DNA of 64,000 nucleotides from an uncultured Gammaproteobacteria bacterium. GTDB taxonomy: Bacteria > Pseudomonadota > Gammaproteobacteria > JACCXJ01. The notes beneath the pieces were generated by a model. It was not told where the DNA came from. It searched no databases and saw only the letters and a list, made by a program, of their open reading frames with translations. Position numbers and translations under genes: made by a program. Below, in pieces: positions 1-64,000 of this stretch (position 1 is the stretch's first letter; each line of letters opens with the position of its first letter). Location of the stretch: contig CAVXTM010000015.1 of NCBI GenBank assembly GCA_963764725.1, positions 192,001-256,000 on the forward strand, read 5' to 3'.

Positions 1-1
1 C

Positions 2-379
2 CCGGAAGCAAAAGGCGATTATCCGGAGTTCGTTCCGCATGCGCCGGACGGGGACATCGGCGGATCGATAATATCGATCATGGATGCCGTGTCCCAGGTC
101 GGGCCGCAGCAAGTCGTGGTGATCAATCGGGGCGTGCAGGCGGGACTCGAGCCCGGGCATGTATTAGCGATCTTCCGTAGTGGCGTTATCGTTCGCGACG
201 ATGTGGCGGGAAGAGCATCGGCTGCAAGCTATAGCGGGGGATTAAGCCGGGACGTCGAGCTTCCGCACGAACGCATCGGGGAGCTGATGGTGTTCCGCGC
301 CTTCCCGAACGTGAGCTATGCGCTGGTGATGAACGCCGATCGCTCCGTGTACCGCTATGATACGGTAAGCAATCCTTAA
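2..379 (+). CDS. C-terminal part of LysM peptidoglycan-binding protein (TsaP-like), 5'-truncated by window edge
   Basis: Frame open from base 2 (PEAKGDYPEFVPHAP...VVVINRG...GLEPGHVL...LPHERIGELMVFRAF..VSYALVM); usual position upstream of dprA. Confidence 0.75.
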   Translation, partial: PEAKGDYPEFVPHAPDGDIGGSIISIMDAVSQVGPQQVVVINRGVQAGLEPGHVLAIFRSGVIVRDDVAGRASAASYSGGLSRDVELPHERIGELMVFRAFPNVSYALVMNADRSVYRYDTVSNP

Positions 380-438
380 GCGCTTGGAGCGATGCTCGCT
401 CAGCGTCCAAGCTGCAGCGGTGATAAGCTTGGTACACT

Positions 439-1560
439 ATGAGCGTCGAGGACACGCGGGACGAGCGGGCGCATTGGATTGCCTTGCACCGTGCGCCGGG
501 CATCGGGCCCAAGGCATTTTTTGATTTACTCGCGCGCTATGGGAGCGCGGAAGCTGTCTTCGCGGCCAGATCGATGGAACTTGAGCGCCACGGTCTCAGG
601 AGCGAGTCCCTCGCTTTTATCAAAGCGCCGGATTGGCAGGCCGTCACCACGGCCGTGGGGTGGTTACGCGAGGATGAGCATCAGTTGATTCTTTGGAGTG
701 AGGAAGCCTACCCGCCCCTCCTGCGCACGCTCTCCGACCCGCCGCCGCTGCTTTATGTCATCGGGGATTCGGGGATCCTCGCGAGGCCGCAGATCGCCGT
801 GGTCGGAAGCCGTCACCCGACCGCCACCGGCGAGCAAACGGCCGTCGAATTCAGCCGGCTGCTTGCGCTCGCCGGATGGGTCATCACCAGTGGCCTGGCC
901 CTCGGCATCGATGCCGCAGCGCACCGCGGTGCGCTGGCGGCAAGGGGTGCGACGATTGCGGTCAGCGGTACCGGCCTCGATCTGATCTACCCGGCGAGCA
1001 ATCGCGCCCTGGCGCTCGACATCCAGGCCTCGGGAGGAGCGATTGTCTCGGAGCTGCCCCTTGGTACCCCGGCGATCGCCCGCAATTTCCCGCGCCGCAA
1101 TCGCCTGATCAGCGGGCTCTGTCTTGGGGTAGTGATCGTCGAAGCGGCGCTGCGTAGCGGATCGTTGATTACCGCGCGCTGTGCCATGGAACAAGGACGA
1201 GAGGTATTCGCGCTCCCCGGCTCCATCCGCAATCCGCTTGCCCAGGGGTGCCATGGGCTAATTCAGCAGGGCGCAAAACTCGTCACCAAGGTCGCGGACA
1301 TCCTGGAGGAGCTGAACTGTGTGCTTCCACCTCCAGCGCCGGTATCCAACCTCCCGCATGCACCCCATGAGGCGAGCGAGGCACTCGATCCCGACTATCA
1401 GAGTTTGCTACATTGTATGGGTGGGGATCCTGTCTCGGTCGATAGCTTGGTCGAACGCAGCGGATTGACCGCGAGCGCCGTGTCGTCCATGCTCTTGATA
1501 CTGGAATTACGCGGTTACGTGGGTGCGGAAGCATGCGGCGTGTACGTGCGGCAGAAGTAG
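439..1560 (+). CDS. dprA: DNA-processing protein DprA
   Basis: IAVVGSR, ITSGLALGIDAAAH, NFPRRNRLISGL, SGSLITA motifs; winged-helix C-terminus. Confidence 0.97.
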   Translation: MSVEDTRDERAHWIALHRAPGIGPKAFFDLLARYGSAEAVFAARSMELERHGLRSESLAFIKAPDWQAVTTAVGWLREDEHQLILWSEEAYPPLLRTLSDPPPLLYVIGDSGILARPQIAVVGSRHPTATGEQTAVEFSRLLALAGWVITSGLALGIDAAAHRGALAARGATIAVSGTGLDLIYPASNRALALDIQASGGAIVSELPLGTPAIARNFPRRNRLISGLCLGVVIVEAALRSGSLITARCAMEQGREVFALPGSIRNPLAQGCHGLIQQGAKLVTKVADILEELNCVLPPPAPVSNLPHAPHEASEALDPDYQSLLHCMGGDPVSVDSLVERSGLTASAVSSMLLILELRGYVGAEACGVYVRQK

Positions 1561-1696
1561 ATTGCACTTTCGAACAGCGGTTACGCTGGGGGTCTTAACC
1601 CGCGTCACCCTGTCCCACCTATCGACGCGCTCGCGGGCGAAGCCGCCTTGAACCAACCTTGTTTAACCTAGTCTCGAACGCCTAAACATTCAGCGC

Positions 1697-4003
1697 ATGT
1701 CGAAGAATTTATTAATCGTCGAATCTCCCGCTAAGGCCAAAACGATTGGCCGCTACCTTGGCAAGGATTTTCGCGTGCTGGCATCCTATGGACACGTACG
1801 CGATCTCAAGCCCAAAGAAGGCGCCGTGGACACCGAGCATGGGTTTGCCATGCACTATGAGCTCATAGAAAAAAACGTTAAACACGTCAATGCGATCGCC
1901 GAGACTATGCGTAGGTCGGACGCGCTCTATCTAGCGACCGACCTCGACCGCGAGGGTGAGGCGATTTCCTGGCATCTTGTGGAGATCCTGAAGGAACGGG
2001 AGGTTCTGGATAACAACAAGCCGGTATACCGGGTCATATTTCACGAGATCACCAAGCGCGCCATTGAGGAGGCCATCCGCAGCCCGAGGGTGTTGTCGGT
2101 CGATTTAGTCAATGCGCAGCAAGCGCGCCGGGCCTTGGATTATTTAGTCGGGTTCAACCTCTCGCCGTTGCTGTGGCGGAAGATCCGACGGGGCTTATCC
2201 GCCGGGCGGGTGCAGAGTCCCGCGCTGCGCATGATCGTGGAGCGCGAAGAGGAGATCGAAGCCTTCGAGTCGCGCGAATATTGGACCGTGGAGGCCCAGG
2301 CCAGGCAGCAAACACAAGCATTCGGCGCCCGGTTGGCCGTTTATCAAGGCGAGAAGCTCAAGCAGTTCAGCATCGTTACGAGCGCGGAAGCGGAAGCCAT
2401 CCGGCAAAATCTACTTACCCAAGCCCAAGGGTGGCTCACCGTTGGCCAAGTCGAGAAGAAACAGCGCAAACGCCTCCCCCCGTCTCCCTTCATCACCTCG
2501 ACCTTACAGCAGGAAGGCGCGCGTAAGCTCGGGTTTACCACACAACGCACGATGCGGATCGCGCAGCAACTCTACGAAGGGATCGATGTCGGCGGCGGCT
2601 CGGCCGGTCTTATAACCTATATGCGCACCGATTCGGTGAGTCTCGCCAGCGATGCGCTGGAGGAAATCAGGGGTTTCATCAGGGTGCGTTTCGGCGCCGG
2701 ACAAGCGCCGGCTCAGGCGCGGCGCTTTAAGACCCAGGCGAAGAATGCTCAGGAAGCTCACGAAGCGATCCGGCCCACCGCGATCCAACGAACGCCCGAG
2801 GAATTGAGGCCTCACTTGAGCGAGGAGCAGTACCGCTTATACGATCTCATTTGGAAGCGTACGCTGGCCTGTCAGATGATCGATGCCATCATCGACACGG
2901 TCGCCGTCGATCTAACTTGCGGGACAGGTGTCGCGTTCCGGGCGACGGGCTCAACGGTTGTGGAGCCGGGGTTTATGGCCGTGTACCTGGAAGGCAAGGA
3001 TGACGGAAAGAACGACGGCGACGAGGGCGCCTTACCGGCGATGAAAGCGGGTGATCGGGTGCCGCTCGCGGACATCACGGCGACCCAGCATTTCACCGAA
3101 CCGCCCCCGCGTTACACCGAAGCGAGTCTGGTGCGATCGCTCGAGGAGCACGGCATCGGCCGCCCTTCGACCTACGCCGCGATTATCTCGACGCTGCAAC
3201 AACGCGAGTATGCGACCTTGGAAAGTAAGCGCTTCAAACCCACTGACGTCGGCAGGATTGTGAGCAGGTTCCTGACCGAGCATTTCACCGACTACGTCGA
3301 TTACGGTTTCACTGCGCGGCTGGAGGACGAGCTAGATGCGGTGTCCCGAGGCGAAAAGGAGTGGACGCCGGTGCTCGAGCATTTTTGGACGCCATTCAAG
3401 GATCTGGTCGATAACAAAGCCGAAACGGTCACCCGCCGCGACGCCACCCAGAAGCTACTCGAAGAGCAGTGTCCTCAGTGCGGTAAGTCCTTGGCGACGC
3501 GCTTGGGGCGGCGCGGCAGCTTTGTCGGCTGCACCGGGTACCCCGACTGTGACTATACCCGGAGCGTGGACGGGCAAGGCCAAGCTACGCCGGTCGCCCA
3601 GGTCGTCGCTGACCGGCATTGTCCCGAGTGCGGTTCGCCGCTATTATTGCGCGAGGGGCGCTACGGTAAATTTATCGGCTGTGGTAGCTATCCGAAATGC
3701 CGGTATATCGAGGCAGTAGAGAAACCGGCGAGCACCGGCGTCACCTGTCCCGAGTGCCGTAGCGGGTATCTCGTGCTTCGCCGCTCTAAGCGCGGGAAGG
3801 TTTTCTATTCTTGTTCCACTTACCCGAGCTGCCGTTACGCGATCTGGAACGAGCCCTTGAGCCAGCCCTGCCCGAAGTGTCATTGGCCGGTCACAATGAC
3901 GAAGACCACCAAGCGTGAGGGCGCCTTGCGCGTCTGCCCACGAACGGGGTGTGGATTCAAGGAGTCGTGGGTCGAACCGGCAAGCCTGTCCGCGGTATCG
4001 TAG
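1697..4003 (+). CDS. topA: DNA topoisomerase I with C-terminal Zn ribbons
   Basis: LIVESPAKAKTI, SAGRVQS, LITYMRTDS (catalytic Tyr), repeated CPxCG...C motifs. Confidence 0.98.
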   Translation: MSKNLLIVESPAKAKTIGRYLGKDFRVLASYGHVRDLKPKEGAVDTEHGFAMHYELIEKNVKHVNAIAETMRRSDALYLATDLDREGEAISWHLVEILKEREVLDNNKPVYRVIFHEITKRAIEEAIRSPRVLSVDLVNAQQARRALDYLVGFNLSPLLWRKIRRGLSAGRVQSPALRMIVEREEEIEAFESREYWTVEAQARQQTQAFGARLAVYQGEKLKQFSIVTSAEAEAIRQNLLTQAQGWLTVGQVEKKQRKRLPPSPFITSTLQQEGARKLGFTTQRTMRIAQQLYEGIDVGGGSAGLITYMRTDSVSLASDALEEIRGFIRVRFGAGQAPAQARRFKTQAKNAQEAHEAIRPTAIQRTPEELRPHLSEEQYRLYDLIWKRTLACQMIDAIIDTVAVDLTCGTGVAFRATGSTVVEPGFMAVYLEGKDDGKNDGDEGALPAMKAGDRVPLADITATQHFTEPPPRYTEASLVRSLEEHGIGRPSTYAAIISTLQQREYATLESKRFKPTDVGRIVSRFLTEHFTDYVDYGFTARLEDELDAVSRGEKEWTPVLEHFWTPFKDLVDNKAETVTRRDATQKLLEEQCPQCGKSLATRLGRRGSFVGCTGYPDCDYTRSVDGQGQATPVAQVVADRHCPECGSPLLLREGRYGKFIGCGSYPKCRYIEAVEKPASTGVTCPECRSGYLVLRRSKRGKVFYSCSTYPSCRYAIWNEPLSQPCPKCHWPVTMTKTTKREGALRVCPRTGCGFKESWVEPASLSAVS

Positions 4004-4086
4004 TCGAGGCGCCTCCGACTGCCTCTATTAGTAACATGCGCCAAGCTACGCCGCCTTGAGCCTCGGAACCAAGGATCTATGGCCTT

Positions 4087-4590
4087 ATGAAAGTCCCTTT
4101 CGTTGCCGTTTTGGTCGGATCCGACTCCGACCTTCCGGTGATGGAATCCGCGCTAGAGGTATTACGGCGCTTAGGGATTCGGGTCGAGGTGAGAATCGCG
4201 TCCGCGCACAGGACGCCGCTAGAGACACGCGCCTATGTTCAGCAAGCCGAGGAGCGCGGGGCCGCGGTTTTTGTTGCCGCCGCTGGACTGGCCGCACATC
4301 TGGCGGGGGCGGTGGCGGCGCTGACGGTCAAGCCGGTGATCGGCGTACCCATGGCGGGGGGGCCTCTGAACGGGCTCGATGCCCTGCTATCGACAGTGCA
4401 AATGCCGGGTGGTGTGCCGGTGGCTTGCGTTGCCATCGGTCCAGCCGGTGCGAAGAACGCCGGCTATCTGGCGGCCGAGATCTTGGCGCTGCAGGACCCG
4501 GAGATCGCGGAACGCTTGCGGGCGGAACGCTCGGCGACCGCGGATGCGATCAGGCACAAAAACCTCGCGCTCACGAAACGCGGCGGCTAG
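4087..4590 (+). CDS. purE: N5-CAIR mutase PurE
   Basis: [24 protein letters not shown] motifs. Confidence 0.95.
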
Positions 4591-5186
4591 TGCTTCAATC
4601 GTGGCATCTCGCGCGCGCCGCGCATGTAATTGTGACCGGCGGCATCATCGCTTATCCGACCGAGGCCGTGTTCGGGCTTGGATGCGATCCATTCAATTAC
4701 CGTGCTGTTTCCAGGCTGTTAATGCTTAAGAGGCGGAGCGTCAAGAAAGGCGTGATCGTGATCGCCGCGACGCTACCGGCGATAGAACGCCTTGTATGTT
4801 TTCCGGATGCGGTGAGGCGTGACGAAATCGACCGCACTTGGCCCGGCCCGGTCACGTGGGTGGTGCCGGCGCGATCGTCCGTCCCCCCGTGGTTGACCGG
4901 CGACCGGCGTTACCTTGCGGTGCGGGTAACGGGGCATCCGATCGCGGCGGCGTTATGCCAGCGCGTGGGCGTACTGGTTTCGACCAGCGCCAATCCCGCC
5001 GGCTGTGTCCCAGCCCGGGATCCCGCGCGGGTGCGGGCATATTTCAATGGAGCGATCGATTACTTTGTATCCGGACGGATCGGAGACGAGCCGGGCGTGA
5101 GTGAGATTCGCGATGGGGTGAGCGGGCGGGTTTTACGGCCTCGGCACGGAAGATCGACGACGGATGGACGCTTGGGCGGAGCATGA
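4590..5186 (+). CDS. tsaC: L-threonylcarbamoyladenylate synthase (TsaC/Sua5/YrdC)
   Basis: IAYPTEAVFGLGCDP, WPGPVT, LVSTSAN; likely GTG start overlapping the purE stop (ORF track over-extends to 4056). Confidence 0.9.
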   Translation: MLQSWHLARAAHVIVTGGIIAYPTEAVFGLGCDPFNYRAVSRLLMLKRRSVKKGVIVIAATLPAIERLVCFPDAVRRDEIDRTWPGPVTWVVPARSSVPPWLTGDRRYLAVRVTGHPIAAALCQRVGVLVSTSANPAGCVPARDPARVRAYFNGAIDYFVSGRIGDEPGVSEIRDGVSGRVLRPRHGRSTTDGRLGGA

Positions 5187-5199
5187 ACTGCCCTCTATA

Positions 5200-5228
5200 T
5201 TGACATTGGTCCATTTATTTTTGAAAAT
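5200..5228 (+). promoter_or_regulatory. Putative sigma70 promoter of the tRNA-tuf operon
   Basis: TTGACA-17 bp-GAAAAT just upstream of tRNA-Tyr. Confidence 0.6.
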
Positions 5229-5245
5229 TGATCGCTTTAGACTTC

Positions 5246-5328
5246 GGAGGGGTACCCAAGCGGCCAACGGGGGCAGACTGTAAATCTGCTGGCTTATGCC
5301 TTCGTAGGTTCGAATCCTACCCCCTCCA
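5246..5328 (+). tRNA. tRNA-Tyr(GTA)
   Basis: GGAGGGG/CCCCTCC acceptor stem, GCAGA-CTGTAAA-TCTGC anticodon arm, long variable arm, GTTCGAATC; followed by CCG not CCA. Confidence 0.95.
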
Positions 5329-5364
5329 CCGGGCAGTAGCCGGGTAGCGAAGGCCGGGCGAGAA

Positions 5365-5438
5365 GCGGGTGTAGTTCAACGGTAGAACCTCAGCCTTCCA
5401 AGCTGATGACATGGGTTCGATTCCCATCACCCGCTCCA
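5365..5438 (+). tRNA. tRNA-Gly(TCC)
   Basis: GCGGGTG/CACCCGC stem, CTTCCAA loop, GTTCGATTC, encoded CCA. Confidence 0.96.
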
Positions 5439-5444
5439 GTTGAC

Positions 5445-5520
<76 letters not shown>

Positions 5521-5534
5521 GTTCTAGGGCACGT

Positions 5535-5656
5535 ACAATATATCGCCCGCGGGGCAGGTGTCCCGCGGACCACCAAAGGGGAGAGTTGCACTTCTCCCCT
5601 TTGGAAACCCTAATGCTAGAGTGCCCGCCGGAAGCGGCGGGGTATTAATGAAAACC
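5535..5656 (+). repeat. Three-hairpin dispersed repeat, copy 1
   Basis: Aligns with the reverse complement of 42574-42697; central stem CCAAAGGGGAGA/TCTCCCCTTTGG. Confidence 0.85.
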
Positions 5657-5694
5657 GTCGAGCGGTGAGACGAGCGAAAGCGGAGAACTGAGTT

Positions 5695-6885
5695 ATGTCC
5701 AAGGAGAAATTTCAGCGAACGAAGCCGCATGTGAATGTAGGGACGATAGGGCATGTGGATCATGGGAAGACGACGTTGACGGCGGCGTTGACGATGGTGA
5801 TGTCGAAGAAGTTTGGAGGGGAGGTCAAGGGTTATGATCAGATCGACAATGCGCCCGAGGAGAAGGCGAGGGGGATCACGATAGCGACGGCGCATGTGGA
5901 GTACCAGAGTGAGAAGCGGCACTATGCGCATGTGGACTGTCCGGGGCATGCGGATTATGTGAAGAACATGATCACGGGGGCGGCGCAGATGGATGGGGCG
6001 ATATTAGTGGTGAGTGCGGCGGATGGGCCGATGCCGCAGACGCGCGAGCACATTTTGTTGGCGCGTCAGGTAGGGGTGCCCTACATTGTGGTGTACATGA
6101 ACAAGGCGGACATGGTGGATGATGCGGAGTTACTGGAATTAGTGGAGATGGAGGTCAGGGAGTTACTGGACAGTTACAAGTTTCCCGGGGAGAAGACGCC
6201 GGTGGTGGTGGGGAGTGCGTTGAAGGCGTTGGAGGGGGAGGGGAGTGAGCTTGGGGTGCAGTCCATCGAGAAGCTAGTGGCGGCGATGGATGAGTACATT
6301 CCGGTGCCCGAGCGGGCGGTGGATCAGCCGTTTTTGATGCCGATTGAGGATGTATTTTCGATCTCCGGGCGGGGGACGGTGGTGACGGGTCGAGTGGAGC
6401 GTGGGCGGGTCAAGGTCGGGGAGGAGGTAGCGATTGTTGGGATCCGGGAGACGCAGAAGACGATCTGCACGGGGGTGGAGATGTTTCGGAAGTTATTGGA
6501 TGAAGGGCAGGCGGGGGACAATGTCGGGGTGTTGCTGAGGGGGACCAAGCGCGAGGAGGTGGAGCGTGGACAGGTATTATGCAAGCCGGGGAGTGTGACG
6601 CCGCACACCCATTTTGAGGCGGAGGTGTATGTGTTATCGAAGGAAGAGGGAGGGAGGCACACGCCGTTTTTCAGCAATTACCGGCCGCAGTTTTATTTTC
6701 GGACCACCGATGTAACGGGGGCGGTGGAGTTACCCTCAGGGGTGGAGATGGTGATGCCTGGGGACAATGTGAAGATGGTGGTGAAGTTGATTGCGCCGAT
6801 TGCGATGGAAGAGGGGGTGAGGTTTGCGATCCGCGAAGGGGGCCGCACCGTCGGGGCCGGCGTCGTCGCTAAGGTCATCGAGTAG
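5695..6885 (+). CDS. tuf: Elongation factor Tu, copy 1 (tufB position)
   Basis: [24 protein letters not shown]; 396 aa. Confidence 0.99.
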
Positions 6886-6981
6886 CGCGCTACCGCGCGC
6901 CATATGGGCAGAGTTTAAGTCGTCGGAACAAATTAGAGGATCTTATCGGAACCTAGCGCGACCTAGCCTTTTTAGGGGTAT

Positions 6982-7054
6982 AGGCCAGTAGCTCAATTGG
7001 CAGAGCGGCGGTCTCCAAAACCGCAGGTTGGGGGTTCGAGTCCCTCCTGGCCTG
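6982..7054 (+). tRNA. tRNA-Trp(CCA)
   Basis: AGGCCAG/CTGGCCT stem, CTCCAAA loop, GTTCGAGTC; conserved position before secE; followed by CAA not CCA. Confidence 0.95.
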
Positions 7055-7102
7055 CAATTGCGTGCAGGGTGGAAGCCACGACGGGTCGGCGGCGCACCTA
7101 AT

Positions 7103-7483
7103 ATGTTAAATCCAAAGGCGGAAATTCAAGAAGGGAAGGGCGACGTCTTTAAGCTCGCTCTAGCCCTGTTGCTAGTCACTGGCGCTATGGCCGCGTTCTA
7201 TTTCTACAGCGACCAGTCGTTACTGTTGCGGGTCGTCGGGCTCTTGGCCGTGGCAGGTGTCGCCGGGGCGCTGGCGCTGCAGACGGCGCAGGGGCGCGAT
7301 GTTTGGGGATTCTTCAAGGAGGCTCAGATCGAGGTGCGCAAGGTCGTATGGCCGACGCGCCAGGAAACGACCCGCATGACCTTAATCGTCATCGCCATGG
7401 TTATCGCGATGGCAGCCATCCTTTGGCTGCTTGACTCCCTGCTTGCGTGGTTGGTGCAATGGCTCACCGGGCAGAGAGGCTGA
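7103..7483 (+). CDS. secE: Preprotein translocase subunit SecE
   Basis: [13 protein letters not shown], three TM segments; ATG at 7103. Confidence 0.95.
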
Positions 7484-7487
7484 TGGC

Positions 7488-8021
7488 ATGACGTTGCGTT
7501 GGTATGTCGTGCACGCCTATTCGGGGGCCGAGAACCAAGTGAAGCGCTCGTTGCACGAGCGCATCCAACGCAGTGGCTTGCAACACAAGTTCGGCGACAT
7601 CTTGGTGCCGACCGAGGAGGTCGTGGAGCTGCGGGATGGACAGAAACGCAAGACGGACCGCAAGTTCTTTCCGGGTTATGTATTAGTTCAGATGGAAATG
7701 GACGAGGACACCTGGCACCTGGTAAGAGAGGTGCCGAAGGTAATGGGTTTCATCGGTGGAAGCGGCGATCGGCCCGCGGCGATCACGGATCAGGAAGCCG
7801 AAAAGATCTTGCATCGCATGCAAGAAGGCACCGATAAGCCGCGACCGAAGGTATTGTTCGAGGTGGGCGAGGTGGTGCGGGTTAAGGAAGGGCCGTTCAC
7901 GGATTTTAGCGGTGTAGTCGAAGAAGTGAACTACGAAAAAAACCGCTTACGCGTGGCGGTGTTAATCTTCGGCCGCGCGACGCCGGTGGAGCTGGAGTTT
8001 AGTCAGGTCGAGAAGGAATGA
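7488..8021 (+). CDS. nusG: Transcription termination/antitermination factor NusG
   Basis: [30 protein letters not shown]; ATG at 7488. Confidence 0.98.
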
Positions 8022-8070
8022 CGGAGCGCGATGGCTTACGCAACAGGATGCTTAATCAAGAGAGGCACAC

Positions 8071-8502
8071 GTGGCAAAAAAAATACAAGCGTACGTAAAG
8101 CTGCAAGTCCCCGCGGGCAAGGCAAATCCGAGCCCGCCGGTTGGGCCGGCCTTGGGCCAGCACGGTGTGAATATCATGGAGTTCTGCAAGGCCTTCAACG
8201 CCCATACACAAGGGCTCGAGCCGGGATTACCAACTCCGGTGGTCATCACCGTCTTCGCGGACCGCAGTTTTACGTTTATTACCAAGACCCCGCCCGCATC
8301 GGTGCTGCTGCGCAAGGCCTTGGGACTCGAAAAAGGCAGCAGCACTCCCAACAGCCACAAGATGGGACGGGTCACGCGGGAGCAGCTCGAAACAATCGCC
8401 AAGACCAAGGAACCGGATTTGACGGCGGCGAGCTTGGAAGGGGCGCTGCGCACGATCGGCGGTACCGCGCGAAGTATGGGTATTGAAGTCGAGGGCGTTT
8501 AG
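8071..8502 (+). CDS. rplK: 50S ribosomal protein L11
   Basis: [23 protein letters not shown]. Confidence 0.98.
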
Positions 8503-8504
8503 TC

Positions 8505-9203
8505 ATGGCGAAGCGGAGTAAACGAGGGAAAGCGGAGCGGGAAAAAGTCGTCGCGGGTCAACAGTATGCCGTGGATGAGGGCCTGCGACTCCTCAAAGAG
8601 GTCGCCTCCGCAAAGTTCGACGAATCGGTCGAAGTGGCGATCAACCTGGGCATCGACGCGCGCAGATCGGACCAGTCGGTGCGGGGCGCCATCGTCTTGC
8701 CCCATGGCACTGGAAAGCAGGTGCGGGTCGCCGTGTTCGCCGAGGGTGCCAAGGCCGAGGCGGCGCGCGCCGCGGGCGCCGACATCGTGGGACTCCAGGA
8801 TCTGGCCCAGCAAGTGAAGGCGGGTCAGATCGATTTCGATGTGGCCGTCGCCGCACCCGAGAGCATGGCCATCGTGGGTCAACTCGGCCAAATCCTGGGA
8901 CCGCGCGGCCTGATGCCGAATCCCAAGGTCGGCACCGTTACCCCGGATGTAGCTACGGCGGTAAGAAACGCGAAGGCCGGACAAGTGCGCTTCAAGAGCG
9001 ATAAATCCGGTATAGTCCATTGCTGTATCGGCAAGGTTTCGTTTGAGGCCGGCGCCCTGCGGGAGAACTTGGCGACGATTGTCGCCGCCCTCAACAAGGC
9101 CAAGCCGGCGGCAGCGAAAGGTGTTTACCTGAAGAAGGTGAGCGTCGCTAGCACCATGGGGCCGGGGATCCAGTTGGATCGAGTGAGCGTCGCCGGGACC
9201 TAG
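8505..9203 (+). CDS. rplA: 50S ribosomal protein L1
   Basis: [16 protein letters not shown]. Confidence 0.98.
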
Positions 9204-9342
9204 GCCGTGCGCGGCCGGCGCAGAGTGACGGCTGGAGCTTTGGATAAGGCGCCAGTCTACGAGGAGATGGCTGGCTTGGTGATTTAGCCAGTCCGCTGGC
9301 GATCGACGAGAGTCGCGAAGTGTCTTAAACAGGAGGGCAGGT

Positions 9343-9870
9343 GTGACGCTTAATTTGGAAGCAAAGCAAGCTATCGTAGCCGAGGTGGCGGATGTCGCGC
9401 GTAGCGCTCATTCCGCGGTTGCCGCCGAATACGCGGGATTATCCGTCGCACAAATGACGGACCTGCGCAACGCAGCGCGCAAAGCGGGGGTTTATTTGCG
9501 CGTAGTGAGAAACACGCTGGCGCGCAGGGCCGTGTCCGATACCCAATTTTCGTGCATGCGTGAAGGTATGGTGGGACCGCTGGTATTGGCGTTCGCCCGC
9601 GAGGATCCCGGGGCTGCCGCACGAGTGATCGACGAGTTCGCGAAAAGAAACGATAAACTCGTCGTGCGATTGGTCGCGCTCGCTGGCAAGCTGCTCGATC
9701 CGAGCGCCATCAAAGCGGTTGCGAACCTCCCGACGCGGGAACAGGCTATCAGCCGTCTGATGGCGGTCATGCAGGCCCCGGTAGCCAAGCTCGTGCGGAC
9801 GCTAGCCGAACCGCATACGCGCTTGGTGCGCGTGCTGGCGGCCGTACGCGATCAAAAGCAAGCGGCTTAA
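9343..9870 (+). CDS. rplJ: 50S ribosomal protein L10
   Basis: LRVVRNTLARRA; synteny. Confidence 0.97.
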   Translation: MTLNLEAKQAIVAEVADVARSAHSAVAAEYAGLSVAQMTDLRNAARKAGVYLRVVRNTLARRAVSDTQFSCMREGMVGPLVLAFAREDPGAAARVIDEFAKRNDKLVVRLVALAGKLLDPSAIKAVANLPTREQAISRLMAVMQAPVAKLVRTLAEPHTRLVRVLAAVRDQKQAA

Positions 9871-9910
9871 CCATCGTCACAGGCATTTTTAGTTAGGAGG
9901 CTTACCTATC

Positions 9911-10291
9911 ATGGCAGTGTCAAAAGTAGAGATCTTGGAGGCCATTTCCAAGATGACGGTTCTCGAAGTGGTGGACCTTGTTGAGGCTATGGAAGAAAAG
10001 TTCGGAGTGTCGGCCGCGGTCGCAGTCGCGCCGGCCGCCGCCGGCGCCGGAGGGGCGCCGGCGGCAGCAGTGGAAGAGCAGACCGAGTTCACCGTGCTAA
10101 TGACGAGCTTCGGAGAAAACAAAGTTGGCGTGATCAAGACGGTGCGCGCGATTACCGGCCTTGGACTTAAAGAAGCTAAAGACCTGGTTGAAGGCGTGCC
10201 CTCGGCGGTTAAAGAAGCGGTGCCAAAGGAGGAAGCGGAAACCATCAAGAAGCAACTGCAAGAGGCGGGTGCGACGGTTGAGGTCAAGTAA
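9911..10291 (+). CDS. rplL: 50S ribosomal protein L7/L12
   Basis: [21 protein letters not shown]. Confidence 0.98.
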
Positions 10292-10384
10292 CAGCAGGCA
10301 CCTTGTCTCGGTTGTCTGCTCACGCCCATGGGGTGATGCGAGGCACCTCCAGTGCTATAGCACTTTAGAACGCGGATCTTAACG

Positions 10385-13300
10385 ATGACCTATTCGTACA
10401 CAGAGAAAAAGCGTATTCGTAAGGATTTCGGTAAGCGTCCAAGCATACTCGACGTTCCCTATTTGTTGACGACACAAATCGATTCCTACCGAGATTTCCT
10501 GCAAGCCGATAGCGCGCAAGAAGCGCGCGTAGGCAGGGGCTTACATGCCGCGTTTACCTCGGTCTTTCCGATCGTGAGCTACTCCGGAAACGCGCTGCTC
10601 GAATATGTCAGCTACCGCCTCGGTACGCCTATATTCGATGTGAAGGAATGTCAGGTGCGGGGGCTCACCTATGCCGCGGCATTGCGAGTGAAGGTCAGGC
10701 TCGTTATCCATGACAAAGAGTCGAGCGCAGCACGCACCGTCAAGGATATCAAGGAGCAAGAAGTTTACATGGGCGAATTGCCGCTCATGACCAGCAACGG
10801 CACCTTCGTCATCAACGGCACCGAGCGCGTCATCGTTTCGCAGTTACATCGATCGCCTGGTGTTTTTTTCGAGCACGATAAAGGCAAAACGCATTCCTCG
10901 GGTAAACTACTGTTCTCGGCGCGGGTCATCCCCTATCGGGGTTCATGGCTGGATTTCGAGTTCGATCCCAAGGACTATCTGTACGTGCGCATCGATAGGC
11001 GCAGGAAGATCCCGGCGACTATCCTACTGCGCGCTCTCGGTTATACCCCCGCGGAAATTCTCGACGTTTTCTTCGAAAAGATAGTCTTTGAGATCGGAAA
11101 GCGCACGATCAAAATGGAGCTCATCGCAGAACGGCTGCGGGGCGAGACGCTGGCCTTCGATATCAAAGACGATCATGATCAGATTCTGGTCGAGAAGGAT
11201 CGACGTATTACGGTCCGGCACGTCAATGCTCTTAAGAAGGCGGGACTAAAGCACATCGTAGTGCCACGCGATTACGTGATCGGAAAGGTGCTGGTCAGTG
11301 ATGTCGTGGACTCCGAAACCGGGGAGATCGTCGCACAAGCCAATGACCCGGTCACCCACGATTTCTTGGAAAAATGCAGCGCCTGCGGCATTACGTCCAT
11401 CACTACGATCTATACCAACGATTTGGACCGCGGGTCTTACATCTCGGACACCTTACGGGTCGATCCGACGCGCTCCCCGGGAGAGGCTCAAGTGGAGATC
11501 TACCGCATGATGCGTCCCGGCGAACCGCCGACACGGGAAGCGGCCGATAATCTGTTTAAGAACCTGTTTTTCAGCCCTGACCGCTATGATTTATCCGCGG
11601 TGGGCCGCATGAAGTTCAATCGGCGGGTCGGGCGCGCGGAGCCGAAGGGAGCAAGCGTCCTGTCGAAGGAAGACATCATCGATGTGCTCAGGGCGTTAAT
11701 CGATATCCGTAACGGAAACGGAACCGTCGATGACATCGATCACCTTGGAAATAGGCGCGTGCGTAGCGTGGGCGAAATGGTCGAAAATCAGTTTCGCATC
11801 GGCTTGGTGCGGGTCGAGCGGGCAGTCAAGGAGCGCTTGAGTCTTGCGGAGTCCGAAGGGACCATGCCGCAGGAGCTCATCAACGCGAAGCCGGTGTCGG
11901 CGGTCATCAAGGAGTTTTTCGGCTCGAGTCAGTTGTCGCAATTCATGGATCAGAACAACCCGCTGTCGGAGGTCACGCACAAACGCCGCATCTCCGCGCT
12001 CGGTCCCGGCGGACTTACCCGCGAGCGGGCCGGTTTCGAGGTTCGCGATGTGCACCCCACCCATTATGGGCGGGTGTGTCCGATCGAGACGCCGGAAGGA
12101 CCGAATATCGGTTTGATTAATTCGCTCGCGGTGTACGCGCGGACTAACCGCTACGGTTTCCTCGAGACGCCCTACCGAAAAGTCGCGGACAGCAAGGTGA
12201 CGACCGAGGTGGAATACCTGTCCGCTATCGAGGAGGGCCAGTACGTCATCGCCCAAGCAAACGCGAAGCTGGATGCCGACGGCCGGCTCATCGATGACCT
12301 GGTCTCGTGCCGCTATCAGAATGAATTTACCTTGTCAACGCCCGATAAGGTCGAGTACATGGACGTCTCGCCGAAGCAAATCGTGTCGGTGGCGGCGTCG
12401 CTCATCCCCTTCCTCGAGCATGACGACGCCAATCGCGCGCTCATGGGCTCCAACATGCAGCGCCAAGCCGTGCCCACGCTGCGCGCGCAGATGCCGCTGG
12501 TCGGGACCGGTATGGAACGCGCCGTCGCGATCGACTCGGGCGTCGCGGTGGTGGCCGAACGTAGCGGCGTGGTCGATTCGGTGGATGCCAGCCGGATCGT
12601 GGTGAGGAGCGAGGAGGAGGACGACACCGATGCGGGTCAGCCGGGCGTCAATATTTACAATCTTACCAAATATACCCGCTCGAACCAGAACACCTGCATC
12701 AACCAAAGGCCCCTGGTGCAACCGGGCGATCGGATCGCGCAAGGCGATGTGTTGGCCGATGGCCCCGCCACCGACCTCGGCGAGCTTGCGCTAGGGCAGA
12801 ATATGCTGGTCGCGTTCATGCCTTGGAACGGTTACAACTTCGAGGACTCGATCTTGATTTCCGAGCGCGTCGTCGAAGAGGACCGCTACACCAGCATTCA
12901 CATCGAAGAGCTCAACTGCATCGCCCGCGACACCAAGCTCGGACCGGAGGAGATCACGGGAGATATTCCGAACGTGAGCGAGAGCGCGCTCGGAAAGCTG
13001 GATCAGTCGGGAATCGTCTATATCGGTGCCGAAGTCAACCCCGGTGATATTCTGGTGGGCAAGGTTACACCGAAAGGCGAGACGCAACTGACGCCTGAAG
13101 AAAAGCTACTTCGGGCGATCTTCGGTGAAAAGGCTTCCGACGTGAAGGACACTTCGCTACGGGTGCCCTCGGGCATGAGCGGAACGGTGATCGATGTCCA
13201 TGTGTTTACGCGCGACGGGATAGAGAAGGATGCCCGGGCTTTGGAGATCGAGACGGCGGAGCTCATGCGAGTCAAGCAAGACTTCGACGACCAACTGCGG

Positions 13301-14464
13301 ATCCTGGAAGGTGACGTTTATCAGCGCATCGAGAAAGCCCTGCTCGGCAAGGTGGCCGACGGAGGTCCGGGTGGGCTGAAGGCCGGAACCAAAATCACCA
13401 AGGCCTATTTAGAAGGGCTGAAGCGCGAGAAGTGGCTTGACCTCAAGATACGCAGTGGGGAGGGGCAGGCGCAGCTCGATCGATTGGCGGCGCTGGTTGC
13501 TCAGCAACAGCAAGAGTTCGATCGCCGCTTCGAGGAAAAGCGTTCGAAAATAACCTCCGGCGATGATCTTGCCCCCGGTGTGCTGAAGATGGTCAAGGTC
13601 TATCTCGCGGTAAAACGCCGTGTTCAACCCGGTGACAAGATGGCCGGCCGGCACGGCAACAAGGGTGTCATTTCAACCATCGTGCCCGTCGAGGACATGC
13701 CGTTCATGGAAGATGGCACCCCGATTGATATCGTCCTCAACCCCTTGGGCGTTCCCTCGCGCATGAATGTGGGCCAGGTACTGGAAACACATCTCGGGTG
13801 GGCCGCGAAAGGTGTCGGCGAGCGCATAGGGAAGATGTTGGACGTCGCGACTAAAGTGACCGAGATCCGGCAGTTCTTAGAGCGCGTCTATAACACTAGC
13901 GGCAAGCAGGAAGAGTTTTCCGCGCTTAGTGATGAGGAGATCCGCGCGCTCTGCATGAATCTCCGCCAAGGTGTCCCGGTGGCCACGCCGGTCTTTGACG
14001 GGGCCTCGGACCGAGAGATTAAAGACTTGCTGAAACTCGCGGGCTTACCCGAGAGTGGTCAGGCGGTCCTGCGTGACGGCCGTACGGGTATGTTCTTCGA
14101 TCGTCCCGTGACCGTTGGGTACATGTATATACTGAAGCTTAACCACCTTGTCGATGACAAGATGCACGCGCGCTCCACCGGTCCGTACAGTCTGGTGACG
14201 CAACAGCCCTTAGGCGGAAAGGCGCAGTTCGGAGGCCAGCGGTTCGGGGAGATGGAAGTGTGGGCGCTCGAGGCCTACGGCTCCGCTTATACGCTACAGG
14301 AGATGTTGACGGTCAAATCCGATGACGTGAATGGGCGCACCCGGATGTATAAGAACATCGTTGACGGGGACCATCGTGTGGAAGCCGGGATGCCGGAATC
14401 CTTCAACGTGTTGTTGAAGGAGTTACGGTCTTTGGCAATCGACATCGAGCTCGATCAGAAGTGA
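10385..14464 (+). CDS. rpoB: RNA polymerase beta subunit
   Basis: [33 protein letters not shown]; 1359 aa. Confidence 0.99.
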
Positions 14465-14522
14465 TGCGTTATCGCACGTTTCCCCGGTCCACCTAGCAAG
14501 GACTCGGGAAGGAGGAATAGCC

Positions 14523-17500
14523 TTGAAAGATCTATTGAATCTCCTGAGGCAACAGGGCCTTAGCGAGGAATTTGACGCCATCACTATCGGCATCGCTTCG
14601 CCGGAGAAGATCCGCTCCTGGTCCTACGGTGAGGTCAAGAAGCCCGAGACCATCAACTACCGGACCTTCAAACCGGAACGCGACGGTCTATTCTGCGCCA
14701 AAATCTTTGGGCCGGTTAAGGACTACGAATGCCTGTGCGGAAAGTACAAGCGGCTCAAGCACCGCGGGGTGGTCTGTGAAAAATGCGGTGTTGAGGTCAC
14801 CCTGGCCAAAGTCCGGCGCGAGCGGATGGGCCATATCGAGCTCGCCAGTCCCGTGGCCCACATCTGGTTCCTGAAATCATTACCCTCACGCATGGGTTTG
14901 CTGCTAGATCTTTCCTTGCGGGAAATCGAACGCATCCTCTATTTCGAGGCCTACGTCGTCATCGATCCCGGTACGACGCCCCTCGAACGCGGCCAATTGC
15001 TGACCGAGGAAATGTATCTGGATTCGATGGAGCAATACGGCGATGAATTCAACGCGCGTATGGGCGCCGAGGCCGTGCACGCGCTCCTGCGAACCATCAA
15101 TCTTCGGGTCGAGATCGCCAAGATCCGCGAGGCGCTGCCAAACACCGCCTCCGAGACGAAGTTAAAGAAGCTCAATAAACGGCTCAAGCTGCTCGAGGCG
15201 CTCGTGTCCTCGGGTAACCGTCCCGAATGGATGGTGATGACCGTGCTGCCCGTCCTGCCTCCCGAATTGCGCCCGCTGGTCCCGCTCGATGGCGGTCGCT
15301 TCGCCACCTCCGATCTCAACGATCTCTACCGGCGCGTGATCAACCGGAATAACCGTTTGAAGCGCTTGTTGGATCTCAGCGCCCCGGACATCATCGTCCG
15401 CAATGAGAAGCGCATGCTGCAAGAAGCCGTGGACGCGCTGCTCGATAACGGACGCCGGGGGCGTGCCATCACGGGGACCAACAAGCTCCCGCTGAAATCC
15501 CTTGCCGACATGATCAAGGGCAAGCAAGGCAGGTTCCGGCAGAACCTGCTCGGCAAACGCGTCGATTATTCCGGGCGCTCTGTGATCGTGGTGGGGCCGA
15601 CCTTGAAGCTGCACCAATGCGGGTTGCCCAAAAAGATGGCGCTGGAATTATTCAAGCCTTTCATCTTCAGCAAATTGGAACGCCTGGGCATGGCCACCAC
15701 GATCAAGGCCTCGAAAAAGATGGTGGAGCGCGAGGGCCCAGAGGTATGGGACATCCTCGAGGACGTGATCCGCGAGCACCCGGTACTGCTGAACCGGGCG
15801 CCGACCTTGCACCGGCTAGGAATACAGGCTTTCGAACCGGTGCTCGTCGAAGGCAAAGCGATCCAACTACATCCTTTGGTTTGCACGGCTTTTAACGCCG
15901 ACTTCGACGGCGATCAAATGGCGGTGCACGTGCCGTTGTCGATCGAAGCTCAGCTTGAGGCGCGCACCTTGATGATGTTGACCAATAACATACTCTCGCC
16001 GGCCAATGGCGAACCCATCATCGTGCCAACGCAAGATGTCGTTTTGGGCTTGTATTACCTAACTCGGGAGCGTGCCGGGGCCAGTGGCGAGGGTATGGCT
16101 TTGACCGATCTCGATGAGGTGCATCGCGCGCATGCGAGCGGTTCGGCCGATCTGCACGCCCGCATCAAGGTGAGGATCCGCGAGGTCGTTCAAGACCAGT
16201 TCGGGCAGCGTCGGGAGGTTTCGCGGTGCGTCGAGACCACGGTCGGACGGGCCTTGTTATCGCAAGTGCTGCCGAAGGAGCTTCCGTTCGACCTCATCAA
16301 CAAGGAACTGAATAAGCGCGCCATCTCCACTCTGATCAATGCCTGTTATCGCCAACTGGGCCTCAAGGATACCGTGATTTTCGCGGATCGGCTCATGTAC
16401 ACGGGTTTTAATCATGCTACACGCGCGGGTATATCCATCAGCGTAAACGATATGGTGGTCCCGGAGGAGAAAAGAGAGATCATCGGCAGGGCGGAGGATG
16501 CGATCAAGGAGATCGAGGGGCAATATGCGTCGGGCCTGGTCACCAAGGGTGAGCGCTATAACAAGGTCATCGACATCTGGTCGCATACGAATGATCAAGT
16601 GGCTAAAGCGATGATGGACAAGCTCGGTACGGATCTAGTCAGGGTCCAGGGCAAGGACATCCGCCAGACCTCGTTCAATTCGATTTTCATGATGGCTGAT
16701 TCCGGCGCCCGCGGATCGGCGGCGCAGATCCGTCAGCTCGCGGGTATGCGCGGATTGATGGCCAAACCGGACGGGTCGATCATCGAGACACCCATCACGG
16801 CCAACTTCAGGGAAGGCCTGGACGTCTTACAGTATTTCATCTCGACGCATGGCGCGCGTAAGGGCCTTGCCGACACGGCCTTAAAAACCGCGAACTCCGG
16901 CTATCTGACCCGCCGCCTGGTGGATGTGGCGCAAGACCTCGTGGTTACCGAAGAGGACTGCAAGACCACGGAGGGTTTTCTCATGGCGCCGATCATCGAA
17001 GGCGGTAATGTCGTGGAGCACCTCCGCGACCGGGTGCTCGGGCGGGTGGTGGCGGAGGATGTGCGCCGGGCGGGCGAAAGTGGGGTCGTCGTGCCTGCCG
17101 GAACCCTATTGGATGAGCGCTGGGCCGAGCGAATGGAAGCCGCCGGTGTGGATCAGGTGAAGGTGCGTTCGCCGATCACCTGCCGGACGCGCTATGGAGT
17201 TTGTGGCGCCTGCTACGGTCGCGATCTCTCGCGCGGGCATCTGGTTAACGTGGGCGAAGCGGTCGGCGTGATCGCGGCGCAGTCGATCGGCGAGCCCGGC
17301 ACGCAGTTGACCATGCGCACCTTTCACATCGGCGGCGCCGCCTCCAGGGCGGCGGCGGCAAACAGCATCGAAGCCAGGTCGAAGGGAGTTATCCGGCTCC
17401 ATAGCATCAAATTGCTCAAGCAAGAAACGGGGACCTACGTCGCGGTGTCCCGGTCGGGCGAAATCTCGGTCGTGGACGAGTTCGGGCGGGAGCGCGAACG

Positions 17501-18701
17501 CTACAAAGTCCCTTACGGCGGGGTGCTGACGGTTACCGACGGGTTTGAGGTTCAGCCCGGGCAGGTGATCGCGACTTGGGATCCCCATACTCACCCCGTT
17601 ATTACGGAAGTGGCGGGCGTGGTGGCGTTCGCGGATATCGTCGAAGGGGTCACCGTGAACCGGCACATCGATGAGATCACCGGTCTGACCAGCATCGTAG
17701 TAATGGATCCGAAACAACGGCCGTCCAGCGCCAAAGACCTGCGGCCGGTCGTCAAGCTTGTCGACGCCGAGGGTACGGATCTCAAGATCCCGGGCACGGA
17801 GATCCCAGCGCACTATTTCCTGCCGCCGCGGGCCATTGTGAATGTCGAGGACGGCGCCAACGTGAAAGTCGGCGATGTCATCGCGAGATTGCCTCAGGAG
17901 TCCTTAAAGACGCGTGATATTACCGGGGGGCTGCCACGCGTAGCCGATCTGTTCGAGGCGCGCCGACCGAAAGAGGCCGCCGTCCTTGCCGAGGTCTCGG
18001 GGACGGTCAGCTTCGGACGCGACACCAAGGGGAAGCAACGTTTGGTGCTCACCGACCAGACGGGCGAACAAACGGAGATCCTTATCCCGAAATGGCGTCA
18101 AGTCGCCGTGTTTGAAGGAGAGCATGTCGAGAGGGGCGAAGTGATCGTGGACGGCGCGCCGGACTCGCACGATATTTTGCGCCTGAAAGGCGTCTATGCG
18201 TTGACGAACTATATCGTCAATGAAGTGCAGGACGTATACCGCCTGCAAGGGGTGAAGATCAACGACAAGCATATCGAGGTCATCGTGCGCCAAATGCTCC
18301 GCAAGGTGGAAATCACCGACCCCGGCGATACGCGCTTCCTCCTGGGTGAGCACGCCGAAAAAGAACGGGTGCTCGATGAAAACGAACGCGGCGCGCGGGA
18401 AGGCAAGAAACCGGCGCGGTGGGCGCAGATGCTGCTCGGAATTACCAAGGCTTCCTTGGCCACCGAATCGTTCATCTCGGCGGCGTCCTTCCAAGAAACG
18501 ACGCGGGTTTTGACCGAGGCGGCGGTAACCGGGAAACGCGACGAGCTGCGCGGGCTCAAGGAGAACGTCATCGTTGGGCGATTGATCCCAGCCGGAACGG
18601 GATTCGCCTTTCACGGGGAGCGACGCAGCCAACGTGAGGAACCGGTGGATCTGACAACCCGCTTCGCCGATCTCGGCGGGGCGGATGTAGCGGCGGGTTA
18701 G
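14523..18701 (+). CDS. rpoC: RNA polymerase beta-prime subunit (TTG start)
   Basis: NADFDGDQM catalytic motif; AGGAGG RBS. Confidence 0.99.
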
Positions 18702-18757
18702 GGAAAGTTGGCGTGCATGGAGTAGCGCAAGATCGTGAAAAATTAGGCCAGTTTAGC

Positions 18758-18787
18758 TTGACAGTTGGTGAGTCGAATTATTAAAAT
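18758..18787 (+). promoter_or_regulatory. Putative sigma70 promoter of the str operon
   Basis: TTGACA-18 bp-TAAAAT. Confidence 0.6.
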
Positions 18788-18799
18788 TCCATAGTTTTG

Positions 18800-18832
18800 A
18801 CAGGCCGGAGCGATCCGGCCTGTGTTTTTTTT
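18800..18832 (+). terminator. Intrinsic terminator-like hairpin
   Basis: ACAGGCCGGA-GCGA-TCCGGCCTGT followed by G and T8. Confidence 0.7.
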
Positions 18833-18877
18833 AGAAGCGGCCGGAAGTAATCGCCGCAGAGGGTGCTCTTTAACGGT

Positions 18878-19252
18878 ATGGCTACGATCAATCAACTGGT
18901 CAGGCGTCCGCGGAAACAACAGCGGCTAAAAAGCACCGTGCCGGCGCTTGAAGGATGTCCGCAGAAGCGCGGTGTCTGTACGCGCGTCTATACGACCACA
19001 CCCAAGAAACCGAACTCGGCCCTGCGAAAGGTCGCGCGCGTGCGGCTCACCAACGGCTATGAAGTGACGAGCTACATCGGGGGGGAGGGACACAACTTAC
19101 AGGAACATTCAGTGATCCTGATCCGTGGTGGACGGGTCAAGGACCTTCCCGGTGTTCGCTATCACACGGTACGAGGCATCTTGGATACTTCGGGTGTCGC
19201 GGCTCGCCGACAAGGGCGATCGAAGTACGGGGCTAAGCGCCCGAAGTCTTAG
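18878..19252 (+). CDS. rpsL: 30S ribosomal protein S12
   Basis: [30 protein letters not shown]. Confidence 0.99.
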
Positions 19253-19396
19253 CGTTTGTGAAAAAACCTACTACGCTCAGGATCTCGCGTTCCGGCGGTA
19301 ACTCGGAATCCTCATGTATTTCAATATACACTCCGGTTCCTGCGCTCCGGCGGAACGCGACCTCCCTTCGCTCGCGACGGTTTTTTCACAAACTCT
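19251..19396. mobile_element. MITE/ERIC-like palindromic element in the rpsL-rpsG spacer
   Basis: Terminal IR AGCGTTTGTGAAAAAACC / GGTTTTTTCACAAACTCT (17/18); inner IR TCGCGTTCCG / CGGAACGCGA. Confidence 0.75.
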
Positions 19397-19435
19397 TGGT
19401 TTTTAAAGTAGAAATACTGCGGATGATAGCTCGTT

Positions 19436-19906
19436 ATGTCTAGAAGACACGTCGCTGAACAACGAGTCATTTTGCCTGATCCAAAATACGGCGATGAGAC
19501 GATTGCGAAATTTATAAATATGGTCATGAATCAGGGAAAGAAATCCCTCGCCGAAAGGATTGTTTACGGAGCCTTGGAGCAAGTGGCCGCCAAGGGGCAA
19601 AGCGATGCTCTAGCGGCGTTCAAGCAAGCGCTCGACAACGTCCGGCCACGCGTTGAGGTCAAGTCGAGGCGCGTCGGCGGCGCCACCTATCAAGTGCCGG
19701 TCGAGGTGCGGGCCAAACGCCGTACGACCTTGGCAATGCGGTGGCTGGTCGATGCCTCCGACAAGCGTGGCGAGAAGACCTTCGGATCGAGGCTTGCCGC
19801 CGAAATTCTGGAAGCCTTGGAGAATCGAGGGACGGCGGTTAAGAAGCGTGAAGACACTCACCGTATGGCGGAAGCCAACCGCGCCTTTGCGCATTATCGC
19901 TGGTAG
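19436..19906 (+). CDS. rpsG: 30S ribosomal protein S7
   Basis: [29 protein letters not shown]. Confidence 0.99.
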
Positions 19907-19934
19907 CGTACGTTGGTAGCGATAGAAACCCATC

Positions 19935-22034
19935 ATGGCCCGGTTAACCCCCATCGAACGCTATCGCAATATCGGTATCATGGCCCATATCGATGCGGGT
20001 AAGACGACCACGACCGAGCGTATCCTCTATTACACCGGGGTGTCGCATAAACTCGGCGAGGTCCATGACGGCGCCGCCGTGATGGACTGGATGGAGCAGG
20101 AGCAGGAACGCGGTATTACGATCACGGCGGCGGCGACCACGTGTTTCTGGAGCGGTATGGGTAACCAGTACCCCGAGCACCGCGTCAATATCATCGATAC
20201 GCCGGGTCACGTCGACTTTACCATCGAAGTCGAGCGCTCACTACGCGTCCTCGATGGCGCGGTGGGCGTTTTTTGCGCCGTTGGGGGTGTCGAGCCGCAG
20301 TCCGAGACCGTGTGGCGCCAAGCCAGCAAGTATTCGGTTCCGAGATTGGCATTCATTAATAAGATGGACCGCGCGGGCGCCGATTTCCTGCGCGTGGTGC
20401 GGCAGATCCGCGAGCGTCTGGGCAGCGCGGCGGTGCCGGTCCAGATCCCGATCGGTGCGGAAGAAAAGTTCGAGGGCGTGGTCGATCTCGTCAAGATGAA
20501 GGCCATTTATTGGGATCAATCGTCGCAGGGGATGCGCTATGAGGAACGTGAAATACCCGCTGAGATAAAGCCCTTGTGCGCCGAGTGGCGTGACAAAATG
20601 GTGGAAGCAGCGGCCGATGCGAGCGAGGATCTGACGGAAAAGTACCTTCATGCGGGCGGGCTCGATCCGAAGGACATTTATCGGGGTCTGAGGATGCGGA
20701 CGCTCAGCAACGAAATCGTTCCCGTGCTGTGCGGTTCGGCGTTCAAAAACAAGGGCGTGCAGGCGCTCCTCGATGCGGTCATCGAATTACTCCCGGCGCC
20801 GGTGGATGTTCCGCCCATCGAGGGCACATTGGACGACGGTAAGACCCAGGAAACCCGGCCGCCCTCGGACGAAGCGCCTTATGCCTCGCTGGCCTTCAAG
20901 ATCATGACAGACCCGTTCGTGGGCACCCTGACTTTCTTTCGCGTCTATTCGGGGGCGCTGCAAAGCGGCGACACCGTGTACAACCCTCTAAAAAACAGAA
21001 AGGAACGCATCGGCCGCTTGCTGCAAATGCATGCCAATAGCCGCGAAGAGATCAGGGAAGTCCGGGCCGGCGATATCGCGGCGGCGGTGGGCCTCAAGGA
21101 CGTGACGACCGGTGATACCTTGTGCGCTGTCGACAAGATCATCACCTTAGAACGGATGGTGTTCCCCGATCCGGTCATCTCGGTGGCAGTGGAACCGAAG
21201 ACCAAGGCCGACCAAGAGAAGATGGGTATGGCCCTCTCGAAGCTGGCGGCGGAGGACCCGTCTTTCCGCGTGCACACGGATCAGGAGTCCGCTCAGACGA
21301 TTATCTCGGGCATGGGCGAGCTGCACCTTGAGATCATCGTCGATCGGATGAAGCGGGAGTTCAAGGTCGAAGCCAACGTCGGGAAACCGCGGGTGGCTTA
21401 CCGGGAAACCATCCGCAAGGTTGTGGAAAAGGCGGAAGGAAAGTTCGTTCGGCAGTCGGGCGGTCGGGGTCAATACGGCCATGTGCTCTTGCGCTTGGAG
21501 CCAAGGGCGCCGGGGGAAGGTTTTGAATTCGTGAACGAGATCGTGGGCGGTGCGATTCCCAGGGAGTACATTCCGGCAATTGAAAAAGGCGTTCGCGAAC
21601 AGTTGGGGAACGGCGTGCTGGCTGGATATCCCGTCGTAGATATCAGGGCGATAGTCTATGATGGGTCTTTTCATGAAGTCGACTCGAGCGAAATAGCGTT
21701 TAAGATCGCCGGCTCCATGGCGTTTAAGAACGGCGCAGCGCACGGTAAGCCCGTACTCTTGGAGCCGGTAATGAAGGTCGAGGTCGTGACGCCCGAGGAA
21801 TACCTCGGGACCGTAAACGGGGATATGAACCGCCGCCGAGGCGTGCTGCAGGGCACCGAGGATTCTCCCGCGGGCCGCATAGTTCGCGCGGAGGTGCCGC
21901 TTGCGGAAATGTTCGGTTATGCGACCGATCTGCGTTCCGCCACCCAAGGACGAGCCACCTATACGATGGAATTCGCAAAGTATAGCGAGGCGCCGGCGAG
22001 TATCGCGGAAGCCGTGACGAAGCAGGCCCGGTAA
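19935..22034 (+). CDS. fusA: Elongation factor G
   Basis: [21 protein letters not shown]. Confidence 0.99.
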
Positions 22035-22061
22035 CGACGAGCGAAAGCGGAGAACTGAGTT

Positions 22062-23252
22062 ATGTCCAAGGAGAAATTTCAGCGAACGAAGCCGCATGTG
22101 AATGTAGGGACGATAGGGCATGTGGATCATGGGAAGACGACGTTGACGGCGGCGTTGACGATGGTGATGTCGAAGAAGTTTGGAGGGGAGGTCAAGGGTT
22201 ATGATCAGATCGACAATGCGCCCGAGGAGAAGGCGAGGGGGATCACGATAGCGACGGCGCATGTGGAGTACCAGAGTGAGAAGCGGCACTATGCGCATGT
22301 GGACTGTCCGGGGCATGCGGATTATGTGAAGAACATGATCACGGGGGCGGCGCAGATGGATGGGGCGATATTAGTGGTGAGTGCGGCGGATGGGCCGATG
22401 CCGCAGACGCGCGAGCACATTTTGTTGGCGCGTCAGGTAGGGGTGCCCTACATTGTGGTGTACATGAACAAGGCGGACATGGTGGATGATGCGGAGTTAC
22501 TGGAATTAGTGGAGATGGAGGTCAGGGAGTTACTGGACAGTTACAAGTTTCCCGGGGAGAAGACGCCGGTGGTGGTGGGGAGTGCGTTGAAGGCGTTGGA
22601 GGGGGAGGGGAGTGAGCTTGGGGTGCAGTCCATCGAGAAGCTAGTGGCGGCGATGGATGAGTACATTCCGGTGCCCGAGCGGGCGGTGGATCAGCCGTTT
22701 TTGATGCCGATTGAGGATGTATTTTCGATCTCCGGGCGGGGGACGGTGGTGACGGGTCGAGTGGAGCGTGGGCGGGTCAAGGTCGGGGAGGAGGTAGCGA
22801 TTGTTGGGATCCGGGAGACGCAGAAGACGATCTGCACGGGGGTGGAGATGTTTCGGAAGTTATTGGATGAAGGGCAGGCGGGGGACAATGTCGGGGTGTT
22901 GCTGAGGGGGACCAAGCGCGAGGAGGTGGAGCGTGGACAGGTATTATGCAAGCCGGGGAGTGTGACGCCGCACACCCATTTTGAGGCGGAGGTGTATGTG
23001 TTATCGAAGGAAGAGGGAGGGAGGCACACGCCGTTTTTCAGCAATTACCGGCCGCAGTTTTATTTTCGGACCACCGATGTAACGGGGGCGGTGGAGTTAC
23101 CCTCAGGGGTGGAGATGGTGATGCCTGGGGACAATGTGAAGATGGTGGTGAAGTTGATTGCGCCGATTGCGATGGAAGAGGGGGTGAGGTTTGCGATCCG
23201 CGAAGGGGGCCGCACCGTCGGGGCCGGCGTCGTCGCTAAGGTCATCGAGTAG
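22062..23252 (+). CDS. tuf: Elongation factor Tu, copy 2 (tufA position)
   Basis: Same protein as 5695-6885; shared sequence runs 22036-23253 vs 5669-6886. Confidence 0.99.
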
Positions 23253-23298
23253 CAAAACGGGAGCCTATGCTTGAGACTGGGCCCACGATGAATCATCC

Positions 23299-23610
23299 AT
23301 GAACGACCAAATCATCCGTATCCGTCTCAAGGCCTTCGACCATCGGTTGATCGACCGGTCGACGCGCGAGATTGTCGAGACCGCACGGCGCACGGGCGCC
23401 CAGATCCGAGGGCCGATCCCTTTGCCCACAAAAATGGAACGCTTTACGGTGTTGATCTCACCGCATGCGGACAAGGATGCCCGCGATCAGTACGAGATCC
23501 GCACCCACAAACGCCTGCTCGACATCGTCAATCCCACCGACAAGACCGTGGATGCGCTGATGAAGCTCGATCTGGCCGCGGGCGTCGATGTCCAGATCAA
23601 GCTGAGCTGA
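23299..23610 (+). CDS. rpsJ: 30S ribosomal protein S10
   Basis: [21 protein letters not shown]. Confidence 0.98.
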
Positions 23611-23627
23611 GCTCGGAGATAGCGCGA

Positions 23628-24269
23628 ATGGCACTGGGCATAATCGGGCAAAAATGCGGCATGACGCGTATCTACAACGAAGAGGGAACCGCTATCCCGG
23701 TGACCGTCATCGCCGCCGAAGCTAACCGAATCACCCAAGTCAAGACGCTGGAACGCGATGGCTATCGCGCCATACAAGTAACAAAAGGTTCTCAAAAGCG
23801 GAACCGAATTAGCAAGGCGCTGGCCGGAATCTATAAAAAAGCAGGTGTCGAAAGTGGGCGGGGTTTGTGGGAGTTCCGGCTGGAAGCGCGCGAAGGCGAG
23901 GCGCTCAGCGTCGGCCAGGAAGTCAAGGTCGATGTATTCAAAGCAGGCGATATGGTCAACGTGAGCGGTGCCACACAGGGAAAAGGTTTTGCCGGGACGA
24001 TCAAACGGCATCACTTTAGATCCGGGGACGCCACGCACGGTAACTCGCTTTCGCACCGCACGCCTGGTTCCACCGGGCAGCGCCAGACCCCCGGCCGCGT
24101 GTTCAAGGGCAAGCACATGCCGGGGCATCTGGGTAATGTGAATCGCACGGTCTCGAATCTGGAGGTGGTGCGCGTCGATGCCGAGAGAAACCTGCTCCTC
24201 GTGAAGGGCGCCGTGCCGGGCGCGCGCGGCGGCCATCTGGTCGTACGGCCAGCGGTCAAGGGGCGTTAG
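23628..24269 (+). CDS. rplC: 50S ribosomal protein L3
   Basis: [28 protein letters not shown]. Confidence 0.98.
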
Positions 24270-24270
24270 C

Positions 24271-24891
24271 ATGGAGCTTCAGGTCCAATCGGGCGACACC
24301 GGGGCCGTGGTCGGCGCCGTCGCGGTTTCCGAGCAATCGTTTAACGCCAAATACAACGAGCCCCTCGTGCATCAGGTGGTGACGGCCTATCTCGCCGCAG
24401 GCCGTAGCGGGACCAAAGCCCAAAAGTCCCGCGCGCAGGTCCGGGGCGGTGGCCGCAAGCCGTGGAAACAAAAGGGCACGGGAAACGCTCGCGCCGGCAG
24501 CTCACGCAGTCCGCTGTGGCGTAGCGGTGGGGTCACGTTCGCGGCGGTGCCGAGGGATTACGCGCAAAAGGTCAATCGAAGAATGTATACAGGTGCACTG
24601 CGGTCCATCCTCTCCGAGCTCGCACGCACGGGGAGACTCAAGATCGTGGACGCATTAGTGATGCATTTGCCCAAGACAAAAGTGCTCATCGAGCGGCTTA
24701 AGGTCTTGGGTCTTGAGGCGGGATTAATCGTCGTCGACGCAGAGGAAAGGAACCTTGATCTGGCATCCAGGAACCTCCCGCACGTCGAGGTCACCGGCGC
24801 GCGTGCGCTCGATCCGGTCCGTTTGATCGAGCACCCGACGGTGCTTATGACGCAAGACGCCCTCAAGCTCGTCGAGGCCCGGCTCGCATGA
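24271..24891 (+). CDS. rplD: 50S ribosomal protein L4
   Basis: RKPWKQKGTGNARAG. Confidence 0.98.
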   Translation: MELQVQSGDTGAVVGAVAVSEQSFNAKYNEPLVHQVVTAYLAAGRSGTKAQKSRAQVRGGGRKPWKQKGTGNARAGSSRSPLWRSGGVTFAAVPRDYAQKVNRRMYTGALRSILSELARTGRLKIVDALVMHLPKTKVLIERLKVLGLEAGLIVVDAEERNLDLASRNLPHVEVTGARALDPVRLIEHPTVLMTQDALKLVEARLA

Positions 24892-25184
24892 ACCAGGAGC
24901 GGTTGCTGCAGGTTCTCATCGAGCCCCGGGTTTCGGAGAAAGCGACGCGGCTTGCGGACAGCGCCCGGCAGTTCGTATTTCGAGTGATCCCGAACGCAAC
25001 CAAGCCCGAGATCAAGCAGGCGGTCGAGCTGATGTTTAGGGTCGAAGTCGAAGGCGTGAGGGTTTGCACAATCAAGGGGAAAGTTAAGGCGAATCGCCGC
25101 ATGCGGGGACGCCGTTCGGACATAAAGAAAGCCTATGTCAGCCTCAAACCCGGATTTGACATCAATTTCGTGGGTAAGGAGTAA
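24888..25184 (+). CDS. rplW: 50S ribosomal protein L23
   Basis: SEKA...ATKPEIKQAVE...KKAYV. Confidence 0.97.
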   Translation: MNQERLLQVLIEPRVSEKATRLADSARQFVFRVIPNATKPEIKQAVELMFRVEVEGVRVCTIKGKVKANRRMRGRRSDIKKAYVSLKPGFDINFVGKE

Positions 25185-25190
25185 GCCGCC

Positions 25191-26021
25191 GTGGCATTGA
25201 AGCAGCTCAAACCGACCTCGGCGGGTACGCGCGGCGTGGTGCGGGTAGTGACGCCCGGGTTGCACAAGGGTGATCCCCATTGGCCGCTGACTGAAAAACA
25301 GACACGCAAGGCTGGACGCAACAACAGGGGCCGAATTACGGTGCGCCACCGGGGAGGCGGGCATAAGCAACATTACCGCATCATCGATTTTAAGCGCCGT
25401 AAGGACGGGATCCCGGCGCGCGTTGAGCGTATCGAGTACGATCCGAACCGCAGCGCCCATATCGCGTTGCTGCTGTATACTGACGGCGAGCGCCGTTACA
25501 TCGTCGCACCGAAAAACGTGTGCCCGGGCATGCGTTTGATGTCGGGGAGCGAGGCGGCGATTCAGCCGGGGAATTCGTTGGCCTTGCGCAACATTCCCGT
25601 CGGCACGACGATTCATTGCGTGGAGCTACAGCCCGGAAAAGGCGCCCAGTTGGCCCGGAGCGCGGGCGCTGCGGTGCAACTGATCGCTCGGGAAGGGGGG
25701 CATGCGACCTTGCGGCTGCGGTCCGGGGAAGTCCGGAAAGTTCCTCTCGATTGCCGGGCGACCATTGGAGACGTCGGCAACCATGAGCATGCGCTGCGTT
25801 CGCTCGGTAAAGCCGGCGCGACGCGCTGGCGAGGTATCCGCCCAACGGTGCGCGGTGTGGCCATGAATCCTGTCGATCATCCGCACGGGGGCGGGGAAGG
25901 CAAGAGCTCCGGGGGGCGGCACCCGGTGACCCCATGGGGTCAGCCTACCAAGGGCCACAAGACTCGGAAAAACAAGCGGACGACCGGCATGATCGTGCGG
26001 CGTCGGCATAAGGCAACTTAG
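25191..26021 (+). CDS. rplB: 50S ribosomal protein L2
   Basis: [26 protein letters not shown]. Confidence 0.99.
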
Positions 26022-26036
26022 CGTCCGGAGGCTCGC

Positions 26037-26315
26037 GTGCCACGCTCACTCAAAAAAGGGCCTTTCATAGATCACCACCTTGCCGCAAAGGTCGCCAAGG
26101 CCCGCGACAACAAGGACAAGCGGCCCATCAAGACCTGGTCGCGCCGCTCGGTGGTGGCGCCGGAGATGGTCGGGATCACGATCGCCATCCATAATGGACG
26201 CCAGCACCTGCCGGTTTATATTACCGAGAATATGGTCGGACATAAGCTCGGGGAGTTTGCGGTAACGAGGACCTTTCGCGGCCATTCGGCCGATCGCAAG
26301 GCCAAGAGCCCGTAA
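26037..26315 (+). CDS. rpsS: 30S ribosomal protein S19
   Basis: [18 protein letters not shown]. Confidence 0.98.
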
Positions 26316-26340
26316 GACCGACGCATAAGGCAGGTCACGC

Positions 26341-26670
26341 ATGGGAACGGCAGCTAAACTTCGGTTCGTGCGGGTGTCTCCGCAAAAGGCGCGTCTGGTT
26401 GCGGATCAAATCCGCGGGCTCCCGGTCGATCGCGCCCTGAGCGTATTGGCGTTCAGCGGTAAAAAGGCCGCAGGACTCATCAAGAAAGTGTTAGAATCGG
26501 CGATTGCAAATGCAGAGCACAATGATGGCGCAGACATCGATGCGCTTAAAGTTGAAACCATAATGATTGATACCGCGCCGATGATGAAGCGGGTAGTGGC
26601 TCGAGCTCGGGGGCGCGCCAATCGACTCATGAAAAGGACCAGCCACATCACCATCCGCGTCGCGGAGTAA
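26341..26670 (+). CDS. rplV: 50S ribosomal protein L22
   Basis: [21 protein letters not shown]. Confidence 0.98.
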
Positions 26671-26680
26671 CGAGATAGCC

Positions 26681-27358
26681 ATGGGACAAAAGGTTCATCC
26701 AACAGGTATACGGCTCGGGATCGTCAAAGACTGGTCATCGAAATGGTATGTCGATTCGAAGAAGTACGCGGATTATCTAAATACGGATATCGCCGTGCGC
26801 GAGTTCTTGCGCAAGAAACTGCGGCAGGCCTCGGTCAGCCGCATCCAAATAGAACGGCCGGCGAACAATGCGCGCATCATTATTCATACGGCGAGACCTG
26901 GTATCGTCATCGGCAAGAAGGGTGAAGACATCGAGTCGTTGCGCAAGCAAGTGTCGCAGTTGATGGGCGTGCCGGTCCAGATCAGCGTCGAGGAGATCCG
27001 TAAACCAGAGCTGGATGCTTATCTCGTTGCGGAGAGTGTCGCGGGTCAGCTCGAGCGCCGTATCATGTTCCGCCGGGCGATGAAACGGGCGGTGACCAAC
27101 GCCATGAGGCTCGGGGCGCAGGGGATCAAGATCCACGTCGCCGGAAGGCTAAACGGCGCGGAGATCGCCCGTTCCGAGTGGTACCGGGAAGGGCGCGTGC
27201 CCTTGCACACGTTGCGGGCGGACATCGATTACGGTTTAGCCGAGGCCAAGACGACCTACGGCGTGATAGGCGTGAAGGTTTGGATCTTCAAAGGTGAGGT
27301 GATAGATCGCGCGGCACCGATCGAAGATCGGAGCGTGGACGGATCCCTGCCTCGTTAA
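26681..27358 (+). CDS. rpsC: 30S ribosomal protein S3
   Basis: [27 protein letters not shown]. Confidence 0.98.
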
Positions 27359-27372
27359 TCGGCTAAGCGATT

Positions 27373-27786
27373 ATGCTTCAACCTAAGCAAACGAAGTATC
27401 GTAAGCTGCAAAAGGGCCGCAATCGCGGTATTGCGACCAAGGGCCTACGCGTAAGCTTTGGCGAGTATGGGCTAAAAGCCACCACGGCGGGACGCATCAC
27501 AGCGCGCCAGTTGGAAGCGGCGCGGCGCGCGATTTCGCGCCATGTGAAGCGGGGCGGCAAGCTGTGGATTCGAGTGTTCCCCGACAAGCCCATCACCACC
27601 AAACCCTTGGAGGTCAGGCAAGGGAAAGGAAAGGGAAACGTGGAGTACTGGGTCGCTCAGGTGCAAGCGGGCCGCGTACTGTACGAAGTGGAAGGCGTGC
27701 CCACCGACATCGCCCGCGAGGCGTTTCGCTTGGCGGGGGCTAAGCTCCCCGTGAATACCACGATGACGAGTCGGACGCTGTTATGA
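27373..27786 (+). CDS. rplP: 50S ribosomal protein L16
   Basis: [20 protein letters not shown]. Confidence 0.98.
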
Positions 27787-27986
27787 TGCAAGCAAACGAG
27801 CTTAGAAAAAAACAACCCGGCGAGCTGCAAAGTCTATTATTGGACCTGCGGCGGGAGCAATTTAACTTGCGTATGCAAAGAGGCGCCGGTCAAACGGTGA
27901 GGCCGACCCGACTTCAGGGTGTGAGACGGGAGATCGCCCGCGTGAAGACCGTCCTTCACGAACTGAAGCAAGGCGAGTCCGCATGA
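27783..27986 (+). CDS. rpmC: 50S ribosomal protein L29
   Basis: EQFNLRMQ...RREIARVKT. Confidence 0.96.
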
Positions 27987-28249
27987 ATGAGCCGCTTAAA
28001 GCGCCGCGGATCCTGATCGGTCAGGTGGTCAGCGATAAGATGCAAAAAACCGTTGCCGTGCTCGTCGAGCGCAAGGTATTGCACCCCTTGTACAAGAAAT
28101 ACATACGCCGTTCGACAAAGTTACTCGCCCACGACGAAGCCAGTGCCTGTAAGCAAGGGGATACGGTGGCTATCGAAGAGTGTCCGCCGATCTCGAAGCG
28201 GAAAAGCTGGCGCGTTCAAAAGCTTATCGAGCGTGCCGTGGAGCTTTGA
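27983..28249 (+). CDS. rpsQ: 30S ribosomal protein S17
   Basis: [25 protein letters not shown]. Confidence 0.97.
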
Positions 28250-28281
28250 GCCATGCCGCTGTCATTACCGGGAACTGACCG

Positions 28282-28650
28282 ATGATACAGATGCAATCGA
28301 ATTTGGATGCGGCCGACAACAGCGGAGCGCGGCGCTTGATGTGTATAAAGGTTTTGGGCGGGTCAAAGCGCCGGTATGCTTATGTCGGTGATATCATAAA
28401 AGTCACGATCAAGGAGGCCATCCCTCGGGGCAAGGTAAAAAAGGGCGAGGTGTATGACGCGGTGGTCGTGCGTACAAAAAAGGGAGTGCGGCGAGCGGAC
28501 GGATCGGTGATTCGATTCGATGGTAATGCCGCGGTGTTATTGGATAAGCAGTTGCAACCCATCGGGACACGGATTTTTGGCCCGGTCACGCGGGAGCTGC
28601 GTACTGAGCGGTTTATGCGCATCATTTCGTTAGCACCTGAAGTCCTCTGA
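28282..28650 (+). CDS. rplN: 50S ribosomal protein L14
   Basis: [26 protein letters not shown]. Confidence 0.98.
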
Positions 28651-28658
28651 GTCGAGCA

Positions 28659-28976
28659 ATGCGTAAGATCAAAAAAGGCGATCAAGTCGTCATCTCCGTG
28701 GGTAAATCGAAAGGCCACCGCGGCGTGGTGACGCGCGTTTTTCCCAATGACAGGGTCGTGGTCGAGAGCGCCAATATGGTAAAGCGCCACACCCGGCCTA
28801 ACCCGCGTTCGGGCACCGCGGGCGGGATCGTCGAGAAGGAAGCGCCCATCCATATTTCGAATGTGGCGCTATATAACCCACAGGCGAAAAAGGCCGACAA
28901 GGTCGGCTTCAAAGTACTCGAGGACGGCCGCAAGGTGCGGTATTTCAAATCCTCGGGGGAAGTAGTAGAGACCTAA
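28659..28976 (+). CDS. rplX: 50S ribosomal protein L24
   Basis: KOW motif; [15 protein letters not shown]. Confidence 0.97.
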
Positions 28977-28989
28977 CACAGGTGTTGGC

Positions 28990-29529
28990 ATGCCCCGGTT
29001 GCGTACAATTTATCGTCAAACCATCGTGGCAGAGTTGCAAAAGGCGTATGGGTACAAGAGCGTCATGGCGGTTCCGCGGATTATGAAAATCACGCTGAAC
29101 ATGGGACTTGGCGAAGCGGTGGCGGATAAAAAGATTGTCGACCATGCGGTCGAAGATTTAACGCGGATCGCCGGGCAGAAACCGGTGGTGACGCGAGCGC
29201 GTAAATCGATTGCCAACTTCAAGATCCGGGACGGTTGGCCTATCGGCTGCAAGGTGACTCTCCGGAGCGAACGCATGTATGAGTTTCTGGATCGCTTGAT
29301 CAATATAGCGATACCGAGGATCCGCGATTTTCGCGGCTTGAGCGGCCGAGCCTTCGATGGACGAGGGAATTACAGCTTCGGCGTGAAGGAGCAGATTATT
29401 TTTCCGGAAATCGATTACGACAAAATCGACGTGATCCGGGGCTTGGATATCTGTATTACCACCACCGCAAGGACGGACGATGAGGCGCGGGCCTTGCTGA
29501 CTGCGTTCAAGCTTCCGCTGCGTCACTGA
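28990..29529 (+). CDS. rplE: 50S ribosomal protein L5
   Basis: [25 protein letters not shown]. Confidence 0.98.
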
Positions 29530-29544
29530 TCCCAAGGTAAAGAA

Positions 29545-29850
29545 ATGGCAAAGACATCGCTCATCAATCGCGACCTGCGGCGGCTCAAGCTAGTAAAAAA
29601 ATACGCGGCCGCGCGCGCACGCCTAGCGGCGCAAATGAAAGACACCACGCTTAGCGAGGAAGATCGTGAGCAGGCGCGGGTGAAGCTACACATGTTGCCT
29701 AGAGACTCGAGTCCGGTACGGCTGCGCAATCGATGTCGGGCTACGGGACGACCGCGCGGTTTCTACCGCAAGTTCGGCTTATCGCGCAACAAACTGCGGC
29801 TGGCCGCGATGGACGGTGACGTCCCGGGTTTGGTCAAGGCAAGTTGGTAA
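29545..29850 (+). CDS. rpsN: 30S ribosomal protein S14 (long, Zn-independent type)
   Basis: [12 protein letters not shown]...PGLVKASW; 101 aa. Confidence 0.97.
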
Positions 29851-29895
29851 TCATGCACGCCGTCTAGTATCGTTTTTGAAAGGTTCTCTAAAAGT

Positions 29896-30291
29896 ATGAC
29901 CATGCAAGATCCGATTGCGGACATGTTCACCCAGCTCCGCAATGGACAAGCGGCGGGTAAGCGTTTTGTTCTCCTGCCGGGTTCCAAGCAGAAAAGCGCA
30001 CTTGCTGAGGTGCTCAAGCGCGAGGGTTATATCGAAGACTATTCCGCGCAGGAGCGCGATGGAAAGCCGGCGCTTGCGGTGACGCTCAAGTATTTCGAAG
30101 GACGGCCAGTGATCGAGAAAATCAAGCGTGCCAGCCGCCCGGGCCTGCGTATCTACCGCTCGCAAAACGCTATTCCCAAAGTCAGCGGCGGTCTAGGGAT
30201 CGCCATCGTGAGCACCTCGCAGGGGCTCCTGTCCGACCGCGAGGCACGCCAGCGCGGCATCGGTGGCGAAGTGCTGGGCTACATCGTCTGA
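29896..30291 (+). CDS. rpsH: 30S ribosomal protein S8
   Basis: [20 protein letters not shown]. Confidence 0.97.
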
Positions 30292-30299
30292 GGGTAGCC

Positions 30300-30833
30300 A
30301 TGTCTAGAGTCGCGAAAAATCCGGTACTGCTCCCGAAGGAGGTTGAGGCCACCGTGACGGACCAGACCGTGATTCTGAAAGGTGCTCAAGGTACGATGTC
30401 ACGGGACTTTTCCAACTTGGTGAAGATCATCAACAAAGATCAGAGGTTGTGCGTGTCACCCAAGGATGGCTCCAAGGCCGGCCGCATGTTCGCGGGCACG
30501 ACGCGGGCGTTGTTAGCCAATATGCTCGAAGGTGTCGCCACGGGGTTCCAGAAAAAACTGGAGATCACCGGGGTGGGCTATCGCGCCCAACTACAGGGCA
30601 GAGTATTGAACCTCACGCTTGGCTATTCTCACCCGATTCACTTCGACATTCCCGAAGGCATCACGATCCAGGCCCCAAGTACGACGGAAATCGTGGTAAG
30701 AGGGGCGGATAAACAGCAGGTAGGACAGATCGCGGCGAATATTCGCAGGTATCGGCCGCCGGAACCTTACAAGGGGAAGGGGATCCGGTATGCTGGCGAA
30801 GTGATCAGGCGTAAGGAAGCAAAGAAAGCATAG
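30300..30833 (+). CDS. rplF: 50S ribosomal protein L6
   Basis: [19 protein letters not shown]. Confidence 0.98.
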
Positions 30834-30849
30834 CGAGGTAAGGACTTCG

Positions 30850-31203
30850 GTGGACAAGAAAACGACTCGGCTAAGGCGTGCCCGCCGTACTCGCGCGAAG
30901 ATAAAAGAACTGGGGCTGCATCGGCTAAGCGTGCATAAAACGCCGCGGCATATCTACGCCCAGGTGATAGCACCGGCCGGTGCTCAGGTCGTCGCCAGCG
31001 CTTCCAGCTTGGATAAGGCGCTACGCGCGGAAATCGCCTACGGCGGCAACATAAAGGCCGCGGTGATCGTGGGTAAAGCCGTCGGTGATCGCGCCAAAGC
31101 GGCAGGCCTCGATCGGGTTGCATTTGACCGATCGGGATTCAAGTACCATGGCCGGATCAAGGCGCTGGCCGATGCGGCGCGCGAATCGGGCCTCCAATTT
31201 TAG
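30850..31203 (+). CDS. rplR: 50S ribosomal protein L18
   Basis: [21 protein letters not shown]. Confidence 0.98.
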
Positions 31204-31214
31204 GTGTGGCGGGC

Positions 31215-31730
31215 ATGGCGTTAGATAGCTTAAGCGAATCGAGCGAAGGTTTTTTGGAGAAGCTCGTGCACGTCAATCGCGTGGCTAAGGTCGTTAAAGG
31301 CGGGCGCATCTTTGGTTTTTCGGCGCTAACGGTGGTCGGTGACGGTGCCGGAAAGGTCGGTTTCGGGCGCGGCAAGGCGCGTGAGGTTCCCGTGGCGATC
31401 CAAAAAGCGATGGAGAAGGCCAGAAGAAGCATGTGCTCAATTTCCTTGCGGGACAGTAGCACGGTTCAATACCCCGTCACCGCACGCCACGGCGCGGCCA
31501 AGGTTCTCATTCTTCCGGCGCCCGAGGGTACGGGCATCATCGCCGGTGGCGCCATGCGGGCGGTATTCGAAGTGGCGGGAGTGAAAAATGTCGTCGCCAA
31601 GTGCATCGGTACGACCAACAAGGTCAATGTGGTCAGGGCGACCATCAAGGGTCTGTCCGGCATCCATGATCCCGCCTGGTATGCGGCCAAGCGTGGCAAG
31701 ACGGTTGAGGAGATCCATGGCTACGCCTAA
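31215..31730 (+). CDS. rpsE: 30S ribosomal protein S5
   Basis: [23 protein letters not shown]; start either GTG 31206 or ATG 31215. Confidence 0.97.
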
Positions 31731-31914
31731 GCCACAAGGGCGCTTGAAAGTGACTCTGGTGCGGAGTGTGATTGGGCGCCTAAAGGCTCACCAAGCGTGT
31801 GTGCGAGGCTTGGGGCTACGGCGCATCGGACACAGCACCGTCGTGAATGACACGCCTGCAATCCGCGGCATGATAACGAAGGTATCCTACCTCTTAGCGG
31901 TGGAAGAAACTTGA
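31717..31914 (+). CDS. rpmD: 50S ribosomal protein L30
   Basis: [12 protein letters not shown]...GLGLRRIGH...DTPAIRGM; ATG at 31717. Confidence 0.95.
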
Positions 31915-31915
31915 G

Positions 31916-32349
31916 ATGAGAATTAATACGTTGAAGCCGGCGCGGGGTTCCAAGCGCGAGCGCCGAAGGCTCGGCCGGGGGATGGGTTCGGGTTTGGGAA
32001 AGACCGCCGGCCGTGGGCATAAGGGGCAGCACGCCCGCGCGGGCGGGTACCATAAGCGGGGGTTCGAAGGTGGACAAATGCCCTTGCAGCGGCGCCTACC
32101 GAAATTCGGATTCGCATCGCGAAGCGCGCGCTACGTGTCCGAGGTGCGCTTGGGCGATCTTGTGCGCGTCGATGCGGACCTTATCGATTTAGCCGCGCTC
32201 AAGGCCGCGAAGCTCGTCGCCGGGCAAGTAAAGCGCGCGAAGGTCATTGCGACCGGGACGCTGGATAAGGCGCTGAAGCTCAAAGGTCTTGCGGTGACCA
32301 AGGGCGCCCGCGCGATCATTGAAGCCCAGGGCGGTAAAATCGAGGACTG

Positions 32350-32350
<1 letters not shown>
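31916..32350 (+). CDS. rplO: 50S ribosomal protein L15
   Basis: [25 protein letters not shown]. Confidence 0.98.
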
Positions 32351-33693
<1,343 letters not shown>

Positions 33694-33701
33694 AGAATAG
33701 T

Positions 33702-33815
33702 ATGAAAGTTAGGACGTCCGTAAAAAAGGTTTGCCGAAATTGCAAGATTGTACGGCGCCGGGGGATCGTACGTGTCATCTGCAGCGAAAAACGGCATAAG
33801 CAGCGGCAGGGTTAA
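33702..33815 (+). CDS. rpmJ: 50S ribosomal protein L36 (37 aa, below ORF-track cutoff)
   Basis: Hand translation [37 protein letters not shown]. Confidence 0.97.
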
Positions 33816-33903
33816 GTGCGCAGCCGGCGCGGTGAAGCTAGTTTAGCTGCCCCAGCCGAATGCAAGGTATCACTATGATCAAGATGATTAAGAGGTGCTC
33901 CCG

Positions 33904-34260
33904 ATGGCCCGCGTAGCCGGCGTCAATATACCTGTACAAAAACATACGAGCATCGCGCTTACCCATGTCTACGGGATCGGGTGTAAGCGCGCGGTCGCAA
34001 TTTGCCGAGCGGCCCGCGTGCCGCCGGCGGCCAAGGTAAGGGAATTGAGTGAGGAACAATTGGATGCGCTGCGCACGGAAATAGCCAAGTACCCCGTCGA
34101 AGGGGATCTCCGGCGCGAGGTATCGATGAACATCAAGCGGTTGATGGACCTCGGCTGCTACCGTGGACTGCGGCATCGCCGGGGTTTGCCGGTGCGAGGG
34201 CAGCGGACTCGCACCAATGCCCGAACGCGAAAAGGACCCCGCAAGGCGATTAGGAAATAA
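33904..34260 (+). CDS. rpsM: 30S ribosomal protein S13
   Basis: [26 protein letters not shown]. Confidence 0.98.
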
Positions 34261-34262
34261 TC

Positions 34263-34649
34263 ATGGCCAACAAGAGTGCACGTCCGAAACGAGCGAAGAA
34301 GCTCGTAGTTGATGGGGTGGTCCATATCCATGCCTCTTTTAACAACACGATCATTACGATCACCGACAAGCAAGGCAATACGCTCGGCTGGTGCACGTCC
34401 GGCGCCAGTGGTTTCCGGGGCTCGCGGAAGAGCACGCCGTTCGCGGCGCAAGTCGCGGCCGAGAAGGTCGGTACCGCGGTGAAAGAATTCGGTGTCGAGA
34501 CGCTCGAGGTCTACGTCAAGGGACCTGGGCCGGGCCGGGAATCGGCGGTGCGCGCGCTCAATGCGGCCGGATTTAAGATCACCAACATCACTGATGTCAC
34601 ACCCATTCCTCACAACGGATGCCGCCCGCCGAAGCGGCGCCGCGTATAA
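34263..34649 (+). CDS. rpsK: 30S ribosomal protein S11
   Basis: [27 protein letters not shown]. Confidence 0.98.
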
Positions 34650-34661
34650 ACGAGAGAGACT

Positions 34662-35285
34662 ATGGCCAGATACCTCGGACCGACGTGCCGCTTAAGCCGG
34701 CGTCAAGGAGTCGATCTCGCGCTCAAGAGTCGCGCTCGGCCGCTCGAGACCAAGTGTCACTTAGACAAACCCCCGGGCCAGCATGGGGAGAGCCGCCAGC
34801 GGCGTATATCGGACTACGCGCTGCAACTCAGAGAGAAGCAGAAGCTGCGCATCATGTACGGGGTCCTGGAACGCCAGTTTCGCAAAGTCTATCAGGAGGC
34901 TGCTCGCCGCAGGGGATCGACAGGCGAAAACCTTCTCAAGCTACTGGAGTCCCGTCTGGACAATGTCGTCTACCGTATGGGGTTTGGGGTGACGCGGGCC
35001 GAGGCGCGGCAGTTGGTGAGCCACAAGGCTATATGGGTTAACGGCAAGGCGACCAACATCCCGTCCTATGAGGTGCGGGCCAACGACGTGATCAGCGTCT
35101 CGCCGAAGGGTCGGGCTCAGGTCAGGATCCAGGACGCATTGACCCTGTCCGAACAGTACGGATTCCCGGAGTGGGTCGAGGTCGATCTCAAGAAAATGGA
35201 AGGGATATTTAAAACCGTTCCGGATCGCGGCGAGCTGCCGCCGGATATCAACGAATCGCTCGTAGTGGCGCTTTATTCGAAGTAG
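34662..35285 (+). CDS. rpsD: 30S ribosomal protein S4
   Basis: [20 protein letters not shown]. Confidence 0.98.
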
Positions 35286-35303
35286 CCGAGAGGGCCAGTT
35301 CGC

Positions 35304-36329
35304 ATGTTGGCAAATACTGTCAGTTTATTGAAGCCACGCCAGATCGACGTCCAAGCGGTGAGCAGCCGCTGTGCGCGCATGACATTGGAGCCCTTGGACC
35401 GGGGCTTCGGGCATACCCTGGGAAACGCCTTGCGGCGCGTCTTGCTGTCATCGCTTCCGGGCTGTGCCGTCACGGAAGTCACGATCGAAAACGTTTTGCA
35501 CGAATACACGACGATTCCCGGTGTCCAAGAGGATGTCACGGATATCTTGTTGAATCTCAAAGGGCTCGCGATACGCATGCACGCCCGTGACGAGGCGATG
35601 TTGACGCTCAATAAGAAGGGCCGCGGCGATGTGCTGGCGCGCGATATCTCCCTAGACCATGACGTCGAGATCGTCAATCCGGAACATCATCTCGCGACCT
35701 TGATGGAGGGCGGGGAGCTCCATATCACGCTTCGGGTCACGCGCGGGCGGGGTTATGTCCCGGCGAATACCCGGATGAACGCTGAGGAGGAAGAGCATGC
35801 GATCGGCCGCTTGAAGCTGGACGCCTCGTTTAGCCCTATTCGCCGGGTCGCTTACGAGGTTCAAAATGCCCGCGTCGAGCAACGCACCGACCTCGATAGA
35901 TTGGTCATGGAGATTGAAACCAACGGCACCGTGGATCCCGAGACCGCCGTCCGCAGGGCGGCCGACATTTTACAGGAGCAGTTATCGATCTTCGTCGATC
36001 TCAGCAGCGGCGAGCAGCCGACACCGCAGGGAACGAGGGATGTGGAGATCGACCCGATCTTGCTGCGCTCCATCGATGATCTGGAATTGACGGTGCGCTC
36101 GGCGAACTGCCTGAAAGCCGAGAACATCTACTATATCGGCGATCTCATCCAGCGTACCGAGGTGGAGTTGCTCAAGACACCGAATCTAGGGAAAAAATCA
36201 CTCACCGAGATCAAGGATGTGTTAGCCACACGGGGCTTGTCGCTCGGCATGCGGCTCGCTAATTGGCCGCCGCCGGGTTTGCAAAAAGTCTCGGCCGGAG
36301 CTGCAGCGGCCGGAGCTGAAGGAGGTTAG
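35304..36329 (+). CDS. rpoA: RNA polymerase alpha subunit
   Basis: [32 protein letters not shown]. Confidence 0.99.
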
Positions 36330-36332
36330 GGA

Positions 36333-36743
36333 ATGCGACATCTAAACATCGGCAGGCAGCTTAGCCGCAATAGCAGCCATCGTAAGGCGATGTTCAGGAA
36401 CATGGCGGTGTCGCTGTTTCGGCACGAGGTCATCAAGACCTCCGTTCCCAAGGCCAAGGAACTGCGCCGCACCGCGGAGCCGCTGATTACGCTTGCCAAA
36501 CAAGACACGATGGCGAAACGCCGGTTGGCGTTTGCCCGGTTGCGGGACAAACAGGTGGTCGCGAAGCTTTTTAGCGATCTCGGACCGCGTTATCGGGAGA
36601 GGCCGGGCGGCTATTTACGTATCCTCAAGTGCGGTTTCCGTAACGGTGACCGCGCTCCGATGGCCCTGGTCGAGCTCGTCGATCGGCCCTTGCCGCAAGA
36701 GGCGACCGGCGTCGACGCTACAAAGGACGCGAAACCTTCCTGA
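36333..36743 (+). CDS. rplQ: 50S ribosomal protein L17
   Basis: [19 protein letters not shown]. Confidence 0.98.
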
Positions 36744-36914
36744 TCCGCTCCATGCCGCGGGACACCGGCTAACGTCGCGATCTGCAGCCCTGGGAGTGAG
36801 AGCTTTTGAACATATCTAACCACACATACGTGAAATTTTGGGTTACCTCCGAGGTTCTTGTCCTTCCGGCCGGGATAAGCATTGTGTTGTGCAAGCCGCG
36901 CATGGTTTACAAAA

Positions 36915-37075
36915 TAGACTGGGCGCATGGTTTACAAATTTCTCCCTCTCCCTCCCGGGAGAGGGTTGGGGTGAGGGGATCAAAATCATCAACGAAAGCG
37001 CTTGATTTGATTCCCCTCATCCTAGCCTTCTCCCGGAGGGAGAAGGGACTTTCAGATTCGTCGAAGTCGGTCTGT
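36915..37075. repeat. REP-doublet/MITE-like palindromic element
   Basis: TCCCTCTCCCTCCCGGGAGAGGGTTGGGGTGAGGGG paired with the inverted CCCCTCATCCTAGCCTTCTCCCGGAGGGAGAAGGGA; weak ends TAGACTG/CGGTCTG. Confidence 0.7.
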
Positions 37076-37178
37076 ATAACATTGGTTGCGTAAGGATCTA
37101 CTGCCCTCGCTACGATTTCTTCACAAGCTCTGAGTGGAGGGTTGCAGCGAGGCTACGCCTCTCCGACAATCGACTGTC

Positions 37179-37910
37179 ATGATCGTGTTGGTGACCGATT
37201 ACGGGATGGAAGGGCCGTACCTCGGTCAGGTTCTCGCCGTGCTGTATCAATATGCACCTGAGGTCCAGGTGGTCAACCTCTTCGCCAATGCCCCAATGTA
37301 CAATCCCCGGGCGAGCGCCTATCTGCTCGCGGCCTATCGCCACGGATTCCCGAAAAACAGTGTGTTTTTATGCGTCGTAGATCCCGGTGTCGGCAGCCAC
37401 TCGCACGCACCGGTCGTCGTTCAAGTCGACGAGCAATGGTTTGTCGGTCCCGGCAACGGCATCTTCAATGCGGTGATGAAGCACGGGGGATCTGGCCGTG
37501 CCTGGCAGATCACCTGGCGCCCCAAGGTGATCTCCTCGACGTTTCACGGCCGCGATCTCTACGCGCCCGTTGCCGCCACCCTCGCCCGCGGTCAATTTCC
37601 TCATTGGGAACCTCTGGAGCTAAGCGATTATGCGACGTGGCCCGATGATCTCCATGAGATCATCTACCTCGACCACTTCGGGAACGCGATGACCGGTGTG
37701 CGCGCCTCGGTCGTATCGCCGCAGGCCGCCATCACAATTGCGGGACAAAGCGTGCCGAGGGCCAGAACGTTCAGTGACGTTCCTGTGGGGCATCCGATGT
37801 GGTACGAAAACTCGAACGGGCTCGTCGAGATCGCCGTCAACCAGGGTCGTGCCGATACGGTGCTGGACCTGCGCGTGGGCCAGCCAATAAGCTTCGAGGA
37901 ACCAACGTGA
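37179..37910 (+). CDS. SAM hydrolase / SAM-dependent halogenase family protein (DUF62)
   Basis: LVTDYG, VVDPGVGS, FVGPGNG, SSTFHGRDLYAP, DHFGN, NSNGLVEIAVNQG. Confidence 0.9.
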   Translation: MIVLVTDYGMEGPYLGQVLAVLYQYAPEVQVVNLFANAPMYNPRASAYLLAAYRHGFPKNSVFLCVVDPGVGSHSHAPVVVQVDEQWFVGPGNGIFNAVMKHGGSGRAWQITWRPKVISSTFHGRDLYAPVAATLARGQFPHWEPLELSDYATWPDDLHEIIYLDHFGNAMTGVRASVVSPQAAITIAGQSVPRARTFSDVPVGHPMWYENSNGLVEIAVNQGRADTVLDLRVGQPISFEEPT

Positions 37911-37981
37911 GAACCAGCGACGGCTGGTCGTGTCTCAGTTGTGGATTTCGGCTATCGGGGTAGGAGCGGACATAGCCCTGG

Positions 37982-39166
37982 CTAACAATCGTGCCTATCT
38001 GTCGGCTCGATGAGCCCCATGGTTTCCATGCGCAGCCGGTTAAGACGGTGCTGAGACGCGATCTCCGCTGCTGCTTCCCGCACGGTCGTCTGAATCTTGA
38101 TATCATCTTCATCTGGGTTCGTAATTTTTGCGGCCTGATTGCCCAATAGGTGAATCTTGGAGGTCAGGCGCTCCTGATCGTTATTGGAAAAATACTCTAC
38201 GAATTCCTGCCTTGAGAACTGAGCTAACCGCTTCCTGTCAGCGGTCCCCGGAAAGTCAGCAGCAAGCGCGCTTTCTATAACTTCGCCAATCGATCGCTGA
38301 TCGATGCTCGCAGCGTGCTCTGCTTCCCGCAGCGCCTGGTCCAATTTCCCGTACTTGATGGGCTGCATCAAAGCCGATGATCCGTCGAAATGCTTCAATG
38401 ACTCTCCCCTGAGGCGAAAAAAATCATTCAGCAGCAGTTCTGCAATGGAATCCCTACCCAATAGCACAAGTATATTTAGTGCCCCGTCAAGTTGATGCAC
38501 CGGTATGAACTCCATGTATTCCTTTGTAGCCAATTCCAGTGCAGCACAAAATTCCTTTTCCGTGTTACGCAAGGTCCCGTGAAAGTATTTGCGCCAAACT
38601 CCACTGAATCGATGCTCACGAGCCCCCATACTTATTTTCTGGACGTATTTCTCGTATTCATGAATTAGTTTTTCAGTGTCTAACGTGTCTGTTCGTACGA
38701 AATCGATCAAGTTTCTGTCTAGGTCATCGGTAAACGTATAACCGTATCGAGTTAATAATGCGCTAGCACGGTCAGAATCAGTACGTTGCTGCTGTTCTTG
38801 CGATGCTTCATCAAACACCGCAGAAAAATCTGAGTACCTGGCCAAGAATTCTAGAGTTAGACCTTTCAAGTCTGACTTCGAAAACTTGACCCATACAAAA
38901 AGGAGTATAGAAAAGAGGGCTGCTTTTCGAAATTCCTGATCAGCGTCTAGTGGCAGTACTTGTTCGAGCTCGTGATAGTAATTTCTTACTTTGCCTATGA
39001 GTCTGATATTTCGCAGATGGAGAACATCGCAGCGGCGAGTAAGCTCTGCCAGCAGCTCAGGGTCGCGGTTGATGCTTGAAGTGGCTTCGAAGACAAGGCG
39101 CAGGATCGCGGAGACGTCCGGAGAAAAGGGCAGTTCTCTGTCAACGACCTTTTCGTGGTATTTCTG
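37982..39166 (-). pseudogene. KAP-family P-loop NTPase, 3' part (interrupted by IS)
   Basis: Open frame QKYHEKVVDRELPF... continuous with ORF 37982-38869. Confidence 0.8.
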
Positions 39167-40552
39167 GAGAAATAGTCAAATGTTGTGTACGGAGCTAGGT
39201 TAGGCGGCGATTCTTTCGGGGTCTTCCCATAGGCCGTCTTTGAAAATAACTCCCTCGATGACTTGAGCGAGGCGGGGAATTCCATACAGTTTCCGCCAAT
39301 GTCGCTCGGCACTTTTTACCAACATGAATACCATCGCCAAAATGCTTTCTCGAGACACGCAGCCGCGGGTTTTGTTGGTGCGCAGCCGGACCGTAGCAAA
39401 GGTGGATTCGATCGGATTCGTGGTCCGAAGATGGATCCAGTGCTCTGCCGGAAAATCGTAGAAGGCCAACAGTGACCCCCGATCTTTTTCCAAACACTCC
39501 GCAGCTTTCGGATACTTGGGACGGTAGAGGATCAGAAAGCGATCGAAGGCGCGCTCGGCCTCCTGCCGGGTGGCTGCCATCCAGATCTCCTGCAGCGCCG
39601 CCTTGGCCTTAGGTTGCTGGCTCTTGGGTAGCTTGTTGAGCACGTTGGCAGTCTTGTGTACCCAACAGCGTTGACCACGGGTCATGCCGAAGACTTGCGG
39701 TAATGCCTTCCAGAATCCCAAGGCCCCATCGCCGGTGGCCAGATGCGGATCGAGCTTCAAGCCACGGGCTTTCAGATCCAATAGCACTTCCCGCCAGGAC
39801 GCTTCACTTTCCCGATAGCCATCGGCGAGCGTCACCAATTCTTTCTTACCCTCAGCCGTCGCGCCGATCACCACCAGAATGCACTGGGCCGCATCTTCCA
39901 GCCGTACCCCGAAATGGATACCGTTGACCCATAGATACACATAGCGCCGGTTCGATAGATCGCGCCGTGACCAGCGCGCGTGCTCGTCTTGCCATACCGC
40001 CTTGAGCCGACCGATCGTGCTGGCCGACAAGCCCGGCGCCTCTCGCCCCAACAAAGCCGTCAGCGCCTCCTGAAAATCACCTGTCGAGATCCCCTTCAAG
40101 TATAACCAGGGCAATAGTTCCTCCAGCGTCTTGGTGCGCCGTATATAGGGTGGCAATATCGAGGAGTTATACCGGATCGTCTTTTCCCGGTCCCGAACCC
40201 GCGGTATTTTCACCTCCACCGCTCCCACACCGGTTTGTATCGTCCGTCCCGGCAGATGACCGTTACGTACCACACGCTGGCGTCCTTCCGCCGTTTCCTG
40301 TCCCATGAAACCTTCCAGAAAAACCGCAACTTCCGCTTCAATCGCAGCCGCTAGCATCCGTTGGGCACCCGCCCGCAGAATCTCTGTGAGCGCATCCGCG
40401 ACCGGAGCCGGCGTCCCTGGATTCTTCAACGCAATTACTTTATCTTCACTCATGGCGTATTCACTCCTTTCAGTAGGAATTGATGACCTTGAAGACCATC
40501 AAGAATACGCCGCCTCCTTTACTCCTTCATCCACAACTTTCAATCATAACTC
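39167..40552 (-). mobile_element. IS256-family insertion sequence, 1386 bp
   Basis: Imperfect TIRs GAGAAATAGTCAAATGTTGTG / GAGTTATGATTGAAAGTTGTG; 9-bp TSD GTATTTCTG at 39158-39166 and 40553-40561. Confidence 0.93.
39200..40453 (-). CDS. IS256 (Mutator) family transposase; first catalytic Asp appears as Asn
   Basis: RNGH..R.I.TGVG, LYLKGISTGD, LWVNG, TGDG, QRCWVH, LRTTNPIES. Confidence 0.93.
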   Translation of the reverse strand: MSEDKVIALKNPGTPAPVADALTEILRAGAQRMLAAAIEAEVAVFLEGFMGQETAEGRQRVVRNGHLPGRTIQTGVGAVEVKIPRVRDREKTIRYNSSILPPYIRRTKTLEELLPWLYLKGISTGDFQEALTALLGREAPGLSASTIGRLKAVWQDEHARWSRRDLSNRRYVYLWVNGIHFGVRLEDAAQCILVVIGATAEGKKELVTLADGYRESEASWREVLLDLKARGLKLDPHLATGDGALGFWKALPQVFGMTRGQRCWVHKTANVLNKLPKSQQPKAKAALQEIWMAATRQEAERAFDRFLILYRPKYPKAAECLEKDRGSLLAFYDFPAEHWIHLRTTNPIESTFATVRLRTNKTRGCVSRESILAMVFMLVKSAERHWRKLYGIPRLAQVIEGVIFKDGLWEDPERIAA

Positions 40553-41086
40553 GTATTTCTGAAATGCATCATTCTTTATCGCGGCTTCATCGTTGTAGAT
40601 AAGTACGACCTTTAGCTGACGCTCGTCCCTCAATTCGTTGATATACCCGAGTAATGCATCGACCCCGATGCTGTCCGACAACCGTTCGATATCGTCGAGG
40701 CAAAGTATCCAGCCCGGTTTCAGCGTTGTGCTTTCGAGTAGTTTTGTTATCAGAGTATCGGGAATGCGAAGTCCCTTTACCAGGGCAGTAGCGGTTTGCC
40801 TCCCTATCTCGACCAGTCGGATGAGAATGCTCTCGGTGGCGGGGCGAAGTCTAGGTAGCAGAGCAGCGAGAACAACTTTCTCGCGAATGGTCTGCAATGT
40901 ATCAGCACCGAAAACGGAGACGTAGCCAATGCGTTCTGGCGCGTATGAGGCTGCAACGTTGTTTTTCCAGAAGTATGTCTTGCCTTCGCCCCACCCTCCC
41001 TTCAGTGCCACGACGATAGGCCGCTCAGAGTCGAAAACGACTCGAGCAAGTGTCTCCTTTAGTTTCTCTAAAGTCGGCGCTGGCAA
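40553..41086 (-). pseudogene. KAP-family P-loop NTPase, 5' part
   Basis: Walker A ALKGGWGEGKT, Walker B LCLDDIER; runs into the IS end. Confidence 0.82.
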
Positions 41087-41119
41087 CGGGACTTCCCCAA
41101 ATCTCTCTAAGGGGTTTGT

Positions 41120-42571
41120 TCAGCGTAGGTCAGGCACATTTTCTAGCTTCTTTTTGAGGATCGCATTGATCTGCTGCGGATTCGCTTTGCCCTTGGATTT
41201 CTTCATGACCTGGCCGACGAAGTAGGCGAGCAATTGCTCCTTGCCTTGGCGGTATTGACTGACTTGCGACGGATTCTGTTGCAGTACTTCGTCGATCATC
41301 TTCGCAATCGCGGCCGTATCGGTGACCTGCTCTAATCCCCGGTTGCGAATGATTTCGTCGGCGTCACCCTCGCCGTTCCACAGGGCTTCGAACACCTCTT
41401 TGGCGATCTTCCCGGAGATCGTGTTGTCGGCAATCCGCCGGACCAAGCCCCCGAGCAGCGCCGGGCTGATCGGGCTTTGGGTGATGTCTTTTCCCTCGCG
41501 GTTGAGCGCGGCCATCAATTCGCCCATGACCCAGTTGGCGGACAGCTTGGCCTGACCTCCGGAGACCGCAACGGTGGCCTCGAAATAGTCCGCGGTCTCC
41601 CGGTTCGCCGTCAGCAGCGCCGCGTCATAAGGCGACAACCCGAACTCCGCCATGAACCGGTGTTTCTTGGCATCGGGGAGCTCGGGCAGCGTGGCCTCGA
41701 CGTCGGCGATAAACTCTGCGCTGAGATCCAAGGGTAAGAGATCGGGATCCGGAAAATACCGATAATCGTTGGCCTCTTCTTTTAAGCGCATCGAGCGGGT
41801 CTCGCCGCGTTCGACATCGTAGAGCCTGGTCTCCTGGACGACCCGCCCGCCGGATCCAAGCAAGTCGATCTGCCGTTGGATCTCGTAATTGATGGCCCGC
41901 TCGACAAAGCGAAACGAGTTGAGGTTTTTGATTTCGGCCCGGGTCCCGAACGTGGTTTGTCCTTGCGGGCGGACCGAGACGTTAGCGTCACAGCGAAACG
42001 AGCCTTCCTGCATGTTTCCATCGCAGATTTCGAGATACCGGACCAAGCTGTGGATCGTTTTCATGTAGGCGACGGCTTGCTTGGCCGAACGCAGATCCGG
42101 TTCCGAGACGATTTCAAGCAGCGGCGTTCCCGCGCGGTTCAAGTCGATGCCCGACATGCCGTGAAAGGCATCATGGAGCGATTTGCCGGCATCCTCTTCG
42201 AGGTGCGCCCGCGTGATGCCAATGCGCATGACGGCGCCATTTTCGCTCTCGATCTCGATCGATCCCTGTCCAACGATGGGGATCTCATACTGGCTGATCT
42301 GATAGCCTTTGGGGAGGTCGGGGTAAAAATAGTTCTTGCGTGCGAATATTGATCGCCGGCTGATGTTCGCATGGATCGCGAGTCCGAACTTCACCGCCAT
42401 CCTGACGGCTTCTTTATTGAGTACCGGCAGCACCCCGGGCAGCCCCAGATCGACGCCGCAGGCCTGTGTATTCGGAAGGGCGCCGTACGCGGTGGCGGCC
42501 CCGGAAAAGATCTTGCTCCTGGTCGCGAGCTGCGCGTGAATTTCGAGTCCGATAACTGGTTCCCAATCCAT
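41120..42571 (-). CDS. gatB: Asp/Glu-tRNA amidotransferase subunit B
   Basis: [36 protein letters not shown]. Confidence 0.99.
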
Positions 42572-42573
42572 AA

Positions 42574-42697
42574 GGTTCTCACTACTACCCTGCCGTTTGC
42601 GGCGGGCACTTTAGCCTTGGGGTTTCCAGAGGGGAGTAGTGCAACTCTCCCCTTTGGTCGCCTGCGGGGTACATGCCCCGCAGGCGAAATATATTGT
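42574..42697 (-). repeat. Three-hairpin dispersed repeat, copy 2 (fills the gatA-gatB spacer)
   Basis: Homologous to 5535-5656. Confidence 0.85.
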
Positions 42698-42701
42698 CAC
42701 T

Positions 42702-44156
42702 TTAACCGCACCCTTCGGGCGCACGCAGGTGCCAGTCCGTCGCTTGCTGGTAGCGGTGGGCCGCGTTCAATAACCGGGCCTCGCCGAAGTGATCGCCGAT
42801 GAGCTGTAGTCCCACGGGAAGACGCCCGACAAAGCCCGCCGGCAGCGACAGGGCCGGTAATCCCGCCAGATTGATCGAAATCGTATAGATGTCGGAGAGA
42901 TACATCGTGACCGGATCGTCGGTCTTTTCACCGAGCTTGAAGGCGACGGTCGGTGAGGTCGGGCCGAGGATCACATCGGCCTCCGCGAAGGCCCGCTGAA
43001 AGTCATCGCGGATGAGCCGCCGGATCCGCTGCGCCTTGAGGTAGTAAGCATCGTAGTAACCGGCCGAGAGAGCATAGGTTCCGATCATGATGCGCCGCTT
43101 GACCTCGGCGCCAAACCCCTCCCCGCGGGAGCGGGAAAAGAGATCGTTGATATCTAGCGCATCATCGCAACGGTAGCCGTAACGCACGCCATCGAAACGG
43201 GCGAGATTGGAAGAGCATTCGGCCGGCGCAACCACATAGTACGCCGGAATGGACAGATGGGTATTGGGCAGCGAAATCTCGGAAACGACCGCCCCCAGGC
43301 GTTCAAATTGTCTAGCCGCGGATTCGATCACGGCGCCAATTTGGGAGTCTAGCCCTTCTCCGAAGAATTCGCGCGGGAGCCCGATCCGGAGTCCCTCGAT
43401 CGAGTCGTCGAGGTGTGCCGAGTAGTCTTCGGCCGCGCGCTCGGCGGAGGTCGAATCCCGCGCATCGAAGCCCGCCATGGCGGTGAGCAATAGCGCCGCA
43501 TCCTCTGCGGAACGGGCGATCGGTCCGCCTTGATCGAGGCTCGATGCATAGGCGACCATCCCATAGCGGGACACGGTCCCATAGGTCGGCTTAATGCCGG
43601 TAAGACCGCAGAGGGCCGCGGGTTGGCGAATAGACCCGCCGGTGTCGGTGCCGGTGGCGGCGGGCGCCAATCGAGCCGCCACGGCGCATGCCGAGCCGCC
43701 GGACGAGCCCCCCGGCACGCGCTCGATGTCCCAAGGGTTGCGCACGGGTCCGTAAAAGCTGGTCTCGTTGGACGATCCCATGGCGAATTCATCCATATTG
43801 GTCTTGCCGAGCATCACCATACCGGCCCGCCGGAGCTTTTCGACCACCGTCGCATCGTAGGGAGCGATAAAGTTGTCCAGCATTCGCGAGCCGCAGGATG
43901 TCTTGACGCCGCGCGTGCAAAAAATGTCTTTGTGCGCGATCGGGATGCCTGTGAGCGGTCCATTGTTACCCGCCTGGCGCCGCTGATCGGCCTCTCTGGC
44001 TTGCGTGCGTGCGAGGTCCGCGGTGACCGTGATGAAGCTATTGTATTTCCCGTCCATGCGTGCGATGCGATCGAGATAGATCTCGGTCAGCTCAACACTC
44101 GAGATCTCGCGCCGATCGAGCGCCCGCGACAATTGTATTAGGGAAATTTTATACAT
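42702..44156 (-). CDS. gatA: Asp/Glu-tRNA amidotransferase subunit A
   Basis: Amidase signature [18 protein letters not shown]. Confidence 0.99.
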
Positions 44157-44163
44157 CCGGCGG

Positions 44164-44454
44164 CTAGGTATCTATCACCTTCGGGACACAATAAAGCCCG
44201 GCCTCCATATGTGCGGCAATTGCTTGAAACGCCTCTCTCTGATCCCCTTCCGTGACCACGTCGTCGCGGAGTCTCAGGCTCAGCTCCAGAGGATGGGCGA
44301 GCGGTGCGACGCTGACTGTATCCACGGTGTTCATTTGTTCGACCAAGGCCAGGATGCTTGAAAGCTGCCGCGCATACTCGGGAATGTCGTTGTCACTCAA
44401 CTTTAGCTGCGCCAACCATGCGATTCTCTCCACGTCGGTTTTCTCTAGGGCCAT
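44164..44454 (-). CDS. gatC: Asp/Glu-tRNA amidotransferase subunit C, copy A
   Basis: [32 protein letters not shown]. Confidence 0.95.
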
Positions 44455-44484
44455 TTCAGCTCGCCATGCGGGTCCGGGATCCCA

Positions 44485-44513
44485 AATTTACCACAGCCAC
44501 AAGCTTGCTCGAA
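44485..44513 (-). promoter_or_regulatory. Putative gatCAB promoter (duplicated at 45451-45479)
   Basis: Minus strand TTCGAG-17 bp-TAAATT with extended -10 TGn. Confidence 0.45.
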
Positions 44514-44710
44514 GCCTTGGCGACTGGTACAGCGGTAATTACACTGCACGCCTCTGCACAGGCTCGCTCATGACCGCTGCGGCGATCTTACCTGATGGGG
44601 CCCCGCGGCTCTTGCGCGTCGACTCACCAGAGGGATGGTTTATACTGCCTATACTCTACTCTCTATGGTTGTGCTAGAGTGCCGGCGCCACTGAAGGAAG
44701 GAGACTCGTC

Positions 44711-45076
44711 GTGATTACATACGCCTACTGGATACTGATCATAGGGCTTGCGGCCCTGGCCTTGTTCGTCATCGGCTCGAAACTGAATAAGTGGACGGCG
44801 GCACTGGTGATAGCGTCCATCATTCTCGTCGTCGGCTGGGCGGCGTATTTTTTCCACTATCAGCAGGTATTCGTGAAGCACTGGGGTGGCGTCATGTCCA
44901 TTGACGTCCCCGCCGGCCAGCACCACATTGGGGCGACGTGGAAGGATGATAACCTCTGGGTCGAGAACTACGACCCCGCGACCAATACCTGTGAGTTTCG
45001 CGAGTACGCCAGAGGAAATCTGCTGCAAGGCCACGTTTTGATAAAGAATTGCAACCCCGTGTTTCCAAGACAGTAG
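44711..45076 (+). CDS. Hypothetical small membrane protein (2 TM plus Cys-containing soluble domain)
   Basis: AAGGAAGGAG RBS before GTG; TATACT at 44641-44646; two hydrophobic segments then WGG...TWKDDNLW. Confidence 0.8.
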   Translation: MITYAYWILIIGLAALALFVIGSKLNKWTAALVIASIILVVGWAAYFFHYQQVFVKHWGGVMSIDVPAGQHHIGATWKDDNLWVENYDPATNTCEFREYARGNLLQGHVLIKNCNPVFPRQ

Positions 45077-45112
45077 CGCACGCCACAGACGTTACGACAA
45101 ACGGTCGCCGTG

Positions 45113-45498
45113 TTTTATACATCCGGCGGCTAGGTATCTATCACCTTCGGGACACAATAAAGCCCGGCCTCCACATGTGCGGCAATTGCTTGAAACGCTT
45201 CTCTCTGATCCCCTTCCGTGACCACGTCGTCGCGGAGTCTCAGGCTCAGCTCCAGAGGATGGGCGAGCGGTGCGACGCTGACTGTATCCACGGTGTTCAT
45301 TTGTTCGACCAAGGCCAGGATGCTTGAAAGCTGCCGCGCATACTCGGGAATGTCGTTGTCACTCAACTTTAGCTGCGCCAACCATGCGATTCTCTCCACG
45401 TCGGTTTTCTCTAGGGCCATTTCAGCTCGCCATGCGGGTCCGGGATCCCAAATTTACCACAGCCACAAGCTTGCTCGAAGCCTTGGCGACTGGTACAG
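45113..45498. repeat. 386-bp direct repeat, copy B
   Basis: Offset of 966 bp from copy A. Confidence 0.97.
45130..45420 (-). CDS. gatC: Asp/Glu-tRNA amidotransferase subunit C, copy B
   Basis: Same protein as copy A except HVE vs HME. Confidence 0.95.
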
Positions 45499-45591
45499 TG
45501 ACACATGCGTTGACCTGGGGAAACGTTTAGTTCGTAGTTCTTAATCGCACCGGGGGGCTTTCACCGCCCGCATTCGCGAGTGGCGTTTGGT

Positions 45592-46638
45592 ATGTTTAGC
45601 CGATTGCGCGGATTTTTTTCGAACGACTTATCCATCGATCTGGGGACGGCGAATACGCTCATCTATATGCGCGGAAAGGGCGTCGTTCTGAACGAGCCCT
45701 CGGTCGTGGCCATTCGCCAGAGCTCGAATCATTCCAACCAAAAGAGGATCGCAGCCGTCGGCACTGAGGCCAAGCGTATGTTAGGACGCACGCCGGGCAA
45801 TATCACGGCGACGCGTCCGCTCAAGGATGGGGTCATCGCGGATTTTACCGTCACCGAAAAAATGCTGCAGCACTTCATGCATAAGGTCCATGGGAATCGC
45901 TTCTTGAAGCCGAGCCCGCGGGTCGTGGTGTGCGTACCCTGCGGCTCGACACAGGTGGAGCGGCGGGCCATCCGCGAATCAGCGGCCGGGGCGGGCGCGC
46001 GCGATGTCTACCTGCTGGAAGAGCCTTTGGCCGCGGCCATCGGCGCCGGGTTGCCAGTCAGCGATGCCAGCGGCTCCATGGTCTTGGATATCGGCGGGGG
46101 CACCTCGGAGGTCGCGATTATATCGCTTAACGGCATTGTATTTGCAGATTCCGTGCGTATCGGCGGCGATCGATTGGACGACGCGATCATCAATTATGTG
46201 CGCCGTAACTACGGGACCCTGATCGGGGATGCGACCGCCGAGCGTATCAAGCACACGATAGGTTGCGCCTATCCCGGCGATGAGGTGAGGGAAATGGAGG
46301 TACGGGGTAGGAATCTTGCCGAAGGGCTGCCCCGCAGCTTCACCCTGAACAGCAACGAGATCTTGGAGGCCTTGCAGGAGCCCTTGTCGGGAATCGTAAG
46401 CGCCGTGAAGACATCCCTGGAAAAGACACCGCCGGAGCTCGCCTCGGACGTCTCGGAGCGCGGCATGGTGTTAACCGGTGGAGGCGCCTTGCTCCGGGAC
46501 ATCGATCGGCTGCTGAAAGAGGAAACCGGGATCCCGGTGGTGATGGCCGAGGACCCGCTCACCTGCGTCGCGCGCGGTGGTGGGCGCGTACTGGAACTGA
46601 TCGACGAGCTCGGTCCCGAGGTTTTATCCTTAGAGTAA
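45592..46638 (+). CDS. mreB: Rod shape-determining protein MreB
   Basis: [24 protein letters not shown]. Confidence 0.99.
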
Positions 46639-46662
46639 GCGTCAACACGGCACGGAGGTATT

Positions 46663-47538
46663 GTGGCGGAAAAGACCCTATTTCGGCGCGGGCCGCTGCT
46701 CCGGTTACGTCTCGGCCTGCTGTTGTTGACATCGCTCGGCTTGATGATCGTCGATCATCGGCGCGAGCAGCTGGAGGACGTACGCGGGGTCCTCTCGCTC
46801 GTGGTGTATCCGCTTCAGTACGTCGTAAACCTTCCGCAGGAAATCGTTCGCGGGGTGCGTAAAGCGCTCGTAACCAAATCCAGCTTAATCGCCGAGAATC
46901 GACTTCTGCGCAGGCAAAACCTGATACTTAAGACACGTTCCCAGCGGTTTGCGGCGTTGGAAGCGGAAAACATGCGCTTGCGGGAGTTGCTGGAATCGTC
47001 GCTGGAGGTGAACGAGCGGGTGTTGGTAGCCGATGTAATCGCCTTGGAGCTGGTCCCGCCCAGCCGAACCGTGGTGCTGGACAAGGGCAGCCAGCAGGGC
47101 GTCTATCAAGGTCAACCGATCATCGATGGCGACGGCATCATGGGACAGATCATCCATGTGAACCCGATTTCATCCACGGCCTTGCTCGTCACCGATATCA
47201 GTCATGCCTTGCCGGTGCAAATCAATCGCAGCGGCGTACGCGCCATCGCCAGCGGCAGCGGTTCGGCCGATGGTCTGGAGCTCGCGCACGTACCGTTGAA
47301 CGCCGATGTGAAACGCGGCGATCTAATCGTCTCTTCGGGCCTTGATGGGCGTTTCCCGGCCGGGTACCCGGTGGGCGTGGTGACTGAAATCAGCGTCGAT
47401 CCGGGTGAACCTTTCGCGAAAGTCATGGCGGTCGCAAGCGCGAAGGTCGAACAAGCGCGGGAGGTCCTTTTGCTTTGGCCCGACAGGCGGCGGAGCCCCG
47501 ATCATCCTTCGTCCAGGGAGAGTATCGCGTTTCAATGA
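46663..47538 (+). CDS. mreC: Rod shape-determining protein MreC
   Basis: N-terminal TM, coiled coil ENMRLRELL, SSGLDGRFPAGYPVG. Confidence 0.96.
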   Translation: MAEKTLFRRGPLLRLRLGLLLLTSLGLMIVDHRREQLEDVRGVLSLVVYPLQYVVNLPQEIVRGVRKALVTKSSLIAENRLLRRQNLILKTRSQRFAALEAENMRLRELLESSLEVNERVLVADVIALELVPPSRTVVLDKGSQQGVYQGQPIIDGDGIMGQIIHVNPISSTALLVTDISHALPVQINRSGVRAIASGSGSADGLELAHVPLNADVKRGDLIVSSGLDGRFPAGYPVGVVTEISVDPGEPFAKVMAVASAKVEQAREVLLLWPDRRRSPDHPSSRESIAFQ

Positions 47539-48023
47539 TGGCGGAACAAGGCGGATCGGCTTGGGCAATTCCGGTGACCTTGCTGGCGGCGATCGTACTC
47601 ACGCTTATGCCCCTGCCTGACTGGGCGGTAGCATGGCGGCCCGCGTGGACGGCCATGGTGTTGATCTATTGGTGCATGGCCGTACCGGACCGCGTCGGTA
47701 TCGGCGTCGCTTGGGGCATCGGGCTAGTACTTGACGCCTTGGAGGGGAGTCTGCTTGGGCAACACGCCGCCGGGTTCGCGATCATCGCCTACCTCACCGT
47801 GACGAATCACCGGCGCTTGCGTACCTTTTCATGGTTTCAACAGTCCTTATGCGTGGGTCTGCTAGTCGCAACCAATGCGCTATTGAAGACCTGGGTCCAA
47901 GGAATCATGGGCTTAATCCCGGACTACGCGATCCACTGGTTGCCTGTCATCTCGACCATGGTGTTCTGGCCATGGCTCTATCTGGTGTTGCGGGATATGC
48001 GCCGCAAACACGGCATCGTTTAA
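47535..48023 (+). CDS. mreD: Rod shape-determining protein MreD
   Basis: RPAW...LIYW...PDRVGIG, GSLLGQHA. Confidence 0.95.
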   Translation: MMAEQGGSAWAIPVTLLAAIVLTLMPLPDWAVAWRPAWTAMVLIYWCMAVPDRVGIGVAWGIGLVLDALEGSLLGQHAAGFAIIAYLTVTNHRRLRTFSWFQQSLCVGLLVATNALLKTWVQGIMGLIPDYAIHWLPVISTMVFWPWLYLVLRDMRRKHGIV

Positions 48024-48170
48024 GGAAGCTCTGCAAAAGTTACTGCGCAGCCCATATGCTTTGTCGCGTGCTCGCTCGTCGCTCGCCTATCTACCTGATA
48101 TGTCTCGCGACTCGCTCCGCAGCTTCGCGCATCTTGCCTTGCTCGCGAAACTTTTGCAGAGCTTCCTTAA
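48020..48170. mobile_element. MITE with perfect 22-bp terminal inverted repeat
   Basis: TTAAGGAAGCTCTGCAAAAGTT / AACTTTTGCAGAGCTTCCTTAA; TTAA at both ends. Confidence 0.85.
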
Positions 48171-48285
48171 CCGGTTTGACCCGTGGGCTTAGAGAGGGCG
48201 TTCCCATCGGCGTCGAATTTCTAGGCCGCGTTTAACGGCATGCGTTAACTGTTGTGCCGCTCCGGCAAGCTAGAATAACGAACAG

Positions 48286-50160
48286 GTGCCTTACCCACTT
48301 GTCCTTACGGATTCGGGAACCGAGACGCGGGTTTTTCGTAACCGCGTCATCGCTTCGCTCGTGATTATGGGGGTGTCGCTATTGCTGGTCATCGGGCGGC
48401 TTATCAAGCTTCAGGTATTCGAGCACGACCGCTATAAGACGCTATCGCAAGAGAATCGGCTCAAGATCGTGCCGGTTGCTCCGACACGTGGACTTATATA
48501 CAGCCATGACGGCGTGCTCCTAGCCGACAACCGGCCTTCGTTCAGCCTCGAGGTCGTACCGGAAAGGACGCCCGATCTCCCTAAGGTCATGCGTGAGCTG
48601 CGGGAGTTGATGACGATTGGCGATGATGATCTCAAGAACTTCTATCGGGCCGTGCGCAAAAAGCGCAGATTCGAAGGGGTGCCCTTGCTGAGTAATGTCG
48701 GCGAGGAGGACGTTGCGCGCTTTGTCGTCGATCGTCACCGCTTCCCAGGCGTGGCGATTGTTGCGCGTTTAAGCCGCTACTACCCGCGTGGAGCGCAGCT
48801 GGTTCACGTCGTCGGCTACATGGGCCAGATCGACGAGGCGGAGACCAAGCAATTGGACACCTCCAACTACAGCGCGACCCGCCACATCGGTAAAACCGGC
48901 GTGGAAAAATCCTATGAAGCGGTGCTCCACGGCCGTGTGGGTTATCAAGAAGTGGAGGTGAATGCCGAAGGACGCGTGATCAGGGTTTTGAAGCGCGTGC
49001 CGTCAGAATCGGGTCGGGACCTGCATCTGTCTATCGATACCCGGCTGCAACGTGCGGCTTTGCAGGAGCTTGGAGCGAAACGGGGCGCGGTGCTGGCCGC
49101 CGATCCTCGAACCGGAGCGGTGTTGGCCTTGGTCAGTAACCCGGTGCATGACCCGAATGTATTCGTCGGCGGTATCGGCATCGACGAGTACAAAGCATTG
49201 CGTGATTCCCCGGATCGACCGCTTTTCAACCGCGCGCTACAAGGAGTGTATCCACCCGGTTCCACGATCAAACCGTTCGTGGCGTTGGCCGGCCTGGACT
49301 CAGGGTTGAGAACGCCCGAGACGGCGAGCTGGTGCCCCGGTTGGTACAGCCTTGCCGGACAACGGCACAAGTACCGCTGTTGGAAAAAGACCGGTCACGG
49401 GCATGTCGATCTCGGGCGGGCCGTCGCCCAATCTTGCGATGTGTATTTTTACCGCCTGGCGCACGATCTCGAAATTGAGCGTTTGCACGGCTACCTGAGC
49501 CGGTTCAACTTCGGACACCCTACGGGAATCGATTTACCGAGTGAGGCATCCGGACTTCTGCCCTCGCCAGCGTGGAAACGAGAGTCGCGGCACCTTGCCT
49601 GGTACCCTGGGGAGACCTTGATCACCGGCATTGGGCAAGGATTCCTATTGGCGACGCCCTTGCAGCTCGTGATGGCCACGGCGATGCTCGCTAACGGCGG
49701 CCGCCGCGTTACCCCACGCGTCGTGAGCCACACGGTTGACCGCCGGACTCAGACGAGCACTCCGGTGGAGGACCCCGCCAAGGCCGAAGCTCCCTTCATC
49801 AGCGCCGCCGACCGGCAACGGATCGTTCAATCCATGGAACGGGTGGTTCACGGTAGCGATGGCACGGCCCGAACGGTCGGCCTGGATGCGCCGTTTCGGT
49901 TTGCCGGGAAAACCGGTACTTCCCAGGTGTTCAGAATCAAGCAAGGGCAGGTGATCAACAACAAAAACGTACCGGAGCATCTTCGTGATCACGCCCTATT
50001 CATAGCATTTGCCCCGGTGGAAGCGCCGGTTATCGTGCTGGCGATCGTGGTCGAGCACGGGGGCAGCGGCAGCCAGGCCGCGGCGCCGATCGCGCGCAGA
50101 CTCTTGGATCAGTATCTTAACGTCGACACGACGGAGGTACAGCAAGTTGGCGGTCGATAG
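48286..50160 (+). CDS. mrdA: Penicillin-binding protein 2
   Basis: YPPGSTIK (SxxK), SCD, KTGT. Confidence 0.97.
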   Translation: MPYPLVLTDSGTETRVFRNRVIASLVIMGVSLLLVIGRLIKLQVFEHDRYKTLSQENRLKIVPVAPTRGLIYSHDGVLLADNRPSFSLEVVPERTPDLPKVMRELRELMTIGDDDLKNFYRAVRKKRRFEGVPLLSNVGEEDVARFVVDRHRFPGVAIVARLSRYYPRGAQLVHVVGYMGQIDEAETKQLDTSNYSATRHIGKTGVEKSYEAVLHGRVGYQEVEVNAEGRVIRVLKRVPSESGRDLHLSIDTRLQRAALQELGAKRGAVLAADPRTGAVLALVSNPVHDPNVFVGGIGIDEYKALRDSPDRPLFNRALQGVYPPGSTIKPFVALAGLDSGLRTPETASWCPGWYSLAGQRHKYRCWKKTGHGHVDLGRAVAQSCDVYFYRLAHDLEIERLHGYLSRFNFGHPTGIDLPSEASGLLPSPAWKRESRHLAWYPGETLITGIGQGFLLATPLQLVMATAMLANGGRRVTPRVVSHTVDRRTQTSTPVEDPAKAEAPFISAADRQRIVQSMERVVHGSDGTARTVGLDAPFRFAGKTGTSQVFRIKQGQVINNKNVPEHLRDHALFIAFAPVEAPVIVLAIVVEHGGSGSQAAAPIARRLLDQYLNVDTTEVQQVGGR

Positions 50161-51244
50161 CCTGCGCCCGGCCATTAATCGGTTTCATCTCGATCCGCCT
50201 CTGCTTACCGGAGTGCTGATCTTGTGTGCGATGGGTTTGCTTGTGCTCTATAGCGCCAGCGCGCAACAGATGGGAATTGTCATTGGCCAAGGCGTGAAGA
50301 TGATCGCCGGGCTTGGGATCCTGGTCGGAATGGCGCAGATTCCCCCGGCCCAATTCAGACGCTGGGCACCCTGGTTCTATGTGATTGGCCTGGCGCTGCT
50401 CGGTTTGGTGATGCTTCTCGGCACGGGGCGCGGCGCCCAGCGCTGGCTCGATCTCGGCGTCATACGTTTTCAACCTTCGGAGCTGATGAAGATCGCGGTG
50501 CCGATGATGGTGTGTTGGTATTTGAGCAACGCGGGAATGGCCCCGGGCTTTCGCCGCACGCTCGTGACCCTTGGCATAGTTGTTATTCCAGCGGCTTTTA
50601 TTGCCGAGCAGCCGGATCTCGGCACCGCGACCTTGGTGGCGGCGATCGGTCTGTCGGTATTGTTTTTAGCCGGCGTAAGCTGGCGCTTGCTCGGCGTTGG
50701 GGCGGTCGTAACCGCAGCGGGCGCGCCGGTTCTTTGGTATTACATGCATGAATACCAGCGCCAGCGCTTGCTCACTTTGTTGGATCCGGAGAACGATCCG
50801 CTCGGGTCGGGCTATCATATTATCCAATCCATGATTGCCGTCGGTTCCGGAGGATTGTTCGGCAAGGGTTGGTTAAATGGCACGCAATCACACTTGGAAT
50901 TTTTGCCGGAGCGGTCAACCGACTTTATTTTCGCCGTGCTGTGCGAGGAATTCGGATTAATGGGTGTGTTACTGCTTCTGAGCGTTTATCTGTTCGTGAT
51001 CCTGCGCGGTTTCACGATCGCCCTTGGGGCGCAAGAAAGCTTCCTGCGCTTATTCGCGGGGAGCCTTACGATCACGCTGTTCATTTATATATTTGTCAAT
51101 ATGGGTATGGTGGTCGGCCAATTGCCGGTTGTCGGCATCCCGTTGCCTTTCATTAGCTACGGAGGAACCTCGCTCGTGACTCTGCTCGCGAGTTTCGGTA
51201 TTCTGATGTCTATTCACACCCACAAACGACTACTGTCGAATTGA
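50147..51244 (+). CDS. rodA: Peptidoglycan glycosyltransferase RodA
   Basis: FQPSELMK, QPDLGT, LPERSTDFIF, SYGGTS; start approximate. Confidence 0.95.
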   Translation: MAVDSLRPAINRFHLDPPLLTGVLILCAMGLLVLYSASAQQMGIVIGQGVKMIAGLGILVGMAQIPPAQFRRWAPWFYVIGLALLGLVMLLGTGRGAQRWLDLGVIRFQPSELMKIAVPMMVCWYLSNAGMAPGFRRTLVTLGIVVIPAAFIAEQPDLGTATLVAAIGLSVLFLAGVSWRLLGVGAVVTAAGAPVLWYYMHEYQRQRLLTLLDPENDPLGSGYHIIQSMIAVGSGGLFGKGWLNGTQSHLEFLPERSTDFIFAVLCEEFGLMGVLLLLSVYLFVILRGFTIALGAQESFLRLFAGSLTITLFIYIFVNMGMVVGQLPVVGIPLPFISYGGTSLVTLLASFGILMSIHTHKRLLSN

Positions 51245-51253
51245 GGAGCACGT

Positions 51254-52264
51254 TTGAAGGCGTTGATTGGGGCCGTGTGCCTTGGAATTTCCTGCATCGG
51301 ATCGTCGTTTGCGAGCGAGCTTGATCGCAATGCGGTCAAGGAATTTATCGATGAGATGGTTGCAGGCCACGCTTTTTCGCGCGGCGATCTCGATGCTTTG
51401 TTCCGTGAAGTCCGCTTGGCGCCCATGGTATTGGCGGCGATCGCGAAACCCGCCGAGTCCAAGCCTTGGTATCAATACCGCGCCAACTTTGTAACGCCCG
51501 AGCGAACCGAAGCAGGCGTCGATTTCTGGGCCCGTAACCGCGTGGCCCTGGAACGGGCGGAACGTGTTTTTGGCGTACCGCCTCACATCATCGTCGGCAT
51601 CATTGGGGTCGAGACCTACTTCGGAAGGAATACCGGCACGCATGTGGTCGCGGACGCACTCAGCACCCTGGCGTTTCACTTTCCGCCACGCGCTGCGTTC
51701 TTTCGTAGCGAGCTCGAGAGCTTCCTGCTGTTCACGCGAGATCATGGCATGGATGCGCTAACGATTAAGGGGTCCTATGCCGGCGCCATGGGGATCCCTC
51801 AATTTATGCCCAGTAGCTATCGCCGCTTCGCGGTGGATTTCGATCACGACGGCCACGCGGACATTTGGGGGAATCCGGCCGATGCGATCGCCAGCGTGGG
51901 AAACTATCTAAAAGCCCACGGTTGGGAAGCCGGAAAGCCCATCGTGGTGCCCGCCCGCGTCACGGGGCGGCAGTATGATACCTTCTTGTATCAAGGCCGA
52001 GAGCCCAGTGCGCGCTTGAAAACGATGCGGGACGCGGGGATCATCCCGGAGAAACGCGTGGGCGATGACTTGCTCGCGTTTCTTGTCGCCTTGGACACCG
52101 GCGCCGGCCGGGAATTTTGGCTGGGGCTGAAAAACTTCTTCGTGATAACGCGCTATAATCATAGCACCTTATACGCGATGGCCGTATTTCAACTGGCCAA
52201 GGCCGTCAGGCACGGTCATAAGAACAGCGAAGCTTATCCGCGTGATCCCATCGCTAGCCACTAA
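51254..52264 (+). CDS. mltB: Lytic murein transglycosylase B
   Basis: GIIGVET, GSYAGAMG.PQFMPSSY, ITRYNHS. Confidence 0.96.
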   Translation: MKALIGAVCLGISCIGSSFASELDRNAVKEFIDEMVAGHAFSRGDLDALFREVRLAPMVLAAIAKPAESKPWYQYRANFVTPERTEAGVDFWARNRVALERAERVFGVPPHIIVGIIGVETYFGRNTGTHVVADALSTLAFHFPPRAAFFRSELESFLLFTRDHGMDALTIKGSYAGAMGIPQFMPSSYRRFAVDFDHDGHADIWGNPADAIASVGNYLKAHGWEAGKPIVVPARVTGRQYDTFLYQGREPSARLKTMRDAGIIPEKRVGDDLLAFLVALDTGAGREFWLGLKNFFVITRYNHSTLYAMAVFQLAKAVRHGHKNSEAYPRDPIASH

Positions 52265-53072
52265 AGCCGGCCGAAGCTGCAGGTACGCCTTTCTACTCTG
52301 TCTAGGCCTGTTAGCCGCGGGGTGTGGCACGGCGCCCTTGCGGCAAAAACCCGTCCCTCCCTCTCCGACGGAAATAATTCCCGATCCCGGCCCGACGGTG
52401 CGGGACGAACCCTTGAGTCGTTACGGTAACCCCGAATTTTACGAGGTCTTCGGCCGGCGTTATCGCCCGTTGAAGAATGCCGCGGGATTCGCGGAACGCG
52501 GGATCGCCTCTTGGTATGGCCCTGACTTTCACCTGCGCCGCACCTCGAGCGGAGAGACCTACGATATGTATAAGATGACGGCGGCGCATCGGGTCTTGCC
52601 GTTGCCGACCTATGTTGAGGTCACCAATCTGGAGAACGGCCGCCGGGCCATCGTAAGGGTCAACGATCGGGGACCGTTCAAGGACGATCGTGTCATCGAC
52701 CTTTCCTTTGCGGCGGCCGTCAAGCTCGGTGTTCATGGACCCGGCACGGCGCGTGTCGAGCTGCGGACCATCGCGCCTGGCCGCCGGCCGGCGGTCCGTG
52801 CTACGGCTCCGTCGCCGCTCCATCGAACGCAAAAGCGCTCCGGGTATTATTTGCAGGTGGGCGCCTTTTCCGACATGAGCAACGCCGAGCGCCTGCGCAA
52901 CCATATCGTAGCGATGCTCGACAAAAGCGTTGAGATTCGGCCGGACGTCATCGCGGACAAATCCTATTACCTAGTGCACGTCGGTCCGTTGGCAACGACG
53001 GCGGCCGCAAGCCGCATTGCCGCGCGGCTTACGCGGATGGGCGTCCGAGACCATCGCCTAATCGAAAACTGA
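52242..53072 (+). CDS. rlpA: Septal lytic transglycosylase RlpA
   Basis: Lipobox LAAGC, GIASWYG, VRVNDRGPF, SPOR domain LQVGAF. Confidence 0.95.
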   Translation: MIPSLATKAGRSCRYAFLLCLGLLAAGCGTAPLRQKPVPPSPTEIIPDPGPTVRDEPLSRYGNPEFYEVFGRRYRPLKNAAGFAERGIASWYGPDFHLRRTSSGETYDMYKMTAAHRVLPLPTYVEVTNLENGRRAIVRVNDRGPFKDDRVIDLSFAAAVKLGVHGPGTARVELRTIAPGRRPAVRATAPSPLHRTQKRSGYYLQVGAFSDMSNAERLRNHIVAMLDKSVEIRPDVIADKSYYLVHVGPLATTAAASRIAARLTRMGVRDHRLIEN

Positions 53073-53130
53073 TACGCTCTTTCCGGGCGGCATGCCTTCA
53101 CGTATGCGCCCATGCGTTTTGAAAACCACC

Positions 53131-54264
53131 ATGAAAAGCTTTTCACTCTTGGTCCTACTGTCGGTGTTGTCGAACCGGGGGCATGCCGTTGAGGCGCCGA
53201 TGGCGCCCCCGCCGCGAATCGACGCCGCGGCACACGTTTTGATGGATTATCACAGTGGCGAGCTCCTCGCCGAGGGCAACCCGGACCAGCGTTGGGAACC
53301 CGCGAGCCTGACCAAGATCATGACGATGTACGCGCTCGCTCACGAGCTGCAGGAAGGGAATGTCGCCTTGGAGGATCCGGTAACCATCAGCGAGCAGGCG
53401 TGGCGCATGGGCGGGTCGAAGATGTTTATCGAAGTCGGCAAACAGGTCTCCCTCAAGGACCTATTAATGGGCGTGGTCATCCAGTCGGGCAACGACGCGA
53501 GCGTTGCGCTCGCCGAGCATATTTCCGGCTCCGAAGAGGTCTTCGCGGAGCTCATGAACCAGCACGCGCGGCGTATCGGTCTTAAAAACACTCACTTTAC
53601 CAACACCTCGGGGCTTCCCGACCCAAAGCACTACTCGACGGCGCGCGATCTTGCCCTCCTGTCCAGGGCGCTCGTCCGAGATTATCCGGATGTTTACGCA
53701 CTTTCCAAGATCAAGGAATTCACTTTTAACGGTATTAAACAACCTAACCGCAACAAGCTCCTGTGGCGCGATGCGTCCGTAGACGGCCTCAAGACCGGAC
53801 ACACGCAGGGCGCCGGGTATTGTTTGGTGGCCTCCGCGCTGCGCGACGACATGCGTCTAATTTCGGTGGTACTGGGGGCGAAAACGGAAAAGGAGCGCGG
53901 CGCCGCAACCCAAGGATTACTCAATTATGGATTCCGGTTTTACGAAACCCATCGCCTGTACGCCGCCCATCAAGCGCTCGCCCAGGTTCGCGTGTGGAAG
54001 GGTGAAGCGCAAACCGCCGACGTGGGCCTGCTGGAAGATCTTTTCATCACCTTGCCGCGGCGGCGGCATAAGGATTTGAAGGCGGCGATGCATCTCGAAC
54101 CGCGGATCATTGCTCCGGTAGCAAAAGGGCAACGAGGCGGGACCTTGAAGATCAATCTCGGCGGCAAGGAGCTTATGCAAAGGCCGCTGGTTCTACTGAG
54201 TGCCATCGCCGAGGGGCCGCTCTATAAGCGCCTCCTCGACGAAGTCTGGATGCTTATACCGTAA
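53131..54264 (+). CDS. dacA: D-alanyl-D-alanine carboxypeptidase (PBP5/6)
   Basis: PASLTK, SGND, KTG. Confidence 0.93.
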   Translation: MKSFSLLVLLSVLSNRGHAVEAPMAPPPRIDAAAHVLMDYHSGELLAEGNPDQRWEPASLTKIMTMYALAHELQEGNVALEDPVTISEQAWRMGGSKMFIEVGKQVSLKDLLMGVVIQSGNDASVALAEHISGSEEVFAELMNQHARRIGLKNTHFTNTSGLPDPKHYSTARDLALLSRALVRDYPDVYALSKIKEFTFNGIKQPNRNKLLWRDASVDGLKTGHTQGAGYCLVASALRDDMRLISVVLGAKTEKERGAATQGLLNYGFRFYETHRLYAAHQALAQVRVWKGEAQTADVGLLEDLFITLPRRRHKDLKAAMHLEPRIIAPVAKGQRGGTLKINLGGKELMQRPLVLLSAIAEGPLYKRLLDEVWMLIP

Positions 54265-54276
54265 TCGTTTCCCGCT

Positions 54277-55113
54277 ATGCCGGATTGCTATCTTAACGGT
54301 GAGTTCATCGCACTTGAGTGCGCGCGCGTGTCCGTGTTGGACCGGGGCTTTATTTTCGGTGACGGCGTCTATGAGGTGATTCCGGTATTCAACGGACGCA
54401 CGTTTCGCTTGGGGCAGCACCTCGCGCGGCTGCGTCAGAGCTTGGAGGCGATTCGCATCCCGCAGCCTCTCAGCGAGCGCGAGTGGACGGGCCTATTGAA
54501 TACGCTCGTCGAGCGTAATGGAGGGGGCAACCAATCCCTGTACGTTCAGGTGACCCGCGGGGCTGCCAAGCGCGACCATGTATTGCCCGAGCCTATCGCA
54601 CCGACCGTGTTTGCGATGAGCACATGCCTCGACCCCAAGCCCGGCCACGCACCGGTCAGCGCGATCACCTGTGAGGATATCCGCTGGCATTACTGCGACA
54701 TCAAGGCCATCGATCTGCTGGCGAACGTGATGCTGCGGCAGCGGGCCGCCGATGGCGGGGCTTACGAAGCCATCTTGCTGCGGGACGGCCGGCTGACGGA
54801 GGGCGCGGCCAGCAACGTGTTCATCGCCGCCGGCGGTATTGTCAAAACACCGCCCAAAAGCCATGCGCTCCTGCCGGGGATCACCCGCGACGTGCTGGTG
54901 GAAATATTGCCCTCGGCAGGGATCCCCTGCGTGGAAACCGAGGTTCCGCGGGCCGAGCTGATGAGCGCGGAGGAAATTTGGCTGACGAGCTCGGTCCGCG
55001 AGATCCTGCCGGTGACCGTCTTAGACGGGCACCCCGTGGGCAGCGGTGAGCCGGGACCGCTTTGGTTGCGGGCGTTTGAACTGTACGAAGAGTTTAAGGC
55101 GGGCCAGGCATAA
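54277..55113 (+). CDS. dat: D-amino acid aminotransferase (class IV PLP)
   Basis: DRGFIFGDGVYE, CDIK, TEGAASNVF, LPGITR. Confidence 0.85.
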   Translation: MPDCYLNGEFIALECARVSVLDRGFIFGDGVYEVIPVFNGRTFRLGQHLARLRQSLEAIRIPQPLSEREWTGLLNTLVERNGGGNQSLYVQVTRGAAKRDHVLPEPIAPTVFAMSTCLDPKPGHAPVSAITCEDIRWHYCDIKAIDLLANVMLRQRAADGGAYEAILLRDGRLTEGAASNVFIAAGGIVKTPPKSHALLPGITRDVLVEILPSAGIPCVETEVPRAELMSAEEIWLTSSVREILPVTVLDGHPVGSGEPGPLWLRAFELYEEFKAGQA

Positions 55114-55433
55114 AAAGCCGCGCCGCCTTAAAACGACGGAACCAACGACATCGTGATGTCGCCGCTCGAGTTGACGCCGGCAGGCTCTCCGGCGCCGTCA
55201 TCGCGAACGCAGCGCTGTGGTCGAAAACCGGCGTCCAGGAGATGGCTTCAGCGTACGGGGAGCTGCTGGGTCGGATGACCGAGCCCTGCGCGGACCCTAC
55301 GGAACTGCTGTCGAGGCGCCTCTCATACTCCTGAGCAGGAGGGTTGGTTCACCGACCACGGTGCGCCGGTAGTCTGCAGCGATGCGAGGGCGTTCCTGCA
55401 ACGGCAGCCGAAAAAGCGGTAGGATGACCTGTC

Positions 55434-55796
55434 ATGGAGATCTTCAAGGAATTCTCGATCGAGGCCGCGCACCTCCTTCCTAACGTCCCCGAAGACCACA
55501 AGTGCCGCCGCCTGCACGGCCACTCGTTCCGCATCGCAATCCATGTCCGTGGCGCGCTAGGACCAAAAAGCGGTTGGGTCATGGATTTCGCCGACGTGGG
55601 AGAGAGATTCCAGCCGCTTTTCGAGAGGCTGGATCATCACTGTCTCAACGACATCGAGGGCCTGGAGAATCCGACCAGCGAGAACCTGGCCCGTTGGATC
55701 TGGCAGCGGCTGAAACCCGACCTTTCGCAGCTTACAAAAGTCGTGGTCCGCGAGACCTGCACGGCCGGTTGTGTTTACCAGGGCGAGGAGGAGTGA
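55434..55796 (+). CDS. queD: 6-carboxytetrahydropterin synthase QueD
   Basis: [32 protein letters not shown]. Confidence 0.95.
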
Positions 55797-55824
55797 GAGG
55801 GTGTGATAAACCCTGGGTCTGATG

Positions 55825-57126
55825 TCACCGATCGGACCCGGTGATAAGGCGCGTGCCGCGCTCGAAGGTTAGGTACGACCAAAGCCACTGCAGGGCGACG
55901 ATCAGCCGGTTTCGCAGACTGATGAGAAAATAAATGTGCGCGAGGCCCCAGATCCACCAGGCGAGGTTTCCTTTAAGGCGCAGCCAGCCGAAGTCAACGA
56001 CCGCCGATTTGCGCCCGACGGTGGCGAGGTTGCCCCGGTTGCGATAGCGAAACGCCGGAGGCGCGGCCTGCCCCGCGATCCGCGCCTGGATCCGCCGCGC
56101 GACGTAGACACCCGCTTGTTTGGCGGCCGGAGCAATCCCGGGTACCGGCCTGCCCTGGGGGTCCCGCATGAGCGCGGCATCGCCGATCACGAACACGTTG
56201 GGTAAGCCCGGTACGGAGAGGTCGGGCTGCACGATGACACGGCCGGCTCGATCCTGCTCGACGCCCAGCCACTGCGCCGCCGGCGCGGCCGCGACGCCCG
56301 CCGCCCAGAGGATGGTGGCCGCCGCGATTGGGCTGTCGCCGAGGATCACACCGCCTGCGTCGCAAGCCGTCACCGGCTGGCCCAAGCGTACCTCCACGCC
56401 GAGCCGCCCGAGCGAGGCGAGGGCGAACTGCGAGAGGGCCTTGGGGAAGGCCGCCAGCACGCGCGGGCCGGCCTCGACGAGCAGGATGCGGGCGCTGCGC
56501 GGATCGATATGGCGGAAGTCAGCCGAGAGCGCCTTGCGCGCCAGCTCCGCGATAGCCCCGGCCAGCTCCACCCCTGTCGGTCCCGCGCCGACGATAACGA
56601 AGGTCAGCAGGCGTTTCCGCTCGCGCTCATCGGTTTCCATCTCGGCCCGCTCGAAGGCCAAGAGGATGCGCCGGCGGATCTCCGTGGCATCGTCGAGGTG
56701 CTTGAGCCCGGGGGCAAACGGCTCCCAGTCTCTGTGGCCAAAGTAGTCGTGCCTGACTCCTGTAGATAACACCAGATAATCATAGGGGAGCGATCGCTCG
56801 CCCATGTGCAACACTTGCCGCGCCGTATCGACCGCGGTCACTTCGCCCAGCAAGACCCGCGCGTTCGGCTGGCGCCGCAGCAGGCGGCGGATGGGCCAAG
56901 CGATATCGCCCGGAGAGAGGGCGGCGGTGGCGACCTGATAGAGCAGCGGCTGAAACAAATGGTAGTTCTGACGATCCACGACGGTGACGGCGGCCGGAGC
57001 GCGGGCTAGAGCCTTTGCGGCGGCCAGTCCGCCGAATCCGGCCCCGACGATCACTACCTGTGGCTTGCGGTCCGGCGATGATTTTTTACTTACCGCATCC
57101 GGGGGCGTGTTTTCATTCCCGACCAT
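55825..57126 (-). CDS. NADH dehydrogenase type II-like FAD oxidoreductase
   Basis: GAGFGG, HLFQPLLYQVATA, GAGPTGVELAG. Confidence 0.9.
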   Translation of the reverse strand: MVGNENTPPDAVSKKSSPDRKPQVVIVGAGFGGLAAAKALARAPAAVTVVDRQNYHLFQPLLYQVATAALSPGDIAWPIRRLLRRQPNARVLLGEVTAVDTARQVLHMGERSLPYDYLVLSTGVRHDYFGHRDWEPFAPGLKHLDDATEIRRRILLAFERAEMETDERERKRLLTFVIVGAGPTGVELAGAIAELARKALSADFRHIDPRSARILLVEAGPRVLAAFPKALSQFALASLGRLGVEVRLGQPVTACDAGGVILGDSPIAAATILWAAGVAAAPAAQWLGVEQDRAGRVIVQPDLSVPGLPNVFVIGDAALMRDPQGRPVPGIAPAAKQAGVYVARRIQARIAGQAAPPAFRYRNRGNLATVGRKSAVVDFGWLRLKGNLAWWIWGLAHIYFLISLRNRLIVALQWLWSYLTFERGTRLITGSDR

Positions 57127-57195
57127 GCTTTTCTCCTATACCGTTCCGCATTGCAAGCCTGATATGCTTTTCCGTTTATCACGAGCGTTAAGCGC

Positions 57196-57702
57196 TCAGA
57201 CCAGTTGGAATTCCGGCGCATACTTCGCAAGGCCGGCATGCCCTCGCAAGGCCCCCGCGCGCAACTCGATCGCCATGAATACGCCCTCCGCGACGGCGTA
57301 TTCACTCTGGATGCCGTAGTTGCTCGCGGGTACGAAACCAAAGCGCGGATAATAGTTCGGGTGTCCCAACACCACAACGCCAGCCAAGCCCGCTTTTCGG
57401 CACGCGTCGAGCCCAGCATTAACCAGCAGGGAGCCGATTCCCTGTCGCTGTAGCGCCGGCACTACCGCCATCGGCGCGAGACCCGCGACAGGCAAGGCCT
57501 CTCTCTCCGTCTCGACGGTGACTGGGCTGAACAAGATGTGTCCCACCACGTGGTCTTCTCTTACGGCAACGAGGGAGAGGATGATCCTACCGCGAGCGCG
57601 GAGAGTTTCGACAAGCTGGGCCTCTGCCGGGCGGCCGAACGCCTCCTCGTTGAGGTAACGGATCTCGGCGGGATCACTCGGTTTTTCTGGACGTATGATC
57701 AC
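57196..57702 (-). CDS. GNAT N-acetyltransferase (YhbS-like)
   Basis: VGHILFSP, LAPMAV.P..QRQGIG, VLGHPNYYPRFGF. Confidence 0.9.
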   Translation of the reverse strand: MIIRPEKPSDPAEIRYLNEEAFGRPAEAQLVETLRARGRIILSLVAVREDHVVGHILFSPVTVETEREALPVAGLAPMAVVPALQRQGIGSLLVNAGLDACRKAGLAGVVVLGHPNYYPRFGFVPASNYGIQSEYAVAEGVFMAIELRAGALRGHAGLAKYAPEFQLV

Positions 57703-57837
57703 GGTGCTTCGATCCTCTCGCTGTTATCCAGACCCTCACTTCTTTTCCGTCGTCATTCGCGCTAAAGCTGGAGTCCTGAATTCGGTGTCAGAACTGGATT
57801 CCAGGTCGCGGTCAGTCCGCTCCATTACCCGACCCCG

Positions 57838-59250
57838 TCAAACCCCGCAGGTAGCTAGCTCCGATCCGGCCGGCGCAGGGTGCTCGGTCTTGCCAGTCCC
57901 GTCCGGATCACGGTGGAAACGCGCGGTGATGGGCTCGGCCGGCCGCAATGTGATCAGGGGGCGGGGCGCGATTTCCCGATCCGACGTGAGCTGGATGCAG
58001 CCCTGCCGTGCGATCGTCGCCATCACCAGCACGAGCTCGGTCAACGCGAAGGTATTGCCGATGCACACCCGCGCCCCGCCCCCAAAGGGGAAATAGGCGT
58101 AGCGCGGAAGGCCGGCCGGGACATTACCCAACCAGCGCTCCGGGCGAAACGCCTCGGGCTGCTCGTAGTAACGAGGGTTACGGTGCATGACCCAGGGACT
58201 CATGAACACCGTCGCGCCTCTCGGGATGCGATGGCCGTCGAGCAGGACCTCGGCGCGTGCCTCACGGCCGATGGCATAGGCCGGCGGGTAGAGCCTGAGC
58301 CCCTCCTGGACCGCGGCGCGGGTGTAGGGCAGCGCGTCCAGATCGCCGGCGCTCGCCGGGCGCCCGCACAGGGCCCGGCGTGCCTCGGCAGCGAGCGCGC
58401 CGGCTGCGCTGGGGTCCCGCGCGAGCAGGTACCACGTCCAGACCAGCGCGAGGGCCGTGGTCTCGTGAGCCGCCAAGAGCATGGTCATGGCTTCGTCGCG
58501 CACCTGCCGTTCGGAGAGCGGCCGGCCTGCTTCGTCGCGGGCCGCCAGGAGAGCGTCCAAGAGGTTCGGCGGCTCGGTCTTAGAACCGGGGATGTGAGAC
58601 CTACGGCGGCGCTCGGCGATGATGGCATAGACGGCCCCTTCAAGCTGCCGGACCGCGTCGAGATAGCGCCGGTTTCCGGCGGTCGGGATCCAATCGGGCA
58701 GGCGCACCGGAATGCGCAGGCGCAAGATGATCTCCTCGGCCGCGGCCGTGAAGGCCCGCGCCAGACCGAGCGTCCGTTCCGACGGCTCCGCGCCGAAGAA
58801 CGCTCGCATCGCGATACGCAGGGTGAGGCGGGTGAATTCCGCGTGCAGATCGCGCACCTCGCCGTCCCGCCAATCCGCGAGCGCCGCCTCGGCCTCCGCG
58901 ACCATGATCGCGCCGTAGCGCGCCAAATGCTCGCGGTTGAACGACGGCTGCATGAGCAACCGCTGCTGGCGCCAGTAGGCTCCTTCGCTCACCACCAGTC
59001 CCTGCCCGAACAACGCCCGCACCCGGCTCCAGAAGAAACGGTGCTTGATGAACCTCTCATGCTGCCGGACGAGCACCGTTTCGATGTGCACGGGATGGTT
59101 GATCAGAAACGCGGTGCGATTCACGAGGCGGAAGCGCACCACATCGCCATAGTCGCGGGCCAAGCGCGTGAAGAACCCCAGCATGTCCTGCGAAAACTCG
59201 CGCAGGTTGCCGAGGAGGAAGCTGCCCTTCGGTCCCGGTGTAGCTGTCAT
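57838..59250 (-). CDS. Cytochrome P450
   Basis: PGP N-terminal motif, AAHETT I-helix, EGLR, FRPERW, FGGGARVCIG heme Cys; likely start ATG 59250. Confidence 0.96.
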   Translation of the reverse strand: MTATPGPKGSFLLGNLREFSQDMLGFFTRLARDYGDVVRFRLVNRTAFLINHPVHIETVLVRQHERFIKHRFFWSRVRALFGQGLVVSEGAYWRQQRLLMQPSFNREHLARYGAIMVAEAEAALADWRDGEVRDLHAEFTRLTLRIAMRAFFGAEPSERTLGLARAFTAAAEEIILRLRIPVRLPDWIPTAGNRRYLDAVRQLEGAVYAIIAERRRRSHIPGSKTEPPNLLDALLAARDEAGRPLSERQVRDEAMTMLLAAHETTALALVWTWYLLARDPSAAGALAAEARRALCGRPASAGDLDALPYTRAAVQEGLRLYPPAYAIGREARAEVLLDGHRIPRGATVFMSPWVMHRNPRYYEQPEAFRPERWLGNVPAGLPRYAYFPFGGGARVCIGNTFALTELVLVMATIARQGCIQLTSDREIAPRPLITLRPAEPITARFHRDPDGTGKTEHPAPAGSELATCGV

Positions 59251-59486
59251 GTTTCGTACAGGTAGGGTGCGATTGCTCGCAGGCAAATGAGGCCAGGGCC
59301 GCTTTGTTTCGTCGGACATCGCCCGCAATATTCGATCTTGGCCCCTTAACTACACATAGGTCGTCGCAATTCTTCGATACGCGGACCCGGCAGGTCGGAA
59401 ACCATTCATTCCGGCTTCACGCCACCATTCGTCAGCAACTCAATTTCGAGATCATGGTGTCGGAGAATCACGATATGGTCATTGAG

Positions 59487-59559
59487 GCGTAACCGCACCA
59501 GCCGAGGGCGGGCGCCGCGCATTTCTCGGCGCCCCCTCTCCAGCGCCTTCTTAGCGCGC
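59487..59559 (-). mobile_element. Degenerate integron attC site
   Basis: Minus strand GCGCTAAG-AAGGC-GCTGGAG...GGGCGCCG/CGGCGCCC...CTCGGC-TGGTGCG-GTTACGC; begins at the toxin stop codon. Confidence 0.7.
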
Positions 59560-59859
59560 TTGCCCCTTGGCTTTGGGCCAACGCTGCTGACTGCGTACAT
59601 TGTGTATCACTGCCAAGACATGTACGAGATCGCTGCGAACTGCGTAGAACACACCGTACGGAAAACGCGGCAGCAACGCACGACGAATACCGGCGATCAC
59701 TTCGCCGTACAGCAAAGGCGCTTGCTCAAGACGCTTAAGCTGCAACTCGGTTGCGACCAAGAACTCTTCACCAAGGCCCAGGCTTTGCGATTCGTACCAG
59801 TCATGCGCTTCACCCATTTCACGCAACGCCCGAGCAGAAAACTTTAGGCGGAACGCCAT
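59551..59859 (-). CDS. Type II toxin, RelE/ParE family
   Basis: A..E..EA.DWYE...GLG..F, RRALLPRFPY, VLAVIH..R. Confidence 0.88.
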   Translation of the reverse strand: MAFRLKFSARALREMGEAHDWYESQSLGLGEEFLVATELQLKRLEQAPLLYGEVIAGIRRALLPRFPYGVFYAVRSDLVHVLAVIHNVRSQQRWPKAKGQAR

Positions 59860-60077
59860 GCGCCGTTTCGCAGGTATGACTTCACTTGCTCCCACGAGTA
59901 ACCGGCTTCGGGATTGGCTTCGAACTCTTTCAGCCGCTTTTCGAGTTCCGCCTTTATTTCCGGGGTGACTTCGACAGCTTCTGGAACGGCTGCTATGCTT
60001 TCCCAGATGAGCTCGACAAGGCGAATACGCTCCTGCACAGGAAGTTCAAGGATTTCAGCAACGGAGATTCGCTTCAT
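59844..60077 (-). CDS. Putative addiction-module antitoxin (TIGR02574-like)
   Basis: LPVQERIRLVELIWESI...AELEKRL...SWEQVK; overlaps the toxin start. Confidence 0.88.
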   Translation of the reverse strand: MKRISVAEILELPVQERIRLVELIWESIAAVPEAVEVTPEIKAELEKRLKEFEANPEAGYSWEQVKSYLRNGAWRSA

Positions 60078-60105
60078 GGGCAATAGGTTAGCACTGCGGC
60101 GGCTG

Positions 60106-60130
60106 GCGCGCTAACCGATTTTGGTTAAAT
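60106..60130 (-). mobile_element. attI-like site / start of first cassette
   Basis: Minus strand TTTAAC-CAAAATCG-GTTAGCGCGC; complementary (9/10) to the attC inverse core GCGCGCTAAG. Confidence 0.6.
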
Positions 60131-60191
60131 GGCCCACGAATCACCGACCCCTGATTCCGCATATTCTTTTGGCCGCGATTTCAGGATGAAA

Positions 60192-60309
60192 GGATTAATG
60201 AGGTCAGACACCACATAAAAAACGCCCCGGAGCTCCCTTGGCGATAAATTCTTCCGGATAGTTGGGATCGAAGCAACGCTTTTTATGTGGTGTCTGACCT
60301 CATTGATCC
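60192..60309. repeat. 33-bp inverted repeat with 52-bp spacer
   Basis: GGATTAATGAGGTCAGACACCACATAAAAAACG vs CGCTTTTTATGTGGTGTCTGACCTCATTGATCC (31/33). Confidence 0.9.
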
Positions 60310-60349
60310 GGGTCGAATTTTTACACAAAGCGACGTAATTTGGACCGGG

Positions 60350-60445
60350 GTGGTTAAAAGCCCCCGGTTACCCGATTCAGCACACAGCAAACCGCGCCTG
60401 CTCGATCACGTGCGGGACTGCCTGCGCTACCTCAATTACGGCATA
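60350..60445 (+). pseudogene. Integron integrase N-terminal remnant
   Basis: KPRLLDHVRDCLRYLNYGI resembles the IntI start (P.LLD.VR...R..HYS); divergent from the cassette; similarity stops abruptly. Confidence 0.65.
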
Positions 60446-60496
60446 TGCCGAAAAGGTCAATCCTCCCTGAGCCCCGGCAGCGCCGGGGTTACCGAA

Positions 60497-61528
60497 CTAC
60501 GTAAACAGCGATCGAACGTTTACCGTCGAGCGCTCGCCGATACTTTCAAAGTGTCTGTCCAGCCACTCGCTCGCCGCCGCTCGGCCCATCTGGTGCAGAT
60601 GCCGTAGAAAGGCCCATTCGGCATTGAATTTACTCGATGCCGTAAGGCCGCCGAGCCGCTGATCCGCGTAGATGATGTGCAGAAGGACACGCTTGTAGCG
60701 CTTCGGATCCAGCGCTCCTTGATCGAGTAGCCTGGCCACGAAATCAATCGCCCGGAACTCGCTGATCAAGCTCGAATTGAAGGAGATCTCATTGACACGG
60801 TCCATGATCTCCGGCGCCGTGGTGGGTATATCTTCGTGCTCAAGCGGATTAATTTGGACGATGACGATATCGGGATAACGACACCGGTAGAAAAACGGAA
60901 AGAGCACGGGATTCCCCATGTAGCCTCCGTCCCAATAGGCCTCGCCGTCGATCTCGACAGCTTGGAAGAGCAAGGGTAAGCAGGCCGAAGCCATGACTGC
61001 GTCGACGGAAAGCTCCGCATGCTTGAACACCTTGACCTTGCCGGTACGCACGCTGGTTGCGGAGATAAACAGCTTGATGCAGTCACAGCGGTGTAGGCGC
61101 TCGAAATTCACCTGCTGCAGCACCAGATCGCGCAGGGGATTGAGATTCAGCGGATTAAGCTGATAGGGCGAGGCGACGCGGCTCAGGAGGTCGAAGAAGA
61201 GATAGCTGGGCGAGAAATCCAGGCTCCAGTTCCCGGTCAGCATGTCCCAGACCGAGCGTTTGAGCGGGCTCGCCAGAGCCGCCCGGCCGACCGCAACCCA
61301 AAATGCTTCCAGGGCCCGCCGCCCACCCTCGCGCCCGCCCTCCATCATACCGTCCGCGAGGACCACGGCGTTCATCGCGCCGGCGCTGGTCCCGCTGATG
61401 GCCTCGATCTCGACGCGCTCATCTTCAAGAATCGTATCGAGCACGCCCCAGGTGAAGGCGCCGTGCGCCCCTCCGCCCTGGAGCGCGAGATTGATCGGTT
61501 TTGGTTTACTTGGGGTGTTTGTACTCAC
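60497..61528 (-). CDS. Patatin-like phospholipase/esterase
   Basis: LQGGGAHGA, GTSAG, DGG; likely GTG start at 61528. Confidence 0.92.
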   Translation of the reverse strand: MSTNTPSKPKPINLALQGGGAHGAFTWGVLDTILEDERVEIEAISGTSAGAMNAVVLADGMMEGGREGGRRALEAFWVAVGRAALASPLKRSVWDMLTGNWSLDFSPSYLFFDLLSRVASPYQLNPLNLNPLRDLVLQQVNFERLHRCDCIKLFISATSVRTGKVKVFKHAELSVDAVMASACLPLLFQAVEIDGEAYWDGGYMGNPVLFPFFYRCRYPDIVIVQINPLEHEDIPTTAPEIMDRVNEISFNSSLISEFRAIDFVARLLDQGALDPKRYKRVLLHIIYADQRLGGLTASSKFNAEWAFLRHLHQMGRAAASEWLDRHFESIGERSTVNVRSLFT

Positions 61529-61550
61529 CGCGCCGCTTGTCCGAGGAGCG

Positions 61551-62333
61551 CTAATGCGCGGTCCAGCCGCCGTCGACCGGAAGCGCCGCACCCGTGATCT
61601 GGGCCGCGGCATCGCTCGCGAGGAAGACCGCCAATTGACCCAGGTCCTCCGGCTTGACGAATTGCTTGGTGGCTTGGGCCGCCAGCAGCACGTCTCGAAT
61701 CACCGCCTCACGGCTTATGCCGCGCGCCTTAGCGGTGTCGTCGATCTGGCCCTCGACCAGCGGCGTGAACACATAACCGGGACAGATCGCGTTACAGGTG
61801 ATCCCGTGCTCCGCGACTTCGAGTGCCACGGTCTTCGTGAGACCGAGCAGCCCATGCTTCGCGGCGACATAAGCGGACTTGAAGGGCGAGGCCACGAGCG
61901 CGTGCGCCGAGCCGATGTTGATGATACGTCCCCAGCGCCGGGCCTTCATGGCCGGTAACAAGGCGCGAATCGTGTGGAACGCCGACGACAAGTTTATCGC
62001 GAGGATGGCGTCCCATTTCTCCGGGGGAAAGTCTTCGATCGGCGCGACGTGCTGAATGCCCGCGTTGTTCACCAAAATATCGACCGCGCCGAAGGCGGCG
62101 AGCGCCTCTTGCGCCATGCTGGCTATCTCACTCGGCTTGGACATATCGGCACCGTGATACAGTGCGCGGACGCCGTGCCCGGACTCGAGTCCCAGCCTCA
62201 GCTTCTCGATCTCATCCGTGTTTCCGAATCCGTTCAAGACGATATTGCAGCCCGCCTCAGCCAAGGCCTTGGCGATCGCAAGCCCTATCCCACTCGTCGA
62301 GCCAGTCACGATCGCCGTTTTACCGTTTAACAT
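61551..62333 (-). CDS. bdhA: D-3-hydroxybutyrate dehydrogenase
   Basis: TGSTSGIG, NNAGIQHV, SAH.LVASPFKSAYVAAKHG, DGGWTA. Confidence 0.92.
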   Translation of the reverse strand: MLNGKTAIVTGSTSGIGLAIAKALAEAGCNIVLNGFGNTDEIEKLRLGLESGHGVRALYHGADMSKPSEIASMAQEALAAFGAVDILVNNAGIQHVAPIEDFPPEKWDAILAINLSSAFHTIRALLPAMKARRWGRIINIGSAHALVASPFKSAYVAAKHGLLGLTKTVALEVAEHGITCNAICPGYVFTPLVEGQIDDTAKARGISREAVIRDVLLAAQATKQFVKPEDLGQLAVFLASDAAAQITGAALPVDGGWTAH

Positions 62334-62601
62334 AACCGTTCTCCCCGTCATGCGGATGTCGCATTGGTAAGATGAGCGCGACGATACCAATATGCCAATA
62401 GTGGCTTGCCTTGAAGGTCATAAGTGCTTGCCACGAAAACGCTCTCGGGCTCTGGCCCAGGGACATTTATTACCCGAACGTATCGGCCATTGTCGGGCGT
62501 TATTCGGTCAGTGTAGCAGTGGCGACTCGTTCAATAAAGATAGCAGGGACACGGCTTTCTCATAGCTGACAACTCCACGGGTGGCGGATCCAAGCTGTTG
62601 C

Positions 62602-64000
62602 CTACGGCTCGGTAGCACCCGTATACTGAAACTCCAGTATGGCTCCGGGATTATTTAATGTTCTTGTCCACCCGGTTGTTGGTCCTGATGTAGTCCCGGA
62701 GTTATCAGTTGACACATAAAATGTAACTCCGTCGGGATTCAAAGCAACATCACGGTAACGGTTTTCTGTGAACCAGTAGCCCACTGCATTACCAACAATT
62801 GAATTACCATTAGCGCTCAGCTTCAACCTGTACATACCTCCTGTCTTGAGGCTGATGACCAATAATGAATTAGCCCAACCAGGGATACCTCCCGTAGTCT
62901 TTGCATAAATATCTAGGCTTGATGGCGCTACGGTTGGCCAGCAGATGGAGTATTTTCCAGTGCAGGCGGGATCCTGGAAATTATACCCATTCTCAACAGT
63001 AAATAGGGTTTTAATGGGCGCCACAAAACCCGGGTTTGTCCACGAACTTTCGGCATAGGCTGGAACAGAAGGAGGAATCGTGTAATCACTAAACGTTAAC
63101 GAAGCGCAGGGTGTAGGTGATGATGCCGACCAGTTACCGTATTCATAGGCCTGGTCATCGTTATAGCCTGCCACACGCGGCCAGCCGTAGTTTTTTCCTG
63201 CCTGTATAATATTTATTTCATCATCAGATTTGGGACCATGTTCATCGGCATATAGTTTTCCGTTGGGTCCAAATACAATACCCTGCGCATTGCGGTGACC
63301 ACGGGTATAAATATGACTTCTGACACCAGAAAATAACGGGTTAGCAGAAGGAATGGAACCGTCTAGATTCAGTCGCAAAATTTTTCCTTGGTATTGTGCC
63401 CAGTCCCGTTTCGAAACTTGTCCAGCGCTTGGAACTTCCTGAGAACGGATGGGATTGCATTTATTCCCGAACTGGTTTGCTCCCATATCACCGATTGTAT
63501 AGTACAATTTTAGATCAGGTCCGATTTTTAAACGTCCGGAGTTGTGGTCGTTGCTTGCTGGAAGATTGTTTATCAGATCGCGTGGACTTCCAAGGGTTTT
63601 GGTGCCGGAATTATAAGTATATCTCCTGATCTTGGTTCGCCTTTTAACACCTGCAGCGGGGTCAGCGTCGTAGGTGTAGGCAACGTATACCCAATCTTTG
63701 CCGGTTCCCTTCAGCAGTTGTGGATGAAGTGCCATACCCATCAACCCATCCTGGCCCCCTGATTGATAAACCTCAGAAATAGTTACGGCAACTGTCTTGA
63801 TCCCTGTAATGGGATGAACTCTTGTTACTCGCTTAGCTACTCTTTCAGTGACCCAGATGAATCCATCAGGACCATAGGTTATTTCCCAGGGAAACTGAAG
63901 GCCGGTTGCGACAATGCGAAAATTAAACGGTTCGTCCTGCGAGAAAACAGGGTTTGAGAAAAGGCTAAAGATGACTGGGAAAAGAATAGTTATCCTGGCT
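62602..64000 (-). CDS. Soluble PQQ-dependent glucose/sorbosone dehydrogenase (GdhB-like), 5'-truncated by window edge
   Basis: Frame stays open to the edge (..ATGLQFPWEITYGPDG.IWVTER..QDGLMGMALHP); HNSGRL, YTIGD.G.NQ, GHRNAQG, SDDEIN, RYRD. Confidence 0.9.
   Translation of the reverse strand, partial: ARITILFPVIFSLFSNPVFSQDEPFNFRIVATGLQFPWEITYGPDGFIWVTERVAKRVTRVHPITGIKTVAVTISEVYQSGGQDGLMGMALHPQLLKGTGKDWVYVAYTYDADPAAGVKRRTKIRRYTYNSGTKTLGSPRDLINNLPASNDHNSGRLKIGPDLKLYYTIGDMGANQFGNKCNPIRSQEVPSAGQVSKRDWAQYQGKILRLNLDGSIPSANPLFSGVRSHIYTRGHRNAQGIVFGPNGKLYADEHGPKSDDEINIIQAGKNYGWPRVAGYNDDQAYEYGNWSASSPTPCASLTFSDYTIPPSVPAYAESSWTNPGFVAPIKTLFTVENGYNFQDPACTGKYSICWPTVAPSSLDIYAKTTGGIPGWANSLLVISLKTGGMYRLKLSANGNSIVGNAVGYWFTENRYRDVALNPDGVTFYVSTDNSGTTSGPTTGWTRTLNNPGAILEFQYTGATEP

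Follow-up and report, generated by a model that had tools for sequence, protein, structure and literature searches.

How a foreign gene can come to lie between two nearly identical copies of an essential gene, with the operons on either side left in working order, is the question raised by the gatC locus of an uncultured Gammaproteobacteria bacterium. The window, a stretch of 64,000 nucleotides, holds this locus between gatB and mreB. A preliminary description, made from the letters of the window, had read the arrangement as an insertion and had gone on to propose that recombination between the repeats could make it a mobile unit free of a recombinase. The evidence set out below argues for the insertion and against the mobility. 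We consider it quite probable that a single event of the distant past, an insertion with long target duplication, gave rise to the locus, which has been inherited vertically and in which the copy of gatC on the mreB side is redundant.

Organization of the locus

The features of the locus are as follows.

41120..42571, minus strand: gatB, the last gatCAB gene; 483-aa ORF
42702..44156, minus strand: gatA, intact and continuous with copy A; 484-aa ORF; PF01425 (Amidase), E 3.8e-156
44147..44532, no strand: repeat copy A, with 10 nt of gatA, gatC and 78 nt upstream; the working copy, feeding gatA-gatB
44164..44454, minus strand: gatC of copy A; 96-aa ORF; PF02686, E 5.2e-17
44455..44532, minus strand: upstream region of gatC in copy A; conserved block including TTCGAG-17-TAAATT
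44533..45112, no strand: insert U, 580 nt, missing from 7 of 8 congeners
44578..44657, plus strand: promoter-like module, some 80 nt, ahead of X; TCGACT-16-TATACT at 44619-44646
44711..45076, plus strand: cargo gene X; 121 aa, GTG start; unnamed conserved family
44892..45122, minus strand: ORF of 76 aa, antisense to X, starting with the gatA stub of copy B
45113..45498, no strand: repeat copy B, on the mreB side; redundant, dead-ending in U
45130..45420, minus strand: gatC of copy B; intact here, frameshifted or truncated in G003 and L097
45580..46638, plus strand: mreB, divergent from gatC; PF06723, E 7e-146

The two direct repeats are 386 nt each and start 966 nt apart. As assembled they are 99.5% identical, with two differences (44208 T vs. 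45174 C; 44233 C vs. 45199 T), of which one exchanges Met and Val in GatC and the other is synonymous. The polishing of assemblies can homogenise repeats, which bears on the two-difference state of copy B. The other direct-repeat families in the 6-kb region, four in number, are 20-25 nt long and 72-80% identical, and a repeat of 386 nt at 99.5% is far beyond chance. The preliminary description had correctly reported the repeats, with two SNPs, and the unique 580-bp insert between them.

Each copy contains 78 nt of upstream DNA, the whole of gatC and the first 10 nt of gatA, and the GatC ORF of 96 aa is intact in both (PF02686, E 3e-17 and 5e-17). Behind copy A, gatA and gatB are intact, so that this copy does restore the order promoter-gatC-gatA-gatB, as had been proposed. 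The gatA stub of copy B had been thought to end after MYK; instead it opens the 76-aa ORF that runs antisense through X. This ORF is probably meaningless, and other sequence stands in place of the stub in the two further lineages described below. About 90 nt past copy B, on the plus strand, lies the start of mreB, whose initiation codon is more likely the ATG at 45592, judging by the corresponding ORF of the sister species, which begins at the equivalent ATG.

The hexamer pair TTCGAG-17-TAAATT upstream of gatC had been put forward as a promoter. It fails a consensus promoter scan, but the block in which it lies is invariant in all 11 aligned copies from the genus, and for this reason the site is probably regulatory.

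The same site in related genomes

Seven of the eight congeners (G001, G002, G004-G008) have an empty site, in which DNA upstream of mreB is followed by one copy of the repeat and by gatA. Five of these genomes are unpublished (G001, G002, G005, G007, G008); the two public ones, G004 and G006, agree with them. When aligned with the one copy present in the congeners, each of the two repeats shows 91-96% identity. The absence of the insert from relatives bears out the insertion reading of the preliminary description. The empty alleles named in its own refuting condition exist, but they are found in other species, where they represent the ancestral state.

The eighth congener, the sister species G003, has the order gatA - gatC - X - gatC' - mreB (locus L006, with identical alignments for L017), and the same order occurs on the metagenome contig L097. 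The junction between U and copy A is identical in this genome, G003 and L097. In addition, a contig of 759 nt from the public sequencing run X7 consists of 44497-45112, then 86 other letters, then 45143-45198, and so bridges both junctions in the form seen in L097; a contig of run X2 bridges the junction of copy A and U. Assemblies are notoriously prone to mis-joins at repeats of this length, and the runs compared come from samples other than the source, the best of them containing 0.37 of the sampled words. A chimeric or mis-joined contig in this metagenome-derived genome is nevertheless scarcely credible, since the same layout was assembled independently in G003 (L017), in L097 and in the contig of run X7; on this comparison of sequences the structure is real.

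Two further observations concern the runs. In run X1, contigs about 99% identical span the flanks and a single repeat but leave U uncovered, as an empty allele in a close relative might do, with no contig joining across the gap. Runs X2 and X6 contain loose ends past 45112 that are unlike both known forms of the junction.

Among the congeners G003 is the closest: its identity is 96-97% towards mre and 95% towards gatB, the others ranging from 90 to 95%. A GatB query matched only one of the loci carrying X, namely L097, at 96%. Between lineages U is 95.7% identical (against G003 and against L097), and the flanks 95.9-98.6%. Since G003 is the nearest relative and the divergence of U is similar to that of its flanks (about 96% identity), a single insertion in a common ancestor, followed by vertical inheritance, is indicated; the identity of the junction on the copy A side in all three lineages likewise speaks for one origin. 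The gatA side is star-like, with G004 at 96.5% and G003 at 96.4%, and eight of the ten inner branches of the repeat tree are weak, so that the cassette may to some extent have passed from one close lineage to another through recombination in the conserved flanks.

The insert and its cargo

U holds a single plausible gene, X, with a ribosome-binding site (GGAAGGAG) 7 nt ahead of its GTG start. The protein is predicted to have two membrane helices and a four-stranded sheet. It has no family match in Pfam, NCBIfam or PADLOC, its matches in the atlas are to unnamed clusters only, and its AlphaFold model (pLDDT 79.6) has no PDB match at E<=0.001. A search at E<=0.001 gave 1597 homologs, with 60-70% identity in other classes. 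The closest relatives, P0001-P0006, are 80-82% identical; a search in phages gave no match, and on Pseudomonas megaplasmids there were only four distant matches (30-40%). Among 41 related genomes X occurs in two, this genome and G003. This distribution, together with the homologs 60-70% identical in other classes, marks X as in all appearance a foreign gene, acquired horizontally. Its neighbours, scanned as 36 genes from 18 loci, differ between orders. Within the clade dN/dS is 0.41-0.58, a value resting on only 5-17 differences per pair; selection thus seems relaxed for so conserved a family, and the function of X here is uncertain. As a very conserved but unnamed family of small membrane proteins, it deserves study.

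The promoter-like module upstream of X represents a dispersed element whose copies were found in this bacterial family alone, where they recur ahead of unrelated genes. Similarity among the copies stops just past the -10-like box, and some extend about 250 nt further upstream. Where X occurs in other taxa, the loci examined showed no such module ahead of the gene. Rfam gave no match at E<=0.1 for ten other loci that carry it, and none at E<=1 overlapping the stretch of repeat, U and repeat; an RNA element in U or in the module was considered and set aside after this search.

ORF and repeat scans of U found no transposase or integrase ORF and no inverted repeat, in keeping with the preliminary description; U also has no tRNA. 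Islands that integrate in the 5' end of a gene and restore that gene are known, examples being SXT/R391 in prfC and the dusA-specific islands, and the locus might be the remnant of a larger site-specific island of this kind, which entered at the 5' end of gatA with a replacement promoter and gatC and then lost its integrase and most of its cargo. The repeat does stop 10 nt inside gatA, and the junction on the copy B side does vary between lineages. We regard such a remnant as improbable all the same: U contains no fragment of an integrase or of any other ORF, the same short U is present in all three lineages, the duplication comprises 386 nt of ordinary target sequence, not a short core, and neither a tRNA nor a tmRNA is involved.

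Fate of the redundant gatC copy

In G003 a premature stop shortens the GatC of copy B to 81 aa, and in L097 copy B has several 1-nt indels and a translated identity of only 62%. Copies A and B differ at 21 sites in G003, at 15 in L097 and at 2 in this genome. The copy on the mreB side is thus decaying through frameshifts in G003 and L097.

In the repeat tree the two copies of this genome cluster together (support 98/94), whereas copy A of G003 and copy A of L097 group by orthology (98/95). At alignment column 5 a derived C is shared by the three A copies and by copy B of this genome only; an A has been kept in the two other B copies and in all four of the single-copy congeners tabulated. Clustering within the genome in preference to orthologs and the derived state of one copy found in the other are the marks of concerted evolution, and they indicate that A-to-B gene conversion has in all likelihood acted here. 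Columns 277 and 317 outline a partial conversion tract in L097. The overwriting of copy B from copy A by gene conversion would explain why only two differences are left in this genome.

In place of the gatA stub G003 and L097 have a stretch of 70-72 nt, which is unique in G003 and absent from G000 (this genome) and G001. That it might be decayed gatA was examined and rejected, the observed local-alignment scores having been reached by 181 of 1000 and 234 of 1000 shuffles. The junction on the copy B side seems to be hypervariable between lineages. On the other side, 10 of the 12 nt just outside copy A match, by eye, the native sequence of G007, more than match the flank of this genome's own copy B. 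It is thus possible that the duplication reached about 398 nt; a stretch of 12 nt is too short to trace copy A to another lineage.

Is the unit mobile?

The preliminary description had suggested that the repeats allow the cargo to be excised or amplified. Taken further, this would make the locus an active unit free of a recombinase, in which U and one repeat, 966 bp in all, loop out in a RecA-dependent manner, amplify or re-enter relatives, with the conserved gatC region as landing pad. The 386 nt at 99.5% identity are an ample substrate for homologous recombination, and the flank on the gatA side does not clearly group the genomes that bear the insert. In the sections of the paper drawn on here, a cycle of invasion, amplification and release has been proposed for genes with long target duplications, with direct evidence for the step of amplification only (Furuta et al., 2010; PMC2853133). 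Against these points stand the single origin of the insert, the divergence of U in step with its flanks, and the decay of copy B in two of the three lineages, which removes the substrate for recombination. U is single-copy in this genome. No joint skipping 966 nt was seen in the four sequencing runs, none of which comes from the source sample. That the locus is a mobile unit, or was one until recently, is thus not supported, and an active unit is quite unlikely.

Parallel gatC-X-gatC cases, for which the preliminary description had proposed a survey, are lacking among the 158 other loci of the cargo family, and no GatC match occurs in the fetched flanks of these 158. In a k-mer scan of 160 loci, long repeats flank X only in L017 and L097. 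Locus L172 came up as a candidate parallel, with an exact repeat of 55 nt around X, and was rejected: one copy coincides with the end of the contig and represents a k-mer overlap of the assembler. The preliminary description had taken a one-off as evidence against its proposal, and a one-off is what the locus proves to be.

A stronger form of the idea would be a 966-bp cassette hitchhiking on homology, which, thanks to the highly conserved essential gene copied in it, loops out by way of the host RecA and re-enters any relative harmlessly in the same place. If true, the repeats of this genome would have been kept nearly identical since this preserves the ability of the cassette to loop out and re-enter. 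The layout permits such a cassette and the evidence disfavours it; we think it very unlikely.

Proposed origin of the locus

Returning to the single old insertion with long target duplication, we suppose that a piece of 580 nt entered the control region shared by the divergent essential operons mreBCD and gatCAB in the ancestor from which this genome, G003 and the lineage of L097 descend. The piece would have consisted of the horizontally acquired X fused to the family-restricted promoter-like module, and a target of about 386-398 nt, comprising the upstream region, gatC and the start of gatA, would have come to flank it on either side. Each operon keeps a full upstream region and gatC-gatA-gatB is intact behind copy A, so an insertion could survive here; selection for intact control regions is the presumable cause. 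Thereafter copy B, on the mreB side, would have been redundant, decaying in G003 and L097 and being overwritten from copy A in this genome. Nothing in the insert is able to move it.

A circle of about 966 bp integrated by a single crossover would leave this layout, as the preliminary description had pointed out. The integration of a circularised fragment, in which U had been joined to a copy of the gatC region, is tentatively our first choice for the insertion step. Our second guess, possible though held with less conviction, is break repair or template-switching in replication that copied U in and duplicated the target.

The locus provides a clean natural example of a foreign gene placed between divergent essential operons with damage to neither, owing to the duplication around the insert of their shared control region and of a whole essential gene. 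The same event can be followed in three lineages, with frameshift decay in two and gene conversion in the third, side by side. It also holds a warning for annotation, as the second gatC is a by-product of the insertion.

Comparison with known systems

A literature search on gatC with repeats returned only papers on the GATC motif. The locus does not have the features of transposons, IS elements or MITEs, U being single-copy and free of terminal inverted repeats and the duplication being 386 nt; nor does it have those of site-specific islands, given the lack of an integrase ORF, of a tRNA and of any overlapping Rfam match at E<=1.

Several systems resemble it in part. Campbell-type insertion-duplication gives an identical product, a homologous segment on each side of the insert, and requires no recombinase gene; the present case is known from its product alone and would also have required the prior joining of U to a copy of the gatC region. 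In merodiploids that survive an otherwise lethal cassette insertion, too, a duplication keeps an intact copy of an essential gene beside an interrupted one, but in the portions of that study used here the duplications are 100-900 kb long, bordered by IS fragments and made by laboratory transformation, whereas this one is 0.4 kb and natural (Johnston et al., 2013, PLoS Genet; PMC3784515). The reuse of the module of about 80 nt before unrelated genes recalls putative mobile promoters, as these are characterised in the relevant parts of the paper, although the module here is promoter-like by sequence only (Nijveen, Matus-Garcia and van Passel, 2012; PMC3575422).

Of the known kinds, insertion with long target duplication comes closest, and the locus belongs to this already described class. 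The class is reportedly the subject of work by Nobusato, Uchiyama, Ohashi and Kobayashi in Gene in 2000. In the sections consulted of a later survey, the insertions recognised by the logic of the empty site, as here, lack any other mobile element and are flanked by target duplications of 46 to 423 bp, and the repeat lengths listed there include 417/423, 384/412 and 388/397 (Furuta, Abe and Kobayashi, 2010, NAR; PMC2853133). In our case the insert is missing from related genomes that align on both flanks (7 of 8 congeners), both repeats align to one single-copy stretch, the duplication of 386 nt exceeds 30 bp and lies within the range of that survey, and the insert, short and foreign, is below 20 kb (580 nt) with no integrase, transposase or tRNA target. 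Speculation on amplification and release through the repeats is common to both. The cargo sets them apart: the genes of that survey, as far as these sections describe them, are those of restriction-modification systems, whose breaking of DNA is invoked, while X encodes a membrane protein of 121 aa. Restriction-modification cargo was, however, a criterion of that screen and not of the rearrangement. The locus further differs in that the duplication takes in an entire essential gene along with the region upstream, between divergent essential operons, and in being old enough to display decay and gene conversion. It extends insertion with long target duplication past restriction-modification cargo.

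Structure of the gatC/U Locus

Foreign DNA has entered the region between mreBCD and gatCAB at a site that is empty in relatives of G000, the genome of the window; its target has been duplicated on both sides, and both operons have been preserved. The features of the locus are as follows.

Features of the gatC/U locus (window coordinates)
44147-44532: copy A, 386-nt direct repeat on the gatA side
44533-45112: insert U, 580 nt
44578-44657: promoter-like module of ~80 nt upstream of X (T[CT]GACT, 16-17 nt, TATACT)
44619-44646: TCGACT-16-TATACT site inside U
44711-45076, plus strand: gene X, 121 aa, sole plausible gene in U
45113-45498: copy B, 386-nt direct repeat on the mreB side

Read along the minus strand, mreB upstream DNA is followed by copy B, U, copy A, gatA and gatB. 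The repeats lie 966 nt apart, start to start, and differ at two positions in the assembled G000 sequence (44208/45174 and 44233/45199). Each contains 78 nt of upstream DNA, a gatC encoding 96 aa and the initial 10 nt of gatA. Pfam searches identified GatC in both copies, Amidase in GatA, and MreB on the opposite side. A GGAAGGAG site is located 7 nt 5′ of the GTG start of X. No inverted repeat, transposase, integrase or tRNA was found within U. The preliminary description, made from the sequence alone, had reported two near-identical 386-nt direct repeats bracketing a 580-nt single-gene cargo, and the repeats, U and X were all found as described. The gatA stub of copy B, said to end after three codons, instead opens a 76-aa ORF antisense to X. 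The gatC promoter proposed there fails a consensus scan, but sits in a block without variation among the 11 aligned copies from the genus.

The G000 assembly consists of 19 contigs, the window being part of one, and of the words sampled from this stretch, the best of the public sequencing runs compared contains a fraction of 0.37. A chimeric assembly, which would have undone the earlier description, is ruled out because three further, independent assemblies show the same architecture: those of G003, a different species of the genus (L006, with which the titled record L017 aligns identically), of the metagenome contig L097, and of a 759-nt contig from run X7. The last spans both junctions (44497-45112, then 86 other letters, then 45143-45198) and has the L097 form of the structure. 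The copy A/U junction is also spanned by a contig from run X2. The repeat-U-repeat structure is real; the exact state of copy B in G000 is that given by the assembly.

Empty Sites and Age of the Insertion

The locus is present in all eight other genomes of the genus. In seven of these (G001, G002, G004, G005, G006, G007 and G008) the site is empty, with one repeat copy directly between the mreB upstream DNA and gatA; five are unpublished (G001, G002, G005, G007 and G008), and the public G004 and G006 agree. The eighth, G003, is the species closest to G000 in flanking DNA, with 96-97% identity across 5.8 kb of mre-side sequence and 95% across gatB, compared to 90-95% for the other congeners, unpublished genomes included. 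U of G000 is 95.7% identical to that of G003 and also to that of L097, with flanks at 95.9-98.6%, and the U/copy A junction is identical in all three. The simplest history suggested by these alignments is that U was inserted once, in the common ancestor of the three lineages, and then descended vertically. The empty sites represent the ancestral state and not products of excision.

Fate of the Two Copies

After insertion, copy B met two fates: decay in G003 and L097, and conversion in G000. In G003 a premature stop shortens its product to 81 aa, and in L097 several single-base indels leave a translation only 62% identical.

Differences over 369 aligned nt
A vs. B, G003: 21
A vs. B, L097: 15
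A vs. B, G000: 2
A copies between lineages: 7-14

Maximum-likelihood analysis groups the two G000 copies together (support 98/94) and the A copies of G003 and L097 by orthology (98/95). Both decayed B copies lie on long branches without resolution, and across the tree 8 of 10 inner branches have weak support. At alignment column 5 a derived C is common to all three A copies and copy B of G000, and A is found in the other two B copies and in all four single-copy congeners tabulated. This site pattern indicates that in G000 the sequence of copy A has replaced that of copy B. A partial conversion tract of this kind, marked by columns 277 and 317, is seen in L097.

Where copy B meets U in G000, the 10-nt gatA stub is an exact match to native gatA. 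Since homology is absent beyond it, the stub is not a conversion import, and it is probably the original junction. G003 and L097 have 70-72 nt of other sequence at this point (L006 2065-2135 for G003), which includes a GC-rich hairpin, occurs once in G003 and shows no significant similarity to gatA. Contigs from runs X2 and X6 have yet other sequences here. The U/copy B junction therefore seems hypervariable.

Origin of the Insertion

The mreBCD and gatCAB operons are both essential and have a common control region of ~160 nt. For these reasons an insertion there probably survives only if the region ends up on both sides. A laboratory parallel has been described, in which cells with a lethal cassette in an essential gene were recovered only if they carried a duplication (Johnston et al., 2013; PMC3784515); the natural duplication around U resembles that rescue. 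A little short of an even chance is assigned to single-crossover integration of a circularized fragment, in which U was joined to a copy of the gatC region; this would give exactly the observed product. Break repair or template switching, which could copy U in while duplicating the target, would give the same product and is a somewhat less probable but serious alternative. Other routes of insertion take up the remaining probability.

The Cargo Gene and its Promoter-Like Module

X belongs to a very conserved family, with 1597 homologs at E ≤ 0.001; members in Gamma-, Beta- and Deltaproteobacteria and in further taxa are 60-70% identical to it. The family alignment (A1) has 35 invariant columns in 25 sequences, and two conserved cysteines. 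No family match was obtained in Pfam, NCBIfam or PADLOC. An AlphaFold model (pLDDT 79.6) predicts two N-terminal helices and a four-stranded sheet, and had no structural match in the PDB at E ≤ 0.001. Across Proteobacteria and beyond X is a stand-alone gene in varied contexts; its neighbors (36 genes scanned from 18 loci) vary between orders. Only G000 and G003 among 41 related genomes have X, which was therefore gained by horizontal transfer. X is intact within the clade, with dN/dS of 0.41-0.58 estimated from few differences.

The ~80 nt 5′ of X are 75-83% identical to other copies of the module, which occurs one to three times per genome and was found only in genomes of the same family (unpublished G001, G008, G009 and G010; public G000, G003, G006, G011 and G013). 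The sole other G000 copy lies 5′ of a BON-LysM gene (contig C7 17506-17589, L002). Similarity stops a few bases past the TATACT box. Unrelated genes follow the copies, among them BON-LysM, DUF1207, a sigma-54 activator fragment and a patatin operon (loci including L177-L194). Some copies have ~250 nt further upstream in common. No Rfam family matched the module, no transposase was found near its copies, and it was not found upstream of X in other taxa at the loci compared. It may represent promoter reuse or an unknown small element. U is a mosaic of a foreign ORF and a family-native promoter-like piece, and was therefore assembled within this bacterial family.

Mobility

The preliminary description proposed a recombinase-free mobile unit, with excision or amplification of the cargo by recombination between the repeats. 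U is single-copy in G000. The fetched flanks of 158 other X loci (79 genomic and 79 metagenomic) contained no GatC match; one, L165, has a GatA-like amidase (52%) 2.4 kb from X. Long exact direct repeats surround X only in L017 and L097 among 160 loci scanned. A 55-nt repeat in L172 was rejected as a parallel case, being a contig-end overlap. No 966-nt skip was seen in the four runs aligned. X had no match in phage, and on plasmids only distant matches, in four Pseudomonas megaplasmids. Taken together, the single-copy U, the lack of parallel loci and of a skip, vertical inheritance and a copy B that has decayed in two lineages speak against an active unit.

Repeats of other kinds were seen elsewhere in the window. 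A MITE-like element of ~150 nt (48020-48170), bounded by perfect 22-nt terminal inverted repeats, is situated between mreD and the PBP2 gene and overlaps the mreD stop codon with its first bases. Dozens of copies (92-97% identity) occur in every genome of the genus; at this exact site it is missing in G003 and G004, whose alignments run contiguous across, so this insertion is recent. An insertion sequence ~550 nt past gatB (39159-40563) encodes a 417-aa Mutator-family transposase (PF00872, E 1e-62) and has several 100%-identical copies on other G000 contigs. It adjoins a 180-aa ORF (40544-41086), probably a truncated gene, in which a KAP NTPase is reduced to its N-terminal P-loop part. Two adjacent short dispersed repeats (~150-200 nt) at 36797-37135 have many copies (73-91%) in G002, G003 and other genomes of the genus.

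Comparison with Known Insertions

Insertion with long target duplication, the discovery of which Furuta et al. (2010; PMC2853133) credit to Nobusato et al. (2000), was defined by the former by three features: a related genome in which the site is empty, flanking repeats of >30 bp that align to a single target, and the absence of any other mobile element. The gatC/U locus has all of these features, and the repeats they list range from 46 to 423 bp. They had already proposed an invade-amplify-release cycle through the repeats, release being unproven by their own account, so the mobility idea of the preliminary description is not new. Unlike the cases they describe, this one is old, its cargo is not restriction-modification, and what was duplicated is an entire essential gene together with its upstream region. 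Decay of the duplicate can here be set against its gene conversion, an instructive contrast. The locus is no new kind of element but a real, well-preserved and old case of a known, seldom-noticed kind of insertion.
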